This document shows, piece by piece, positions 1 through 64,000 of a stretch of DNA of 64,000 nt. The notes below the pieces were generated by a model. That model was not told the DNA's origin, ran no database searches, and saw only the letters and a program-made list of their open reading frames with translations. Position numbers and translations under genes: made by a program. Source of the DNA: an uncultured Chthonomonadaceae bacterium (GTDB taxonomy: Bacteria; Armatimonadota; Chthonomonadetes; Chthonomonadales; Chthonomonadaceae); the NCBI GenBank assembly GCA_963817895.1, contig CAWFQB010000001.1, forward strand, positions 1 through 64,000, read 5' to 3'. Every line of letters begins with the position of its first letter. Positions within the stretch are counted from its first letter, which is position 1.

Positions 1-1708
1 AGGTTAATCAGGCCCAGAAAGTCCATTTTCAGCAGGCCGATTTTTTCCAGCATGTTCGCGTTATATTGCGTTACGCAGCCGCCGTCCGCGCTCCGCGTCA
101 GCGGCGTATACTCCACAAGCGGGGTGTGCGAGATGATAACACCCGCCGCGTGGACGCTGGCATGGCGCGAAATGCCTTCCAGACGTTTGGCTGTATCAAT
201 CAATTTCCGGGCGGCGGGGTCGCGCACATAAGCGTTTTTGAATTCCGGGTTGGCGTCCATCGTCTTGTCAATGGTCATGCCGACGGGAATGGTGGGGATC
301 ATCTTGCACAGTTTGTCCACATCCCCGGCGGGATAGCCCAACGCCTTTCCCGCGTCTTTGAGAACGGCGCGGGCGGCAAGGGTTCCGAACGTGATGATCT
401 GCGCGACGCGGGCCTCTTCGGGAATGTGCTGATCGGGGCTGTACTTTTTGGTGACATATTCTATGACTTCGCCCCGGCGCGTGTCCTCGAAGTCCATATC
501 CACGTCGGGCATCTGGACGCGCTCCGGGTTCAAAAACCGCTCGAACGTCAGGCCATATTCGACCGGGTCAATATCCGTAATGCCCACCAGATAGAAACCA
601 GACAGCCCGCCGCGCTTCCGCGAACGCCGTAGAAAATGCCTTTCTTTGCCGCAAACTGCGCGAAATCAAGCACGATGAGAATATACTGCGCGAACCCGGT
701 TGTCTGGATAATTCCGAGTTCGTAATTCATGCGGTCAATCACGCGCTGGGACGGATTGCCGTTGTACTTCTTCATCAACCCCTCTTCGGAGAGTTTTCTG
801 AGGTATTCAAGCGGTGTGTATTCGGCGCGGGAAACCGGGCGAAGGCATGGGGGCGCGTCCGAATTCCAGTTCCACATGGCAGCGTTCCGCGATTCCCAAC
901 GTGTTTTCAATGCAGTTCGGGTGCAGCTTGTGAAACAAATCCTTCATCTGCTGCGACGATTTCAGATAAAACTCCTGCGTGGCGTATTTCAGGCGGTTGG
1001 TATCCGTGACGACGGAACCCGTTCCGATGCACAGCAGAATATCATGCGCGTCCGCGTCCGGCCCGGTCAGATAATGCACGTCGTTGGAACAGATGACGGG
1101 CAGGCCGAGTTCGCGGAAATTTTAAGCAGTTGGGTATTGGAGTGTTCCTGTTCGGGCAGGTTGTGGTTCTGGATTTCGACGTAATAGTTGTCGCGCCCGA
1201 ACAGGTCGCCATAGTACGCGCAGGCGTCGCGGGCCGAATCGTAATCGCCGCGCAGCAGGTGCGAGTTGATTTCGCTGCCAAGACAGGCGGTGGTGGCAAT
1301 CAGGCCCTCGTGGTGCTTTTCCAGCAGTTCGCGGTCCATGCGGGGTTTATAGTAGAAACCTTCGAGCGCGGCGATACTGGTGAGTTTGAGCAGGTTCTTG
1401 TAACCCTCATTGTTCCGCGCCAGCAGAACCATGTGGTACGCCGACTGGTCCAGCTTGGCCTCTTTTTTCAGGCGGTGACGCGGCGCGACGTAGGCTTCCA
1501 CGCCCAAAATTGGCTTCACGCCCTTGTCCTTGCACTTGCCGTAAAAGTCCGCCGTGCCGTACATGACGCCGTGATCGGTCAGAGCAAGCGCGGGCATCTC
1601 CATCTCCGCCGCGCGGCTGATGAGATGCCCGATACGGTTCGCGCCGTCCAAAAGAGAAAATTCGGAGTGAACATGAAGGTGAACAAAATCGCTGCTGGTG
1701 TCGCTCAT
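1..1708 (-). CDS. dnaE: DNA polymerase III alpha subunit, N-terminal part; runs off the window start; split over several frames
   Basis: PHP-domain motifs FVHLHVHSEFSLLDG, ALTDHG and GVKPILGVEAY in ORF 1067..1873 (ATG at 1708). Continues as HYLT...HDILLCIGTG (807..1079) and GVRGSAAG (548..910). KMDFLGL can be read near the window start. Frame switches at about 1110, 850 and 585. Confidence 0.95.
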
Positions 1709-2257
1709 AGTTGCCTCTGCGGGAAAGAATAGTGGGGTAGCCGCAAATACACGCGAATACACGCAAATCACAATGCTGTAGCATGGAAAGCGGGTATTTA
1801 GCGCCGGGAATATGCGTACTGCGCTACATGTAGAACATGAGGCTATTCTATTCGGTTTGGCAGCCAAACACAACTAGACAATTATGTACGTATGTGCGTA
1901 CTGGTGTTTGCTGCGAGTCGCTGATAGCAACTGCGCGTAAGGAATTTATCAGGAGGGTGGAAGATGCAGGAGGAAGCAGAGCAAGCGGACGATTGTAAAT
2001 CGCGGCGGAGGCGCGCTTTTCAGTTCTTGATTTCGGGAGAAAGCGCCATCAGCGCAGTGAGAAGACGGTACGCGGTTTGGAAGCACTTGACGCTTTCCGC
2101 CTGCGTAAAATGTTCGCCCTTAACTTTGCATTAACAGGACTATGCCATACTGTTTCCGGCGCAGCCTTGCCCTGTGCTTCCTGCGCGTCCATCTGGTAAT
2201 CCATTGCCGTCTTTTGCGCTGCCATGTTTATGAAAGGTTTGCGACATGACATTCTTC

Positions 2258-3401
2258 ACTCACCTTACGCAGGCGAGCAGTTTGTAGTCACAGATTTGCT
2301 GTTGTTGACGGTAGAATAGTGTCATGGACAAACAACTTCTGGACCTTTACTCAGACTATCTCCTTTGTTCGTTCGGCCTGACTACCGCGACGGGCCTTTC
2401 CACCCTGCTCGACGGCGCGATTAGCCACGACAAGATCACGCGGTTCTTGTCAGGACGTGACTTCACTTCTTCGGACCTGTGGCATCTGGTCAAACCCTTG
2501 GTACGGCAGGTACAATGTGAAGACGCAGTTCTGGTCTTCGATGACAGCATCGAAGAAAAACTCTATACGGATGAAAGCGAACTCATTTGCTGGCATTGGG
2601 ATCATTGCTTCAACCGCAACGTGAAGGGCATCAACATTCTGACCTGTTTGTATCGCGCGCCCACTGCCGCTCTGCCCGTTGCCTTCGAGTTGATCCAAAA
2701 GTCGGCTTGGGAAACGCATAAGAAGACGGGCAAACCCAAGCGAGTGTGTCCCAAGACCAAGAACGAATACCTGCGCGAGATGGTGGCGCAATGTCAGAAG
2801 AACCAATTGCCTTTTCGCTATGTCCTGGCCGACGCTTGGTTCAGCGCGGCAGAAACGATGATGCACCTCAAAAACGAAGGCAAAACCGACTTTATCTTCC
2901 CGATTAAGGCCAACCGCAAGGTGGCTTTGTCCCAGGAAGACAAGTTGGCAGGCCGCTATATGCCCGTATCCTCGCTTTGCTGCGAAGCGGACGCCGTATT
3001 GAACATCTGGCTGGAGGGGGTAAACTTCCCCCTTCTGCTGTGTAAGCAGGTCTTTACAAACAAGGACGGCAGCCAGGGCGTTCTCTATCTCGTGACGAGT
3101 GACACGACGTTAAGCGGTTGCGACATCCAGACGATCTACCAAAAACGGTGGAAAGTGGAAGAGTATCACAAATCGGTCAAGAGCAATGCGAGTTTCGCCA
3201 AGTCGCCGACCAAAACTATTCGGACCCAGAGCAACCATATCTTCGCCTGTTTATGGGCGTATGTGAAGTTGGAAAGTCTGCGTTTGCAGACGCGCTTGAA
3301 CCATTTTGCGATGAAAGGCAGGCTCTACAAAGCGGCCCTTGCCAGCGCCTACCGCGAACTACAACTGCTCAAAGGCATGAGTGCGCCTGCGTAAGGTGAG
3401 T
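2258..3401 (+). mobile_element. IS701-family insertion sequence with perfect terminal inverted repeats and target duplication
   Basis: ACTCACCTTACGCAGGCG (2258-2275) is the exact reverse complement of CGCCTGCGTAAGGTGAGT (3384-3401). Flanking direct repeat is TCTTC (2253-2257/3402-3406), or TTCTTCA if the IRs are taken as 17 bp. Confidence 0.93.
2324..3394 (+). CDS. IS701-family DDE transposase
   Basis: 356-aa ORF: LYSDYL...SHDKITRFL, VLVFDDS, YVLADAWFS, IYQKRWKVEEYHKSVK (DDE superfamily); fills the IS. Confidence 0.92.
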   Translation: MDKQLLDLYSDYLLCSFGLTTATGLSTLLDGAISHDKITRFLSGRDFTSSDLWHLVKPLVRQVQCEDAVLVFDDSIEEKLYTDESELICWHWDHCFNRNVKGINILTCLYRAPTAALPVAFELIQKSAWETHKKTGKPKRVCPKTKNEYLREMVAQCQKNQLPFRYVLADAWFSAAETMMHLKNEGKTDFIFPIKANRKVALSQEDKLAGRYMPVSSLCCEADAVLNIWLEGVNFPLLLCKQVFTNKDGSQGVLYLVTSDTTLSGCDIQTIYQKRWKVEEYHKSVKSNASFAKSPTKTIRTQSNHIFACLWAYVKLESLRLQTRLNHFAMKGRLYKAALASAYRELQLLKGMSAPA

Positions 3402-6255
3402 TCTTCAGCCGCGTCCGCCACGCCGGTTTCCGCCTTGTCTGCCTGTTACTGCTTGCCACAGTTGTCGTTGCCGCTGTGCGGGCGCAAACCCCAACGCCCT
3501 ATCTTCACGCGCCCTCCGTCAACACCTATGCCAAACACGACCCCAACGGCCTGACCATTCTCCCGACCGGGCGCTATCTGAAACCTGTCGGCAAACATCT
3601 GCCCCTCGCCCGCTGGCCGCATGGTCTCGCGCTTGCTCCCGATGGCGCGACGGCCTTTGTCGCCAGTGAGGGCGTGGGACAGTTGATTACGCAATGGAAC
3701 AGCGACAAGCCGACCGTAACACCGATTACGATGGAGGCCGGGGATAATGATACGCCTGCCCGCCAGCGGCGGCGTACCAACACGGGCGCGGCGGTATTTG
3801 CGCCCGACGGCAAAACCCTGTACTGGAGCAGCGGCGAAAGCGGCGAAATCTACGTTGTGGACGTGGCCGCGCATCAAGTAACCGGCAGCATCGCGCTCAA
3901 TGGCGAGACAGGCGGGCGAACATGGGCCGATAGTTTCGCGATGGACATCAAACTCAGTCCGGCAGGAACCACGCTCTACTGCGCGGATGTGACCAATTTT
4001 CGCCTGATTGTTGTGGATACAGTTCAGCGCAAAGTGGCGGGAGCCGTTGCGGTCGGGCGTTATCCGTACGCGCTTGCCGTGCAGGGAAGCCGCGTATACG
4101 TCGCCAACATCGGCATGTTTGAATACCGTCCGGTTCCCCTTCCCGCTTCCGACGCAAACGACAAGCGCGGCCTGACGTTTCCGCCCTTCGGGTTTCCGAG
4201 TAAAGAAGCGACAGAGGGCGTCGAGTTTGAGGGCAGGCGTATTCCCGGTTTGGGCGATCCCAACGCCGCCTGAGTCGTTTTCCGTGTGGGGCGTGGACGT
4301 ATCTTCGCCCTCACAGCCCCGCGTCGTCAGCCGGGTCAAAACCGGCCTGCTCGTCGGCGCGGCTTCCGACAACGGCAAAACCGTGGGCGGCAGCGCGCCC
4401 AATTTCCTCGTTATGGAGCCGAAATGCCTCCGAACCGGGCGGGTTGTGGATTTCCAACGGCAACAACGACAGTATCGAGCGGCTGGATTTGCGGACCAAT
4501 AAGATCACGCGGCGCGTTCCCATTCGGCCTTCCAAACTTGTTGCCCGTTTGCGCGGCGTGGCTCCGTCTGGCATGGCGCTTTCCCCGAATGGCAGCCGCC
4601 TGTATGTCGCGGAGTCCGGCCTCAACGCGATTGGGGTGATTGACACCAAAAGCGGCAAAGTGATTGGACACATTCCTACCGCGTGGTATCCCTATCGCGT
4701 TGCCGTGTCCCCGGACGGCAAAAAACTGCTGTGCATCTGCTTTCGCGGCTTTGGCAACGGCCCCAACGCGGGCAAATCCATCCCCGACAGCGCGTTTCTG
4801 CATCTCAAAGGCGTTCTGTCCGTCTTAGACGCGCCGACCAATGCCCAACTCGCGCCCATGACCGCGAACACGCTCGCTTACAACGGAATTGTGGATGGCA
4901 GCGCGGAGCGCGAAACGCTTGCCAGTCCCCTGATTCCCACTGTTCCCGGCAAACCCTCCGAACAAATCAAGTACGTCGTTTTCATCACCAAAGAAAACCA
5001 CACCTACGATACCATCTTCGACCACATTCCCGGCGCGAACGACGATCCAACGTTACTGCGCTGGGGCCTGCATCAGAAGATTGCCGCTCCCGGACAGCCC
5101 ACATTAAACGACGCCCCTGTAATGACCAACCACAACGCGCTGGCCCGGCAGTTCACCGTCAGCGATAACTTTTATATGGAACCCGAAGCGTCCGGCGTGG
5201 GGCATCGCTGGCTTGTGGGCGTACAACCCGACAACTTCTGCCAGATGCTGTACACGCTGGGCTGGAACTTCAAACTGAACAGTACGGCTCCCGGCAGGCG
5301 CGCATCCTTCGGCTCTAACGGCTCTCTTGCCCCGGAAGACTACCCGGAAGCCGGTTCCATGTGGGAGCATCTGGCGCGGCACGGCATCCCTTTCCGCAAC
5401 TACGGCGAGGGCTTTGAGTTCGCGGGCGTGGACGAGGGCGACAACGAAAAGCGGACGGGCGCGCGCGAAACAGTCAACATCCCCATGCCGAAAGTCCTCT
5501 ACGACAACACCTGCCGCGAATATCCTATCTTCAACATGAACATCCCCGACCAGTACCGCGCCCACTGGTTCATGCAGGATTTTACGGCGCGCTTCTTACA
5601 GGGAAGAGGGAAAAGGGAAAAGGGAAAAGAAGAGAAGATACGAGATACGAGATACAAGATACGAGCAGGAAAGGATTCATCCCTCATCCCTCATCCCTCA
5701 TCCTTTTTCCTCAACATCGCCCTGTGCAACGATCATGGAACCGGGCCGAACGCGGCGAAGGGCTATCCGTATGTCGCGTCGTGGATGGCAGACAACGATC
5801 TGGCGCTGGGGAGGGTTGTGGAGTTTTTATCACACACTCCGTACTGGAAAAACATGGCGATTTTTGTTACGCAGGACGATGCGGGGGGAGAACCGGACCA
5901 CATAGATGCGCAACGCAGCGTACTGCTGTGCATTAGCCCGTTCGCCAAACACGGGTATGTATCACATCGTCACACTACAATTGTCAGCATGCACCGGACG
6001 CTTTATGAGATATTGGGACTGCCGCCGCTCAACATGTTCGACGCGCTTGCCAACGACTTTTCCGACTGCTTCACGACCACGCCGGATTACCGCCCGTATA
6101 CATGCGTTGGCGTTGACCCGCGCATGTTCGACCCGGAAAAGGCCAAAGACCCCAAAGACCCGGAATACAAAAAGGCCGCGCAAACCGCTTCCATCCTCCG
6201 CGACGACCCCGACGAGGAAGCGGAAAGGGAAACAATTCCGTCCAAACCGCGCTAA
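3401..6255 (+). pseudogene. Secreted YncE/YVTN beta-propeller + alkaline-phosphatase-superfamily phosphoesterase; start codon (2246) separated by the IS; extra frame switches at about 4270 and 4440
   Basis: Propeller repeats (PHGLALAPDG, PYALAV, PSGMALSPNG), IKYVVFITKENHTYD, DNDLALGRVVE, TQDDAGGEPDHIDAQRS. The signal peptide is restored when the IS is removed. Confidence 0.85.
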
Positions 6256-6273
6256 AGGAGCGTACCTCACCAA

Positions 6274-6498
6274 TCATTCCACCGGCTTTGAGCGCGGCAG
6301 GCCGAACTGTTCCCAATTCTCCAGAAAGCGCATCGCCTGCTGGCAGGTCTGGTACGCTTCCACTGCCGCTTCGCCACGCTCACCCGTAAACGAAGCAGGC
6401 AGGCGTTCCAGATCGCCGCGCTCAATTGCCTCGATATTTTCGCGCAGCCACGTTTTCAATCGTTCCCACTGCTCTTCTCGCGTCAATGCGTCCGGCAC
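6274..6498 (-). CDS. Small hypothetical protein (74 aa)
   Basis: AAGGAG RBS 6 nt before GTG; plausible helical sequence. Confidence 0.6.
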   Translation of the reverse strand: MPDALTREEQWERLKTWLRENIEAIERGDLERLPASFTGERGEAAVEAYQTCQQAMRFLENWEQFGLPRSKPVE

Positions 6499-6513
6499 GG
6501 CATACTCCTTTGG

Positions 6514-6622
6514 GTAGATTGTTAGGTTGTTAAGTTGTTAGTTGTTAGTTGAAATACTTGAGTGTCTCGATCTAACCGTCTGTACACGTAGAACCTAACA
6601 ACCTAACAACCTAACAACCTAC
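6514..6622. repeat. Inverted-repeat element of 8-nt tandem units (GGTTGTTA)n ... (TAACAACC)n
   Basis: Arms 6514-6541 and 6595-6622 pair at 26/28. Confidence 0.85.
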
Positions 6623-7374
6623 TCCCCTGACCTCTGCGGTTCCACATCGCCCCGGTGCGCGAGGCCGTCCGCGCTTTCGGTCATTTTGGTAATCGGCTTA
6701 CGCGCCAGTTCTTTCAGGCGACCGGGCGCGAGGTTGCGCCACCAGCGGCGATAAAACTGTCCGATGAGCAGAAAACCCAATTTACTCCACCAGTTGGGGA
6801 ACGCGCCCACGCGCCAGTGCGCTTCGATCTTGAAGCGCACATCTCCCGTCGCATGGTCTTTCGTCAGCAGAAACCACTCAAACCCCCGCTCGAAGTGGCC
6901 TTCCAGCGTGTCGTAGCGGTAGCCGAAAATGCTTTCCGTAGCGGTGTTCTCTTCCCGCGCGTCCATGACCCGCGTCGCGCCCAAAAATCGCAGTCCCAAC
7001 ACTTTGATTTCCAGCGCCATGTTGCGTCCAATCAAGCGCGATTTTGGGTCATAATGCCCGACGACAATGCGCGGGTCGGAAAAGTCGTAGTTGATAACGC
7101 CCTGCTTCGCCCGCTCGAACAGCCCGTCCGCAACAGGAAGTCCCGGCGCTTCGGTTCCAAGCGAGGACTCCGCGCCATCTACCGTCCATCCCGCCTCTTC
7201 GGTCAGGTTTTCCGGCGGTTCGCCGTAGTTGGTTTTGCGGTCGGCAAGTCCGGCAATAAACGCGCGCAGGTATTCGGACGGCCAATTGCTGCCAAATCGC
7301 CACGGAGCCTGCGCTTCCCGTTTGTTTGTAGCCTGTTCACTCGCGCTGGTCTGCTGCACCACAATCCTCCCCAT
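6619..7374 (-). CDS. DUF1990 family protein
   Basis: FGYRYDTLEGHFERGFEWF matches the DUF1990 GF.YGTL.GH.E.GEE.F motif. Confidence 0.75.
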   Translation of the reverse strand: MGRIVVQQTSASEQATNKREAQAPWRFGSNWPSEYLRAFIAGLADRKTNYGEPPENLTEEAGWTVDGAESSLGTEAPGLPVADGLFERAKQGVINYDFSDPRIVVGHYDPKSRLIGRNMALEIKVLGLRFLGATRVMDAREENTATESIFGYRYDTLEGHFERGFEWFLLTKDHATGDVRFKIEAHWRVGAFPNWWSKLGFLLIGQFYRRWWRNLAPGRLKELARKPITKMTESADGLAHRGDVEPQRSGE

Positions 7375-7423
7375 GTATATAAAACCCGTTTCTTCGCCGT
7401 AAGACAGCGATTGCCCGCGCGTT

Positions 7424-7576
7424 GTTCCGGGATTAGGTTGTTAGTTGTTAGGTTGTCAGGTTGTTGGGTGTTCACTTCAAGAACTTGTCGCGTTCAAAGT
7501 AGACTGTTATTCACTTGCATTTTCATGGATACCTAACAAGCTGACAACCTAACAACTAACAACCTGACCCCGGAAC
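7424..7576. repeat. Second (GGTTGTTA)n inverted-repeat element
   Basis: Arms 7424-7474 and 7526-7576 pair at 45/51. Confidence 0.88.
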
Positions 7577-7634
7577 TTCCCGCCCGCCACTTGCGTGTAT
7601 TCACTACAAACTTCACGTATTCAGGAGTAGAAGC

Positions 7635-8123
7635 ATGAATAAATTGGCCGCTCAATTGATTCGGGGGGCGCTTGCCGGACTGGCGGCGAGTACCGTTCAG
7701 GTAATGGTGGGGAAGGCCGAGGAGATACTTTTTCCGTTGCGCCCCGATGAGGATGCCGATATTGCGCCGCGTCTTGTCGGGAAGGTTGCCGAAAACGCGG
7801 GATTGGAAACCACCAAGGCCACCCGCTGGACATTGGGAACGCTGTTTCACTTCGGGTATGGCATGTTGTGGGGCGCGGGCTACGCCGCTGCGGTGGAAAA
7901 GATTGAGGAGAAGCAGCCCGTCAATCCCCTTGTGGGCGGAACCCTGCTCGGTATGATTATCTATGTCATTACCTTTCCCAATTGGGGCGGGGCCGTGAAA
8001 ACCGGCACGGAACGCCCCACACACAAGCGCAGTTTCGGGATGCAGATGGTTACGTGGTCTGTGGCAATGACTTATGGCGTTTGCACAGGCTTATTTTATG
8101 GGCGTCCGCGTAGCCGTCGGTAA
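7635..8123 (+). CDS. Hypothetical membrane protein (DUF1440-like)
   Basis: AGGAG RBS; GALAGLAAS and HFGYGMLWGAGY; several hydrophobic helices. Confidence 0.65.
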   Translation: MNKLAAQLIRGALAGLAASTVQVMVGKAEEILFPLRPDEDADIAPRLVGKVAENAGLETTKATRWTLGTLFHFGYGMLWGAGYAAAVEKIEEKQPVNPLVGGTLLGMIIYVITFPNWGGAVKTGTERPTHKRSFGMQMVTWSVAMTYGVCTGLFYGRPRSRR

Positions 8124-8222
8124 GAACATAAAGAGAACTTAGCCGCGAATGAACGCGAATACACGCGAATAAGATGATGGTTTACGAGCGACAACATTGG
8201 TGTGGAAGTAATGAATGGTTGA

Positions 8223-9653
8223 GTGACAATTATGAGCGAGTACGATGCGGTTGTGGTGGGGTCGGGGCCGAACGGACTGGCGGCGGCGATTGTGATGGCG
8301 CAGGCGGGGCGTTCGGTTCTGGTTTTGGAAGCGGAACACCAGATGGGCGGCGGGGCGCGGACAATGGAATTGACGCTGCCGGGTTTTCGGCACGACATCT
8401 GTTCCGCCGCGCATCCGCTCGGCTTCGCGTCGCCGTTTTTTCGGCGCTTGCCGCTTGCGGAACACGGGCTGGAATGGATACACCCGCCGTTTTCGCTTGC
8501 GCATCCTTTAGATACCGGGGAAGCCGGGGTTCTGGATCGCTCGGTTGACGCCACTGCCGACCGGCTGGGCAAGGATGGACGGGCGTACAAACGGCTAATG
8601 ACCGACTTTGCCGCGCATTGGGAGGACGTGCTGGAGGACGCGCTCGCGCCCCCCATTCACGTACCCAAACACCCGCTGCTGATGGCGCGGTTGGGCTGGT
8701 ACGCCGCCCGTTCCGCTGCGGGTTTGGCGAAATCGCTGTTTCGCACAGATAGAGGGCAGGCGTTGCTGGCAGGGATTGCTGCCCATGCCGGGACGCCGCT
8801 CACCAATCCCATTTCCGGCGCGTTCGGCCTGATGCTCGGCGTTACGGGCAACGCGACTGGCTGGCCCATAGCCAAGGGCGGCTCGCAATCCATTTCCGAT
8901 GCTCTAGCCTCGTATCTGCGTTCTCTCGGCGGCAAAATCCAGACGGATACCCGCGTCGCGTCGCTGGATGAATTGCCCGCAAGCCAGACGGTATTTCTGG
9001 ACGTTACCCCCCGTCAGGCATTAACCATTGTGGGCGACAAAATGCCACTGGAATTTCGTCAGCAGTGGGGGCGTTATCGCTACGGCCCCGCGTCCTTCAA
9101 GATAGATTGGGCGTTGAGTGGCTCCATTCCGTGGAAAGCGCCCGAATGTATGCAGGCCGGAACCGTGCATCTGGGCGGCACTCTGGAAGAGTTAATCGCC
9201 TCAGAAAACATGCCGATCAACGGCGAGATTCCCGACCGTCCATTTGTGCTTGTGGTGCAGCAAAGCTCGTTCGACCCGACACGCGCCCCCGAAGGCAAGC
9301 ATACCGGTTGGGCGTGGTGTCACGTCCCGCTCGGTTGCAAGGAGGATATGACCGGGCGCATCGAAGCGCAGGTCGAGCGGTTCGCCCCCGGCTTCCGCGA
9401 CCTCATCCTTGCGCGGGCAAGCATCAAAGCCAGCGAAATGTCCGCGCACAACGCCAATCTCGTCGAGGGCGATATTGGCGGCGGCACGGTAGATATACGC
9501 CAACTGTTCCTGCGCCCCACTCCGGGCATCAACCCCTATGCAACGCCGATGAAAGGCGTGTACCTCTGCTCGTCCTCCACGCCCCCCGGCCCCGGCGTTC
9601 ACGGCATGTGCGGCTACAACGCCGCCCAATCCGCCCTGCATGATGGTTTCTAA
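8223..9653 (+). CDS. NAD(P)/FAD-dependent oxidoreductase, phytoene-dehydrogenase-like
   Basis: YDAVVVGSGPNGLAAA Rossmann motif; LTLPGFRHDICSAAHP; C-terminal STPPGPGVHGMCG. Confidence 0.9.
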   Translation: MTIMSEYDAVVVGSGPNGLAAAIVMAQAGRSVLVLEAEHQMGGGARTMELTLPGFRHDICSAAHPLGFASPFFRRLPLAEHGLEWIHPPFSLAHPLDTGEAGVLDRSVDATADRLGKDGRAYKRLMTDFAAHWEDVLEDALAPPIHVPKHPLLMARLGWYAARSAAGLAKSLFRTDRGQALLAGIAAHAGTPLTNPISGAFGLMLGVTGNATGWPIAKGGSQSISDALASYLRSLGGKIQTDTRVASLDELPASQTVFLDVTPRQALTIVGDKMPLEFRQQWGRYRYGPASFKIDWALSGSIPWKAPECMQAGTVHLGGTLEELIASENMPINGEIPDRPFVLVVQQSSFDPTRAPEGKHTGWAWCHVPLGCKEDMTGRIEAQVERFAPGFRDLILARASIKASEMSAHNANLVEGDIGGGTVDIRQLFLRPTPGINPYATPMKGVYLCSSSTPPGPGVHGMCGYNAAQSALHDGF

Positions 9654-9710
9654 CAGTTCGGTATTCGGTGTTCGGGTGTTCGGGATATGCAAAATCACTG
9701 CGCGTGAATG

Positions 9711-9739
9711 TTGACACTCTGCCCGCATTTTGATATACT
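9711..9739 (+). promoter_or_regulatory. sigma70-type promoter
   Basis: TTGACA-N17-TATACT. Confidence 0.7.
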
Positions 9740-9799
9740 GCCTGTTGAGGGTTTGACTGCTACGTTTTCCAACTATCAAACAACAGGAGACGGTACGCT

Positions 9800-10048
9800 A
9801 TGCGCCAGACGGCGAATACATCTTCGTGGAAAAAGAACGTTTTCGAGGGCCTTGTTCTGCTTGCTTGCGCGCCAGTTATGTTCTGGTACTTTACGGATTT
9901 CGAGAACTCACACGATCCCTCTCGCCACATCAACTGGGTAGTTGCGATTCTCTACAATATCGGCGGAAAGTGGCTGGTCTGCGCCGTTGTGTTGGGATTA
10001 GCGATCAGCGAGTTCGCCGCCGCTCGACGTAAGCGCCTGATGCAATGA
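9800..10048 (+). CDS. Small membrane hypothetical protein
   Basis: AGGAG RBS, two hydrophobic segments, downstream of a strong promoter. Confidence 0.6.
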   Translation: MRQTANTSSWKKNVFEGLVLLACAPVMFWYFTDFENSHDPSRHINWVVAILYNIGGKWLVCAVVLGLAISEFAAARRKRLMQ

Positions 10049-10110
10049 AAGGGAACAGAGGAAGTTTGCCGTAATTCGTTGAAGTTCAGGCACAAGAGAA
10101 ACAAAGGAGA

Positions 10111-10584
10111 GTGGGAGGCGCAGGGATGGAGTTGGAGACGACCGGTAAGCGCATTGTCAGCAAAGCGGAATATGTCGAGGCGCAGGCGAAGCGGCTGGGA
10201 TGGGTAGGTGTCGGTATTACGACATTTTTAGCCATTTCACTATGCGCGCTATTGTTCGTAGTTCCACTGCTGCAAAACGATCACGGAAGGTTAAACAAAC
10301 GTGGTGAATATACCTCTTCTACGTCAACGATGATAATTGTCTTTACTGTTATAGGTTGTTGCCTATATTTGACAAACAAAATTTGGGATTGTATTGGCAA
10401 CAAGGTGGTTGAAATTGATCCCGGTACTCCTCTGACCCACGCCAATACCGCCCACCTGCCCGCGCCCGACACTCTGGTACGCGCTTCTTCGGAGCCAACG
10501 CAAGCGCAGCAAACCGTACTATTGAGAGCCGTTGCCGCAGGACAGCAAACGCCGCCGGAACAGCTTGTTCGCGCTTCTTTTTGA
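10111..10584 (+). CDS. Hypothetical membrane protein with C-terminal L(L/V)RA repeats
   Basis: Two TM segments; tail TLVRAS...VLLRAV...QLVRAS. Confidence 0.65.
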   Translation: MGGAGMELETTGKRIVSKAEYVEAQAKRLGWVGVGITTFLAISLCALLFVVPLLQNDHGRLNKRGEYTSSTSTMIIVFTVIGCCLYLTNKIWDCIGNKVVEIDPGTPLTHANTAHLPAPDTLVRASSEPTQAQQTVLLRAVAAGQQTPPEQLVRASF

Positions 10585-10639
10585 GCAGAATTGAGCGGTG
10601 AATTGCTTCCTGTTGAATGGTTGAGAATGGAATATTTCA

Positions 10640-12019
10640 ATGACGAAAACGGATGCCATGCCACTATCGGGAGAAGACGCGGAGTTAGAGCGCGTTACGA
10701 TGCGCAAAGTGGCGGCGCGCCTCATCCCCTTTATGTTCCTGCTGTACATTTTCGCGATTCTTGACCGTTCCAACGTCGGCACGGCGGTCTTGACCATGAA
10801 GCAGGACTTGAAGTTCAGCGCCAGCGTGTACGGGTTTGGCGCGGGCATCTTCTTTGTCGGCTATTTCCTGTTTGAAGTGCCGAGCAACATCATCATGGAG
10901 CGGGTTGGGGCCAGGCGGTGGATCGCGCGCATCATGTTTACGTGGGGTATCATTGCCGCTGCCATGATGCTGACGCGCTCGCCCATGAGTTTCTACATTC
11001 TGCGCTTCCTGCTTGGCGTGGCGGAAGCGGGCTTTTTCCCCGGCATGATTTTGTACCTGACCTACTGGTTTCCCAACAATATCCGGGGACGGGCGGGGTC
11101 GGCGTTCATTGTGGCCGGAACCGTGGCGGGCATTGTGGGCGGGCCACTTGGCGCGCTCCTGCTGAAAATGAACGGCATTGGCGGCTTGCAGGGCTGGCAA
11201 TGGCTGTATCTGATGGAGGGCATCCCCTCGTTCTTTCTGGGGTTCGTCGTGCTGTTTTATATGACCGACAAACCGGAAAAGGCGCACTGGCTGGAAGACG
11301 CGGAGCGGGCGTGGCTATTAAAAACCCTTGCCCGCGAACAAACCCACCGCCAGAAATACCACCACATGTCTATCGGGCAGGCGTTGCGCTATCCCCGCGT
11401 CCTGCACCTGTGCGCTCTGTTCTTCATCATCATCTTCAGCGGCGCGGGACTGGGCTTTTTCCAGCAGTTGCTGTTGCAGCAGCGCTCGACGTGGAGCAAC
11501 ACGTTTATTCTCAACATCGGCGTGATTCCCGCCCTCATCAACGGCATCACGCTTCTTGCCGTCGCCATTCATTCCGACAGAACGCGCGAACGGCGCTGGT
11601 ATGTCGTTATCGGCACAATTATTTGCGCGGCAGGCGTGGCAATGGTAGCGGAAACGCGCTCGCCCGTGTGGACTATGGTAGGGCTGTGCATCGTCGCTAT
11701 CGGTGGCGCGGCATGGACAGGGCCGTTCTGGGCCCTGACAACGGGCTTTCTCAGCGGCGCGGCGGCGGCGGGCGGCATCGCGTTCATCAATTCCGTCGGC
11801 AACATGGGTTCCTTTTTCAGTCCTATCCTGATGGGCAAACTGAAAGATGCCACCCATAATTACGAGTTGGGGCTGTTCCTGCTGGCGGGTTCCTATATCG
11901 TCGCTGCGATTGTCGCCTTTCGACTGCCGCTCGACCCCGCTTTACACGTAGAACTGGCCGAGGCAGTGGCCGGGGTTGAAGCTGCCACAGAGGAAGCAGC
12001 CACAAATAAACGCGAGTAG
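10640..12019 (+). CDS. MFS transporter, anion:cation symporter (TtuB-like) family
   Basis: LDRSNVG, GAGIFFVGYFLFEVPSN, GARRWIARIM, GVAEAGFFPG, GWQWLYLMEGIP. Confidence 0.92.
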   Translation: MTKTDAMPLSGEDAELERVTMRKVAARLIPFMFLLYIFAILDRSNVGTAVLTMKQDLKFSASVYGFGAGIFFVGYFLFEVPSNIIMERVGARRWIARIMFTWGIIAAAMMLTRSPMSFYILRFLLGVAEAGFFPGMILYLTYWFPNNIRGRAGSAFIVAGTVAGIVGGPLGALLLKMNGIGGLQGWQWLYLMEGIPSFFLGFVVLFYMTDKPEKAHWLEDAERAWLLKTLAREQTHRQKYHHMSIGQALRYPRVLHLCALFFIIIFSGAGLGFFQQLLLQQRSTWSNTFILNIGVIPALINGITLLAVAIHSDRTRERRWYVVIGTIICAAGVAMVAETRSPVWTMVGLCIVAIGGAAWTGPFWALTTGFLSGAAAAGGIAFINSVGNMGSFFSPILMGKLKDATHNYELGLFLLAGSYIVAAIVAFRLPLDPALHVELAEAVAGVEAATEEAATNKRE

Positions 12020-12053
12020 CCCTCATACGCCCGCCAATCCAGAAAGTGAAGCC

Positions 12054-12152
12054 ATGCCCGCGCTCGACAAATACCATTCCGTCGTCAAAGACGCCCTGAT
12101 TCGGGAAGGCTGGATAATCACGCATGATCCTTATGGCATTACAATTGGTTAA
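12054..12152 (+). pseudogene. xisH: xisH remnant (N-terminal 32 codons)
   Basis: MPALDKYHSVVKDALIREGWIITHDPY matches the XisH N-terminus and then stops; lies immediately upstream of xisI. Confidence 0.75.
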
Positions 12153-12169
12153 GGAAAGGAGCCTCTCAA

Positions 12170-12505
12170 ATGGATAGAGACGACCGATATAGGGAAATTG
12201 TAAAACAAACGCTTACCGAGGCGGCCTGCTTGTTCCCGCAGGATTCCGACCTGCGCACCGAGACGGTTTTCGATGATACACAGGGACACTATCAGGTGGG
12301 ACAGGTAGGCTGGCAGGGCAAAAAGCGGATTGATAACGTTTATCTCCATCTGGATGTGCTGAACGGGAAAGTCTGGCTACAGTATGACGGCACGGAACTT
12401 TGCCTTGCAGAACAGCTTGTCAACGCGGGCATCCCCCGCGAACATATCGTTCTCGGCTTCAAACATCCTGCTCGCCGCCCGGACACAGACTACGCCGTTG
12501 CCTGA
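12170..12505 (+). CDS. xisI: XisI family protein
   Basis: FDDTQGHYQV...GW...HLDVLNGKVWLQYDGTE...GIPREHIVLGFKHP. Confidence 0.9.
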   Translation: MDRDDRYREIVKQTLTEAACLFPQDSDLRTETVFDDTQGHYQVGQVGWQGKKRIDNVYLHLDVLNGKVWLQYDGTELCLAEQLVNAGIPREHIVLGFKHPARRPDTDYAVA

Positions 12506-12563
12506 CGGGATAGTCTGTGTCCGGGCGCAGCCTTCTCCGCTTTCAGTTGAGGAATAAATATCT

Positions 12564-13695
12564 ATGAAGCGCAGAGAGTTTTTGAGCAAGTCTTTGACAG
12601 CGGCAGGCGGATTGGGAGCCGCAACCCTCGGCGTATCCGCCCATGCCGCACAGGAAGCATCGTCTGCTGTAAAACCCGGCGAACGCGCAAACGCGAAAGT
12701 GGGGCGCATGGTGGCGGGGCATCAGCACGACCATAGCGAGAAGACCCTGCGCGCGCTTGCCGCGTTCGGCATCACGCATATTTGCAGCGGCCTGCCTTCG
12801 CCTGGCATGGACGACAACTGGAGCGTGGACGGGCTGACCCGATTCCGCAAGCGCATCGAGAGTTTCGGCGTCCAACTGGACATGATTCCCCTGCCGATGA
12901 GTTCGGTCGCCATTGAGAAGCAGGAGACCCCCAACATTCTGCTCGGCAAATCGCCCGCCCGCGACCGCGAAATCGAGCAGATGATTCAGATGATTCGTAA
13001 CGCGGGCAAGGCCGGTATTCCCGCCGTGAAGTATAATCTCACCATGCTCGGCGTTGTCCGAACAGGAACCACAATGGGCAGGGGCGGCGCGAAGTATAGC
13101 ACATTCGCGTACGACAAAGCGCCCCAAACGCCGCTTACGCTTGCGGGTGAGGTTAGTGAAAACGAGTATTGGGAGCGCATTACTTATTTTCTCAAGCGCG
13201 TCGTTCCCGCCGCAGAAGAGGCGAAAGTCCGCATCTGCTGCCACCCCAACGATCCGGGACTGGCGCGGGGCAAGGCATTCCGGGGTATCTCACAGCGCGA
13301 TAGATAATGTAGAGGGCTTGAAGCGGTTTGTCCAAACTATGCCGAGTCCCTATCACGGCCTGAACTTCTGTCAGGGAACCATTTCCGAAATGCTGGACGA
13401 TCCGGGCAAGGAAATTTTCGATGTGATACGTTGGTTCGGGACGCGGGGCAAAATCTTCAACGTCCATTTCCGCAACATACAGGGCGGCTATCTCCACTTC
13501 AGCGAGTGCTTCCCTGACAACGGCGCGGTCAACATGCCCCGCGCCCTGCGAACCTACAAAGAGGTCCGCTATGAAGGCATGATTATGCCGGATCATGTTC
13601 CGGCCATCGAGGGCGACACGGGCGGAGCGCAAGCCTTCGCGTTCTGCTGGGGCTATATTCAGGCGTTGTTGCAGGAGGCAGGAGAAAAGGTATGA
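12564..13695 (+). CDS. Mannonate dehydratase (UxuA)-like protein with Tat signal; frame switch at about 13290
   Basis: MKRREFL Tat motif; [27 protein letters not shown]...HPNDP, GLNFCQG, VHFRN, MPDHVP. Confidence 0.82.
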
Positions 13696-14459
13696 AAACA
13701 CTGCGACAGCGCGCGCTTAGGGGCGAGGTACTGGCGGGAACGTGGCTGAATCTGGCGTCGAGTATCACGGCGGAGATTGCCGCCCATGCCGGACTGGACT
13801 GGCTCTTGATTGACCGGGAGCATGGCGCGGGGGATGAAGAGACCCTGCTGCACCAATTGCAGGCGATTGACGCGACGGATACCTGCGCCATTGTGCGATT
13901 GGCAGGGAACGACCCGGAACTGTGCAAACACGCGCTGGATTTAGGGGCGGCGGGAATCATGGTTCCCTATGTCAATACGCCCGAAGAGGCGCGGCAGGCG
14001 GCGGCGATGATGCGCTACCCGCCACAGGGAAGGCGCGGCGTAGCCCGGTTCACCCGCGCCGCCGGTTTCAGCATGAACTTCGACGCTTATTTCGCGCAGG
14101 CCAATGACAGCCTGCTCACGATTGTACAGATCGAAACGCGGGAAGCGGTTGCCAATGTGGAAGCCATCGCGCAAACCGAGGGCGTAGATGTGCTGTTTGT
14201 CGGGCCGCTGGATTTGAGCGTGAATTTAGGTATCCCGCAGCAGTACGCCCACCCGGAGTTCCGCGCCGCCATCGCAAAGGTAATCGCTGCCGCCAAAAAT
14301 GCAGGGAAGGTGACGGGAACCCTGCTGGCAAGCGCGGAACAGATCGCCCCGGCCATAGCGGACGGCTACACGTTTCTGGCAGTCGGCTCTGACGGCGGCT
14401 TAGTCGCGGCAGGCATGAAGAACCTTGCGCAAGCCTACAATTCTGTACGCGGCAAATAA
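13692..14459 (+). CDS. HpcH/HpaI aldolase family protein
   Basis: [45 protein letters not shown]. Confidence 0.92.
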
Positions 14460-14469
14460 TCCGTACAGG

Positions 14470-14498
14470 TTGTCATAACCCGTCAAAAGGTGTAGAAT
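14470..14498 (+). promoter_or_regulatory. sigma70-type promoter of the TA operon
   Basis: TTGTCA-N17-TAGAAT. Confidence 0.6.
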
Positions 14499-14545
14499 AG
14501 AGGCAATCGCAACACGCTCTGATAACACGAAAAAGGAGGTTAACC

Positions 14546-14827
14546 ATGACCCTGACGCTGGAATTGCCGCCGGAAGTCGAGGCAAAGCTTGGAACCGAAG
14601 CGGAGCAGCAGGGGCTTACGCTGGCAGAATACGCGCTGCAAAAATTATTGTCCTCACCCTATGCAGGTAAGGATGTGGCGCGCGAAGAGACGGCAGGCGA
14701 ATCTATCCTGCGTATTGCCGCCGAAACGTTCGGCTCTTTGCCGGAAGCGGAACGCATGAAGTTGCCACCGGATTATGCGACAAACTACAAACACTACCTG
14801 CATGGCGCTCCAAAGGTGAAAGAATGA
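14546..14827 (+). CDS. Putative antitoxin (VapB-like)
   Basis: MTLTLELPPEVEAKL N-terminus; C-terminal LPPDYATNYKHYLHG; overlaps the start of the PIN gene. Confidence 0.75.
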   Translation: MTLTLELPPEVEAKLGTEAEQQGLTLAEYALQKLLSSPYAGKDVAREETAGESILRIAAETFGSLPEAERMKLPPDYATNYKHYLHGAPKVKE

Positions 14828-15357
14828 CACCTATTTTTGCAGACACAGGCTACTGGATCGCGCTTTCATCTCAGTCGGATATTTTGCATACTGCCGCTGT
14901 TGCCGCAGCGCAGAAGTTCGGCAGGCGTCCGATTACTACAAGTGAAATGGTGCTGACGGAGCTTCTGGACGGCGCTTCGGCGCAAGGTGATCTGCGCCGC
15001 GCAGCGGCTTGGCAGTTTGTGGAGAAGTTACGACAGGCGAACACAGTGCGTATCGTTCCTCAAACGCCGGAACTGTTTGCAACCGCCTTTACTTTGTACA
15101 AGCAACGGCCTGACAAGGAATGGAGCCTGACGGATTGCGCGTCCTTTGTAATCTGTCAGCAGGAGGGCATTGTCGAAGTTCTCGCCCACGATCATCATTT
15201 TCAGCAGGCCGGGTATGTCACGCTGCTGCGTTCGAGTAAACGCCGCGCGCAAACAAGCCAACCCGCAGGCAAAACAAGCGGAGCGTACAGGCATCTAACC
15301 TATACGCTCCGCATTTTACCAATCACCAGCCACCAATTAATGGCAGCCGCAGCCTGA
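14824..15357 (+). CDS. PIN-domain VapC toxin (true C-terminus possibly near 15240)
   Basis: IFADTGYWIAL, VLTE, DKEWSLTDCASF, HDHHFQQAG. Confidence 0.88.
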   Translation: MTPIFADTGYWIALSSQSDILHTAAVAAAQKFGRRPITTSEMVLTELLDGASAQGDLRRAAAWQFVEKLRQANTVRIVPQTPELFATAFTLYKQRPDKEWSLTDCASFVICQQEGIVEVLAHDHHFQQAGYVTLLRSSKRRAQTSQPAGKTSGAYRHLTYTLRILPITSHQLMAAAA

Positions 15358-15747
15358 TCCGCAGCTACCGCCGCTGGTCGGTTCCGGCGCGTCTTCGGTG
15401 GAGAACGAACTGCCGCAGCCGCAGGAGCGCACCGCGTTGGGGTTGTCAATCTTGAAGCCGCCGCCCATCACGTCCTCGACGTAATCCACGGACGCGCCCT
15501 TGATGTAGGGCATGCTGTGGGGGTCTACCACCACTTTGACGCCGTTGCAGACGAACGTGAAGTCATCTTCTTCCACCTCGTCGTCAATCGCCATGCCGTA
15601 GTTGAGGCCGGAGCAGCCGCCGCCCGATACGAAGACGCGCAACGCCGCGTCCGATTTGCCCTGCCGCTCCAGCAGGCTGCTGATCTCTTCCGCCGCGCGT
15701 TCGCTGAGAACAACGCCCGTAGTCTGGGCCATTTCCAAAGTTGCCAT
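15337..15747 (-). CDS. HesB/IscA/ErpA iron-sulfur cluster assembly accessory protein
   Basis: LRVFVSGGGCSGLNY, GGGFKIDNPNAVRSCGCGSSF. Confidence 0.93.
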   Translation of the reverse strand: MATLEMAQTTGVVLSERAAEEISSLLERQGKSDAALRVFVSGGGCSGLNYGMAIDDEVEEDDFTFVCNGVKVVVDPHSMPYIKGASVDYVEDVMGGGFKIDNPNAVRSCGCGSSFSTEDAPEPTSGGSCGSGCGCH

Positions 15748-16068
15748 GATGTTATCGCTCCCTGTGAAGTCTGTCTGATTTCGTCCGGGGTTAGCCGGCT
15801 TCGGCGCTGTTGCGTCGGCAAGGCCGTTCCGAAAGAGGTATCTGTGTATACGTTCCAATCGAACAGAAATTACCGTTTATAGATTATCTGTAAGGCATTG
15901 TACAATATTCGGCGCGAAAAAACAAGCCCCTGTTTTGGCTGTCTTCTTTAAGAGAGCGAAGCGCAAGCGGTCATCGTGGCGCTGTTAGGCGCAATGCGCA
16001 AAATATTCTCACAACCCGGAACGGTTTTGAAAAATTGTAGCGCGATTCAAACAGTTTGCGCCGTACCG

Positions 16069-16097
16069 TTGCAATTTGGCGCGAACTATGCTACAAT
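16069..16097 (+). promoter_or_regulatory. sigma70-type promoter upstream of tRNA-Ser
   Basis: TTGCAA-N17-TACAAT. Confidence 0.6.
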
Positions 16098-16181
16098 ATT
16101 TTCAACAATTTCACCATCGTTCCTGTTCCTGACATCTTCACCTGAATACAGGGCGTGGGCGATAGTGAATTATATGGTTGT

Positions 16182-16275
16182 GGAGAGGTGGCTGAGTGGT
16201 CGAAAGCGGCTCACTGCTAATGAGTTGTGGTGTGCTTTAAACACGTCACCCCGGGTTCGAATCCCGGCCTCTCCG
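16182..16275 (+). tRNA. tRNA-Ser(GCT), long variable arm, CCA not encoded
   Basis: Acceptor GGAGAGG/CCTCTCC with discriminator G; D-arm GCTGAGTGGTCGAAAGC; anticodon loop CT-GCT-AA; T-loop GGTTCGAATCC. Confidence 0.95.
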
Positions 16276-16395
16276 TTCTCCTTTTGTTTTTGCCCTGCCG
16301 CAAACGCTTTACCCTCGCGTGTTACCCACTTAAAAGATTCGTTGGAATTTTTGTTTGCGTTTCACTGTGCTTCTGTTTTGCGAAAGGTCCTGCCT

Positions 16396-17547
16396 GTGTT
16401 GTCTTCTGCCGGTCGCTCATTTCGCATACGCGCCCTGTTGGTTCTGCCCGGTCTTTTGCTCGGCTGCGGCTTGTGTCTGACGGCAAATGTCAGTCGAGCC
16501 AGCACTGTGGCGCAGTACGCGCAGATGCGCCGCCAATCCCGTTGTGATCTCAAACTCTCCTATGCCGACGCGCAGGCCGACGCCGCGAAATACGTGGGCC
16601 GTGTTCTGGAATTGCGCGGCACAGTAGGGGGCGTGGCGGAAGGGGCGCAAAGCCTGTCCATCATGCTGAGTCTGGAGGACGGCAGCGCGCCCACGCTGGA
16701 AGTGCCGCTTGCCGAAGCCGGTCCGATTCGGGCGGGCAGCGCGCCGCATATCCGCGTTCTTGTCCGCGTGGCTGAAGGCAGCAGCGGCAACACGCTTCCC
16801 CTGACCGTTCTGGCGGTGGCAGCGGAGAGCGAAGTGGACGCGCTGGATAAAGCCGGCGCGGCGCAGGCGGCGTTACAGGCGCGTAAAGCGGAATTGGCGC
16901 GGCAGGAGCGCGAACGCTGGCATCAGCAGGTGCTGAAATCGGCGCCGCGCGAGTCGTCACCGTCACGCGGCAGCTTTTTCCGTCCCCAAACGCCCGCGCC
17001 ACTCCCCGCCGCCCCGCCCGATTTAGCCGGAACCCTCGGCCCGCGCGTTCGGGACTGCTACCCCGCTTACTACAGTTTTATCTATAACCACAACCGCAAA
17101 CTGGGCGCGAACCTCGCCTCGCAAATCGCGTATTATCTGTTGGGGTTCGCGGACAAGTACAATGTTGATCCGCGTCTGGTTACGGCCATGATGATCGCCG
17201 AATCGGACTTCGATCCCATGTCCACCAGCCATTCCGGGGCGATGGGACTGGGGCAGTTGATGCCGGACGAAGTGAAAAGTCTGGGACTGCACAACGGCTA
17301 CGACATCAAAGATAACATTTACGGCTCTATCGTCAACCTGCGCTCTGATCTGGACAGTTTTGGAAGCATGGGCGGCCCGAATGGAACCCTGTCCATCGAG
17401 CAGATTCGGCTGGCAATGGCGACGTACAACGCGGGACCGGGCGCGGTAAAAAAGTATAAGGGCGTTCCTCCTTATAAAGAGACGCAGGGCTATGTAAAGC
17501 GCGTGGTTCGGCTGTACCGCCAGTTTTGCGGCCTGCCGCCGGAATGA
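16396..17547 (+). CDS. Secreted lytic transglycosylase (SLT domain)
   Basis: GAAAGG RBS before GTG 16396; signal peptide; VDPRLVTAMMIAESDF, GAMGLGQLMP, TYNAGPGAV, PPYKETQGYV. Confidence 0.88.
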   Translation: MLSSAGRSFRIRALLVLPGLLLGCGLCLTANVSRASTVAQYAQMRRQSRCDLKLSYADAQADAAKYVGRVLELRGTVGGVAEGAQSLSIMLSLEDGSAPTLEVPLAEAGPIRAGSAPHIRVLVRVAEGSSGNTLPLTVLAVAAESEVDALDKAGAAQAALQARKAELARQERERWHQQVLKSAPRESSPSRGSFFRPQTPAPLPAAPPDLAGTLGPRVRDCYPAYYSFIYNHNRKLGANLASQIAYYLLGFADKYNVDPRLVTAMMIAESDFDPMSTSHSGAMGLGQLMPDEVKSLGLHNGYDIKDNIYGSIVNLRSDLDSFGSMGGPNGTLSIEQIRLAMATYNAGPGAVKKYKGVPPYKETQGYVKRVVRLYRQFCGLPPE

Positions 17548-17882
17548 GGCGTTGAATCTATTTCAGGAACAACTCTCCGTTCGCCTGCGTCTTTTGTTTG
17601 TTGGTTCGGTTCCCCGGTCAGTATTCCGGGCGTGAACGAAAGCCAGAATATCGGCATAAGCACTACACGTTCGCGTATCAAGGTTGCAACCGCGTGGAAA
17701 GGTCACTATCCTCCCAACGTTTCACCCTCGATACGCGAACGTTTTCTTTTCAGGGGTTCGTTGCAAAGGTGAGCGACGAGTTTGCGGGGCGCGAGGCTGC
17801 TTGCGCCCATTCAGGTTTGCAGATTCAGGTGGAATGTATCATCCGTGAATAGATGTGATCGCAAGATCAAAAGGAGACTGCC

Positions 17883-18626
17883 ATGCAGACGGAACCCGTC
17901 AGCAAACAGATTCAGGAATTGGAAGCGCTTCGGCGGCAAAAACGCTACTGGTCATGGGGAACCACTGCGGGAATACTCATGATTGTGCTGTGGTGTATTT
18001 TTTCGCTGAAAAGCGCTGTTGACGGGTTGAAAGACCCGGGGCCAACACGTGACGCTTTCCAAAAGCAACTGAGCGAAAATGTGCAAAAGCATGCCCTTCC
18101 CGAAATTCAGAGGTATGGCGAGGAGGCGGTACGCGGCGTGGATTACGCGGGCGCCATACAAAACCTGAACAAACGCACCCCGGAACTGGTCAAGGCGACA
18201 ACGGATCAACTGCACCTGCTCAATGACGACCTGACGACACGGGGCAACAAAGTCTTCGATCAGACGTTTACGGCAGCCGTAAAAGACCATGACAAGAAAA
18301 TCCGCGCCATGTTCCCCGACGCCAACGAGGAGAAGGTCAGCGGACTGATGACGAACCTGACCAAAGAAGCGCAGGATCAGGTGGCGGATGTCAGCGCATC
18401 GCTGTTTAGCGCGCACAAGCAGGCGCTGGATGATATTGTCACCGATATGACGCTGATTCAAAACTCAGAGCCAAGCGCCAAAAGCGAGCCGCCGTCCTGG
18501 GAACTCGCGCTCACGGTTTTTGAGATTGCCCATGACGACTTGAAGAATATAAGTACCTCCGATGACGGCAAAAGCGGGACAACCAGGCCCGCCGCCACAA
18601 CGGATGCCGGAAAGGGGAAAAAATAA
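17883..18626 (+). CDS. Hypothetical membrane-anchored helical protein
   Basis: AGGAG RBS; one N-terminal TM segment followed by amphipathic helices. Confidence 0.75.
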   Translation: MQTEPVSKQIQELEALRRQKRYWSWGTTAGILMIVLWCIFSLKSAVDGLKDPGPTRDAFQKQLSENVQKHALPEIQRYGEEAVRGVDYAGAIQNLNKRTPELVKATTDQLHLLNDDLTTRGNKVFDQTFTAAVKDHDKKIRAMFPDANEEKVSGLMTNLTKEAQDQVADVSASLFSAHKQALDDIVTDMTLIQNSEPSAKSEPPSWELALTVFEIAHDDLKNISTSDDGKSGTTRPAATTDAGKGKK

Positions 18627-19408
18627 TGTCCGATCACTTTACCTCCAGCCCGGAGCCGCAGAAAAATCCTACGCCTGTCCCGCCCCCCGTCACGGGCGGC
18701 GCGGTGGTGGTGCAATCGGGCGACGCGGCGGATCGCTACGTGGCTTCGGAATTGCAGCGCGAACGCTCGTCCCTGCGCGTCACGCAAATCGTCAGTGTTC
18801 TGGCGCTGCTGTTCGTCTTTGCCTACCTGGGCTATATCACCAAGACGTTCAAGGACAACCTTGAGCCGACCAATGCCGCAAGCGTTGCGGACGGCATTAT
18901 GATGCAGCAGATCGGTGACAACGGCCCGGAATTCGTGCGGCAGGTCAAGGAGCAGGTTCCGCAGTACATCGAAAAAACCCCGGACTACGCGCTTGCCGAA
19001 CTGCCCAAATACCGCCAGCAGTTGGCAGATAAGGTGGAGCAGGACCTGACCAAATACTGCACAGACACTTCCAAGCAACTCAGTGACAAGGTGGACGGCC
19101 TTCTCGAAGAGCATAAGGAGGATGTCAAGGGTATGCTGGACGCCGGAAACGATCCCGCCGCCGTAACGAAGGTCGGCAACGACATGAAGGAAATGTTCAA
19201 CCAGTACATTCGCGAAAAGCCGGCAAGCGGCGAGTCGGTTGGCGAACAGATCGACAAGGCGTTGGAATCCCTGATAGACGTGCAGAAACGCCTGCACAGG
19301 CTTGCCACCGCCAAAGACCTGACGCCGCAGGAGAAGAAAGCGCGTCACGCCATTGCCGTGCTGACGCAGGGCATTGACGCCCACAAAGAGCTTCAGTTGA
19401 TGAAGTAA
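18626..19408 (+). CDS. Hypothetical membrane-anchored helical protein (coupled to the previous gene)
   Basis: TAATG overlap; one TM segment followed by a charged helical domain. Confidence 0.78.
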   Translation: MSDHFTSSPEPQKNPTPVPPPVTGGAVVVQSGDAADRYVASELQRERSSLRVTQIVSVLALLFVFAYLGYITKTFKDNLEPTNAASVADGIMMQQIGDNGPEFVRQVKEQVPQYIEKTPDYALAELPKYRQQLADKVEQDLTKYCTDTSKQLSDKVDGLLEEHKEDVKGMLDAGNDPAAVTKVGNDMKEMFNQYIREKPASGESVGEQIDKALESLIDVQKRLHRLATAKDLTPQEKKARHAIAVLTQGIDAHKELQLMK

Positions 19409-19429
19409 ATGCCGACTTCCGCGCAACAC

Positions 19430-19464
19430 AAAAGCCGCTCCTGAAAAATTCAGGAGCGGCTTTT
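19430..19464. terminator. Bidirectional intrinsic terminator
   Basis: AAAAGCCGCTCCTGAA-aaa-TTCAGGAGCGGCTTTT between convergent genes. Confidence 0.85.
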
Positions 19465-19579
19465 GGCTGTTAGTCACAATTTGAACGGTATTGAAGTTAG
19501 CCCGTTTGTCTCAATCCTTATCCGACATTTCTGCCGGACGCAACATTCTGGAGGTTCTTGAAAAGTTACGCCCGAGCAA

Positions 19580-20447
19580 TCACTGAGTCAAAGAAGCGAA
19601 CTCGGCATCGGTCAGTTCGACGCTCGCGGCAGCAGCGTTTTCTTCCAAATGCGCGACGGACGACGTGCCGGGAATGGGCAGCATTACGGGCGAACGTTTC
19701 AGCAGCCAGGAAAGCGCCAGTTGCGCCATCGTCGCGTGATGCCCCTGCGCGGCTTTGTCCAATGGCCCGCCAGGTTGCGTGAGTTTGCCCGCCGCGACCG
19801 GGAACCAGGGGATAAAGCCCAGGTTGTTCTCTTCGCAGTACGCCAGAACGTCCTCGGCCTTGCGGTTGGAAAGGTTGTACAAGTTCTGGACAGAGACGAT
19901 CTTCGCCAGCGTTTGCGCGTTTTTCAGCTCTTCGACCGACACTTCCGACAGCCCGATGTGGCGGATTTTGCCCTCTTTCTGCATGTCCGTCAGGACGCCC
20001 AACTGCTCCTCGACCGGAACTTTCGGGTCAATCCGGTGCAGTTGGTACAGGTCAATGCGCTCCAATTTCAGGCGGCGCAGGCTCATCTCCACGCACTGTC
20101 GCAGGTATTCGGAACGCCCGACCGGAAGCCATTTGTCCGGCCCCTGCCGCGTCAATCCGCCCTTCGTCGCGATCACCAACTCTTCGGGGTAGGGATACAG
20201 CGTTTCGGCAATCAAGTTTTCCGACACATCCGGGCCATACGCATCCGCCGTGTCAATGAAATTCACGCCGAGTTCTATGGCGCGGCGCAAGACGCGCTTT
20301 GCACTGTTCCGGGTTCTCCGGTTCGCCCCAAATCCCTTTGCCCGTGATCCGCATCGCCCCAAATCCCATACGGTTGACGGCTAAATCGCCGCCAAGCAGG
20401 AACGTTCCTCCGGCGTGGGCGCTTGTGTCTGTGGTTGTGGTTGTCAT
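19580..20447 (-). CDS. Aldo/keto reductase; frame switch at about 20330
   Basis: VNRMGFGAMRITG (20253..20447) joins GVNFIDTADAYG, IATKGG, IDLYQLHRID, PIPGTSSVAHLEEN. Confidence 0.92.
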
Positions 20448-20478
20448 GAAAACTCCTTAAATCTTCACCATCCAATGC

Positions 20479-21513
20479 TCAATCCATTTCAAAGACCACC
20501 TTGCCGCACAGCCCATCGCGCATCAGGGCCATGCCATGATCGAAATCCTCGAACGGTAGCTTGTGCGTGATGGCTGGCTCAATGTTCAGGCGACCGGACG
20601 CGAGCAGGGCGCGCATTGTGTCCCACGTTTCGTACAGTTTGCGTCCCACGATGCACTGCACCAGCAGGCCCTTGAAAATCATGTCTTCGGCCATGTCGAG
20701 TTCGACCGGCTGCGCGGGGATACCGAGCAGGGACACGCGCCCACCCCGCCGCGCAATCCGCATCGCCTGTCGTATCGCGCTTGGCGCTCCCGACATTTCC
20801 AGCACCACATCCACGCCCTCGCCGTTCGTGCGCTCGGCGATCACCTTTTCCAGATCGTTGCGCGTCACGTCAACGGTTAAATCCGCGCCCAACTGTTTCG
20901 CCAGATCGAGCCGGTATTCCCGCGTGTCGGTTGCGATCACATCGGACGCGCCCGCCGTTTGCGCCACCGCAACCGCGAAAATCCCAATCGGGCCGCAGCC
21001 CAGAATGGCGACCGAACGGCCAATCACTTCGCCGGCCAGCGTGGTATGAACGGCGTTGCCGAGCGGGTCCTGAATACACGCGAGATAGGGCGGCACGCTG
21101 CGGTCATTTTTCCACGCGCTGCCCTGCGGCACCACCACATACGGCGCGAAACAGCCGTCCACGTCCACCCCCAAAATTTGGGTGTTGGCGCAAACGTGCC
21201 GCTCGTTCATCAGGCACTGCTTGCAATGCCCGCACACCCAGTGGCTTTCGCCGCTCACGTAATCGCCCACTTTAAGATGCGTCACGTCTGCGCCGACTTC
21301 CACGATCTCCCCGGCAAACTCGTGTCCGATGATGCGCGGCGGCTTCACGCGCCCTGCTGCCCACCTGTCCCAACTGTAAATATGGTAATCCGTGCCGCAA
21401 ATGGATGTTGCCAGCACGCGCACCTTGATCTGATCCGATTTTGTAATTTTCGGTTCCGGCGCGTCAATAATCTGCGCTCCCGGTCCGGCCTGCACCTTTG
21501 CAATCGCTTTCAT
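20479..21513 (-). CDS. tdh: L-threonine 3-dehydrogenase
   Basis: ICGTDYHIYSWD, GHEFAG, VSGESHWVCGHC, DPLGNAVHT, VDVVLEMSG. Confidence 0.88.
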   Translation of the reverse strand: MKAIAKVQAGPGAQIIDAPEPKITKSDQIKVRVLATSICGTDYHIYSWDRWAAGRVKPPRIIGHEFAGEIVEVGADVTHLKVGDYVSGESHWVCGHCKQCLMNERHVCANTQILGVDVDGCFAPYVVVPQGSAWKNDRSVPPYLACIQDPLGNAVHTTLAGEVIGRSVAILGCGPIGIFAVAVAQTAGASDVIATDTREYRLDLAKQLGADLTVDVTRNDLEKVIAERTNGEGVDVVLEMSGAPSAIRQAMRIARRGGRVSLLGIPAQPVELDMAEDMIFKGLLVQCIVGRKLYETWDTMRALLASGRLNIEPAITHKLPFEDFDHGMALMRDGLCGKVVFEMD

Positions 21514-21552
21514 GCGTCGCTTGTTTCCCTTCCCCTACGTAATTGCCCTTAA

Positions 21553-22057
21553 TTATACTCTGAAACCGTGTTCCACAAAGCGTTCCAGCAAATCCGCGCA
21601 GTGGGATAGGTGTTCTTTCCACAGTTCGCGGTCGGAACCGGGCGGAAGCTGCGTCAGGGCGTGTTCCAGCCGCTGCAAACAGGCGCGTTCTTCCGAAATC
21701 GAGGGACGAACCCGGCGATAACGCTTCCTGCTTGCTTGCTTTTGAGTCTGTCTCCGGTTCTAACGGCGCAGAGAGGGCGGAAGTTTCCTGATGCGCCGCG
21801 CCGCGCAACGGAAACACCTCTTCCGGCACGAAACCGGCCAGCAGCATCAGGCGCGTGGCGTCCTCCTCCAATCCCTGCGCGAACCGGCGCAGGCTGTCGC
21901 TCGTGCGGGCGTTGCCTTTGGCAAGTTCGCTGATGGTGGCGGTGGAAAGCCCGGTCAGCCGCTCCGCCTGCCGATACGACAGTCGCTTGCCGTCCACGCC
22001 CCGGCGTTCCAGTATATCGTTGATGGCCTTTTCCAGGCCGGGACGGGCAAGCGCCAT
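21553..22057 (-). CDS. XRE-type HTH regulator; probable frame switch at about 21700
   Basis: LSYRQAERLTGLSTATISELAKG HTH; an alternative frame gives SEERACLQRLEHALTQLPPG...HGFRV* ending at 21553. Confidence 0.7.
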
Positions 22058-22352
22058 GCGTTAAATTGTCTCCCTGCTGTCACCTTGCGCGCAATGGCGC
22101 GTATGCTGTTAAATTGACAGGCAAAATTATCGCGCAAAGCAGGAATTGTTCGCTGCTTTGCCGTATTCATGCGGCAAGCGTTCGTGTTCGCTGCGGCAAA
22201 ATTCAGCGTAAAGCGCGTCCGCGTAAATTTAAGAAACATGCCCCGCGCCTGATACGTAATTCATAGTAGAGCATGAAATTAAAAAGTTTGGTTCAGGAAG
22301 ACCAAACCCGTGTTTGTGAAGTGTTTGCTTCATATGAGAAAGAGGAACCGGG

Positions 22353-23822
22353 ATGAAATCGAATAACGTGAATTTAAAACAAACGGGATCGTACCCTCGG
22401 ATAAAGTCTACCCTATCTCCCGCCATACTGAGTGTTCTGCTGGCTGCCGCGTTGCCCCTGATGGCAGGCGCGCAGGCGCGCGACGCCCGCGGCAGTTACT
22501 CGCCGCCCGCGCCTGTACATACGGCTCCGCCCTCCGGCCCATCCGTGTCTTCACCTTCGTTCGGCGGTGGACACTATTATGGGGGAGGCGGAACGTTTTC
22601 GGGAAGCGGCCCGTCGTTCAGCGGCGGTTCCTCGTATGGAAGCGGAATGCGAACCGCGCCGACAGTTACGCCGCGACCCACGTTTACCACGTCACCGGAA
22701 CAGGGAGGCATTCTGAACGGCGGCGCGAATTATAGCCCGAACAGCCGCACAGGGATCGGTTCGCCCATGTACTTCCAGACCGGGCAGAATAACGGCACGA
22801 CCCGGACACAGACTCCCGGCGGGACGACGCGAACGCAGGGGCCGGCAGGCAGCGCGACGGGTACGCAAACTTCGGGTGGCGGCACAATTGTTACACAATA
22901 TCCGGGTGGAATTATCAATGGTGGCGCGCGTGGTGGGCAGACGACCTTTCAGATGCCTGCTGCACGGGTTACGCGCACCAATTCCGGCGCGATCAACGGC
23001 ATCATCGCCAACCCGGCTAGCAGCTACAACCGCTTTAACAACTCGGCGGAAGCGCGTCGGTATCGCTTCGGCGTCCCAAATCATGGCCGCTTCTATTATG
23101 GCAACTATGGCGGGTTCGGCTACTTCCCCGGCGATCTGGCGTACTATCCCTACTACTCGCCGTACTTTTCGTTCGGCTACACGGCCCTGTCGCCGTATGC
23201 CTTCTATTACGGCGCGTTCCCGCCCTTTATCACGCTGGGCAGCGTGTACGCTTCGCCGCCGCAGTATGTGTACGTTCCCTATCCCGTGTACCAGCAGGAT
23301 GGCGCGTATAACGGCTATCGGGGCGACGACGTGGACGGCTACTATCTGAACCGTAACAACGCGGACGACGGCAGCTATCGCGTTGGCGAGAACGCGCGCA
23401 GAACGGGTAAAGACCCTGTAAAGGAAGCCCCAAAGGATGCCGCGCTTGATACTGCCGTTGCCGACATTCGCGAAGCGTGGAAGACCGGCAAGATGGACCC
23501 GCTCGCCAAACATGTCCGCAAGGATGCGCGAATCGCCGTATACCTGCGCGGCAAGTACCAGTATTCGATGGATGCGGGCGACTATCTGGACATGACCCGC
23601 GACGCCCTGACCGCCACAAAAACCACGCGCTTCGAACTGGACAACGTGCAGCGCAAGCAAAACGGCATCTATACGGTTACAGGCCGCCACACCTACCGCG
23701 ACAAGGACGACAACGAGCATACCGTCTTCGTCAGCTACGTGCTGGAAAAGTCCGACGATGGCTACGTCATCACGCAGGTCGGTTCGGCCCCGGAAAAGGT
23801 GGAAGAGCAGCAAGGAAGTTGA
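22353..23822 (+). CDS. Secreted Gly/Pro/Tyr-rich protein with C-terminal NTF2-like-looking domain
   Basis: Signal peptide ending AGAQA; low-complexity middle with Tyr-rich stretch; compact alpha/beta C-terminus. Confidence 0.7.
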   Translation: MKSNNVNLKQTGSYPRIKSTLSPAILSVLLAAALPLMAGAQARDARGSYSPPAPVHTAPPSGPSVSSPSFGGGHYYGGGGTFSGSGPSFSGGSSYGSGMRTAPTVTPRPTFTTSPEQGGILNGGANYSPNSRTGIGSPMYFQTGQNNGTTRTQTPGGTTRTQGPAGSATGTQTSGGGTIVTQYPGGIINGGARGGQTTFQMPAARVTRTNSGAINGIIANPASSYNRFNNSAEARRYRFGVPNHGRFYYGNYGGFGYFPGDLAYYPYYSPYFSFGYTALSPYAFYYGAFPPFITLGSVYASPPQYVYVPYPVYQQDGAYNGYRGDDVDGYYLNRNNADDGSYRVGENARRTGKDPVKEAPKDAALDTAVADIREAWKTGKMDPLAKHVRKDARIAVYLRGKYQYSMDAGDYLDMTRDALTATKTTRFELDNVQRKQNGIYTVTGRHTYRDKDDNEHTVFVSYVLEKSDDGYVITQVGSAPEKVEEQQGS

Positions 23823-23844
23823 TGAGATTGATAGTTGATAGTAG

Positions 23845-23882
23845 AGGGAAGGCGCAGATACATTGCGCCTTCCCTTATTTTG
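23845..23882 (+). terminator. Intrinsic terminator
   Basis: AGGGAAGGCGCA-loop-TGCGCCTTCCCT followed by TATTTT. Confidence 0.75.
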
Positions 23883-23980
23883 TACTTTTTGCGATTAGAA
23901 ATGTAACGCCTTCACTCCTCACCTCGTCTCTGTAATATTCACACTGTCGGTTCGGAAAACAGGGACACAGGAGAAACATC

Positions 23981-26762
23981 ATGGGGGGGCGTCAGGGATT
24001 GAGGATGCAAGCATGTTGTTTGGGTTGGAGTATGGCGTTGTTGTTCGGCGTGTCCGGCGTGGAAGCGCAGCAAGCGCCCGATGCGGTTGGGCAGGCGCAG
24101 TCTCCTAAGCCCGACGACGCTTGCCAATGCCCTGCGCGAACTGGGAACAACGGGGGAAACCGCGCTGGCCGTGGATGTGGAGAACACTCCGCTGGCTCTA
24201 GGCGCGGCGTTGCCACCGCCGGGTTCGCGCGTCACGCAGATTGCGCCCGCTTACGGACATGCCACGCGCCGCTATGGGGGTGTCACGGCGGTTGCGCCCG
24301 CAACCATGACCCTGCTCAACGACCATCTGGGCCTGCCCAATATCTACCTCAACATCCCCGCCCGCGAAGCCTTTACCCTGCTTGCCGCCAATATGAACGA
24401 CGCGCAGCTTCAAATGCTGACGAGTGAACGCGGTCTGGGCCTGTCGGATATGAACAGCGAATTGCAGCGCGGCCTGTTTCTCGCTCTACTTCCCGGCGGC
24501 AGTCTGCCTTATAACCTGCGCCCCACGCCCGGACAACTCGGCGGCGGGGGCGGCGAGGGAACGGTGCAAAACCCCCTGCAAAACGGACGCCTGCGCGTGG
24601 GCATGAAGCCAAGTTTTACGGTTCATACGCCGGGAAAAGACATCATGGGTATGACGCAAAGTATGCGCGACCCTAAAGGCCCGCCGATTTATGATGTCGC
24701 CAATCAGGACCATCTGTTCGAGCAGGATGCGGTAGACGGCGCGACCGTTCGCTCCGTTGTCGCCAACACGCTCAAGAAAAGCCAGCTCAATTACAGCCTG
24801 CCTGTCCTGCGGACTCTGGTTTCTGCGCAGGGCGTGAAAACCGTTGGGGAGTTAATCGCCCGCGTCAGCGAGAAAACGGGGCTTGAACTGTACGCTGACC
24901 GGCATTATGAGGCGAAACCCCTGCTTTTGACAGGCGCTCGTCAGCCTGCGCCCGCCGGAGATTGGCTCCGCGCACTTGCCGTATGCGTGACCGGAACGTA
25001 TCGGCGCGTTGGACCTGCGTATGTGCTGACGGATGATATTGCGGGCGTGGCTGCGCGTCGCGCGCAAATTGCCGATTTCCAGAGCGATGCCGCCGCGCAA
25101 CGCGCAAAACCTCTTGCGGATGCGGAAGACAAATTGCAGCAAAGCAGAGCTTTGTGGAAACGTCCTCTCAGCAGTTTTGGCGACCGTATGGCTCCCACGC
25201 CCGAACAGATGGCGCGCAAAGAGCTAAGACAATTAGGCGGCGGGGCATTTCGGACAATAGAACTGAACTTCGACCAGCTTACGCCCGGTCAGCAGGACGC
25301 TTTGAAACGTTACTCCGAGGCGGCGATGCAGGCCAGCCCCGACGGTTCCTACAAAGGGATTGATTTCGAGCGGCCTGTGGAAATGTATGCCGTTCCCTCC
25401 GTGCAGTTGTTGGTTCCGGGCGTAGATGGGCCGATTGATACGGACATCGGGCAGTGGGTATCCGACAACTTTCACGATATGACGGGCTGGCGTTCGCGCG
25501 ACTCGCGCCTGCCCGCTCCCAAATCCAACGGGACCAATACACCCGAAGAATCTCTGCCGCCAATGGCCGGTTTGATAGCTGCCATTCCGCATCGCGCGCT
25601 GCTTGCCGACTGTCGAACGACTGCCGACGTGGACAACACCGTTGCCAAAATGAAGCGCATGGGCCTGAATGAACTGTGGCTCGTCGTGTTTACCAACGGC
25701 GTGGCGCGGATTGGGGGTACGCCCTTCCCAACCCTTGCGCCGGACGCGCCCGACCTGCTCACTCATGCGCTGAAAATCACGCAGGGAACCGGTATCGCGC
25801 TGTACCCCGTGATAGACATTTTTCAATGGGGCGCGACCATGCCGCAAAATCAGGTTGACCTGACGATTACCGGGGAAAATTCCAGTCAATACGCGCAGCG
25901 CGAACACAAGCGCAATACGCTGCTCGCCGCCGCTAACGGCAATAACCCGCCGGGGGAGCCGTCCACGCGCCTGACGGCAAGCGTATTCGCGCCCGAAGTC
26001 ACCTCGCGCTTGAACGGGCTGGTATCCACGCTTGCGCGACGTTCGGGCGTAACAGGGATCGTGTGGCGCGAAACCGACCCGCAAGGATACGCCGAACTTG
26101 ATTCCCTTAATATTAGCCGCCCATCAGGAACCGGGCAATTGGGCTATACGGAACCCGCTCGCCTCGCGTTTCTGCGCGGTCATCATGCCGACCCCATAGA
26201 CATGCCGCAGCCGGAGAGTGGACGCGGGTTAGAGCAACGCGCCAACACCCGCCTGCCCCTGTTCGATAGTTGGGAACTGGAAAAGAGACTGAGCCAGGAG
26301 TGGAACCGTTTTCGCGCGCAGGCCAATCGGCAGGCGTTAGTTGCGCTGTACGCGGCGGCAAAACCGCTGGCCGACAAGGCGCAGGCGCAAAATAATGGCG
26401 CGCAAACACAGGCCATTCGGCAGGAAGCAGGCGCGCAAAAATCCGGCGAAATGCCGCCGATGGTATTCGCGCGGGAGCGGCGCGCGACGTATGGAACCAC
26501 CTGGTACGGACTATGGAACGGACTGGAAACCACTCTGCCCACGCACCATTATGATAACGAAGAGGAAGCGGCGAACGGCGATTTCAAAAACGCCCCGGAA
26601 GAGTTCCAGCAGGCGCGGATACAGAGTAAACTCAATCTGGTACGCCTGCCATTCTGGGGTGGATTGGACGAGAACGCCCTCGTAAAACAGTGGCAGAAGG
26701 CGTTCAAGGATGTGGCGCTTAACAAAAAGTGGGACGGCTTCGTACTGGAAATGATGAAATAG
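23981..26762 (+). CDS. Large secreted hypothetical protein with C-terminal TIM-barrel/GH-like region; frame switch at about 24110
   Basis: Signal peptide in ORF 23981; 893-aa ORF with MKRMGLNELWLVVFTNG...LYPVIDIFQW. Confidence 0.65.
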
Positions 26763-27028
26763 CGTCTGCTCAATTTTAGAATCAATGTCACAGGAACCTT
26801 TGAGTGTCGTAATCTGTCTGTACAGATAGCCCGAAACACGCTGCTATGCTCCACCGGCAAGCGTGTTTCGCTTTGTCATGGGAACGTTATGACCGCCTGC
26901 ATAGCGAACACAATAATGATGCCCTGTTTTTCACCTGTTTCCGCCCTGCGCGTATTGTCTCATAAAGCGCGGCTGGAGCATCGCGCCCTGAGCGCCGTAT
27001 AGCGCGGAAGCCATACAGGAGCTTACGT

Positions 27029-28544
27029 ATGTCTGAACAAGACCCGAATCTATCGTCCCGCCTGGAAGCGGTTCTACTCGATAAACTGGCGCGTCAAGAT
27101 GAGCGCATCGGCATGTTGGAAGCGTTGCTTGAAGATAAGCGCGATAAAACAGAGAGTCAGAAGAATATAAGCCGGGAACATACAACCCGTGAAGAAGCCT
27201 TCCTGGAAAACGCGCGCCCACAAATGGAACCAGGAAAACCCTCTACGCGAGCCATGAGTTTTGAAGCGCCTGCCAGGTCGGTACGCGCTATGAGCTTTGA
27301 AACGCCTGTGCAGCCAATCCGCGCGATGAGTTTCAAAACTCCTGATCCGGCACAGCCTGTCATCAAGACTGCGCCGCCCCTTACGGCAGAGCGCGAACCT
27401 ATTCGTCTGCCGGAATTCAACGCGCCGAACGTGGATGCTATGGCAGGATTGGTGCAGGAGAAGGCGACCGCGCGTATGCGCCCTGTTGCCGCGCCGGATG
27501 TGTCGCTACAAGCAACTGCCGCGCAAACCCCTCCTGCGGCAGAACCCGATTACGAGCGGACGGCGCGGATGAATGCGGCCTCACTTCGGCAGCGTCATTC
27601 AGCCCGGAAAGAGCCGGTTAATTTTGGGTTCAGGAGAGCGGGTAGCCTGGCGCTGCTGAGTCTCGCGGTGGCCGCTATGGGAGTCGGTTTGTGGCAACAC
27701 CGCCAGTCGGCTCTTATTTCGACCTCCACTGCCGATACTCGCCCCATGCCTCTGCTGACGCCGCCCGCTTCCCTGCCTGCGCCACATCTATCCGTTGCTT
27801 CGCCAGCGGCGCGTTCTGTGAAGCCGTCTCGGTCTTCAAGGCTATTCACCGGGAAGCCGCCCATTTTGGAACCGGAGAGTGAAGCGCCCTCGCGTCCGAT
27901 GCGCGCGCGCCGGGTTGTTGCCCGTTCAGCGGCAGCGTTGTCAGGAGCGCGTTCTCATTTTAATTCCACTGCGCCACAGATAGCGTCACACTCGATTGCA
28001 AGTAATGGAGATCAGCCCTGCGCGGCGAATCGAACACAAGCAGGCCGCTATCGCTGCCACGCGCAGTTTCAAAGCAACGCATACAGCGCAGCCTCACTCC
28101 CGGCAAGTGGGGGGAACGCAGGATAATGCGCGCTCTGTTGAAAGCGCGCGAATGTCTGAGATAGCCCGCGCCGAACGTTCATCCGTATCGCGCGCAAATT
28201 CGGAACTCTCCTCGAGCCTGGAGACGACACCGGACAATACGCGACCATTCTCTTCGTCGGAACCGCATGAATATCGGGGTGGGGAGAGCAACAGACGACG
28301 ATACGCTTCTGATGAGCGCGAACGGGTGGATGCCGCTCGGAGGGCTGTTGGCCTAAGCCCGCGCCGCCGACGCGCAAACCCGGCAGAATCTTCCGAAGAA
28401 ACGCCGTCGACGGGTGATGAATCGCCGCGCCGTCAACTACAGGGCAACAGTCGCCGCGCCATGAGGACACTGGACGAAATGCGGGATTTGCTGGATTCGA
28501 TTGAACGCAGAAAACGCCGTCAGGCGGACGCCGACTCACAGTAA
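27029..28544 (+). CDS. Hypothetical protein, one TM segment, disordered; frame switch at about 28000
   Basis: AGGAG RBS; RAMSF triple repeat; TM LALLSLAVAAMGVGLW; continues in ORF 27996..28544. Confidence 0.6.
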
Positions 28545-28575
28545 AAATAGCCGCTCAAATCGAAGTTGCCGAATA

Positions 28576-28614
28576 GCAACCGCCCCACGCGAATTATTTG
28601 CGTGGGGCGGTTGC
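28576..28614. terminator. Hairpin/terminator between convergent genes
   Basis: GCAACCGCCCCACGC...GCGTGGGGCGGTTGC. Confidence 0.75.
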
Positions 28615-28634
28615 ATGTCTGCTTTGAGACTGGT

Positions 28635-29015
28635 TTAATTGTCTCTGTCGCCCCTGTCTTTGAGCAGGAAACTGAGCAGGCCGCTGATAGCGCCCATTGC
28701 AATGGAGCCGATAAGAGCGGGAAGAAAACCTTCCACCCTGAAACCGGGGACAAAGTTGCCGACCAGGTAGAACAATCCGGCGTTGACCAGCAGCCCGAAC
28801 AGGCCGAACGTCAGGCAGTTGATGGGCTTGCCGAAAAACATTACGACAGGGCGAATCAGCGCGTTCACCAGTCCGATAGCGATGCCGGCCATTGCCAGCG
28901 TTGCCCATGCGCCTGCGTCATGGCTCTTCAGGTTGACGCCGATATGCGGTATCTGCGTGATGATGAGCAGCGCCAGCGCGTTCGCGATCCAGCGCGTTAT
29001 CAAATTTCGTATCAT
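28635..29015 (-). CDS. Phage-holin-family (YvlD/DUF360) membrane protein
   Basis: GLVNALIRPV...PINCLTFGLFGLLVNA...VPGFRVEGF. Confidence 0.88.
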   Translation of the reverse strand: MIRNLITRWIANALALLIITQIPHIGVNLKSHDAGAWATLAMAGIAIGLVNALIRPVVMFFGKPINCLTFGLFGLLVNAGLFYLVGNFVPGFRVEGFLPALIGSIAMGAISGLLSFLLKDRGDRDN

Positions 29016-29327
29016 ATAAAAAAGTTCCTTATCGTTGTGGTAACGGTTGGTTTGAACAACAGCCGGGGTCCGGTTCTGTGTGAGAGACGATGAGCGCAGG
29101 CGTAAAGTTTCACGCGCCGCCGCGTGTGGTGAAACGCTCCATTATTCCAACCCATTCTTTTGATAACTTCTCTGCAAAGATAGTCTTCGAGCAAACTATT
29201 GCCGCCTGTCAGAGCGTCTTATCAGGCGGAAGCCTTGATTATTCTCCTTTAGCAACATACCGGATACAGCAAACATCAAGTTTGTAAAAAATATTCGCGT
29301 GAATTACGGGTTTTCGGGTTTTTCCGC

Positions 29328-29356
29328 TTGCAATGTTCGTGAAATCAGCCTATAAT
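29328..29356 (+). promoter_or_regulatory. sigma70-type promoter
   Basis: TTGCAA-N17-TATAAT upstream of the DUF1549 gene. Confidence 0.65.
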
Positions 29357-29416
29357 GATTCATCCCATTATTTTGCTTTGCCTGTTTTCTTGCTTTCTGC
29401 TCAGGAGGCCGTGTTT

Positions 29417-32032
29417 ATGACGGTTACGAAATCCTCTTCCCTTACTTCCGGGCGCGCGCGCGCGATGGCGTTTCTCGCTGCTCCCTGTTTCTCGCTTGCC
29501 GCGCTTGCTCTTGCGGGAACCGGCAGCCATGCCGCCCCCGTCGCGCATAAAGCCACTCCCGCTCCCGCTTCTTCCGCCGCTATTGCTCCGATTAAGAACG
29601 TGGTTCTCGAACCCGCGCAGGCGACGCTGGACGGCTCCTATGCCTTTCAAACCCTTGCGGCAGTGGGGCAGGCGACGGACGGCAGCCAGCGCGACCTGAC
29701 CGAAGGCGCGACCTTCAGCTCGTCCAATCCCGGCGTTGTCCGCATAGATAAAGACGGCGTGGCATATCCGGTCAGTGATGGGAGCGCGGAAATCACGGTC
29801 AATGCGGGCGGACATGCGGCCAAAGCCAAACTGACCGTCAAGAACAGCAAGACCGACGCGAATTTGGGCTTTGAAACCGCGATTACGCCGATTCTGGTGA
29901 AAAACGGCTGCACGGGCAGCGCGTGTCACGGCGCGCCGCAGGGACAGGGCGGCATGAAATTCAGTTTCTTCGGCTATGAGTCGCAGAAGGACTGGGATAC
30001 GATTGTCAAGGGCGCGAACGGCAAGCGGGTTGACCTCAAGAACCCGATGCAAAGTCTGTTTTTTCGCAAGCCCACCAATCTGGCAGGACACGGTGGCGGC
30101 AAGCGGTTCGACCCGAATGGCCCGGAAGCGCGCGTATTCGCGGCCTGGCTGAAAGCGGGCGCGCCCTTCAAGCCGAAAGCCGTGCAGCAGGCCGAGGCCG
30201 CGCAGAAATCCGGCGTGAAACTGGCCGGATTGGACGGGGATGCCGCGAAGGCCGTTTTAATTCCCAAAATCACCAGTCTGGATGTGATCCCCTCAAATCG
30301 CTTGATTAAACAGGCCAATTCCAAACATCAAATCATCGTGCTTGCGAAATACAGCGATGGCAGCGAACGCGATGTGACGCCGTTTGCCCGCTTCGCCTGC
30401 GATGATGATGGTATCGCGCAGGTGAACAGCGTGGGCAAACTGACCGCGCTACGCCGGGGCGAGGCGAATTTGATGATCCGCTTTGCGGGCAAGGTCGGGC
30501 TGTCTTCGGTTGTCGTGCAGCCGCAGGCTCCGCTTGCCAATTATCCCAAACTGCCCACAAACAATTTTGTGGATGAGGCCGTGTTCGCCAAACTCAAAAC
30601 GCTGAACATGATCCCCTCCGATTTATGCGAGGACGCCACGTTTATACGCCGCGTGTACTTCGATATTATCGGCACGCCGCCCATGCCCGGAGCCGTGCGC
30701 GAATTTATTGAAGACAAGGCGACTGACAAACGCGCCAAACTGATTGACGAACTGCTGGAACGCCCCGAATACAAAGATTACCAGACGATTATCTGGTCCG
30801 ACCTTCTGCGCAATACAAGTACGTTGCTCAAAGACGATGGCGTTAAGGCGTACACGGCCTACATTCGCAACAGTTTTGCCGAAAACAAGCCCTTCGATCA
30901 GTTTGTGCGCGAACTGATGACGGGAAGCGGCAGCAACTACCACAACGAAACCGCCACCGCCAACTACTACAAAGTGACCAACGACCCCGCCGACCTGACG
31001 ACAAGCACCAGCCAGATGTTTCTGGGCGTTCGCCTTGAGTGCTGCCGCTGCCACAATCACCCGTTCGACAGGTGGAGTCAGGACGATTATTACGGCATGG
31101 CGGCCTTCTTCGCCAAAACGCACGTCAACGACGGCCAGCAAAAAGACGAAGCGATGGTGTACTGCGATGACAACGGCGAAGTGCGGCAACTGCGCACACA
31201 GCAAGTTATGCAGCCCAAGTTCATAACCGCTGAAGAGCCGATTGCCAATGCCAAGGGTGATCTGCGCGTGAAACTGGCCGAATGGATTACCGCCAAAGAC
31301 AACCCGTTCTTTGCCAAAGCCACTGTGAACCGCATCTGGAAACAGTTCTTCGGGCGTGGCATTGTCCATCCCGCCGATGATTTCCGCGCCACTAACCCGC
31401 CCATCAACGTGCCGCTGCTGGACAATCTGGCCGAGGATTTCGTCAAGCATGGCTACGACATGAAGCACTTGACGCGAATGATCTGCAATTCTCGCGTGTA
31501 CCAGTTGAGTTCCGCGCCCAACAGCACGAATGCGGAAGATGGCAAGAACTTCAGCCACTATCCGCTGAAACGGCTTGGCCCGGAACAACTGCTCGACTCT
31601 ATCTGCATCGCCACTGACATTTACGAGCCGTTCCCCGGCCTGCCCTACAAAACCCGCGCCATCAATCTGGCCGACAACCGCGTCCCGTCCGGCTTTCTGG
31701 ACGTGTTCGGGCGCAGCAGCCGTTTGCAAGTCTATGAGCGCAGCCAGGAAACGTCCATGTCGCAGGCGCTTGCCATGATGAACGGGCCGACGCTCAACAA
31801 CAAAATATCCGACCCCAATGGACGGATCGCCAAACTGATCGCGCGGCTTGGCGACCGCAGCGACAAAGCCATTCTGGACGAGATGTACCTGTCCTCTCTG
31901 GCCCGCTTCCCCACCGACAAGGAGCGCAAGGAAGCCGCCGCGTACATCGCCAAAGCCCCCACGCCCAAAGAGGGCTACGAAGATTTGATGTGGGTTATGC
32001 TGAATACCAAAGAATTTCTGTTTAATCACTGA
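29417..32032 (+). CDS. DUF1549/DUF1553 (planctomycete-type) protein with Ig-like Big_2 domains
   Basis: GGAGG RBS; GCTGSACHG; FIRRVYFDIIG, KRAKLIDELL, LECCRCHNHPFDRW, NRIWKQFFGRGIV, NTKEFLFNH. Confidence 0.92.
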   Translation: MTVTKSSSLTSGRARAMAFLAAPCFSLAALALAGTGSHAAPVAHKATPAPASSAAIAPIKNVVLEPAQATLDGSYAFQTLAAVGQATDGSQRDLTEGATFSSSNPGVVRIDKDGVAYPVSDGSAEITVNAGGHAAKAKLTVKNSKTDANLGFETAITPILVKNGCTGSACHGAPQGQGGMKFSFFGYESQKDWDTIVKGANGKRVDLKNPMQSLFFRKPTNLAGHGGGKRFDPNGPEARVFAAWLKAGAPFKPKAVQQAEAAQKSGVKLAGLDGDAAKAVLIPKITSLDVIPSNRLIKQANSKHQIIVLAKYSDGSERDVTPFARFACDDDGIAQVNSVGKLTALRRGEANLMIRFAGKVGLSSVVVQPQAPLANYPKLPTNNFVDEAVFAKLKTLNMIPSDLCEDATFIRRVYFDIIGTPPMPGAVREFIEDKATDKRAKLIDELLERPEYKDYQTIIWSDLLRNTSTLLKDDGVKAYTAYIRNSFAENKPFDQFVRELMTGSGSNYHNETATANYYKVTNDPADLTTSTSQMFLGVRLECCRCHNHPFDRWSQDDYYGMAAFFAKTHVNDGQQKDEAMVYCDDNGEVRQLRTQQVMQPKFITAEEPIANAKGDLRVKLAEWITAKDNPFFAKATVNRIWKQFFGRGIVHPADDFRATNPPINVPLLDNLAEDFVKHGYDMKHLTRMICNSRVYQLSSAPNSTNAEDGKNFSHYPLKRLGPEQLLDSICIATDIYEPFPGLPYKTRAINLADNRVPSGFLDVFGRSSRLQVYERSQETSMSQALAMMNGPTLNNKISDPNGRIAKLIARLGDRSDKAILDEMYLSSLARFPTDKERKEAAAYIAKAPTPKEGYEDLMWVMLNTKEFLFNH

Positions 32033-32042
32033 AAGGGTTCCC

Positions 32043-33383
32043 ATGAACAACAAAGAACTGCGTCAGTTTGGTTCGTATCTCGACAGCACCTGCGATGGCG
32101 TGACGCGCCGGGACATGCTCAAAATCGGCGCGGTGGGCTTCCTGGGCCTCACCCTGCCGGAGTTCCTCGCGCTCAAGGCCGATGCCGCTGAAGCCGCGCC
32201 CAAAGCGGCGGGGGGCAAGCAGGCCAAAGAGGTGTCGGTCATTATGCTGTGGATGGGCGGCGGCCCGAGCCACATTGACACGTTCGACCCCAAGCCCAAA
32301 GCCGATGTGAAAATCAAAGGCCCGTTTGAAGCGGTGGAAACCAACGTGTCGGGCGTCTTCATCGGAGAGCATTTGCCCCGACTGGCGCGGCAGATGGACA
32401 AAATGGCGATTTTGCGCAGCGTGTCGCACGGCGACGGGGCGCATGAGCGGGCGGAACACTATATGCAGACGGGCTATTTGCCCCTGCCCACGCTGGAATA
32501 TCCCTCCTATGGAAGCGTGATTTCGCGCGAAAAAGGTATTCAGAACAACCTTCCCGCGTATGTCGGGCTGCTTGGCGGCGCGAACGGACAGGGCGCGGGC
32601 TTCCTGGGCGGCTCCTATAATGCGTTTTACGCGGGCAACCCCGGCGATCCGAATTACCAGGTGGGCGACATTCAACTGCCAGCGGGCGTTTCGGTGGCGC
32701 GGTTGGATCGTCGTCGTCGTCTGCTCGGAGCGATTGATACCCTGAAGAATTCCAAAAGCGACGCGGTCAAGAGCATGGACACATTTACGGATCGCGCGTA
32801 TGGCATGGTCACGAGCAAGGCCGCGCACGAGGCGTTTGAATTGAGCAAGGAAGACGCGAAACTGCGCGACGAGTACGGGCGCAACGGCTTCGGGCAATCG
32901 TGCCTGCTGGCGCGGCGGCTGGTGGAATCGGGCGTCCGCTTCGTGAATGTCACGCTGGGCGGATGGGACATGCACACGAACGTATTCCCCGCGCTGCAAA
33001 ACGGGATGCTGCCCTCGCTGGATCAGGGTTTTGCGACCCTGCTACGCGACCTGCACGACCGGGGTATGCTGGACACCACGCTTGTCGTATGGATGGGCGA
33101 GTTCGGGCGGACGCCGGAACTGAACATGAATCAGGGCCGCGACCACTGGCCGAACGCGATGTCGGTAGTCATGGCGGGTGGCGGCGTCAAGGGCGGGCAG
33201 GTTGTCGGCAGCACGGACGAGCGCGGCACGGGACCGGCCTCGCGCCTCATTCACGTCGAGGACATTGCCGCCAGCCTGTACCATTCCGTCGGACTGGACC
33301 CCAACAAGGAATACGTCACCCCGACGGGACGCCCCATCAAACTCGCCAACGACGGCAGCGTGATCCGCGAACTCTTCGGCTAA
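32043..33383 (+). CDS. DUF1501 protein with Tat-like motif
   Basis: TRRDMLKIG; LWMGGGPSHIDTFDPKP, ARRLVESGVRFV, GEFGRTP, GRDHWP. Confidence 0.93.
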   Translation: MNNKELRQFGSYLDSTCDGVTRRDMLKIGAVGFLGLTLPEFLALKADAAEAAPKAAGGKQAKEVSVIMLWMGGGPSHIDTFDPKPKADVKIKGPFEAVETNVSGVFIGEHLPRLARQMDKMAILRSVSHGDGAHERAEHYMQTGYLPLPTLEYPSYGSVISREKGIQNNLPAYVGLLGGANGQGAGFLGGSYNAFYAGNPGDPNYQVGDIQLPAGVSVARLDRRRRLLGAIDTLKNSKSDAVKSMDTFTDRAYGMVTSKAAHEAFELSKEDAKLRDEYGRNGFGQSCLLARRLVESGVRFVNVTLGGWDMHTNVFPALQNGMLPSLDQGFATLLRDLHDRGMLDTTLVVWMGEFGRTPELNMNQGRDHWPNAMSVVMAGGGVKGGQVVGSTDERGTGPASRLIHVEDIAASLYHSVGLDPNKEYVTPTGRPIKLANDGSVIRELFG

Positions 33384-33413
33384 ACTCGTTACCTCTATCC
33401 TGTAAAGTAAAAA

Positions 33414-33448
33414 CAGCAAGCCTCCCGCGCTACGTGGGAGGCTTGCTG
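33414..33448. terminator. Terminator hairpin
   Basis: CAGCAAGCCTCCC...GGGAGGCTTGCTG. Confidence 0.8.
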
Positions 33449-33474
33449 AACTTTCGGTTCAACTTTTCAAAAGA

Positions 33475-33816
33475 TTAGATTTTACCTGTGGCGCGATAGC
33501 CGACTCGAAGCATATAGAGCATAGCATCAGGACGGCGCGAGAGTATCTGGTTGTAGGCTTGCTGTGAGGTATCGCCTATAGCCTGTTCACCTGTTTCCAC
33601 GTCAATAGACAGGAACTTGCCATAATGATTGGCTTCCGCTTCAGTTCGCAATGGGGCATACAACGCTTCGCCACGCTGTCCGATTTCTTCAGGAGAAATA
33701 CGCGGCGGAACGTAATCCGCTGATGGCAGGTTTGATAACCCCGCTTTAGCCGGTTTGGGAATATTGAAGGTTTGGTTCGCGTACTGCTCAGTAGAAGAGA
33801 TAATTGTGTCTGCCAT
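33475..33816 (-). CDS. Hypothetical protein (DUF5678-like)
   Basis: GEALY...HYGKFLSIDVETGE...RVG. Confidence 0.6.
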   Translation of the reverse strand: MADTIISSTEQYANQTFNIPKPAKAGLSNLPSADYVPPRISPEEIGQRGEALYAPLRTEAEANHYGKFLSIDVETGEQAIGDTSQQAYNQILSRRPDAMLYMLRVGYRATGKI

Positions 33817-33887
33817 ATTCTACAGCCCTGCATAGAAAGTATAAATCATAATAACCCTATGGTCAAGCGGCGGAAAGAGAAACGAAG

Positions 33888-35153
33888 TTGCTGAGTGTAG
33901 AACAGGCATTGGCGCAGATTTTGGAAGCGGTTCCTGTGCTGAATGTGGAAGCCGTGCCGCTGCTGGACAGTCTGGGCCGGACATTGGCGGAGGATGTTTT
34001 TGCGGATATTGCGCAGCCGCCGTTTGACAATTCCGCTGTGGATGGGTACGCGGTTCGCAGCGAGGATGTGGAAACCGCCGGAGTAGAAAGCCCGGTCGTG
34101 CTGACGTGTATCGCGGACATTCCCGCGGGCGCGTGGCCGAAAATCGTTGTGGAACCGGGGCAGTGCGCGCGAATTATGACGGGCGCTCCCCTGCCGCTCG
34201 GAGCCGACAGCGTGATCATGGTGGAAGATACGGCAAGGGCTGTGGGAGGTGAGGGCGAGCATATTGCCATGCGTTCCTCATTGCAGGCGGGTGAGCATGT
34301 ACGGTATGCGGGCGAGGATGTAAAAACCGGCGAACGGGTACTGGCAGGGGGAACATCTATTCATGCGGCGCAGATTGGACTGCTGGCGGCAATGGGGAAG
34401 CGGCAGGTTCCAACCGTTCGCCTGCCCCGTGTTGCCGTGATTTCTACCGGGGATGAGGTTGTGGAACTGGCGGAAGGCATGATTCCCGAACCCGGCAAAA
34501 TTCGCAACAGCAACAGCTACGCGCTGGCCGCGCTGGTGCGCGAAAGCGGGGCGGAACTCCATTCCCGACTGCACATACCGGACGATCTGGAGGCTACGCT
34601 TGCCGCGCTGCGACAATGCGCGAAATGGGAGGAAAACGAAGCAGGCGAAAACGCGCATGGGGGCGCGGATGTGATTGTTACCGCCGGTGGGGTTTCGGTT
34701 GGTGACCGGGATTTTGTCAAGCCCGCGCTGGAAACGTTGGGAACGCTCGACCTGTGGCGGGTGGCGATGAAACCGGGCAAGCCGCTTGCCTTCGGGCGCA
34801 TCGGACGAACGCTGTTTTTTGGACTGCCCGGCAACCCGGTGTCGGCGCAGGTGACGTTTGAGCTGTTCGTCCGGCCCTGCCTGCTTAAAATGGCCGGACG
34901 CCCCAACGCGGAGTGGCAGCGTCCGCAGGTCGAGGCGGAACTGACCGAAGCGATTACGCACACGCCCGGAAGACGGGAGTACCTGCGCGGTCATACCTTC
35001 TGGCAAAACGGGCGCTTTGTGGCGCAGCCACTTGGTGGGCAGAGTTCGGCCAATCTGCAATCTCTATCCCGCGCCAATTCGCTGCTGATTGTGCCGGAGC
35101 AGGCAACGGAGATGCGCGCCGGGCAGCAAATTTCCGTCCTGCTGCTGAGTTGA
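33888..35153 (+). CDS. moeA: Molybdopterin molybdotransferase
   Basis: PPFDNSAVDGYAV, IMTGAPLP, STGDE, GGVSVGDRD, MKPGKP, GLPGNPVS. Confidence 0.95.
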   Translation: MLSVEQALAQILEAVPVLNVEAVPLLDSLGRTLAEDVFADIAQPPFDNSAVDGYAVRSEDVETAGVESPVVLTCIADIPAGAWPKIVVEPGQCARIMTGAPLPLGADSVIMVEDTARAVGGEGEHIAMRSSLQAGEHVRYAGEDVKTGERVLAGGTSIHAAQIGLLAAMGKRQVPTVRLPRVAVISTGDEVVELAEGMIPEPGKIRNSNSYALAALVRESGAELHSRLHIPDDLEATLAALRQCAKWEENEAGENAHGGADVIVTAGGVSVGDRDFVKPALETLGTLDLWRVAMKPGKPLAFGRIGRTLFFGLPGNPVSAQVTFELFVRPCLLKMAGRPNAEWQRPQVEAELTEAITHTPGRREYLRGHTFWQNGRFVAQPLGGQSSANLQSLSRANSLLIVPEQATEMRAGQQISVLLLS

Positions 35154-35330
35154 GTTCCAAAATGACAACAGCCCCGGCACATCGCGTCGTTGCGAAGGCG
35201 GAGGCTGAATGGCTGATGCGCGGAGTTGGTTTTGAAGCCATATCCAACGACAGCAGAGCTATTAAATTAGGGCAATCCGAAAAGCGTCGCGGCTGGCTGC
35301 GGCTGTTTCTGTAGACAAAGCACAGAAATG

Positions 35331-35546
35331 TTACGCCTGCAGCGCATGTTGGCGCGTCATTTGCGCCCAGGTATAATTGATACGCATGTAGCAGGCAACG
35401 CGCCCGTCCAGGCTGCCGGGAAGAATGTCTTCCGACTCCAGGCAAATTTCACGAACGCTGCCAATCTGACGATACACGCCGGGCAGCACCTTTTCCCCGG
35501 CAAGATACACCTCTTCCGCATTTTCATCTACAGTTTGATACAACAT
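35331..35546 (-). CDS. Small hypothetical protein
   Basis: GAGGAG upstream; plausible 71-aa ORF (GEKVLPGVYRQI...LPGSLDGRVACY). Confidence 0.5.
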   Translation of the reverse strand: MLYQTVDENAEEVYLAGEKVLPGVYRQIGSVREICLESEDILPGSLDGRVACYMRINYTWAQMTRQHALQA

Positions 35547-35798
35547 CTCTTCTTCTCCTCATGCGAATCAGGCGCTCAATTCGCTCTTCTTCCAACGTCG
35601 CGCCTGTAAAGATTACTACGCTGCTATTATAGCTCGTGTGGCAACATCATGTCAATAATGCGACAGAATATTTTTATAGCGAACTGTCGCAAATAACGCT
35701 GTAGTTCCCATGCGAAGCGCAAAATATGTCGAAAGTAATACGCGCATGAGCCAGTACTATTATCAGTAAAATGGCGGGAAATCTTCAGGCTGAAGTTT

Positions 35799-38414
35799 TC
35801 AACGCGATAATTCGATCCACAGCGTGGGAGGGGAGCCGATTTGGAGGCGGGTTTGCGCGTCGGAAATGGCGAGAGGGAGGAGTTGCAGGCGCTTGCCGTG
35901 TTCGTCAAGAGCATAGGCTTTCCAGCCGGAACCCGCGTTCAGGGAAAAGACGCCCTGAACCGGCTCCACGCGAATGGGCGACCTGCCCGGATGGGTCACG
36001 CTGGTACGGCCCGAATTCATAATCATGCCCGTGTTTTCCGCGCGGGCGGCTGCCGTCAGCAGCAGATGCCGCGAGTCGGCAATCGGCTGTCCGTCCAGGC
36101 TGGAAAGCAGAAGGGAGGAAAATTCGGTTGTGGGCGCAAAGGTGACGGGGCCAAGTATGACCGTCTGCCCGCCCGTGAAGCCGACAAGCGCGACGGAGCG
36201 GGGCGTATTTACCGTCAAAACGCCGTTCTGCGCGTCCCACTGCGACTGTTCGGTTTTCCATACGGCGGAAAGGGGAGGAAACGGAAGCGCAGAGGCAGGC
36301 TGCGAACGGGCCGCGCCCATTCGGGTTTGCAGCCGATGCGTGAACGCGGCATCCAGAGAAAAGCCGTCGTTGAGGGTTCGCCCCGCGAACAGATCGGGGT
36401 CGCTTGCGCTTGCGGTGAGAACATCGGGCAGGGGCGTAATGTCGCGGCGATAAAACATCAGAGCGCAGGCGGGCCACTGGCTGAATACGTGCGGTTTGTT
36501 GCCCAGGTCGAACTCGTTGTCAATTGTATCCGCCCAATCCGCGCCCGTAAAATCGAACCAGATCATCACGTCCCAATCCTGCTGACACGCGGCCAGAGTA
36601 CCGATCATCGGACCTTCCGCGATGTGGTCGTTGGGCCAGCAGAAGCACCATTCCGTGACCACAAATGGCTTGCCCGCAACCCGCGTTTGTGACAGAAGCG
36701 GCACAAGTCCGTTGTCAAGGGGATTGGTGAGCATGGGCGTGTTGTCAAATTTCTGGAAATAGCCGAAACCGCCTTCGGGATGGTCCCAGTAAAAGTGGCG
36801 GTCTATATAATCAGTGCGGGCATCGGCGCGAAGAGCGACGCCCAGATCTTCCCAGTGGTTGCTGCCGGTCGTGGCGCAGCGGACGCCAATTTTGCGCAGG
36901 TACGCTCGCATTTCGTCATAATAACCACATTCCAGAACGTACAGGGCGTGTTTGGTCGGGGCGTCGAACGGCTCGCGTTTGGGGTCGGCGCGAGGGTCTA
37001 TGTGGCGGCACAAGGCTTGCAGGTCACGCATATACGCGGGCGGAACGCGATAATACCAGTCCTCATACAGCAGCGAATCCTCGTTAATGACCTCCATCAG
37101 CGCGAGCGCGGGATCGTCCAGCCAGCGCGAGTGGGCATAGGGGTTGACATGCGTGAGCAGTTGCCGGATGTACTTTTTATGCAGCAGTTTGATGCGCGGG
37201 TCGAAGTGCGCGACGATTTTCAGCCCGTCCTCGATTGCCATGCCATCCCGTACCCGGTCGCCCGCTTTGAAATGCCGGTTCGTCAGCAAATCCAGATACA
37301 CGTAAATGCCCCTTTTGCGCAGTTGCGCGACGAAGTAATCCAGTTTATCCAGACTGCGCGTATCCAACTGCTGCGTATCGTGACGGCGCGGATTGAACAC
37401 GTTGGGATCGCTCCAGGGCGCGTCAATGTGGTGCAGGCGAACGATATTGACGCCATTCCGCGCCAGCCGGGCGGCAATGCGGGGCGCGTCCGCATGAGAG
37501 GGAAAGCAGGCGTCCGCCATCATGTCCACGCCCCAGAACCGCGCCCGCGCGCCATCCGCAAAAATCAGGTGTCCATCCGCCCCTGTCCGCGTAAACCCGT
37601 GCCTGCCCGCCGGCGCATCCAATAAGAAAGAAACATCTGTTGCAGGAGAGGAATAGACAGGATTAACAGGATTTTCAGGATTAACAGGATTATTTCGAGT
37701 GAGCGCAGGCAGGCTTTCAATCTTCTGTCTCCTGTCTCCTGTCTTCTCTTCTCCTTTTCTCCTCTTCTCCTTTTCTCCTTTTCTTCCCTCGCTTCCCCAC
37801 TGATACCACCCCCGGGTGTCCGTTCGCGAGTCGGGCGGCGTGTGGTAGGTTTGGTCACCCCGCGTCACCTGCAAATGCGCGTTGGCGAACCAGGCGGTTC
37901 CCTGACAGCCGTTCAAGCCGAGCGTGATCTGGATGCGGCGCGTGTTGGGCGGAACCGGAAACGCACGTTCATAGTTTCGCCAATCCCGCGTACCTGTCCA
38001 CGTTCCGAGATCAACGGACTCGTTCAGCAGGCTGCCATGCGCGTCGAAAAAGTACAGCGCGGCGCGACAGGCGTTTTCCGGCCCCCGCCCGCCCCGAACA
38101 CTCTTCCATGCGGCCTCGATTCCGAACCTAATTTGCTGTATCCGCCTGCCGTCCAAAGGTAAATATTGCGACGCGAACGCATCCTGCGGAAAGGCGAGAA
38201 ACGTTTGCAGGCAATGGGGATGCCGCGCATCCACGCGCCGATGAGAAATGCCCTCGTGCGCCCCCCATTCGGCGGGAGCGGCTTGAAACAATTTCTTGAA
38301 GTCGCCATTCAGGATCAGATTGGGGGCAGAAGTATCAGAAGTGGAAGTGGTCTTCACGGTTTGAGGGAAGCCAAAAGCAAAGCAGAGAAACAGCAGAAGA
38401 TTGAAAATGGGCAT
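35799..38414 (-). CDS. Secreted carbohydrate-binding-domain + GH5/GH-A-like glycoside hydrolase
   Basis: Signal peptide; NLILNGDF...GTRDW...GTAWFAN CBM-like module; RFWGV, GVNIVRLHH, HVNPY, EVINEDS, KPFVVTEW. Confidence 0.82.
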   Translation of the reverse strand: MPIFNLLLFLCFAFGFPQTVKTTSTSDTSAPNLILNGDFKKLFQAAPAEWGAHEGISHRRVDARHPHCLQTFLAFPQDAFASQYLPLDGRRIQQIRFGIEAAWKSVRGGRGPENACRAALYFFDAHGSLLNESVDLGTWTGTRDWRNYERAFPVPPNTRRIQITLGLNGCQGTAWFANAHLQVTRGDQTYHTPPDSRTDTRGWYQWGSEGRKGEKEKRRKGEEKTGDRRQKIESLPALTRNNPVNPENPVNPVYSSPATDVSFLLDAPAGRHGFTRTGADGHLIFADGARARFWGVDMMADACFPSHADAPRIAARLARNGVNIVRLHHIDAPWSDPNVFNPRRHDTQQLDTRSLDKLDYFVAQLRKRGIYVYLDLLTNRHFKAGDRVRDGMAIEDGLKIVAHFDPRIKLLHKKYIRQLLTHVNPYAHSRWLDDPALALMEVINEDSLLYEDWYYRVPPAYMRDLQALCRHIDPRADPKREPFDAPTKHALYVLECGYYDEMRAYLRKIGVRCATTGSNHWEDLGVALRADARTDYIDRHFYWDHPEGGFGYFQKFDNTPMLTNPLDNGLVPLLSQTRVAGKPFVVTEWCFCWPNDHIAEGPMIGTLAACQQDWDVMIWFDFTGADWADTIDNEFDLGNKPHVFSQWPACALMFYRRDITPLPDVLTASASDPDLFAGRTLNDGFSLDAAFTHRLQTRMGAARSQPASALPFPPLSAVWKTEQSQWDAQNGVLTVNTPRSVALVGFTGGQTVILGPVTFAPTTEFSSLLLSSLDGQPIADSRHLLLTAAARAENTGMIMNSGRTSVTHPGRSPIRVEPVQGVFSLNAGSGWKAYALDEHGKRLQLLPLAISDAQTRLQIGSPPTLWIELSR
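37654..37790. repeat. In-frame composite tandem-repeat insert, including one arm of the CAGGATT(AA) 9-mer element
   Basis: TAGACAGGATTAACAGGATTTTCAGGATTAACAGGATT (37654-37691), then (TCTCCTG)n and (TCTCCTTT)n. Confidence 0.85.
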
Positions 38415-38481
38415 AAGGCATTGTGCAGCGTATTCCACGCTCCTCCGCCAATCATAATACCCGAACACCTTAATTAGAAAA

Positions 38482-38548
38482 GCCCCTCTCCCAAGCTTTT
38501 TGGGAGAGGAGTGTCCTTCCCTGCGGGTGGACGCCCGGGGTGAGGGCC
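38482..38548. repeat. Palindromic CCCCTCTCCC...GGGAGAGG...GGGGTGAGGG repeat
   Basis: Hairpin CCTCTCCCAAGCTTTTTGGGAGAGG; related copy at 41675-41723. Confidence 0.65.
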
Positions 38549-38553
38549 TGAAT

Positions 38554-38589
38554 CAAAAAACTCCTCCCTGCGTTTCCGCAGGGAGGAGT
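38554..38589 (-). terminator. Intrinsic terminator of the PEP-CTERM gene
   Basis: ACTCCTCCCTGCG-ttt-CGCAGGGAGGAGT-like hairpin with an A6 tract on the + strand. Confidence 0.8.
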
Positions 38590-38663
38590 GATTATTTTGC
38601 TTCCGTTGTCCGTTTGTCGTTGTCTTCTAAATTGAAGAGAGTAACAACAGGAACGTAGGATAC

Positions 38664-39359
38664 CTACTTGATGGCGCGGCGGCGGCGCAGCACGAACGCG
38701 CTGCCGCTGACGCCCATGCCGACAAGCATGGCAACCGCGCCGGGTTCCGGCGTATTGGTCGTCTGACCCTGTGCGCCCGAAATGTGGATGGTGAAGCCAC
38801 CCGCGGGGGTGTCGCCGGGGTTGCTTATGCCAGCGAATTTGGCCGATTGCTGATGAATGCTCTGGTCGTTGTCATTGATGGTGGTAAAACCCGAAGTGGT
38901 CAGAGTCAGGTTGTTCAAACCGACCGTGGTATTGACCGTCTGCGGCAGTTGCCCCGAGTTGATGCCGATAAAGGTGTTGTTGACCTGCGTGCCATTGACC
39001 GTCGTCTGCACCTCACCCATGATTGTATAAACACTCTGCGTTCCGGCGAAGACGCCCAACGGGAGTACGGTCAGGGTCGTAGTAAAGAACTGGTCAATGA
39101 TCACGTTGGGAGCGTTGGGATTCGCCGTGGCAACTATAGCCCCGATTGTGACGTCCGTGCCGGGGAAAATTGCGTTGTCATTGGTACCCACCTCCGGACC
39201 AACTGTCAACTGAACCGGGCCCGCGTTAAAAACGTTGGTGCCGGTGCTATTGAAGACGGTAGATGACGTATAGTTGAAAAGCACCTGCGCGTGGCTCATG
39301 CCGCCAATGCTCATCAGGCCCGCCGCGACTGCGGGAAGAAACAAATTACGTACTTTCAT
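38664..39359 (-). CDS. PEP-CTERM sorting-domain surface protein
   Basis: Signal peptide ending SHA; Thr/Asn-rich body; TPEPGAVAMLVGMGVSGSAFVLRRRR. Confidence 0.92.
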   Translation of the reverse strand: MKVRNLFLPAVAAGLMSIGGMSHAQVLFNYTSSTVFNSTGTNVFNAGPVQLTVGPEVGTNDNAIFPGTDVTIGAIVATANPNAPNVIIDQFFTTTLTVLPLGVFAGTQSVYTIMGEVQTTVNGTQVNNTFIGINSGQLPQTVNTTVGLNNLTLTTSGFTTINDNDQSIHQQSAKFAGISNPGDTPAGGFTIHISGAQGQTTNTPEPGAVAMLVGMGVSGSAFVLRRRRAIK

Positions 39360-39765
39360 TCAAAAATCCTTTCGTCTCATGTCCAAAACTGCGAGTTACG
39401 CCCCGACTTCGAGAGCGGGCGCAATGCGGGAAATTACTGCTTGTAAACGGATTGCGCGCGATAGGGCTTTTCAAAGCCCGTGTGCCGACGAAGCGGCTAT
39501 GCGCAATCATCAATAATCCCTGTCGCTAATGCGGCGTGTCATCTACGGACAGGAAAATTGCAGCCCCCTTTTAACGTTGTCAGGTTCGTCAAATTGACGT
39601 TACAGACAACGATCAAAGAAACGGCAGCCGGGAAATAGAGGGCCGGTTTGTGACGCGCGAAACAATTTACTTGTTCCTTGACATCGCCTGCCTGCTCCAT
39701 TTACTACGAGAAAACACCTCAGTCGCGCAAACAGCCGGAATCTGAAACGCGCTTATTTAGTATAT

Positions 39766-39782
39766 TGCAAGATTCATGCCAA
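39766..39782 (-). promoter_or_regulatory. sigma54 (-24/-12) promoter
   Basis: Minus strand TTGGCATG-AATC-TTGCA fits TGGCACG-N4-TTGCW and faces the PEP-CTERM gene. Confidence 0.75.
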
Positions 39783-40137
39783 ACTGCGATTTTTCGGGGA
39801 AAATAAGTCGAAAGTTCAACTTTTTTTGCGAAAGCGCTTCCAGCGGGAACATTGCTCTACTTTAACCCCGTAAACAGCAATCTGCTTGCCTTTTCAGTAT
39901 ACCCGCGATGCATATACCCCGCAACCGTATTATTAACAATATTATGAAAACCCGGTACTTTTATTTGTTGCAAAGGAATTTTTATGCGCAAAACCATTTT
40001 TTATTCCACGCCGAGCAGGAAGGATTATACCACAAAGCGCGAGTTAAACAGATCGGGCGGGAACTGTGTCGCCTGCTTCCTCGTGTCCCTGTTAGCGCTG
40101 CTTGTGGGGATGTTATTGAGGAGAGCAGGAGAAAACA

Positions 40138-40911
40138 ATGTTGTCCTCGTTGAGGAACAGGTTACTGGCGCTGGATACCCCGCCGCGCATAGACGCGGAC
40201 GAACTGATTGACGATGAGACGCAGCCATACGCGGATTTTCGGGCCAGCATGTCCGACGTGCGCCGCGCCAACCGGTATCTGGGCGGCACGGTCGTTGTGG
40301 CGCGACAGGCGCATATTTGGCTGGAGCGGGAACGGCAAACAACCGCAACTCGCATAGAACCTTTGCGCTTTCTGGATGTGGCGACCGGTTCGGGCGACAT
40401 TCCCCACGCGCTGACCGATATGGCCCGTCGCCTCGATGTGCCTGTTCAAATTGTCGCGCTGGATTACAGCCCGCCCATTTTGCGCTACGCCCGCGAACAG
40501 GTCGGTCATCTGGAACCGATTCGCCTGATACGCGGCGATGCGTTTCATCTGCCCTTTGCCGACGGCAGTTTCGATTACGCGCTGTGTTCCCTCGCCTTTC
40601 ACCACTGGGGACTGGAGCGCAGCGTGGACGCCCTGCGTGAAATGGAGCGCGTGTCCCGGCGCGGCTGGCTGGTCAACGACCTGCGCCGCGCCTGGTCTGC
40701 CTGGCATCTGATTCGTCTCGTCACGATGTTCGCGGGTGTGAACCGACTGACGCGCCACGACGCCCCGGCCTCCGTTCTGCGCGCCTATTCCCTCGCCGAA
40801 TACGAAGCCATGCCCCGCGCCCTGGGCCTGACGGTCGGGCGGGAGGCGCAATTAAAGCGCAGCCAGTTTTATCGCGTGGCGTTGGTGAGGGAGAAGATAG
40901 TGAATGGGTAG
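40138..40911 (+). CDS. SAM-dependent methyltransferase
   Basis: RFLDVATGSGDI, GDAFHLPFADGSFDY, VNDLRR, HDAPASVLRAY. Confidence 0.88.
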   Translation: MLSSLRNRLLALDTPPRIDADELIDDETQPYADFRASMSDVRRANRYLGGTVVVARQAHIWLERERQTTATRIEPLRFLDVATGSGDIPHALTDMARRLDVPVQIVALDYSPPILRYAREQVGHLEPIRLIRGDAFHLPFADGSFDYALCSLAFHHWGLERSVDALREMERVSRRGWLVNDLRRAWSAWHLIRLVTMFAGVNRLTRHDAPASVLRAYSLAEYEAMPRALGLTVGREAQLKRSQFYRVALVREKIVNG

Positions 40912-40951
40912 ATAGGTAGATGAGTAGATGGTAGAACGGCGCGGCTTTCTT

Positions 40952-42319
40952 ATGAACAATCAAAAATCGAAAATCGAAAATCGGCAATCCACGCCGGATT
41001 CATCATTCATCCTTCATCCTTCATCCTTTGACGTTATCATCGTAGGCGGTGGACCGGCGGGCGCAACGCTGGCGGCTTTGCTGGCGGGGGAAGGGTGGAG
41101 CGTCGCGCTGCTGGATCGGGCGCAATTTCCGCGCGACAAAGCGTGTGGCGAGTTCCTCACGCCGCAGGCCGCCCGTCTTCTCAAACAGCCTGGCGTGTGG
41201 CAAACATTGCGGGCGCAGGGCTTGCGGGACGTAAGCGCGACGGTTCTGGTTGCGCCGGATGGCCGGCAGGTGGAACACGCGCCCCTGACCGGCGAACCCG
41301 CCGGCTACGCGCTTCGCCGAACCGTTTTGGATGTCGCCCTGCTGCAACACGCCCGCGAAAAGGGCGCGTTTGTGGAGGAGGGTTTTGGGGTCCGCGAATT
41401 GTGCCGCAACGAGGACGGGCGCGTAATCGGCGTGGCGGGCAGGGATAAAACAGGCGAAATCCGAACGCTACACGCCCGCCTGATTGTTGGCGCGGACGGC
41501 ACGCACTCGCTTGTGGCCCGCCAACTGAATCTGGTAAAACCCATCCCGCGCTTGCAGCGCATCGCCCTTGTCGCGCACTGGCAGGGCGATATTGGCGGAC
41601 GGCGCGATACTATTGAAATGCGGACGCATGGCCCGCTCGTTTGTGGGTTGGGATTTCCCGGCGAGGAGCAGAGTAGCCCTCAACCCCCGGCCCCTTCTCC
41701 CAAAAAGGCCTGGGAGAAGGGGAGTCGATCTATTTCGTACTCTCAGGTGAACACCGTATGCGCCAACACTACTTTTGTGGTTCCCAACGACTATGCCCCG
41801 CAAATCGCCGGACGCGCCGAAGAGTGGATAGAGCAGACGCTGACAACCTGTTTCCCCGATCTTGCCGAGCGTCTTTCTCCTGCTGCGGGTACGCTCAAAG
41901 TCCGCGCTGTCGGCTGTTTCGGGCATCGCTCCCATTCTCCGATTGCCGACGGCGCGTTGCTGGTGGGGGACGCGGCCACGTTTATAGACCCGTTTACAGG
42001 CGAAGGCGTGTACTTTTGCCTGCGCGGAGCGCAGCTTGCGGCAGAAACGATACACAGCGCGTTACAAAAGAACGACACGTCCCGGCGCGGCCTGCGAAAC
42101 TATGCCCAACTGCGGCAGGAACTGGCCCGCCGTTACCTGCTCATTGATCTGGTGCAAACCGTTGTGCGAACGCCCGCGCTGTTCAATCCCCTCGCGAAGA
42201 GGCTGGAACGCTTTCCGGGCGCGGCGGAGCGCCTGCTGCAAATCCTCGGCGACACCCGCCCGCCGGAACACGTCCTGCACCCCATGCTGCTGTGGCGGCT
42301 CTTCGCCCCCTGCTTTTGA
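40952..42319 (+). CDS. FAD-dependent oxidoreductase (geranylgeranyl-reductase/monooxygenase-like)
   Basis: DVIIVGGGPAG, FPRDKACGE, VGADG, LVGDAATFIDPFTGEG. Confidence 0.88.
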   Translation: MNNQKSKIENRQSTPDSSFILHPSSFDVIIVGGGPAGATLAALLAGEGWSVALLDRAQFPRDKACGEFLTPQAARLLKQPGVWQTLRAQGLRDVSATVLVAPDGRQVEHAPLTGEPAGYALRRTVLDVALLQHAREKGAFVEEGFGVRELCRNEDGRVIGVAGRDKTGEIRTLHARLIVGADGTHSLVARQLNLVKPIPRLQRIALVAHWQGDIGGRRDTIEMRTHGPLVCGLGFPGEEQSSPQPPAPSPKKAWEKGSRSISYSQVNTVCANTTFVVPNDYAPQIAGRAEEWIEQTLTTCFPDLAERLSPAAGTLKVRAVGCFGHRSHSPIADGALLVGDAATFIDPFTGEGVYFCLRGAQLAAETIHSALQKNDTSRRGLRNYAQLRQELARRYLLIDLVQTVVRTPALFNPLAKRLERFPGAAERLLQILGDTRPPEHVLHPMLLWRLFAPCF

Positions 42320-42349
42320 GGGTAAACTACCGAAAAACGAGGAGGAATT

Positions 42350-42537
42350 TAGACAGGATTAACAGGATTATCAGGATGAACAGGATTTTTAACGGACAGG
42401 GAAGTTAAACATTGATTCCTGTGGTTTATGAGAATTTGCGACTTAAATCACATGCCCATTCCCTCAATCCTGCCGCAAACCGTCTTGTCTGTCCATGAAA
42501 ATCCTGTTAATCCTGATAATCCTGTTAATCCTGTCTA
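42350..42537. repeat. Gene-less inverted-repeat element of 9-nt units (MITE-like)
   Basis: Arms 42350-42389 and 42498-42537 pair at 39/40. Confidence 0.9.
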
Positions 42538-42552
42538 TTTCTGGAGATTCAA

Positions 42553-43821
42553 ATGGTTCAGCGGAAGGTTGTGGTGGTTGGGGCGGGTTTGTCGGGGCTG
42601 TGCTGCGCGCGGACGATACAGCGGGCGGGGCATGTCGCGCATGTCTATGAGGCGAATGACGGCGTGGGCGGGCGAGTGCGGACGGATATGGTGGACGGCT
42701 TTTTGCTGGACAGGGGCTTTCAGGTGCTGTTTACCGCGTACCCGGCTATCCTGCAAGAGATGGACATGGATGCGCTGGACATTCGCGCGTTTCAGCCGGG
42801 CGCAATCGTTTGTCGGGACAGTGAGCGGCAAATCATCGCTGACCCTTTGCGCGCCCCGTCAAAAATCATTCCCACCGCGCTTGCCAACCTGTTTTCGTTC
42901 GGGGATAAATTGCTCGTCGCCAAACTGGCGCTGCTGCTGAAAAGCATGACGGTTCAGCAGATTTTCGCCCTGCCGGATCAGACGATGGGCGCGTATCTGA
43001 GCGATTTCGGCTTCTCCGCAGAGTTCATTGACCGTTTTATCCGTCCGTTTTACGCGGGCATTTTTCTGGATAAGAGTCTGGAAACCAGTTCGCGGATGTT
43101 CGCGTTCGTGTTTAAGATGCTGGCGGAGGGGCAGACGGCGGTTCCGGCAAAGGGAATGGGCGCGCTGGCGCAGCAGTTTGCCGATACGATGACTCCCGGC
43201 AGTATCCATCTTAATAGCCCGGTACGCGAGTTGGCGCATAAGAATGGGCGCGTGGCGGGCGTGGCATTGGAGGGTGGCGAGATTGTAGAAGCGGATACGG
43301 TTGTTCTGGCAACGGAGTTCGACAGGGCGGCGCAACTGGCGGGACTGCATCTGCCCGCAGAGTGGCGCGTGTCCAACACGCTTGCGTTCGCCCTGCCCGA
43401 ACCCCTGTACCGCGAAAAGCTGCTTTCGCTCTTTGTATCGCCCGAAGGACTCGTCAACAACGCGCAAATGATGAGCAATGCCGCGCCCTCGTATGCCCCG
43501 GAGGAACAGCATCTGCTCACGGCAACCGTGTTGGGCGATGTTCCTCTTTCTGACGCGGAACTGGCCGCAGTTGCCAAAGCCGAAATCGCCGCGCAGTTCC
43601 CCGCCGCGCAGCCGGAGTCGTGGCGCTTGCTGCGCATTGACCGGGTACGCTGGGCGCAATTCGCGCAGCCGGTGGGCATCTGGGGCAAACTGCCCGACGC
43701 CCGCACTCCCCTCCCCGGCCTGATCCTGGCAGGCGAAATCACCGTGCAAAGTTCGCTGCACGGCGCGCTCGTATCCGGCCAACGCGCCGCCGGCCTGGCC
43801 CTGAGTATAAAAAGAAATTAG
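42553..43821 (+). CDS. FAD-dependent oxidoreductase (amine oxidase/protoporphyrinogen oxidase-like)
   Basis: VVVVGAGLSGL, VGGRVRTD...DRGFQVLFTAYP, SSLHGALVSG. Confidence 0.88.
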   Translation: MVQRKVVVVGAGLSGLCCARTIQRAGHVAHVYEANDGVGGRVRTDMVDGFLLDRGFQVLFTAYPAILQEMDMDALDIRAFQPGAIVCRDSERQIIADPLRAPSKIIPTALANLFSFGDKLLVAKLALLLKSMTVQQIFALPDQTMGAYLSDFGFSAEFIDRFIRPFYAGIFLDKSLETSSRMFAFVFKMLAEGQTAVPAKGMGALAQQFADTMTPGSIHLNSPVRELAHKNGRVAGVALEGGEIVEADTVVLATEFDRAAQLAGLHLPAEWRVSNTLAFALPEPLYREKLLSLFVSPEGLVNNAQMMSNAAPSYAPEEQHLLTATVLGDVPLSDAELAAVAKAEIAAQFPAAQPESWRLLRIDRVRWAQFAQPVGIWGKLPDARTPLPGLILAGEITVQSSLHGALVSGQRAAGLALSIKRN

Positions 43822-44329
43822 ACAGGATTAACAGGATTTTCAGGATTAACAGGATTTTTCCAACGACGCAATCAATAATAGCCAATCCTGGCAAGTTTTC
43901 ACAGGAGGAAGCTCATGAATGATGACGAGATCAGGCAGGCGATTATTGGGCTGGCGTTTAAGGTACACAAGTATCCTGGCGCAGGGTTCGTCGAGAAAGT
44001 TTATGAGAACGCGCTGAAGTTGGAATTGGAACGGGCAGAGTTTATTGTGAAACAGCAAGTTCCCATTGATGTGCTGTACGATAGTGTTGTAATAGGAGAG
44101 TTCTTCGCAGACCTGATTGTTCAAAATAAGGTCATCGTGGAACTCAAAGCCGTACAGTCGCTGCTGCCGGAGCATGAAGTACAACTGGTAAACTACCTGA
44201 CGGCCACCGGCATTGAAAGCGGCCTCCTCCTCAACTTTGGCAAAAGCGTACAAATGAAGCGCAAATTCCGCGAGTACAGGAAACTGGAAAAATAATCCTG
44301 TTAATCCTGAAAATCCTGTTAATCCTGTC
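43821..44329. mobile_element. Putative mobile cassette: GxxExxY gene between perfect 36-bp inverted repeats
   Basis: GACAGGATTAACAGGATTTTCAGGATTAACAGGATT (43821-43856) is the exact reverse complement of 44294-44329; mobility is inferred. Confidence 0.7.
43915..44295 (+). CDS. GxxExxY protein (PD-(D/E)XK nuclease fold)
   Basis: AGGAGG RBS; GAGFVEKVY motif; ADLIV...IVELK; QLVNYL...GLLLNFG. Confidence 0.93.
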   Translation: MNDDEIRQAIIGLAFKVHKYPGAGFVEKVYENALKLELERAEFIVKQQVPIDVLYDSVVIGEFFADLIVQNKVIVELKAVQSLLPEHEVQLVNYLTATGIESGLLLNFGKSVQMKRKFREYRKLEK

Positions 44330-44332
44330 CAA

Positions 44333-45127
44333 ATGTCCTTTTCTTTCCTTCATCAAAATCCTGTCAATCTTGTCCAACATGCGGACGCGCTTGAGTGGCG
44401 CAGTCGGCTGACCGTTGCGCATGGCGTCGGCTGGCTGGCGGATAACGAATATTACGCGGCGATGCAGGCGGCCGTACACCAATTATTCGAGGCGCAGGCG
44501 TTTCCCGTCGCTTATACGGAAGCCGATTTGTGGTACGAGCGGGATTGGCTCGGCAAGCCGTTCGTGACCTGGCGCGGAATTGTGCAGTCGTGGGCGGAAG
44601 CGCGCGGGTTGGAAGCGAAGCATCTGCATGTTTCCAATACGCACGACGGCGGGGCGCATATCGTGGTTGCCGCGTACCATCCTGAATTAGTGGGTATCGG
44701 CATAGACGCGGTATATCTGCCCCGGCTGATGCAATCGGGGAAAGATGACGTTTATCTGCGCCGTTTCGCCGCCCGGTTCATGTCCGAACGGGAGCGGATG
44801 CTATTTAAGCAGGCGAACGCGAACGACAATCTGGCAGCCTTGCGATTGCGTACCGCCGCGCACTTCTCTTTAATGGAAGCAGGATCGAAGGCGTTGGGAA
44901 CCGGCCTGAAAATCGGCGGCGGCATGGGGCGCGAAACCTCCCTGCCCAAACAAAGCATCGGCGTTCAGCGACTGGAACCCGGTTTGGAACTCGATGCGGA
45001 AATGCTTTTTGAGGGTGACGCGCTGAAGCGTCTGGATGAATTAGGCGCAGTCCGCTCGGAAGCCTATTGGAGCGCGGACAAGGAGTTCTTAATCAGTGTC
45101 GTGTTGTTATGGCGTAGGGTACAATAA
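44333..45127 (+). CDS. 4'-phosphopantetheinyl transferase superfamily protein
   Basis: DWLGKPFV, LHVSNTHD, GIGIDAV, FMSERE, FSLMEAGSKALGTG. Confidence 0.78.
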   Translation: MSFSFLHQNPVNLVQHADALEWRSRLTVAHGVGWLADNEYYAAMQAAVHQLFEAQAFPVAYTEADLWYERDWLGKPFVTWRGIVQSWAEARGLEAKHLHVSNTHDGGAHIVVAAYHPELVGIGIDAVYLPRLMQSGKDDVYLRRFAARFMSERERMLFKQANANDNLAALRLRTAAHFSLMEAGSKALGTGLKIGGGMGRETSLPKQSIGVQRLEPGLELDAEMLFEGDALKRLDELGAVRSEAYWSADKEFLISVVLLWRRVQ

Positions 45128-45131
45128 CCGT

Positions 45132-45962
45132 ATGGAGCAAGAAGTTACCGATACGTCAAATATGCCTGCTCGTCCGCGTCGCGCAAAACGCGGTCGCGCG
45201 CTGCTTATCCTGTCCCTGTTTCTGCTGATCGTTGTCAGCATTACATGGGCTATCGGCGGGTTGGGCGGGAATGTGCGAACCGTCACCCCGGGGCGGGTAT
45301 ACCGCAGCGCGCAGATTACCGGGGGTGGTATCGGCGCGATGACGGCCTGCTGGACGGGCAACGGTCTGGAACAGGTTATCAAAGCGGACGGCATCAAGAC
45401 CGTTATCAACCTGCGCGGTGGCAACGCGAAGAACGCCTGGTATCAGCAAGAGCGGGAGATTTGCGCTCGAAACGGCGTGGATCACATAGACATCGGCATG
45501 AGCGCGATTCACGCCCCCCACCCCACACAACTCAACCGCCTGCTCAACGCTTTCGATAACGCCCGCTATCCCGTTTTGTACCACTGTCAGGGCGGCTCGG
45601 ACCGTTCGGGATTAGCGGGTACGATTTATCTCAACGTGTATCAGAACGTTCCGCTCGACGAAGCGGAACGGCAGCAGCTAACTCTGCGCTACGCGCATTT
45701 CAAGTTCACGCGCACACGGGCGATGGACGATTTTTTTGATCGGTATCGGCAGACGGGGCAGGGCATGTCGCTGCGCGATTGGATACAGAAGGTGTATCCG
45801 TCGCTGTTCGCGAAGTTGCCTGCCAACGAAATCTCCGGGCCACCAACGCCCGAAGAACTGCTTACCGATCCGCACCCACTCACTTCTGCTTCACATTCCA
45901 GATCGTCTTTACAAACTGTGCCGGGAGAGGGCGCGGCCCGCAAAGCGATCAACGGAGGCTGA
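45132..45962 (+). CDS. Exported tyrosine/dual-specificity phosphatase-like protein
   Basis: N-terminal TM; VYRSAQ, GIKTVINLRG, PVLYHCQGGSDRSG (CX5R). Confidence 0.88.
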   Translation: MEQEVTDTSNMPARPRRAKRGRALLILSLFLLIVVSITWAIGGLGGNVRTVTPGRVYRSAQITGGGIGAMTACWTGNGLEQVIKADGIKTVINLRGGNAKNAWYQQEREICARNGVDHIDIGMSAIHAPHPTQLNRLLNAFDNARYPVLYHCQGGSDRSGLAGTIYLNVYQNVPLDEAERQQLTLRYAHFKFTRTRAMDDFFDRYRQTGQGMSLRDWIQKVYPSLFAKLPANEISGPPTPEELLTDPHPLTSASHSRSSLQTVPGEGAARKAINGG

Positions 45963-45965
45963 CCT

Positions 45966-48638
45966 ATGCGTTCGCGTCAACGTTTACACCGGGCAAATTC
46001 TTCTCGCGCCCTGCTGCTTTCCCTCTCCACCCTGACCGGAATTGCTCTGATTGCGGGCGGAAAAGCCGCGTGGAGCCATAAGCAGGATTCCAGCGTTCTT
46101 CCCGACCCGCTTCCTACAGGCAAGCGCATCGCGCCGCAGGGAAAGCAAACCGAGGTCGGCAGTTTCCCCGTCAACATGGCGCTCAGTCCCGACGGCAAGT
46201 TTATCGCCGTCACCAACACAGGGTTCCGGCAGTTCCTCAGTATTCTCAGCGCGGACGACGGGCATCTCGTCTCCCAAATGCCCTTCAACCCCGCCGCCAA
46301 CAACAACGCGGATAAGACTTCGCTGTACTACGGCCTTTCGTTTCAGTCCCAAATGGCGGATGGCTACCGGCTGTTTGTGTCGCGTGGCCCGGAAGATCGT
46401 ATCAGCGGCATTTACATCACCCCGGAGGGTAAGTTCGGCGGCGTGGTGGACACGCTGGAAAATCCCTCCACGATTCCCGCTGCCGCCAAAGCCGCGCATC
46501 CGAACTTTGTGGCGGGCGTCGCGAGTGGAACCGACAGGCTGTACGCCGCCAACAACGAAAGCAGCGAGTATACCGACTTTAAGGGTTCCATCAGCGTTTT
46601 TGAAAACGGCGCGCAGGTTCCCGCAAAACTTGTAGCGCATATACCCACGCCCGGTTTCCCGCTTGCCGTTGTCGCCGTCACCAAAGGGCCGGACGCGGAC
46701 AAAAAAGTGTATGTATCGAGCGAGCAGGATGGGTGCGTGGCGGTTCTGGACGTGGCTGACCCGGCAAACGGCAAAGATGTAAAAGATATCAAGACGGGCG
46801 ACCATCCCACCGGGCTATTGCTGAATAAAGATCAAACTCGTTTGTTTGTCGCCAATTCGAGCAGCGATACCGTGAGCCTGATAGACACGAGCAAAGACGC
46901 CGTGATACAAACGTGGGATGTGCGCGGGCCATCGAAACTTCCGGGCGCGACGCCCCTCGGAATGGCTCTCAGCCCGGACGAGTCGCGCCTGTACGTCACC
47001 CTTGCCGACCAGAACGCGCTGGCCGTGATTGACCTGAAAAGGGACAGCGATCCAACCGCGAGCGGCAGGTTTCGTCCGACAGGCATCATTCCCACCGGCT
47101 GGTATCCCACGTCCGTTGTGGTCAGTGGGGACGGCAAACGCATTTTTGTTGCCAACGCCAAAGGCGCGCGAACCCGCACTCCCAATGGCGGCGCGGAACG
47201 CCCGACGGAAGAATCAAGATACATCGAAAACATCATTGAAGGCACGGTTTCGATGATACCAACGCCCTCGGATGCGGAACTGAAACCCCTGACGCAGATC
47301 GCCACCCGTCTCAATCTGGCCCCCGCAAACCAAAAACTGCCCGCAACCGGTATCAAGCACGTCATTTACATCATCAAGGAGAACCGCACCTACGATGAAA
47401 TCCTGGGCGACATGCCGCAGGGGAACGGCGACAAATCCCTGACCCTGTTCGGGCGCGACGTGACGCCCAACCAACACGCCCTTGCTGAACGCTTCGCCCT
47501 GCTCGACAACTTCTACTGCTCGGCGGAAGTATCTGCCGATGGCTGGAACTGGACCATTTCCGGCATGAGCAGCGAGTACAACGCGCGCAACGTGCCTTTC
47601 AACTACAGCGGACGCGGGCGCGATTACGACTTTGAGGGACAGATCAACGGCACTCCCGTAGACCTGCTGAACAAGCCGGACGTGAACCGCGCTCCGGGCG
47701 GCTATATTTGGGACGCCGTTGCCAAAAAAGGCTTATCGTTCCGCAACTACGGCTTTTATGTGGCCTTTGCCGACGCCAAAACCCTGAAGGGCGACCTGAT
47801 TACCAGAGACAACACGCCCGTCAAGAAAGCGCTTGTCGGACACACGGACACGGATTTTCGGCAGTTCGACATGGCGTATGCCGACAGCGACGCGCCCGCG
47901 TTTTACCACGCCGTTCCGCCCCGCCAGAAGGTCGCGTATGGAACCCATAATTCCCCGTCCCGCTATGCCGAATGGAAGCGCGAATTCGACGAGTACGTTC
48001 AAACGGACAGCCTGCCCCGCTTTTCGATGGTGCGCTTTCCCCGCGACCACACGAGCGGAACCCGCGCCGGTATCTCCTCGCCCCGCGCCATGATTGCCGA
48101 TAACGATTATGCGGTCGGGCAACTGGTGGAGGCCGTCAGCAAAAGCAAGTTCTGGAAGGAAACGGCGATTTTCGTTTTGGAAGACGACGCGCAGGCGGGC
48201 ATTGACCACGTAGACGCGCACCGCTCCATTGCGTTCGTGATTTCGCCGTATGTGCAAAAAAGCCTGGTGGATCACCACTTTTACAACTCGGACAGTACGC
48301 TGCACACGATGGAACAACTGCTCGGCCTGCCCCCGATGTGCCAGTACGACGCCATTGCGCCCGTGTTCGCCGCGTTCCAGTCAAAACCCGACAACGACGC
48401 GCCCTATACGGCCATTCTCCCCTCCCGCCAGATCATCGCGGAAACCAACGGACAGCAAGCCTACCATGCCAGGGAAAGCGCGAAACTCGACTTCGCCCAC
48501 GCTGACCGCATCCCCGACAACGTTCTGCGCGACCTGACATGGCACTCGGTCAAAGGCGCGAATACTCCAACTCCGCCCCTGCGCCACGCCCTGCCCACTT
48601 CCGCCCGAACAGCCGCGCGGCATGATGAGGATGATTAA
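45966..48638 (+). CDS. Secreted YncE beta-propeller + alkaline-phosphatase-superfamily phosphoesterase (intact paralog)
   Basis: Signal peptide; propeller repeats; IKHVIYIIKENRTYD, EVSADG, DNDYAVG, EDDAQAGIDHVDAHRS. Confidence 0.92.
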   Translation: MRSRQRLHRANSSRALLLSLSTLTGIALIAGGKAAWSHKQDSSVLPDPLPTGKRIAPQGKQTEVGSFPVNMALSPDGKFIAVTNTGFRQFLSILSADDGHLVSQMPFNPAANNNADKTSLYYGLSFQSQMADGYRLFVSRGPEDRISGIYITPEGKFGGVVDTLENPSTIPAAAKAAHPNFVAGVASGTDRLYAANNESSEYTDFKGSISVFENGAQVPAKLVAHIPTPGFPLAVVAVTKGPDADKKVYVSSEQDGCVAVLDVADPANGKDVKDIKTGDHPTGLLLNKDQTRLFVANSSSDTVSLIDTSKDAVIQTWDVRGPSKLPGATPLGMALSPDESRLYVTLADQNALAVIDLKRDSDPTASGRFRPTGIIPTGWYPTSVVVSGDGKRIFVANAKGARTRTPNGGAERPTEESRYIENIIEGTVSMIPTPSDAELKPLTQIATRLNLAPANQKLPATGIKHVIYIIKENRTYDEILGDMPQGNGDKSLTLFGRDVTPNQHALAERFALLDNFYCSAEVSADGWNWTISGMSSEYNARNVPFNYSGRGRDYDFEGQINGTPVDLLNKPDVNRAPGGYIWDAVAKKGLSFRNYGFYVAFADAKTLKGDLITRDNTPVKKALVGHTDTDFRQFDMAYADSDAPAFYHAVPPRQKVAYGTHNSPSRYAEWKREFDEYVQTDSLPRFSMVRFPRDHTSGTRAGISSPRAMIADNDYAVGQLVEAVSKSKFWKETAIFVLEDDAQAGIDHVDAHRSIAFVISPYVQKSLVDHHFYNSDSTLHTMEQLLGLPPMCQYDAIAPVFAAFQSKPDNDAPYTAILPSRQIIAETNGQQAYHARESAKLDFAHADRIPDNVLRDLTWHSVKGANTPTPPLRHALPTSARTAARHDEDD

Positions 48639-48887
48639 GCGCGAACGGCAGGCTGATAAGGACAGCCGAAATCAGGTTTGCAGCCATTGCCGAAAGCAGT
48701 ATGCTGGCAAAAAAGTATTTAATTCCGTGCGAATGGGGTAATCTGGAAGTGTGTTCTGTTCCAGATACTTCCAGATGCGCGGAATTTATTTCCAGCTAGT
48801 TCCAGTTAGAGGGGGCTGTATTGACAGCATTATTGCGTTGGAAGCTGCGCTTCGGCATGTACAAACCGAAACACCGCAGGAGACAGT

Positions 48888-49490
48888 ATGACCGAACCGA
48901 AAAAGGTTACGATAATGGTGTCTTCTACCGTATACGGGCAAAAGAGTCTGCTGGATCAGGTTTACGCGCTTTTGGCGAGTTATGGGGATGAGGTGTGGAT
49001 GTCGCACAAAGGCAGTCTGCCGGTTCATCCCAACAAGTCTAATTTTGAAAACTGTCTGGATGCTGTTGATAATTGTGACGTTTTCGTCGGCATCATTACC
49101 GGTAATTACGGCACGGGCGTTCTTCCGGGCGAACCCTCCATACTGCATCAGGAAGTAAGCCGCGCTATTTCGCGGGGCAAACTGCGGTGGTTTCTGGTTC
49201 ACCATGACGTGGTCATTGCGCGGATACTGCTGCGGCAATTTCGGTTTGATGCGCAGGGCAATCTGCTCCCGCTTGTTTTCAAAAGAACCAAGGTGCTTGA
49301 AGATATTCGTATCCTCGATATGTGCGACGAAATCATCGCTAATGCCATTCCGTTATCGCAGCGGGTAGGCAATTGGGCGCAGCCGTTTTACGACGAGCGT
49401 GAGGTGCTGACGTTTCTGGAAACGCAGTTTGCAGACCCACAACGCATACGCAGGATGCTGCCGCGCAAGTCGGGAAGGAGGCCATTGTGA
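48888..49490 (+). CDS. DUF4062 domain protein
   Basis: IMVSSTVY...CLDAVDNCDVFVGIITGNYG...SILHQE. Confidence 0.8.
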   Translation: MTEPKKVTIMVSSTVYGQKSLLDQVYALLASYGDEVWMSHKGSLPVHPNKSNFENCLDAVDNCDVFVGIITGNYGTGVLPGEPSILHQEVSRAISRGKLRWFLVHHDVVIARILLRQFRFDAQGNLLPLVFKRTKVLEDIRILDMCDEIIANAIPLSQRVGNWAQPFYDEREVLTFLETQFADPQRIRRMLPRKSGRRPL

Positions 49491-50883
49491 TAGGCTCACT
49501 TTTGCAGCCCTTGATTGAACAGGGAGAAAGCGCGCGCGCGGAATTCAAGCGCGAAATTGATAAGTTGGAAATGGTCGGGCAAACCGTCTGCGCGTTCCTC
49601 AATGCCGGGGGAGGTACGCTTGTGGCAGGCGTCACGGACAACGGCAGGATTGTCGGCATCGAAAATGCTCAGAAAATGGCCGTTCGTATCCGGCAGGACC
49701 TTGCTCAGTATCTCTCTCCACAGGCATCGTATTCAGTGGACGTGGAGGAGATTGACGGTAAACCCTGTTTGATTGTGGATGTACCCCCCGGTTCACAAAC
49801 CCCTTATGTGTATCGGGATAATATTTTGGCGCAAACGGCCTACAAAGCGTTCGCGCGACCGGCGCTGACATTTCCGGCCTGCTGCAGCGCCGGCGACTGG
49901 AACCGGTACGCTGGGAGCGCCTGCCTGCGCTCGGCGCCGATATTGAGGAGTTGGATCAGGAAGAGATTGCCCGTACCATCACGCTGGAACAGCAGAACGA
50001 TTGGCGCGCAGGCAGGCAGGTTGTTTCCGCTGATGACGCATTGCAACTGTTGAACCTGACGGAGCGGGGGATGCCGCTCAATAGCGCGATTGTTCTCTTT
50101 GCCCGACAGCCTGCGCGTCGCTATCCTCAAATTCGTGTGCGCGTCGCCCGCTTCGCATCTGAGAATCCCTCTGATATAGTAGACCACCGCGCGTTTGAGG
50201 GACATGCCTTTGCTCTGTTGGAGCAGGCGCTTACTTTTTTGAAAGCGCATTTGCCTGTCACTGCTACGTTGCCGGATGATGGCCTTGTCCGTTCGGATAG
50301 GTTGATGTATCCTCCCGGCGCGTTGCGTGAAGCGCTTGTCAACGCTTTGATGCACCGCGATTACGCGGCATTTGATGGCGGCGTTGCTATACGCATGTAC
50401 CCGGACAGAGTGGAGTTTTGGAATTCCGGCGCATTGCCGCAGGGAATGACTGTTGCAACGCTCCGACAGGGTTACGTGTCGCGCCCTCACAACCCGGACA
50501 TTGCGCATATATTCCTGCTGCGCGGCCTTGCGGAGCGTATGGGGATTGGGGCGCGGCGGATAGTCGCCGAGTGTTTGGAAGCGGGCTTGCCGGAGCCGAC
50601 ATGGGAAGAAAAGGGCGGCGGTATTCTGCTGACATTACGCCGAACGCCCGCCCTTAAATCTTCCAATCGCCACATTCCATTAAGCCGAAGGCAATCCGCG
50701 TTTCTTGAACAAATGCTCCCCGGCGAACACATCACAGCGCAGGAATACCACCGCCGGTTCGCATCCGATGTATCTGACCGGCAGGCGCGTACGGAACTAG
50801 GGCAACTTGTGGAAATGGGGTATATGCGACGCGAGGGCCGTGGGCCTGCGACTGCTTACGAGCGCACATCTCTGCCAAAGTGA
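49487..50883 (+). CDS. Schlafen/AlbA_2 + HATPase_c_4 + wHTH protein; frame switch at about 49825
   Basis: GESARAEFK, VCAFLNAGGGTLVAGVTD; ALREALVNALMHRDY, SRPHNP, ERMGIG; C-terminal ARTELGQLV...GRGPATAY. Confidence 0.85.
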
Positions 50884-51030
50884 ACGACTGGCGCTCAGAT
50901 TAAATTTTCAAATTATCGTGGGAATCGAGCAATATTGCATAAGTAATGTGGTATATAATTTGAACGGTAGTCTTCTGGATGCCTTTCTTGCTTTCTGCTT
51001 CCACCTGTTCTTAACAAGGGAGATTCATTC

Positions 51031-51732
51031 ATGCGTTCTAAAATCGCTGTTCATGCCCTTATACCTTTCTGCGCTCTTGCCATGATTTCGGTCAACGCGC
51101 GTACAGCCAGGTCACAGGTCACTTTTTATACCAGCCAAACAACTTTTAACGCCAGCGCCGGTTCCATCCGACTGATTGATTTTGAAGGGATCGTTTCGGA
51201 CACGCAATTCACGCCCCTCACGCCTAAAATGGTGATTGGCGGCGTAACTTTCAGAACCTCTGTCGGTATGGAAGGTGTTGCGGGAAAGGATTCCGCCGTT
51301 GCGGGCGCGCCGTACAACTCCGCGCTGCTGTTCTCCAACAATGCCGCGCCTATCACCGCCGACCTGTCCACTGCCGGATCGAACATCACCGCAGTCGGAG
51401 GGGAGTTCGGCAACGTTTTGGCGGATGCGCCGGGAACCTTGACTTTAAAGTTGGGTTCAGGAAATTCTCTGGTTGAAAACATCACGGCGTCGAGTTTGAG
51501 ACAGGGAAGTTCGCCGAACTTTTTTGGCTTCACCGTTGTCGGCGATACCATTAGTTCTGTGACTCTGGACACCAGCGCTTTTGGGGGCATTGATAATTTT
51601 GTATTCAGCCGCACCGCTTCCTCCGCTTCCTCCGCCGTTCCCGAACCCTCCATGCTCACCGTTTTCTTCGGCTCTGTCCTGACCGGAATTCTCTTTCTGC
51701 GAGGGCGCAAATTCGCCCGCAATGCCGCGTAA
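51031..51732 (+). CDS. PEP-CTERM sorting-domain protein
   Basis: Signal peptide; VPEPSMLTVFFGSVLTGILFLRGRK. Confidence 0.88.
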   Translation: MRSKIAVHALIPFCALAMISVNARTARSQVTFYTSQTTFNASAGSIRLIDFEGIVSDTQFTPLTPKMVIGGVTFRTSVGMEGVAGKDSAVAGAPYNSALLFSNNAAPITADLSTAGSNITAVGGEFGNVLADAPGTLTLKLGSGNSLVENITASSLRQGSSPNFFGFTVVGDTISSVTLDTSAFGGIDNFVFSRTASSASSAVPEPSMLTVFFGSVLTGILFLRGRKFARNAA

Positions 51733-51764
51733 ACGACCCAAACCGTTTCCTTACTTATGGCGCG

Positions 51765-51801
51765 ACAACAGCCTTCTGTCACCATATCAGAAGGCTGTTG
51801 T
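51765..51801. terminator. Hairpin between convergent genes
   Basis: ACAACAGCCTTCTG...CAGAAGGCTGTTGT. Confidence 0.7.
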
Positions 51802-51855
51802 TATGATTTCGCTCACGCTATGGCAGAAGGCATGAGTTTAGTAGATGGGAAAGTG

Positions 51856-52290
51856 TTACCTTGTACGCCGACGTTTGATAGCGAAGGCAAACGGCAAGAA
51901 GAGCAGGGTTGCGCCTGCCAGATTACAGGTGTAGGGCGTGGACGGCCATGAAGCGCCGGTGACATTCTGCGCAGGGTCGCTTGCCAGATACCGCACCTCA
52001 ATCTTATCGCCAATATGAAGGCCACCGCGCTCCTGCGCGCCTACCTCACTGTTCCCTGTGTAGCGTTTGCCGTTCACTTCAAAAGCGTACGTAATGTCCG
52101 CTTTGCTGCCCTCTTCACCTTGCAGTGACATCAGAGTCCCCTGTGTTTTCACGCCTGCATCCTGAATATGATGAAAAGCGTGAAGCTGACCCATGCCAAT
52201 GACAATCATAACAATACCGACCGCGCCCAAAAGCCAGCCGATAACAGGATAACGAGTCAGTAGAGTTGACAACAAAAATCGCATTGCCAT
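51856..52290 (-). CDS. DUF3592-like membrane protein
   Basis: TM segment, GVKTQG, YAFEVNGKRYTG, IGDKIEVRY..SDP, TM segment. Confidence 0.7.
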   Translation of the reverse strand: MAMRFLLSTLLTRYPVIGWLLGAVGIVMIVIGMGQLHAFHHIQDAGVKTQGTLMSLQGEEGSKADITYAFEVNGKRYTGNSEVGAQERGGLHIGDKIEVRYLASDPAQNVTGASWPSTPYTCNLAGATLLFLPFAFAIKRRRTR

Positions 52291-52328
52291 TTGTCTTTCT
52301 GTGGAAAATAGCCCGAAGGCATGTTGGT

Positions 52329-54999
52329 TTAGTGGCGCAGGTTGGTGTCGAAGAGTTTGAGGATGCGCTTGTACTCATCGGCCCAACTGGACGGTTCCTC
52401 AAAGGCGTGACTCTCGACCGGATACGCGGCGAGTTCCCAATTTTCTTTATGTAGTTCGATCAGGCGTTGCTCCAGTCGGACGGAATCTTGAAAGTGAACG
52501 TTGTCGTCCACCATGCCGTGACAGATGAGCAACGCGCCCTTCAAACCTTCGGCGAAGAAAATAGGCGAGCTTTGCCGGTACGCGGCGGGATCGTTTTGCG
52601 GCTCGTTGAGGATGTTGGCCGTGTAGCCATGATTGTAGTGCGCCCAATCCGTGACGGGACGCAGGGCCGCGCCCGCCGCGAACACGTCCGGCTGCGTGAA
52701 CATCGCCATTAAGGTCAGGAATCCGCCGTAACTGCCGCCATATAGTCCGATGTGTTTGGCGTCCGCGCCATACGTGGAAATCAGCCACTTCGCGCCGTCT
52801 ACCTCGTCGTCTAAATCCCTGCCGCCCATGTGACGGTAAATCCCCGTGCGCCAATCGCGCCCGTAGCCCGCCGAACCCCGATAATCCGCGTCCAAAACCA
52901 GATACCCGCGCTCCATCAACAGGTGATGAAACATGTATTCGCGGTAGTAGTAACTCCACCATGAATGGGCGTTTTGCAGATAGCCCGCGCCGTGTACGAA
53001 CAGAACGGCAGGCCCGCCTTTCTTCCATTTCGCCGGTTTGTACAGGCGGGCGTAAACCGTCGCGCCGTCCCGCGCTTTATAAGTGACAATCGGCGGATTT
53101 ATCCATTGATACGACAGCCATTCCGCAGTGGGCGAATGTGTTACCTGAACCGCATCGGTTTCAGTGATTTCCGTGTTCGCTGCCGTTTGAGCCGTTGCAG
53201 GAATTTTGCGCGCGTTTTTCAATGCGGTTGAAAATGGAAGATGGGATTTCGTTACGGAGTTGGTGTCTGTGGTAGCGCCCGCGCCGGATGCGCCTGCCGT
53301 TGACCCACTGTTGGGTTTGTTGGGCAGGAGGAACAGTTCGGGGGGATGGTTGCCGGTCGAGCGTACAATGGCAAGCGTTTTGTCATCCGGGGAAATCTCC
53401 CAATCGTCCTCATCCGCCTGCGACAGGCGCGTGATGCGGGTTCGGGTTCCGCCCGTAAGGGGCATGGAATACAACGCGCGTTCGGTCGGCCCGCCCTCGC
53501 TCGACATGAAATAGAACTTCTGTTTGTCTTCCGACAGCCGAACCCGCAGCACTTCAAACGGCCCCCGCGTCAGTTGAACCGGGTTCGCCATCTTCAGTAG
53601 AAACCACGTACAGGTGCGCGAATCCGTCCCGTTCGGAAACAAAGTAGACGTGCCGATTGTCCGGCAGAAAGCCCATTGCCCCCGCCCCGAACCTGCCTAC
53701 CCACGCCTCATCATGGCTTTGCGCCAGAACGGTTGTCTTCCCTGTTGCCGGGTCTACCCGAAGCAGCCACGCATCCTTGTTGTCCATGGCCCGCGCCGTG
53801 ACAATCGCCCGCTTGCCGTCTTCCGACCACTGCAAGCCCTGCCAATTGACGCGCCGAACTCCGGGCTTGACGCCCACAGCCGTAATCGCGGGCGGCGTGA
53901 ACAGGACGGGTTTCGCGTCCCCCGTTGCCACATTCAGCACTGCCATGCGCGTCGTACCCTGAACGTCGCCCACCTTGCCCCGGCCTGCGCTCTCTTCCGT
54001 GTAGCCGCTTTCCGTCACGAAGCGGGGAATGATCGCGCTTTTCTCGCCGCTGTCGCCCTCGCGAATCATCAGGCTGACCCATTGGCCGTCCGGCGACAGG
54101 CGCAGACTGCCCGCGTTCTGCCCCGCGCCAAGCGTAAACGGCTTGCGCTTGCCCAAATCCTGCTGCTTGCGTTTGGCCTCCTGCTCGTCGCGCTGTTTGG
54201 CCTCTTCGCGCAGGGATTCAAAGAGTTCCGCTTCGGTTTTCTTCAGCGCGTCCTGACTGGTCAGCGCACTGTTCGCGCCTGCTGTTCCCGCTGTGCCGTT
54301 CCCACTCGTTGCCGCGCCCCCGGTTCCGTCTGTATTTGTCCGCGCGGCGTTTGTTCCCCGCCGTTTTGTCTTGTGGGTGGCGAGCCTTGCGTTCGGCGGC
54401 GACCGCCCGCCTGCGCGATGAAGGGCGTTTGTTCCCCCGCCGCGCCCCGGCGTATGTCGGTCAACTGCCGCAGTCCCCCGCCCGTCAGCGACATCTCGAA
54501 AAGGTTGTTCTGCCGCTCGAACACGATGCTGTTGCCGTCGGCTGTGAAACGTGGGCTGTTTTCCGCTTCCAGCGTGGCGGTCAGTTGCCGCCGCTGGTTC
54601 TGCGCGAAATCGAACAGGAAAATATCGCCATTTTCAGCAAATACGGCAGAGCGCTTGTCGGGCAGACACCTCCCCAAATGCGGGCGGCAGCAATTTCGCG
54701 TCTTCGTCGGTCAATCTGTGCAGGCCGCTGCCATCCGCGTTGACCACATAATGCGCGTATTCTTTGCGCCGCGCTTCCCCCGCCTGCTTCCACTCGAAAT
54801 ACACGCGCTTTGAATCCTGCGACCAGCGTACACTCGTCGGCGCATAGCCGATCAACTCCGGCCCGCGCATGATGTTATCTACCGTCAGCGCGAATGGATG
54901 AGGAGTCGTCTGCCCGTACAGCGCGACAGGGGACAGCGCAAGCAAAGCAAGACCGCACAGGGGCGAAAACGCGCGAATAGATTGTAAGGAAAACTTCAT
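52329..54999 (-). CDS. S9 family (DPP IV-like) prolyl oligopeptidase; several frame switches
   Basis: Signal peptide + LTVDNIMRGP; propeller; FVHGAGYLQN, GGSYGG nucleophile, HGMVDDNV, ESH. Confidence 0.92.
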
Positions 55000-55247
55000 A
55001 ATGGATGTTGAACTTTCTGCCTGCTGGAACAGCGTCTAAGTGTTGAAAGGCGTTTATGCGAACATTATGAACACGAATAAGCGTCATGTCAACAGGGCAG
55101 GAGTTGGCGCAGGGCCGCGTGAACCCTTTGCGCGGAATATGCAACAAAACAGGTAGGAAGAAGACGTAAAAGAGGAGCGGCGCAGAGGCCGCGCCGTCTT
55201 TTTACGAGCGAACGGCGAAAAACTCTGCTATAGGGACGGGCAGGGTG

Positions 55248-55276
55248 TTGACAGAACGCGGCAAAACGGATACAAT
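55248..55276 (+). promoter_or_regulatory. sigma70-type promoter of the pil operon
   Basis: TTGACA-N17-TACAAT. Confidence 0.7.
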
Positions 55277-55501
55277 GCAGGGGTGTGTTTCCCAAAGCTC
55301 CACCATTTTGCGGGTATGCGCGTTTCTGACCTCCTGCGCGTTTGCGGCCCTGTATTCGCGGTTTTCCATTCCGGTGAAAACGCGATCTCGAAATTCCCGT
55401 TCTTTCTCTGCTTTATCACAGCTGAACCGCTTCGGCGCATCCGACATCGCGTTGATGTTGAATTTGCCGCGCGCGGCAGCCACAATCAAGGATAGCAAAT
55501 C

Positions 55502-57120
55502 ATGGCAGGCGGCTCCTATATTGGTCTGGACATCGGTTCCAATCTCATCAAGGTCGCTCAGGTGCGCAAGAGCGGCAAAGGTATCGAGGTGGTTTCCCTC
55601 GATGTCGCGCCCACGCCCCAGGAAGCCTTTGAAAACAGCGTCATTATTGATCCGCAAATGCTGGCGCAGGCCGTGAAAGCATTGCTGAAAAAGGCCGGCA
55701 TCGGCGGTGGCGAGGTTATCAGCAGCGTGTCGGGACAATCCGCCGTCGTCGTGCGCGTGATTGACGTGCCACAGATGAACGCGGCGGAACTGGCCGAAAC
55801 CATGAAGTGGGAAGTGGAACGGCAGGTTCCCTTCAATGCCAGTGAAGTGGTTATGGATTACCAGCCCATCCAGCGGCCCGAAGGCTACGCGGACGGGCAG
55901 AACATGGAAGTGTGCCTTGCCGTCGCGCAACAGGACATGATTGACCGCCATGTGGAGATGCTGTTCAAGGCCGGCCTGAAACCCAAAGCCATTGACGTGG
56001 AACCGCTGGCATGCGGGCCGCTGTATGCTGACGATCCCCGCTACCGCGCAGGCGCCGGGACATACGGTTGCCATTATCAATCTGGGCGCGAGCAATACGG
56101 ACGTTTCCATTTTTCGAGACAACCTTTTAGCCTTTCCGCGCACCCTGAGTCTGGCGGGCGACCACTTTACCCGCGCCATTGCCAACGAAATGCACGTAGA
56201 CCTCGCCACAGCGGAACAGATGAAGCGCGATGTGGGCGAAGTGATTATGGGACAGGCCCCGCCGCAAGACCCCTACGGCAACTTTGGCGGCGGCGATTTC
56301 GGCGGTGGACCCGGGTTCATGGACTTTGCCACCGATCCCGCCGTGCCTGCCGCGCCCCTGCCCGGTTGATCCCGCCGCGCCATTGTCATCTGGAACCGGC
56401 CCCACATCGTCCCCCTCCGGGCGGATGCCGTTCGACTTTTCCACGCCGGGGGAAGCGCCCCCGCCGCCTGCCGCCACGCCGTTCGATTTCAGCAGCGGCG
56501 AAACCGGGCAGCCCGAAATGTTGGGGGGCGGCATGGACCCGGTGCAGAACGCAGCCGAACCTACCGGGTTCTTTACGCCGCCTGCCCCGGATTTTGGGGG
56601 CGCAGCCGCGTATCCCGCGCCGGACGCCATGCCGTTCGCGGATGCCGATCTGCCGGTTGCCGCGCCTTCGGGCGATCCGAATCGCGAGGCCATGCGAATC
56701 AACGTGTTCAATTCCATCGCGCCCGTCCTTGCCGAACTGGTGCAGGAGATACGGCGCTCTATAGACTACTACCGTAACAAGACGGGGGACGCGCCCATTC
56801 ATGAACTGGTGCTGGTGGGCGGCTCGTCCAAACTGCGCAACCTCGCGCCGTTTCTGGAAGAGCAGCTTGGCATCCCGGCCCGCGTCGGCAATCCGCTGGC
56901 GTCCATGTCCGTCATCGCCAAAAATCAGTCGCCGGATTACTTGCAGGATATTGCCGTCCTGTTCCCGGTCAGCATCGGCTTGGGGGCGTACCCGCTAATC
57001 GCGCCGCCCGCCAACGCTATGAAAAAGGGCAAGCCCGGTAAAGCGCCGAAAGCGCCGAAAGCCGCCCAAAAAGGGCAAACAGGCCGCAGCCGCCGCCTGA
57101 ACAACGCGCATCCCGCGTGA
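55502..57120 (+). CDS. pilM: Type IV pilus assembly protein PilM; frame switches at about 56020 and 56360
   Basis: IGLDIGSNLIK, WEVERQVPF...VVMDYQ, IDVEPLA, INLGASNT, EIRRSIDYY, LVGGSSKL, IGLG. Confidence 0.92.
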
Positions 57121-57171
57121 CCGAAACAGTGTGCGAACCTTCGGCGCGCTTTTTGTCGGGGAGACATCAGA

Positions 57172-58096
57172 ATGTTACCCATTAACCTACTGCCTAACTA
57201 CATCCATGATCGTGGCAAAAAGCCTAAACTGATGGCGGTTTATGGCGGCGTTATCGCGGCGATCATCATCGGCGCGGTGGTTTACGCCAATGGCATCCAA
57301 AATGACGTGAATAAGTCCAAAGAGGAACTGGCAACGGCGCAAACAAAGCAGACCACGTACAACGCCAAAGTCAGCGAAATCAACAAGATCAAGGGCGACA
57401 TCGCCGAAATCGGAACCAAGCAGACGTTCATCGCAACCGCGCAGACCTACAATCAGTCCTGGCCGGACACCTATGAGCTGATGCGCGACCTGACCAGCAA
57501 GGATGTCCTGCTCAAAAGCATGGCAATCGCTACGGATCGCAAAACGGTGACGTTGGCGGCCTTTGCCGCCAACGAGATGATCATCGCCAAATGGTGGATA
57601 GACGCTGAAAAATCATAAAGAAATTTTTGATAACGTCACGATGCAGATTCCCACGCATCCCTATAATCCCGCTAGCGCTAACGGGCCAGGCGGCGCTCCG
57701 GGCGGTGGCCCCGGTTCGGGCGGTTTTCCCGGCTCTGGTGGGGTAGGTTCCTCCATGCCGCTGGGAATGAGCATCAGCGGCGGAGGCTTTTCAGGTTCCG
57801 GTGGCTTTCCCGGGTCGAGCGGCGGGGGTGGCGGCGCGGTCGAGGGCGTTGGCCCCACCGAAATCGAGGGCAAGTCCGGCGTCAATTTCAGCGTCCGCGC
57901 TATTCTGAAAACCATGCTTGCAGGGGGTGGGACAGCGCCCGTGTGGCCGAGCAGCGCTCCTCCGGCTCCAGCCGGGGGCGGTTTTGGCGGCGCGGGCGGC
58001 GGCGCGGTCAGCGGTGGGCCAAGTTCGAGTGGCGGACCGGGTTCAAGTGGTGGACCGGGTTCAAGTGGTGGACCGGGTTCAGGCGGGAGGGATTGA
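57172..58096 (+). CDS. PilN-like protein with Gly-rich segments; frame switch at about 57605
   Basis: INLLP PilM-binding motif, TM segment, coiled coil; directly after pilM. Confidence 0.8.
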
Positions 58097-58099
58097 TCC

Positions 58100-58927
58100 A
58101 TGTCTAAATTGACTATGCTTCACATCAATATCATTGGTTTCGTCGTGGCGGCCCTGCTTGCGGGTATCCTGTATGGAACCCTGATCAAGCCGAAAAAAGA
58201 GGATTTGGAAGCCACGCAGTTGCAGGTCAAATCCACGCAGGATACGGGCGGCACGGATGAGGCGATTGCCACGAAAGACAAGGAACTGAAAAAGACCAAG
58301 CAGGATGCGGTAGAAACCCGGGCCAAATGGTCGGTGAACGAGGTCAAGTATATGCCTCCGTTCCCCTATACCGATAAAACAAATGACCTTGATTTGTACT
58401 TTTTCCCGGCTGTCGGCAAAAGCGATAAAGGGCAGTTGTACGGCTTTCGGGATATTCCCACCGTGTGGGGCCAGTGGGTGACGGGCTGGTACGACGCGCA
58501 GAAAAATAGTGGCGTGTCGCGCCTTCCCGGCACAGAATTCCCGATCAAGGAATTCGCCGCCGATCCCAACCAGTTGACGGACAAACTCACCGGTCATCTC
58601 ACGTTCCCTGAAGAGAGCAAAACATGGCCGGTCAAACTGGAGTGCAAGACTTTCAATGACGCGCTGGCGCATCTGCGCCGCTTCAACGGCATGGAAAAAC
58701 ACGGGATGCCCGTCATCAACAATGTTGCCCTTTCGGGGCAAACTCCCAATTTGCAGCTTGCGTATGATCTTGCGCTGTATATCATTCCGCGCAGCAAGCC
58801 GCCGGTGAAAGAGCCGATGATTGACGCGGCGGGCGGGTCGGGCGCTGGTGGCGCACCTGCTGCTGCCCCTGCTTTCGGGGGCGGTGGCGGCGGCAAAAGA
58901 TTGCCGGGCGCTAACGGGATGAATTAG
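58100..58927 (+). CDS. PilO-like protein
   Basis: N-terminal TM + coiled coil; FNDALAHLRRF...INNVALSG; operon position. Confidence 0.65.
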   Translation: MSKLTMLHINIIGFVVAALLAGILYGTLIKPKKEDLEATQLQVKSTQDTGGTDEAIATKDKELKKTKQDAVETRAKWSVNEVKYMPPFPYTDKTNDLDLYFFPAVGKSDKGQLYGFRDIPTVWGQWVTGWYDAQKNSGVSRLPGTEFPIKEFAADPNQLTDKLTGHLTFPEESKTWPVKLECKTFNDALAHLRRFNGMEKHGMPVINNVALSGQTPNLQLAYDLALYIIPRSKPPVKEPMIDAAGGSGAGGAPAAAPAFGGGGGGKRLPGANGMN

Positions 58928-59000
58928 AATGTCGTTTCAACGGTGTTCAGTGTCGAGTGGCGCGTGGAACGTTCGCGCAGAAGAGTAAAGGGTTTCTGAC

Positions 59001-60017
59001 ATGCTGAAAAACAGTCCGATTTTGTTGGCAGGGGGAGTTGTCGCCGCGCTGCTGTTGAGCGGCTGCCATAAAGACGATGCGGAAAGCGCCGACAGCGCGG
59101 CTCCGCCGCCGATGCCGGTTCGGCCCGCGAAGCCGAACGTGGGCGCCTCCGGTATGGGAGCCAAACCCGTCGCAGACACGCCGGGAGCGACCAAGGGCGC
59201 GCCGGCCACAGGCAAAGTCGGGGGCGGCAAAACCGATCCCTTTGCTCCCAAAGGCGGCGGCAAGGCCGGGGACAAAATGCAGGCCAACAGTAAATCCGGA
59301 ACGGGAGCCGGCAAAATGGTAGGCGCGAAGGGCGCCGGATTCGGAACGGGGGCAGCCCCCGTGGCGACTCCCGGAGCCAGCGGCGTGGCGGGCGCGCCGG
59401 CTGCTCCCGGAACTCCTGGCGCTCCCGCAACACCGGGCGCTCCCGGCGTGGCGGGAGCGCAGATTGCCGCCGTGCCAAAGCGGATGGATCATGACCCCTT
59501 CAAAATAACCTGGCGGGTAGTTCCGCCGCCCCCGTATGTATTTGGAAGCGTGCAACCCCTGCGGCTTGCCAGCGCGGAAGTGGAGATTCCACCCGTCGGC
59601 GAAGTGAATGTGCGGGAAGTGGCAACCAGGCGCGTGTCGGGCATTATGAGCGGCGATGGCGTGTTTGCTATTCTGGAGGGCGCGGATGGCGGCGACCCCG
59701 AAATCATCAAACCGGGCAGTATGACGCGAGACGGCTACCGCGTAGTTGCCATTACCAGCGATACCGTGAAACTACAGCGGAAAGACGGGAATGTAATCCG
59801 CACCCAGATTGTGCCGCTCACAGACGCCTCTTCCACACAACAGCAGTCCAATAGCGGACTGTTCGGCGGACGCGGCGGGGCGGGCGGTAGTGGCTTCCCC
59901 GGCAGCAATGGCGGCTTTCCCGGTTCCGGCGGTGGCGGCGCGCGCAGCGGCGGCCCGACCAGCAGTGGCCGGGGCGGCAAGCGTGGCGGCGGCTTCAACG
60001 GCGCCGGCGCAGATTAA
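59001..60017 (+). CDS. PilP-like lipoprotein with low-complexity flanks
   Basis: Lipobox LSGC; DPF; RRVSGIM...FAILE...YRVVAITSD. Confidence 0.65.
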   Translation: MLKNSPILLAGGVVAALLLSGCHKDDAESADSAAPPPMPVRPAKPNVGASGMGAKPVADTPGATKGAPATGKVGGGKTDPFAPKGGGKAGDKMQANSKSGTGAGKMVGAKGAGFGTGAAPVATPGASGVAGAPAAPGTPGAPATPGAPGVAGAQIAAVPKRMDHDPFKITWRVVPPPPYVFGSVQPLRLASAEVEIPPVGEVNVREVATRRVSGIMSGDGVFAILEGADGGDPEIIKPGSMTRDGYRVVAITSDTVKLQRKDGNVIRTQIVPLTDASSTQQQSNSGLFGGRGGAGGSGFPGSNGGFPGSGGGGARSGGPTSSGRGGKRGGGFNGAGAD

Positions 60018-60043
60018 GGGTTTGTAAAAGTATCAATTCCCGC

Positions 60044-60104
60044 GTAGGGGCAATCCCCCGTGATTGCCCTTCGGGAATTTACGTGATTGCCCTTCTGGAA
60101 TTTG
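60044..60104 (+). repeat. GTAG-type REP-like palindrome with 23-bp tandem duplication
   Basis: GTAGGGGCAATCCCCCGTGATTGCCC; CGTGATTGCCCTTC.GGAATTT occurs twice. Confidence 0.6.
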
Positions 60105-60360
60105 TATATTTACAGACCCTAAAGGCGTTTACGCGGGCAAAAAGGACCGAAGCAGGAACTTTTCAAGAAATTTTCTGAAATTGTCCTTTTTGGCGTTGAA
60201 GAAGCAGGAAATAGCAGGCGGTGTCTGGTATAATCAACCAACTATGTAACCATCCCGGACACGAGGACGTCTAAGGCGCAGCGCGTATTGAGGCGCGCCC
60301 GTACGCTTCGGCGCGGGAAGCGCTGATATCAGGACGCGCATCACCGAGGAGGAGAAACCA

Positions 60361-61140
60361 TTGAAAACACGTTATGGAATTTACGGTCTGGCAGGCGTGT
60401 CGCTGGCCGCGCTGGGATTTCTGGGCATGCCGTCTATAGCGCGCGCCCAGGACGCGCCGGGTACCGACCCGACCAGCGGCAGCGAAGCCTCCAAACAACC
60501 TATCAAACTGGACCTGGAGAACGCGGACCTGTATTCGGCCCTGAAACTGCTGTTCGCGCAGGTCAAGGCCAACTACATAATTGATCCGGGCCTGCGGCAG
60601 CTTTCGGTGTCGGTGCATCTTTCCAACATCCCGTTTAGCACCGCGCTGGGATTAATCCTGCGCAGCGTGAACTCGCCGGTTCCTCTCACCTACTCTGTAG
60701 GTGAAGGCGGCGTGTACTCCATTCTGGAAAAGAAGGCGCCCGTGGATGAGGGCGGCGTGGTGGATGCGCCGATTGCAGATCCGGCAAGCAGCCTGTTGAA
60801 GTTCCGCAAGTTTTTCGGCACCACCGGCGAACTGCACTATAACTCCTTCTACATTGCGCAGCTGCTTGGTGTTAAAAACATCGTCCGATCCATCATTCAG
60901 GAACAGCAGCAGGGTGGCGGCGGCGGCTTCGGCGGCGGTGGCATAGGCGGCGGTCAGGGCGGCTTCGGCGGCGGGAGCAGCTTTGGCGGCGGCGGGAGCA
61001 GCTTTGGCGGTGGTGGCAGTAGCTTTGGCGGTGGTGGCAGCAGCTTTGGCGGCGGCAGCAGCTTTGGCGGCGGTGGCGGCAGCTTTGGCGGCGGCGGCGG
61101 CAGCTTTGGCGGCGGCGGCGGTGGACGCGGCGGCTTCTGA
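60361..61140 (+). CDS. Secreted STN/secretin-N-domain-like protein with (GGGGSSF)n tail
   Basis: GGAGGAG RBS; signal peptide ending ARA; IKLDLENADLYSALKLLF...VSVHLSNIPFSTALGLILRS. Confidence 0.72.
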   Translation: MKTRYGIYGLAGVSLAALGFLGMPSIARAQDAPGTDPTSGSEASKQPIKLDLENADLYSALKLLFAQVKANYIIDPGLRQLSVSVHLSNIPFSTALGLILRSVNSPVPLTYSVGEGGVYSILEKKAPVDEGGVVDAPIADPASSLLKFRKFFGTTGELHYNSFYIAQLLGVKNIVRSIIQEQQQGGGGGFGGGGIGGGQGGFGGGSSFGGGGSSFGGGGSSFGGGGSSFGGGSSFGGGGGSFGGGGGSFGGGGGGRGGF

Positions 61141-61637
61141 GCCGTTGGCAGTTGATAGTTCGTAGTTGATAGAGATACAGGAACTATGAATGGCTTCGTA
61201 TCCATTCTTCTGGCGTAAGCAGGGAAAGAGCTTTCGGCTCTTTCCCGATTACACGCCTTTCTGTTTGTGGACCTTTGTTGACCTTCCCGATTTCTGCTGT
61301 GGCGCGTGTGGCGCGCGCCTCCTCACGGTTCTTCCTCTTCTCCCTGCAACCCTGCTGTTACCGGGCGGAGGACAACCGGCCTGCTTTTAAGGTTCCCGCT
61401 TGCAATGCAATTCCGGTTGCGGCAAAATTAGGGGCATCGGCGCGATTCAAGCGAACGATATGCCATTTTGGGCGCGTCTCTGAATTATGCGCTTGTTCGC
61501 TACATCCTTCGTTATTACTCACGAACGCCCCGAAGCACTGTTCAGACGACAGGTAGCCGAAGCACAGATTCCAAAGAACTATCCATGCAACAAGAAGCGC
61601 TCCCCGCCTAATCGGGAGAGCGTCAAGGGAGACTGGT

Positions 61638-63515
61638 ATGAGCTTGCAACGTTCCGGGGGGCGCAAGCGCCGCCTGGCGACAACCGCTGTGGCAGGCGCG
61701 TCGCTGTTAATGGTCACGGGCCTGACTGCGCGCGCGCAGCAGGGCGCTTTGCCCGCAGAGGACTCCGGCGCGCAGGAAGCGCAGCTGAAGAATGTAGACC
61801 TGGTGGATACTCGCCTCTGCCTCGGCTTTGCGCCTGGTGGCGCAGCAAACTCACGTCGAGTACGTGTTGCTGCCGGGCAACTATCGCCGCATACAGGTTT
61901 CCATTTCGCGCAAACCCGTATCCGAAGCGTTGAAAATCATCGCGCAGTCGGCAGGCGCGGAACTCTGGCAGGATGCCGGCGTGTTCTTCATCGGCCCGGT
62001 TGGCAGCGCGCCGCATCCGGCCGCGCCCCCGGTTCTTGCCGCCACGCAGGACATACAGGCTCCACCCTCACAGCGCGTCCTCAAGTATGAGAAGTTCTTC
62101 CTCAAATACACGCCGCCCAAGCGTATGCTGCGCATGCTGGGACTGGCCGGCCTCGGACCTGAATGATCCCGATGAGCAATTCGAGATCGCCAACAACCGC
62201 CAGTTTATTGAAGGCATGTATCCGCGCCCCTATTTCAGCGGAAACGGCAGCGGCGGCGGCCTCACCGTGCTGCCGTATGGCGCAGGTCCGGTAAGCGCGC
62301 CCCTTCCCAATGCCGGTCCGCAGGTCGGTCCAGGCGCGCCCAATCGCGCGGCGGAGATTCCGCACCAGCCGGTGCAGCCCAACAGTGTCGGCGCTCCCGC
62401 CGCTCCTTCCGTGGACAACGGCGCGAACGGCGACCAGAGCGCGCGCCGCGATACCCGGAACTTCAGCGAATTCGGCAGAGGACAGGGCGCAGCCGGCGGT
62501 CTTCAGCCACCCGGTGGCGCAGGCCAGAACGGCGCGCCCGCAGGTCAGGGCGCGGCGCAGGGGTTTCTTCAGGGTATCTCTGCACAGGACATTTTTGCTC
62601 TGGACGCGGACAACTCCCTCGTTTTGCGCTACGACGATCCGATCCAGATTCAGAACTTGCAGCAGGTGCTTCAAGTGCTGGATGTGAAGCCGCGCCAGAT
62701 TCAGATCAAAGCGGAATTCGTCACGGTCACGCAGAACGATGTCAATTCCTTCGGCCTGAACTTCAACTTTACCAAAGTGAACCTGCTGGCGGGCGCGAAC
62801 ATCGGCTACCAGACGGCCAATACCGCCTTTCTCCAGTACGCGACGGGAAACCTGCAAACGCAGCTCAGTTTCATTATCACGCAGGGACGCGGTAAGGTGG
62901 TTGCATCGCCTCTCGCGACGACGCTTGAACGGCGTGGCTGCGAACTTCACGAGTACACAGCTAATCCCGGTTATTACCTCGAGCGCTATGCTGACGAACA
63001 ACGGCCAAAGCGCCGTTACGACAACTATCACCCCGGTTCCCGTCTCAGTGCAGTTGAACGTAATTCCGCGCATCAATGGAGACGACTCCATCACTCTGAC
63101 CGGCCTGGTCATTTTCAGCGACGTCACCGGAACGATCACCAACCCGTCCGGTGGTTCGATCCCGATTACTATTACGCAGCCAGTAACGATCACGCGCATC
63201 GTTCGCAACGGCGACTCGATGGTTATCGCCGGCCTGACCCGCAAGCGCGACAACGTTTCCACCAACAAGGTTCCCCTCCTGGGCGACCTGCCCCTGATCG
63301 GAACGCTGTTCCGCTCCCGCAACGTCACCACAGACGACTCGGAACTGGTTGTCTTCATCACGCCCACCATCATCCCAGAGCGTCCGAGCGGCGGCCCCTC
63401 CGGTTCGGGCGTCGGCAGCGGCCTGAACGCTCCCGGCGCGTGGCGGCGGTGGCGGCGGCCTGCCGACAGTGGGCGGCGCGTTGATGCCGTAAGGGTTAGG
63501 GTTTCAGGGTTTTAA
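61638..63515 (+). CDS. Secretin (PilQ/GspD type); several frame switches, 3' end uncertain
   Basis: N-domain PVSEALKII; LDVKPRQIQIKAEFV; LNVIPRING, VRNGDSMVIAGL, KVPLLGDLPLIGTLFR, ELVVFITPTII. Confidence 0.88.
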
Positions 63516-63712
63516 GGTTCTATGGTTTCAGGGTGTCAGGCTGTTTGATGATGTGATGAAGCCATAAATCTTTGCAACCGCGCTCAACAGCCGCAGGAGG
63601 GAAATCCTTCTGCGGCTGTTGCTGTTCAATCGGTCAAGTGTTCAGGTATCATATTTATCTGTAACACCCAAAACCATAAAAACCTAAAACCTTAGAACCC
63701 TAACAACCTGAA
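63493..63712. repeat. Imperfect inverted repeat of about 8-nt (GGTTTTAG-like) units enclosing a hairpin
   Basis: 63493-63540 vs 63663-63712. Confidence 0.65.
63585..63621 (+). terminator. Hairpin after the pil operon
   Basis: CAACAGCCGCAGGAGG-gaaat-CCTTCTGCGGCTGTTG. Confidence 0.65.
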
Positions 63713-63723
63713 AGGATAATTCT

Positions 63724-64000
63724 TTGTTCCGCTTTTTAACGGCCGGGGAGTCGCACGGGCCGGCGCTGTCGGCGATTATTGAGGGACTGCCCGCAAATTT
63801 GCCTTTGGACTTTGACGAGATCAACCGGCATCTCAAACGGCGGCAGGGCGGCTACGGGCGCGGAGCGCGGCAGCAGATCGAAACCGATACGGTTGAGATC
63901 ACGTCGGGCGTCCGGTTTGGGCGAACGATGGGCGGGCCGATTACGCTGAACGTGCGTAATCGCGACCACGAGCAGAACTGGCAGGATCGCATGTCGGTCA
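63724..64000 (+). CDS. aroC: Chorismate synthase, N-terminal part (runs off the window)
   Basis: TTG start; [35 protein letters not shown], read manually (not in the ORF track). Confidence 0.95.

What the first reader, a model, noticed from the sequence alone, without database searches (positions are those of the whole stretch)
43821..44329. GxxExxY nuclease-fold gene packaged between perfect 36-bp tandem-unit inverted repeats: candidate autonomous member of a dispersed repeat system
Seen: the single gene 43915..44295 is bracketed by exact inverted arms made of four 9-nt units (core CAGGATT). The cassette sits exactly at a gene junction. The upstream TAG (43819-43821) ends on the first IR base, the GxxExxY TAA overlaps the right arm, and the next ATG (44333) follows 3 nt after it. 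A degenerate unit (AAAATCCTGTCAATCTTGTCC, about 44355-44375) is translated as QNPVNLVQ in the next gene. No transposase or clear target duplication is visible. Known: GxxExxY proteins are uncharacterised PD-(D/E)XK-fold proteins. Inference: the nuclease may mobilise or maintain the repeats, as RAYT does for REPs.
Basis: partly seen in the sequence, partly recalled or inferred. Interest (0 to 1): 0.88.

Follow-up and report, generated by a model that had tools for sequence, protein, structure and literature searches.

The report
Nuclease gene with clade-specific repeat arms
A small gene for a predicted nuclease sits between mirror-image arrays of a 9-base unit that is also scattered, gene-less, through this genome and travels with the same protein lineage across many bacterial phyla, so the protein likely recognises its own repeat and may help spread it.

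Summary
In detail: exact 36-bp inverted arms (43821-43856/44294-44329) enclose an intact GxxExxY (PF13366) gene with a Cas4/lambda-exonuclease-like predicted fold. The arm occurs about 50-60 times in this genome, mostly gene-less. All 4 GxxExxY genes of the genome have arms, each of a different unit. Across 148 loci, 121 have arms (controls 0/132), and this unit marks 65/76 loci of the gene's clade versus 0/72 others. A same-genus genome keeps the cassette at the same junction (dN/dS 0.14); contigs of closer relatives in two runs lack gene plus right arm. Arm mismatches show no G-U bias (138:137), which gives an RNA-stem model no support. Against a simple 'autonomous element': the gene is single-copy and largely vertical; the five arm-richest of 71 Acidobacteriota genomes gave no cognate gene; four-helix-bundle genes are packaged alike (10/10). 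Best reading (0.5): a REP/RAYT-like partnership with a PD-(D/E)XK nuclease; cutting and mobilisation are untested. Not found in print in eight searches; this scan has noted the class before on other DNA (74 findings, at least 73 genomes). New here: the clade-to-unit test, the gene-less allele and the counter-evidence.

The parts
43821..43856 (+). Left arm: four 9-nt units (core CAGGATT), with an exact internal 18-nt duplication 43823-43840 = 43841-43858; overlaps the upstream stop codon by one base
43857..43914 (+). Spacer with a Shine-Dalgarno-like AGGAGG (43903-43908); no similarity to spacers of 43 homologous cassettes
   Evidence: sequence
43915..44295 (+). GxxExxY gene, 126 aa, predicted PD-(D/E)XK nuclease with D66, E76, K78, Q90, Y94 intact
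44294..44329 (-). Right arm, exact reverse complement of the left arm; overlaps the gene's stop codon
44355..44377 (-). Degenerate two-unit arm; right arm of the short gene-less allele seen in close relatives; lies in the 5' end of the PPTase-like ORF if that starts at 44333
42553..43821 (+). Host gene upstream: flavin amine-oxidoreductase family (PF01593)
44333..45127 (+). Host gene downstream: 4'-phosphopantetheinyl transferase-like (PF01648)
42352..42535 (.). Gene-less 184-bp element with the same two arms at the next gene junction upstream; no arm at the syntenic junction of G001
37656..37790 (.). Composite element: one arm of this family facing 7- and 8-nt arrays of other families, in frame within the 889-aa ORF 35799-38468 (-)

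Best explanation
The cassette is the single gene-bearing member of a family of inverted-repeat elements built from a 9-base unit, and its predicted PD-(D/E)XK nuclease is likely the cognate factor that recognises that unit in DNA and would help seed or refresh the gene-less copies, as RAYT is thought to do for REPs. Shown: arm-gene-arm anatomy; dispersal of gene-less arms; one unit per protein clade across phyla, with four different clade-unit pairs side by side in this genome; purifying selection and long residence at one site; gain or loss of gene and of arms at orthologous junctions; arms facing inward and often nested inside hairpins of other units. Inferred: the protein binds the unit, cuts at or beside the extruded hairpin, and host repair copies an arm into a new or existing hairpin; the gene itself moves rarely and can be lost, leaving orphan repeats. 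Not shown: any binding, cutting, expression or transposition intermediate.
For: 4 of 4 GxxExxY genes in G000 have arms (IR scores 70-85), each of another unit, while the proteins are 34-48% identical. 121 of 148 loci have IR score >=30 vs 0 of 132 distal control windows. Arm similarity follows protein identity between genomes (rho 0.62; 0.25 without the focal clade; 0 of 1000 permutations each); the focal motif is at 65 of 76 focal-clade loci and 0 of 72 others; in 53 of 71 cases the nearest protein in another genome has a more similar arm than the paralogues in the same genome. In 71 genomes of one Acidobacteriota class, 7 of 7 with the cognate gene have 6-92 arms vs 9 of 64 without (Fisher p 9e-6, kin not independent). 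Among 21 relatives the two genomes with the cognate gene hold the most arms (49, 66; others 0-20) and the 8 with no GxxExxY gene hold none. Catalytic residues nearly invariant (D66 147, E76 146, K78 147, Q90 147, Y94 144 of 148); fold matches Cas4/lambda-exonuclease/restriction-type nucleases. G000 vs G001: dN 0.205, dS 1.49, arms 1 base apart each. Turnover: 17 of 26 syntenic arm sites of G001/G002 lack this arm in G000. No sense-strand G-U bias in arm mismatches (138 vs 137). 0 of 3 Y1 genes in G000 and 0 of 20 Y1 loci in five arm-rich genomes carry this unit.
Against: The five arm-richest genomes of the 71 (603, 200, 124, 96, 84 arms) gave no cognate gene with two queries; 5 relatives of G000 have 4-20 arms without a cognate gene found. 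Contigs of the richest one end at arms, so a 0.45-kb cassette could be unassembled, but that is an excuse, not a test. Four-helix-bundle genes, with no known nuclease activity (recalled), are packaged the same way in 10 of 10 loci. Co-variation is also expected from plain linkage of gene and arms. 0 of 69 arm-bearing viral stretches carry the gene within 900 bp. The gene-less allele keeps half the left arm and an older right arm, so it is not a clean excision footprint. A 126-aa nuclease has no evident joining activity, so host repair must be invoked. 11 of 76 focal-clade loci missed the motif, five of them a subclade with another unit.
Confidence: 0.5

Rival explanations
1. The hairpin elements spread by another agent (host replication/repair template switching or an unidentified trans-acting enzyme), and GxxExxY and four-helix-bundle genes are passengers that were captured once per arm type and stay linked; the protein need not act on the arms.
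For: Arm-richest genomes without a cognate gene; two unrelated protein families share the packaging; 445 tandem-unit inverted pairs of many unit types in G000, 368 with under 100 bp between arrays; arms in viral contigs without the gene, 69 of 69.
Against: Arms stay near-identical while synonymous sites (dS 1.5) and spacers have diverged; paralogues in one genome keep separate units although arms of all types mix in composite elements, so switching of a passenger's arms should be common but was seen in 0 of 72 non-focal loci for this unit; a passenger would not need an invariant active site. The Y1 transposases tested do not carry the unit.
Confidence: 0.25
2. The element acts as RNA: the arms form a stem in the operon transcript that RNase III would cut out, like ORF-bearing rRNA intervening sequences, which makes insertions harmless and may release or silence the enclosed gene.
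For: Anatomy matches the Coxiella IVS: ORF between terminal inverted repeats with tandem heptamers, excised by RNase III (PMC4990558, passages); the family of that ORF is packaged alike here; 83 of 129 loci are co-directional with both neighbours; the cassette folds far better than shuffles (z -7.4 with DNA parameters).
Against: Arm mismatches are not biased to sense-strand G-U pairs (138 vs 137 over 121 loci; 40 vs 39 loci); RNA processing does not explain how DNA copies spread or why the unit follows the protein clade; 46 of 129 loci have at least one neighbour on the other strand.
Confidence: 0.13
3. The arms are binding sites for the protein with a host role (autoregulation, chromosome or transcript organisation, or a self-tag for an addiction or defence nuclease); their spread is secondary.
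For: Single copy, purifying selection and host-like divergence; phylum label clusters on the tree (23 changes vs 47 shuffled); RAYTs are argued to be domesticated on similar grounds (PMC5581495, abstract).
Against: No PADLOC match; no fixed neighbours (76 loci in 53 neighbourhood groups); patchy presence (13 of 21 relatives have any GxxExxY gene) and loss at this very site; frequent broken copies (e.g. G025).
Confidence: 0.12

Closest known systems
REP/REPIN repeats with RAYT (REPtrons) and TIRtrons (PMC3116915 passages; PMC3733652 abstract and passages; PMC5581495 abstract)
   Same: Single-copy gene flanked by the repeat; dispersed inverted doublets; several distinct gene-repeat pairs per genome; closest proteins in other genomes; largely vertical inheritance; repeats can persist where the gene is missing.
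   Different: The protein is a PD-(D/E)XK-fold nuclease, not an HUH tyrosine transposase; arms are tandem 9-nt units, not GTAG-tagged palindromes; arms nest inside hairpins of other units.
ORF-bearing 23S rRNA intervening sequence of Coxiella (PMC4990558, passages)
   Same: About 0.45-0.5 kb; small ORF between terminal inverted repeats that hold short tandem repeats; its ORF family (PF05635) is packaged the same way in this genome.
   Different: Here the site is a protein-gene junction, the ORF is GxxExxY, and no G-U bias supports an RNA stem; RNase III processing untested.
PF13366 PDDEXK_3 / TIGR04256 GxxExxY (PMC3424549, one table row)
   Same: Member of the family; listed there as function unknown with mixed clades and multiple transfers.
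   Different: That row says nothing on flanking repeats.
IS elements with MITEs (as summarised in PMC3733652 background)
   Same: Gene-bearing and gene-less members share terminal inverted repeats; TA flanks most arms.
   Different: No transposase; the gene-bearing copy is unique, old and not amplified; spacers of gene-less copies are not copies of each other (by eye).
TAACTGA tandem repeats of Beggiatoaceae (PMC4679880, passages)
   Same: Dispersed short tandem arrays at gene junctions with a patchy cross-phylum distribution; the authors saw no mechanism.
   Different: Described as direct heptamer repeats, with no linked gene family in the passages read.

Membership tests
GxxExxY (TIGR04256 / PF13366) | HMM score over curated cut-off, GxxExxY motif | tested here: met
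   131 bits vs cut-offs 35 and 22; G24-E27-Y30
PD-(D/E)XK nucleases | Fold and D...(D/E)xK catalytic set | tested here: met
   Model pLDDT 91.9; Foldseek E 1e-4 to Cas4 SSO0001; Z 8.7, rmsd 2.7, 97 aligned to BpuSI and Z 8.1, rmsd 4.5, 102 aligned to SSO0001; D66/E76/K78 in 146-147 of 148
PD-(D/E)XK nucleases | Measured nuclease activity | not testable with these tools
   needs purified protein
REPtron / TIRtron (RAYT, TIRYT) | HUH tyrosine (Y1) transposase gene | tested here: not met
   only PF13366/TIGR04256 match; the genome's three Y1 genes lie elsewhere
REPtron / TIRtron (RAYT, TIRYT) | GTAG-tagged palindromic REP units | tested here: not met
   arms are tandem non-palindromic 9-mers without the tag
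REPtron / TIRtron (RAYT, TIRYT) | Single-copy gene whose flanking repeat is dispersed as inverted doublets, each paralogue with its own repeat | tested here: met
REPtron / TIRtron (RAYT, TIRYT) | Protein binds and cleaves its repeat | not testable with these tools
   in vitro assay needed
IS/MITE pair | Transposase in the autonomous copy | tested here: not met
   no transposase fusion among 8 longer homologues
IS/MITE pair | Target-site duplication | tested here: inconclusive
   TA precedes 54 of 57 arms but no exact arm-free allele close enough to align was obtained
ORF-bearing rRNA intervening sequence | Located in an rRNA helix | tested here: not met
   between two protein genes; no Rfam match in 42200-44500
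ORF-bearing rRNA intervening sequence | ORF enclosed by a terminal stem | tested here: met
ORF-bearing rRNA intervening sequence | Excision from RNA by RNase III | not testable with these tools
   no RNA run listed; indirect G-U test gave no support

The most novel reading that the evidence does not exclude
GxxExxY proteins are a transposase-free class of repeat-propagating enzymes: each clade reads its own 8-10-base unit, cuts at hairpins and thereby writes its arm into new or existing hairpins, so that genomes accumulate nested multi-unit palindromes; with the four-helix-bundle cassettes they form a general, undescribed gene-in-hairpin mobilome that explains the dispersed short tandem inverted repeats of many phyla and supplies a natural protein-to-DNA recognition code in 126 residues.
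Probability: 0.3. Interest if true: 0.9.

Novelty: new variant of a known kind. Interest (0 to 1): 0.72.

Why it matters
It gives a family listed as 'function unknown' (PF13366) a specific, predicted substrate, and offers a cause for abundant tandem inverted repeats whose origin papers leave open (PMC4679880). This one genome holds four gene-unit pairs, so a 4 x 4 binding and cleavage matrix tests the idea directly. If true, a minimal nuclease rather than a transposase maintains a repeat family, which would be a second, unrelated route to REP-like DNA, and the clade-specific residues would define a small DNA-recognition code.

Tried and rejected
Y1/RAYT as carrier of this unit: 0 of 3 genes in G000 and 0 of 20 loci in five arm-rich genomes. 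Defence system: no PADLOC match. Structured RNA: no Rfam match. Promoter/terminator scan: 1 and 1 found, as in shuffles. Solved homologue by sequence: none at E<=1. Homodimer prediction: no answer, score 0.20 against mark 0.42, not evidence either way. Expression: no RNA holder listed. Metagenome scan for close PPTase relatives gave only 3 distant loci, not analysed. Plasmids: 8 of 72,556 records hold a homologue, all under 60%. Fusions: 8 longer homologues; of 5 read, 3 are read-through of the right arm into a pilin-like gene, none a transposase. Within-element arm matching is clear in G053 (own partner strictly best in 11 of 16) but not in G000 (1 of 9) or G001 (0 of 12), where arms are near-uniform. 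Horizontal transfer across phyla is not shown: quick tree, 8 of 67 branches starred, phylum label clustered. A search for other genes enclosed by this arm pair in the arm-rich genomes could not be run, so an alternative cognate gene there is not excluded. Literature: eight searches found no paper linking GxxExxY to flanking repeats; 'GxxExxY' occurs in 3 papers (2 listed; one passage read). PMC5581495 holds no 'tandem' or 'TIR'. Subscription papers and all supplements were not seen and may bear on novelty.

Full report
Observation. The longest exact inverted repeat is 36 bp at 43821-43856 / 44294-44329, against at most 11 in 300 shuffles. Each arm is about four 9-nt units. The 126-aa ORF is a GxxExxY / PF13366 protein between a flavin oxidoreductase and a PPTase-like gene. 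A scan note names the host family as Chthonomonadaceae (e1-3926529), as does the title of the best homologue locus L029.

The genome. A seed scan found 61 arm sites (a few belong to a related unit), an exact pattern 49. Nine close inverted pairs exist: seven gene-less ones of 141-184 bp, the focal 509-bp cassette, and a 1592-bp pair holding an ORF that I read by eye as an IS701-like transposase (label recalled, not scanned). Of the 61 arms, 18 have a same-unit partner within 320 bp, 27 lie inside an outer inverted repeat of other sequence and 16 neither; random positions give 2 of 300. No back-to-back pair was found within 300 bp. The genome has 4 PF13366 genes, 34-48% identical; all 4 have inverted tandem arms, each of another unit, and regexes for those units count 53, 116, 27 and 169 sites (the regexes are hand-made, and by eye an abundant CGCGAAA-type arm has no cognate gene in this 81%-complete genome). 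The three Y1 genes do not carry the unit; two have palindromes of their own.

Protein. The model is confident (pLDDT 91.9). Foldseek's best hits are Cas4 SSO0001 and lambda-type exonucleases (E 1e-4); the wide structural search gives Z 8.7 (rmsd 2.7, 97 aligned) to BpuSI and 8.1 (rmsd 4.5, 102 aligned) to SSO0001, with many PD-(D/E)XK proteins close behind, so the fold is clear but no one family is singled out. D66, E76, K78, Q90 and Y94 are kept in 144-147 of 148 proteins.

Across taxa. I pooled loci from this genome and 20 relatives, the 80 closest homologues in genome contigs and the paralogues in 20 genomes that hold such a homologue (at most 30 loci per call). Of 220 loci held, 19 PPTase loci, duplicates, fragments and edge loci were dropped, leaving 148. 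An inverted repeat scoring 30 or more flanks 121 of 148 genes and 0 of 132 distal control windows. Arm similarity tracks protein identity between genomes (rho 0.62; 0.25 without the focal clade; 0 of 1000 permutations each). The focal motif occurs at 65 of 76 focal-clade loci (46 on both sides) and 0 of 72 others; for 53 of 71 genes the nearest protein in another genome has a more similar arm than the paralogues at home. Caveats: the sample is enriched for the focal clade, kin are not independent, and I drew the clade boundary (support 0.91) after seeing the arms; five of the 11 misses are a subclade with another unit. The 76 loci fall into 53 neighbourhood groups, so there is no conserved synteny. 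Phylum labels cluster on a poorly resolved tree (23 changes vs 47.4 shuffled): inheritance looks largely vertical and transfer is not shown here, though PMC3424549 lists mixed clades for the family (one row).

History of this site. G001 (same genus) has the cassette at the same junction; the protein is 71% identical, its neighbours 70% and 63%; dN 0.205 and dS 1.49 match the neighbours' values, while each arm differs by one base. Three genomes of the family (G004, G005, G007) have the two host genes adjacent with no cassette and no arms; G002 has lost the synteny. Contigs of closer relatives in two runs of two studies (one contig each, depth 2 and 13) join 43840 to 44333 across 11-12 other letters: gene and right arm are missing, two units of the left arm remain and face the degenerate unit at 44355-44377. 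With G001 as outgroup this is most simply a loss; re-insertion into a resident hairpin is not excluded. Gene-less arms turn over too: of 39 arm loci taken from G001 (28) and G002 (11), 26 map to a syntenic junction in G000, which has this arm at 9 (8 by regex, 1 by eye) and lacks it at 17 (two map to one place); several of the latter hold a hairpin of another unit, others none. The window's element 42352-42535 has no counterpart in G001.

Does the repeat need the gene? Among 21 relatives, the two with the cognate gene have 49 and 66 arms, five others 4-20, and 14 none, including all 8 without any GxxExxY gene. In 71 genomes of the class of G022, all 7 with a cognate gene (69% or more to L030) have 6-92 arms, against 9 of 64 without having 5 or more. 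But the five richest (603, 200, 124, 96, 84) gave no cognate gene; their GxxExxY genes belong to other clades with other arms and none of 20 Y1 loci carries the unit. Contigs of G053 end at arms and a listed relative, G073, has gene and arms, so loss or non-assembly is possible; REPtrons are likewise reported missing from REP-bearing species (PMC3733652). It remains the main evidence against. None of 69 arm-bearing viral stretches holds the gene.

DNA or RNA? Over 121 cassettes, mismatches that would be G-U pairs in the sense RNA number 138 and their mirror class 137, so nothing points to selection on an RNA stem. That weakens, without excluding, the IVS reading favoured by several scan notes.

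A second family. Both four-helix-bundle (PF05635) genes of this genome and 8 more in relatives, 10 of 10 full-length loci, are bracketed by inverted arrays of 7-8-nt units (controls 0 of 10). The Coxiella IVS is the published example of that anatomy (PMC4990558). The packaging is therefore not specific to nucleases.

Mechanism. I commit, at 0.5, to a REP/RAYT-like partnership: the nuclease recognises its own unit in DNA, cuts at the hairpin, and host repair copies arms into new or existing hairpins; the gene moves rarely and is sometimes lost. Anatomy, clade-unit pairing, selection and turnover are shown; recognition, cutting and copying are inferred. Rivals: passenger gene (0.25), RNA-level IVS (0.13), host function (0.12). 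It works like a REPtron but is not one (no HUH transposase, no GTAG REP), nor an IS/MITE or an rRNA IVS.

Novelty. Eight searches found no paper on the link. This scan has recorded the class 74 times in at least 73 genomes; those notes are unchecked and are not counted as support. I rate it a new variant of a known kind, interest 0.72: widespread, apparently unpublished and directly testable with the four pairs in this genome, but with the mechanism unproven and real counter-evidence.

Noticed in passing
G000:C2:440296-440616 and C1:1459269-1459577 (L221, L222); L392-L397, L403, L407: Four-helix-bundle (PF05635) genes are bracketed by inverted tandem arms of 7-8-nt units in 10 of 10 loci; the two units of G000 also occur as arrays in the window (40904-40935, 63498-63713).
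   Followed up: partly
window 37656-37790: Composite hairpin element in frame in an 889-aa ORF (35799-38468, -), adding a low-complexity stretch; two more in-frame candidates at C1:1170009 and C7:37317.
   Followed up: partly
window 5600-5703, 6515-6621, 7433-7565, 40904-41028, 63498-63713: Further 7-8-nt tandem arrays in inverted pairs; 445 such pairs genome-wide.
   Followed up: partly
G000:C14:676197-677788: An arm pair encloses a roughly 436-aa transposase-like ORF (IS701-like by eye), probably an IS inserted into a gene-less element.
   Followed up: partly
G000:C5:223662 and C2:68237: Two RAYT-like Y1 genes flanked by their own REP-like palindromes; one such repeat abuts a composite hairpin at C4:712300.
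   Followed up: no
G000:C1:1366786-1367142: Y1 transposase gene with an in-frame TAG followed by a TnpB-like ORF (read by eye).
   Followed up: no
G053 (L265-L281): 603 arms in a 5.8-Mb genome; the two arms of an element share locus-specific variants, and REP-like palindromes are nested inside some.
   Followed up: partly
L362, L365, L369, L370, L375 mapped to G000: Unit switching: the same junction holds a hairpin in both species but of a different unit.
   Followed up: partly
P0001, P0003, P0007: GxxExxY read through its right arm into a pilin-like N-methyl protein gene.
   Followed up: partly
G025: 15 PF13366 matches in one genome, about half fragments or broken copies.
   Followed up: no
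window 58013-58081 and 60916-61134: An 18-nt three-copy repeat and a long glycine-codon repeat.
   Followed up: no
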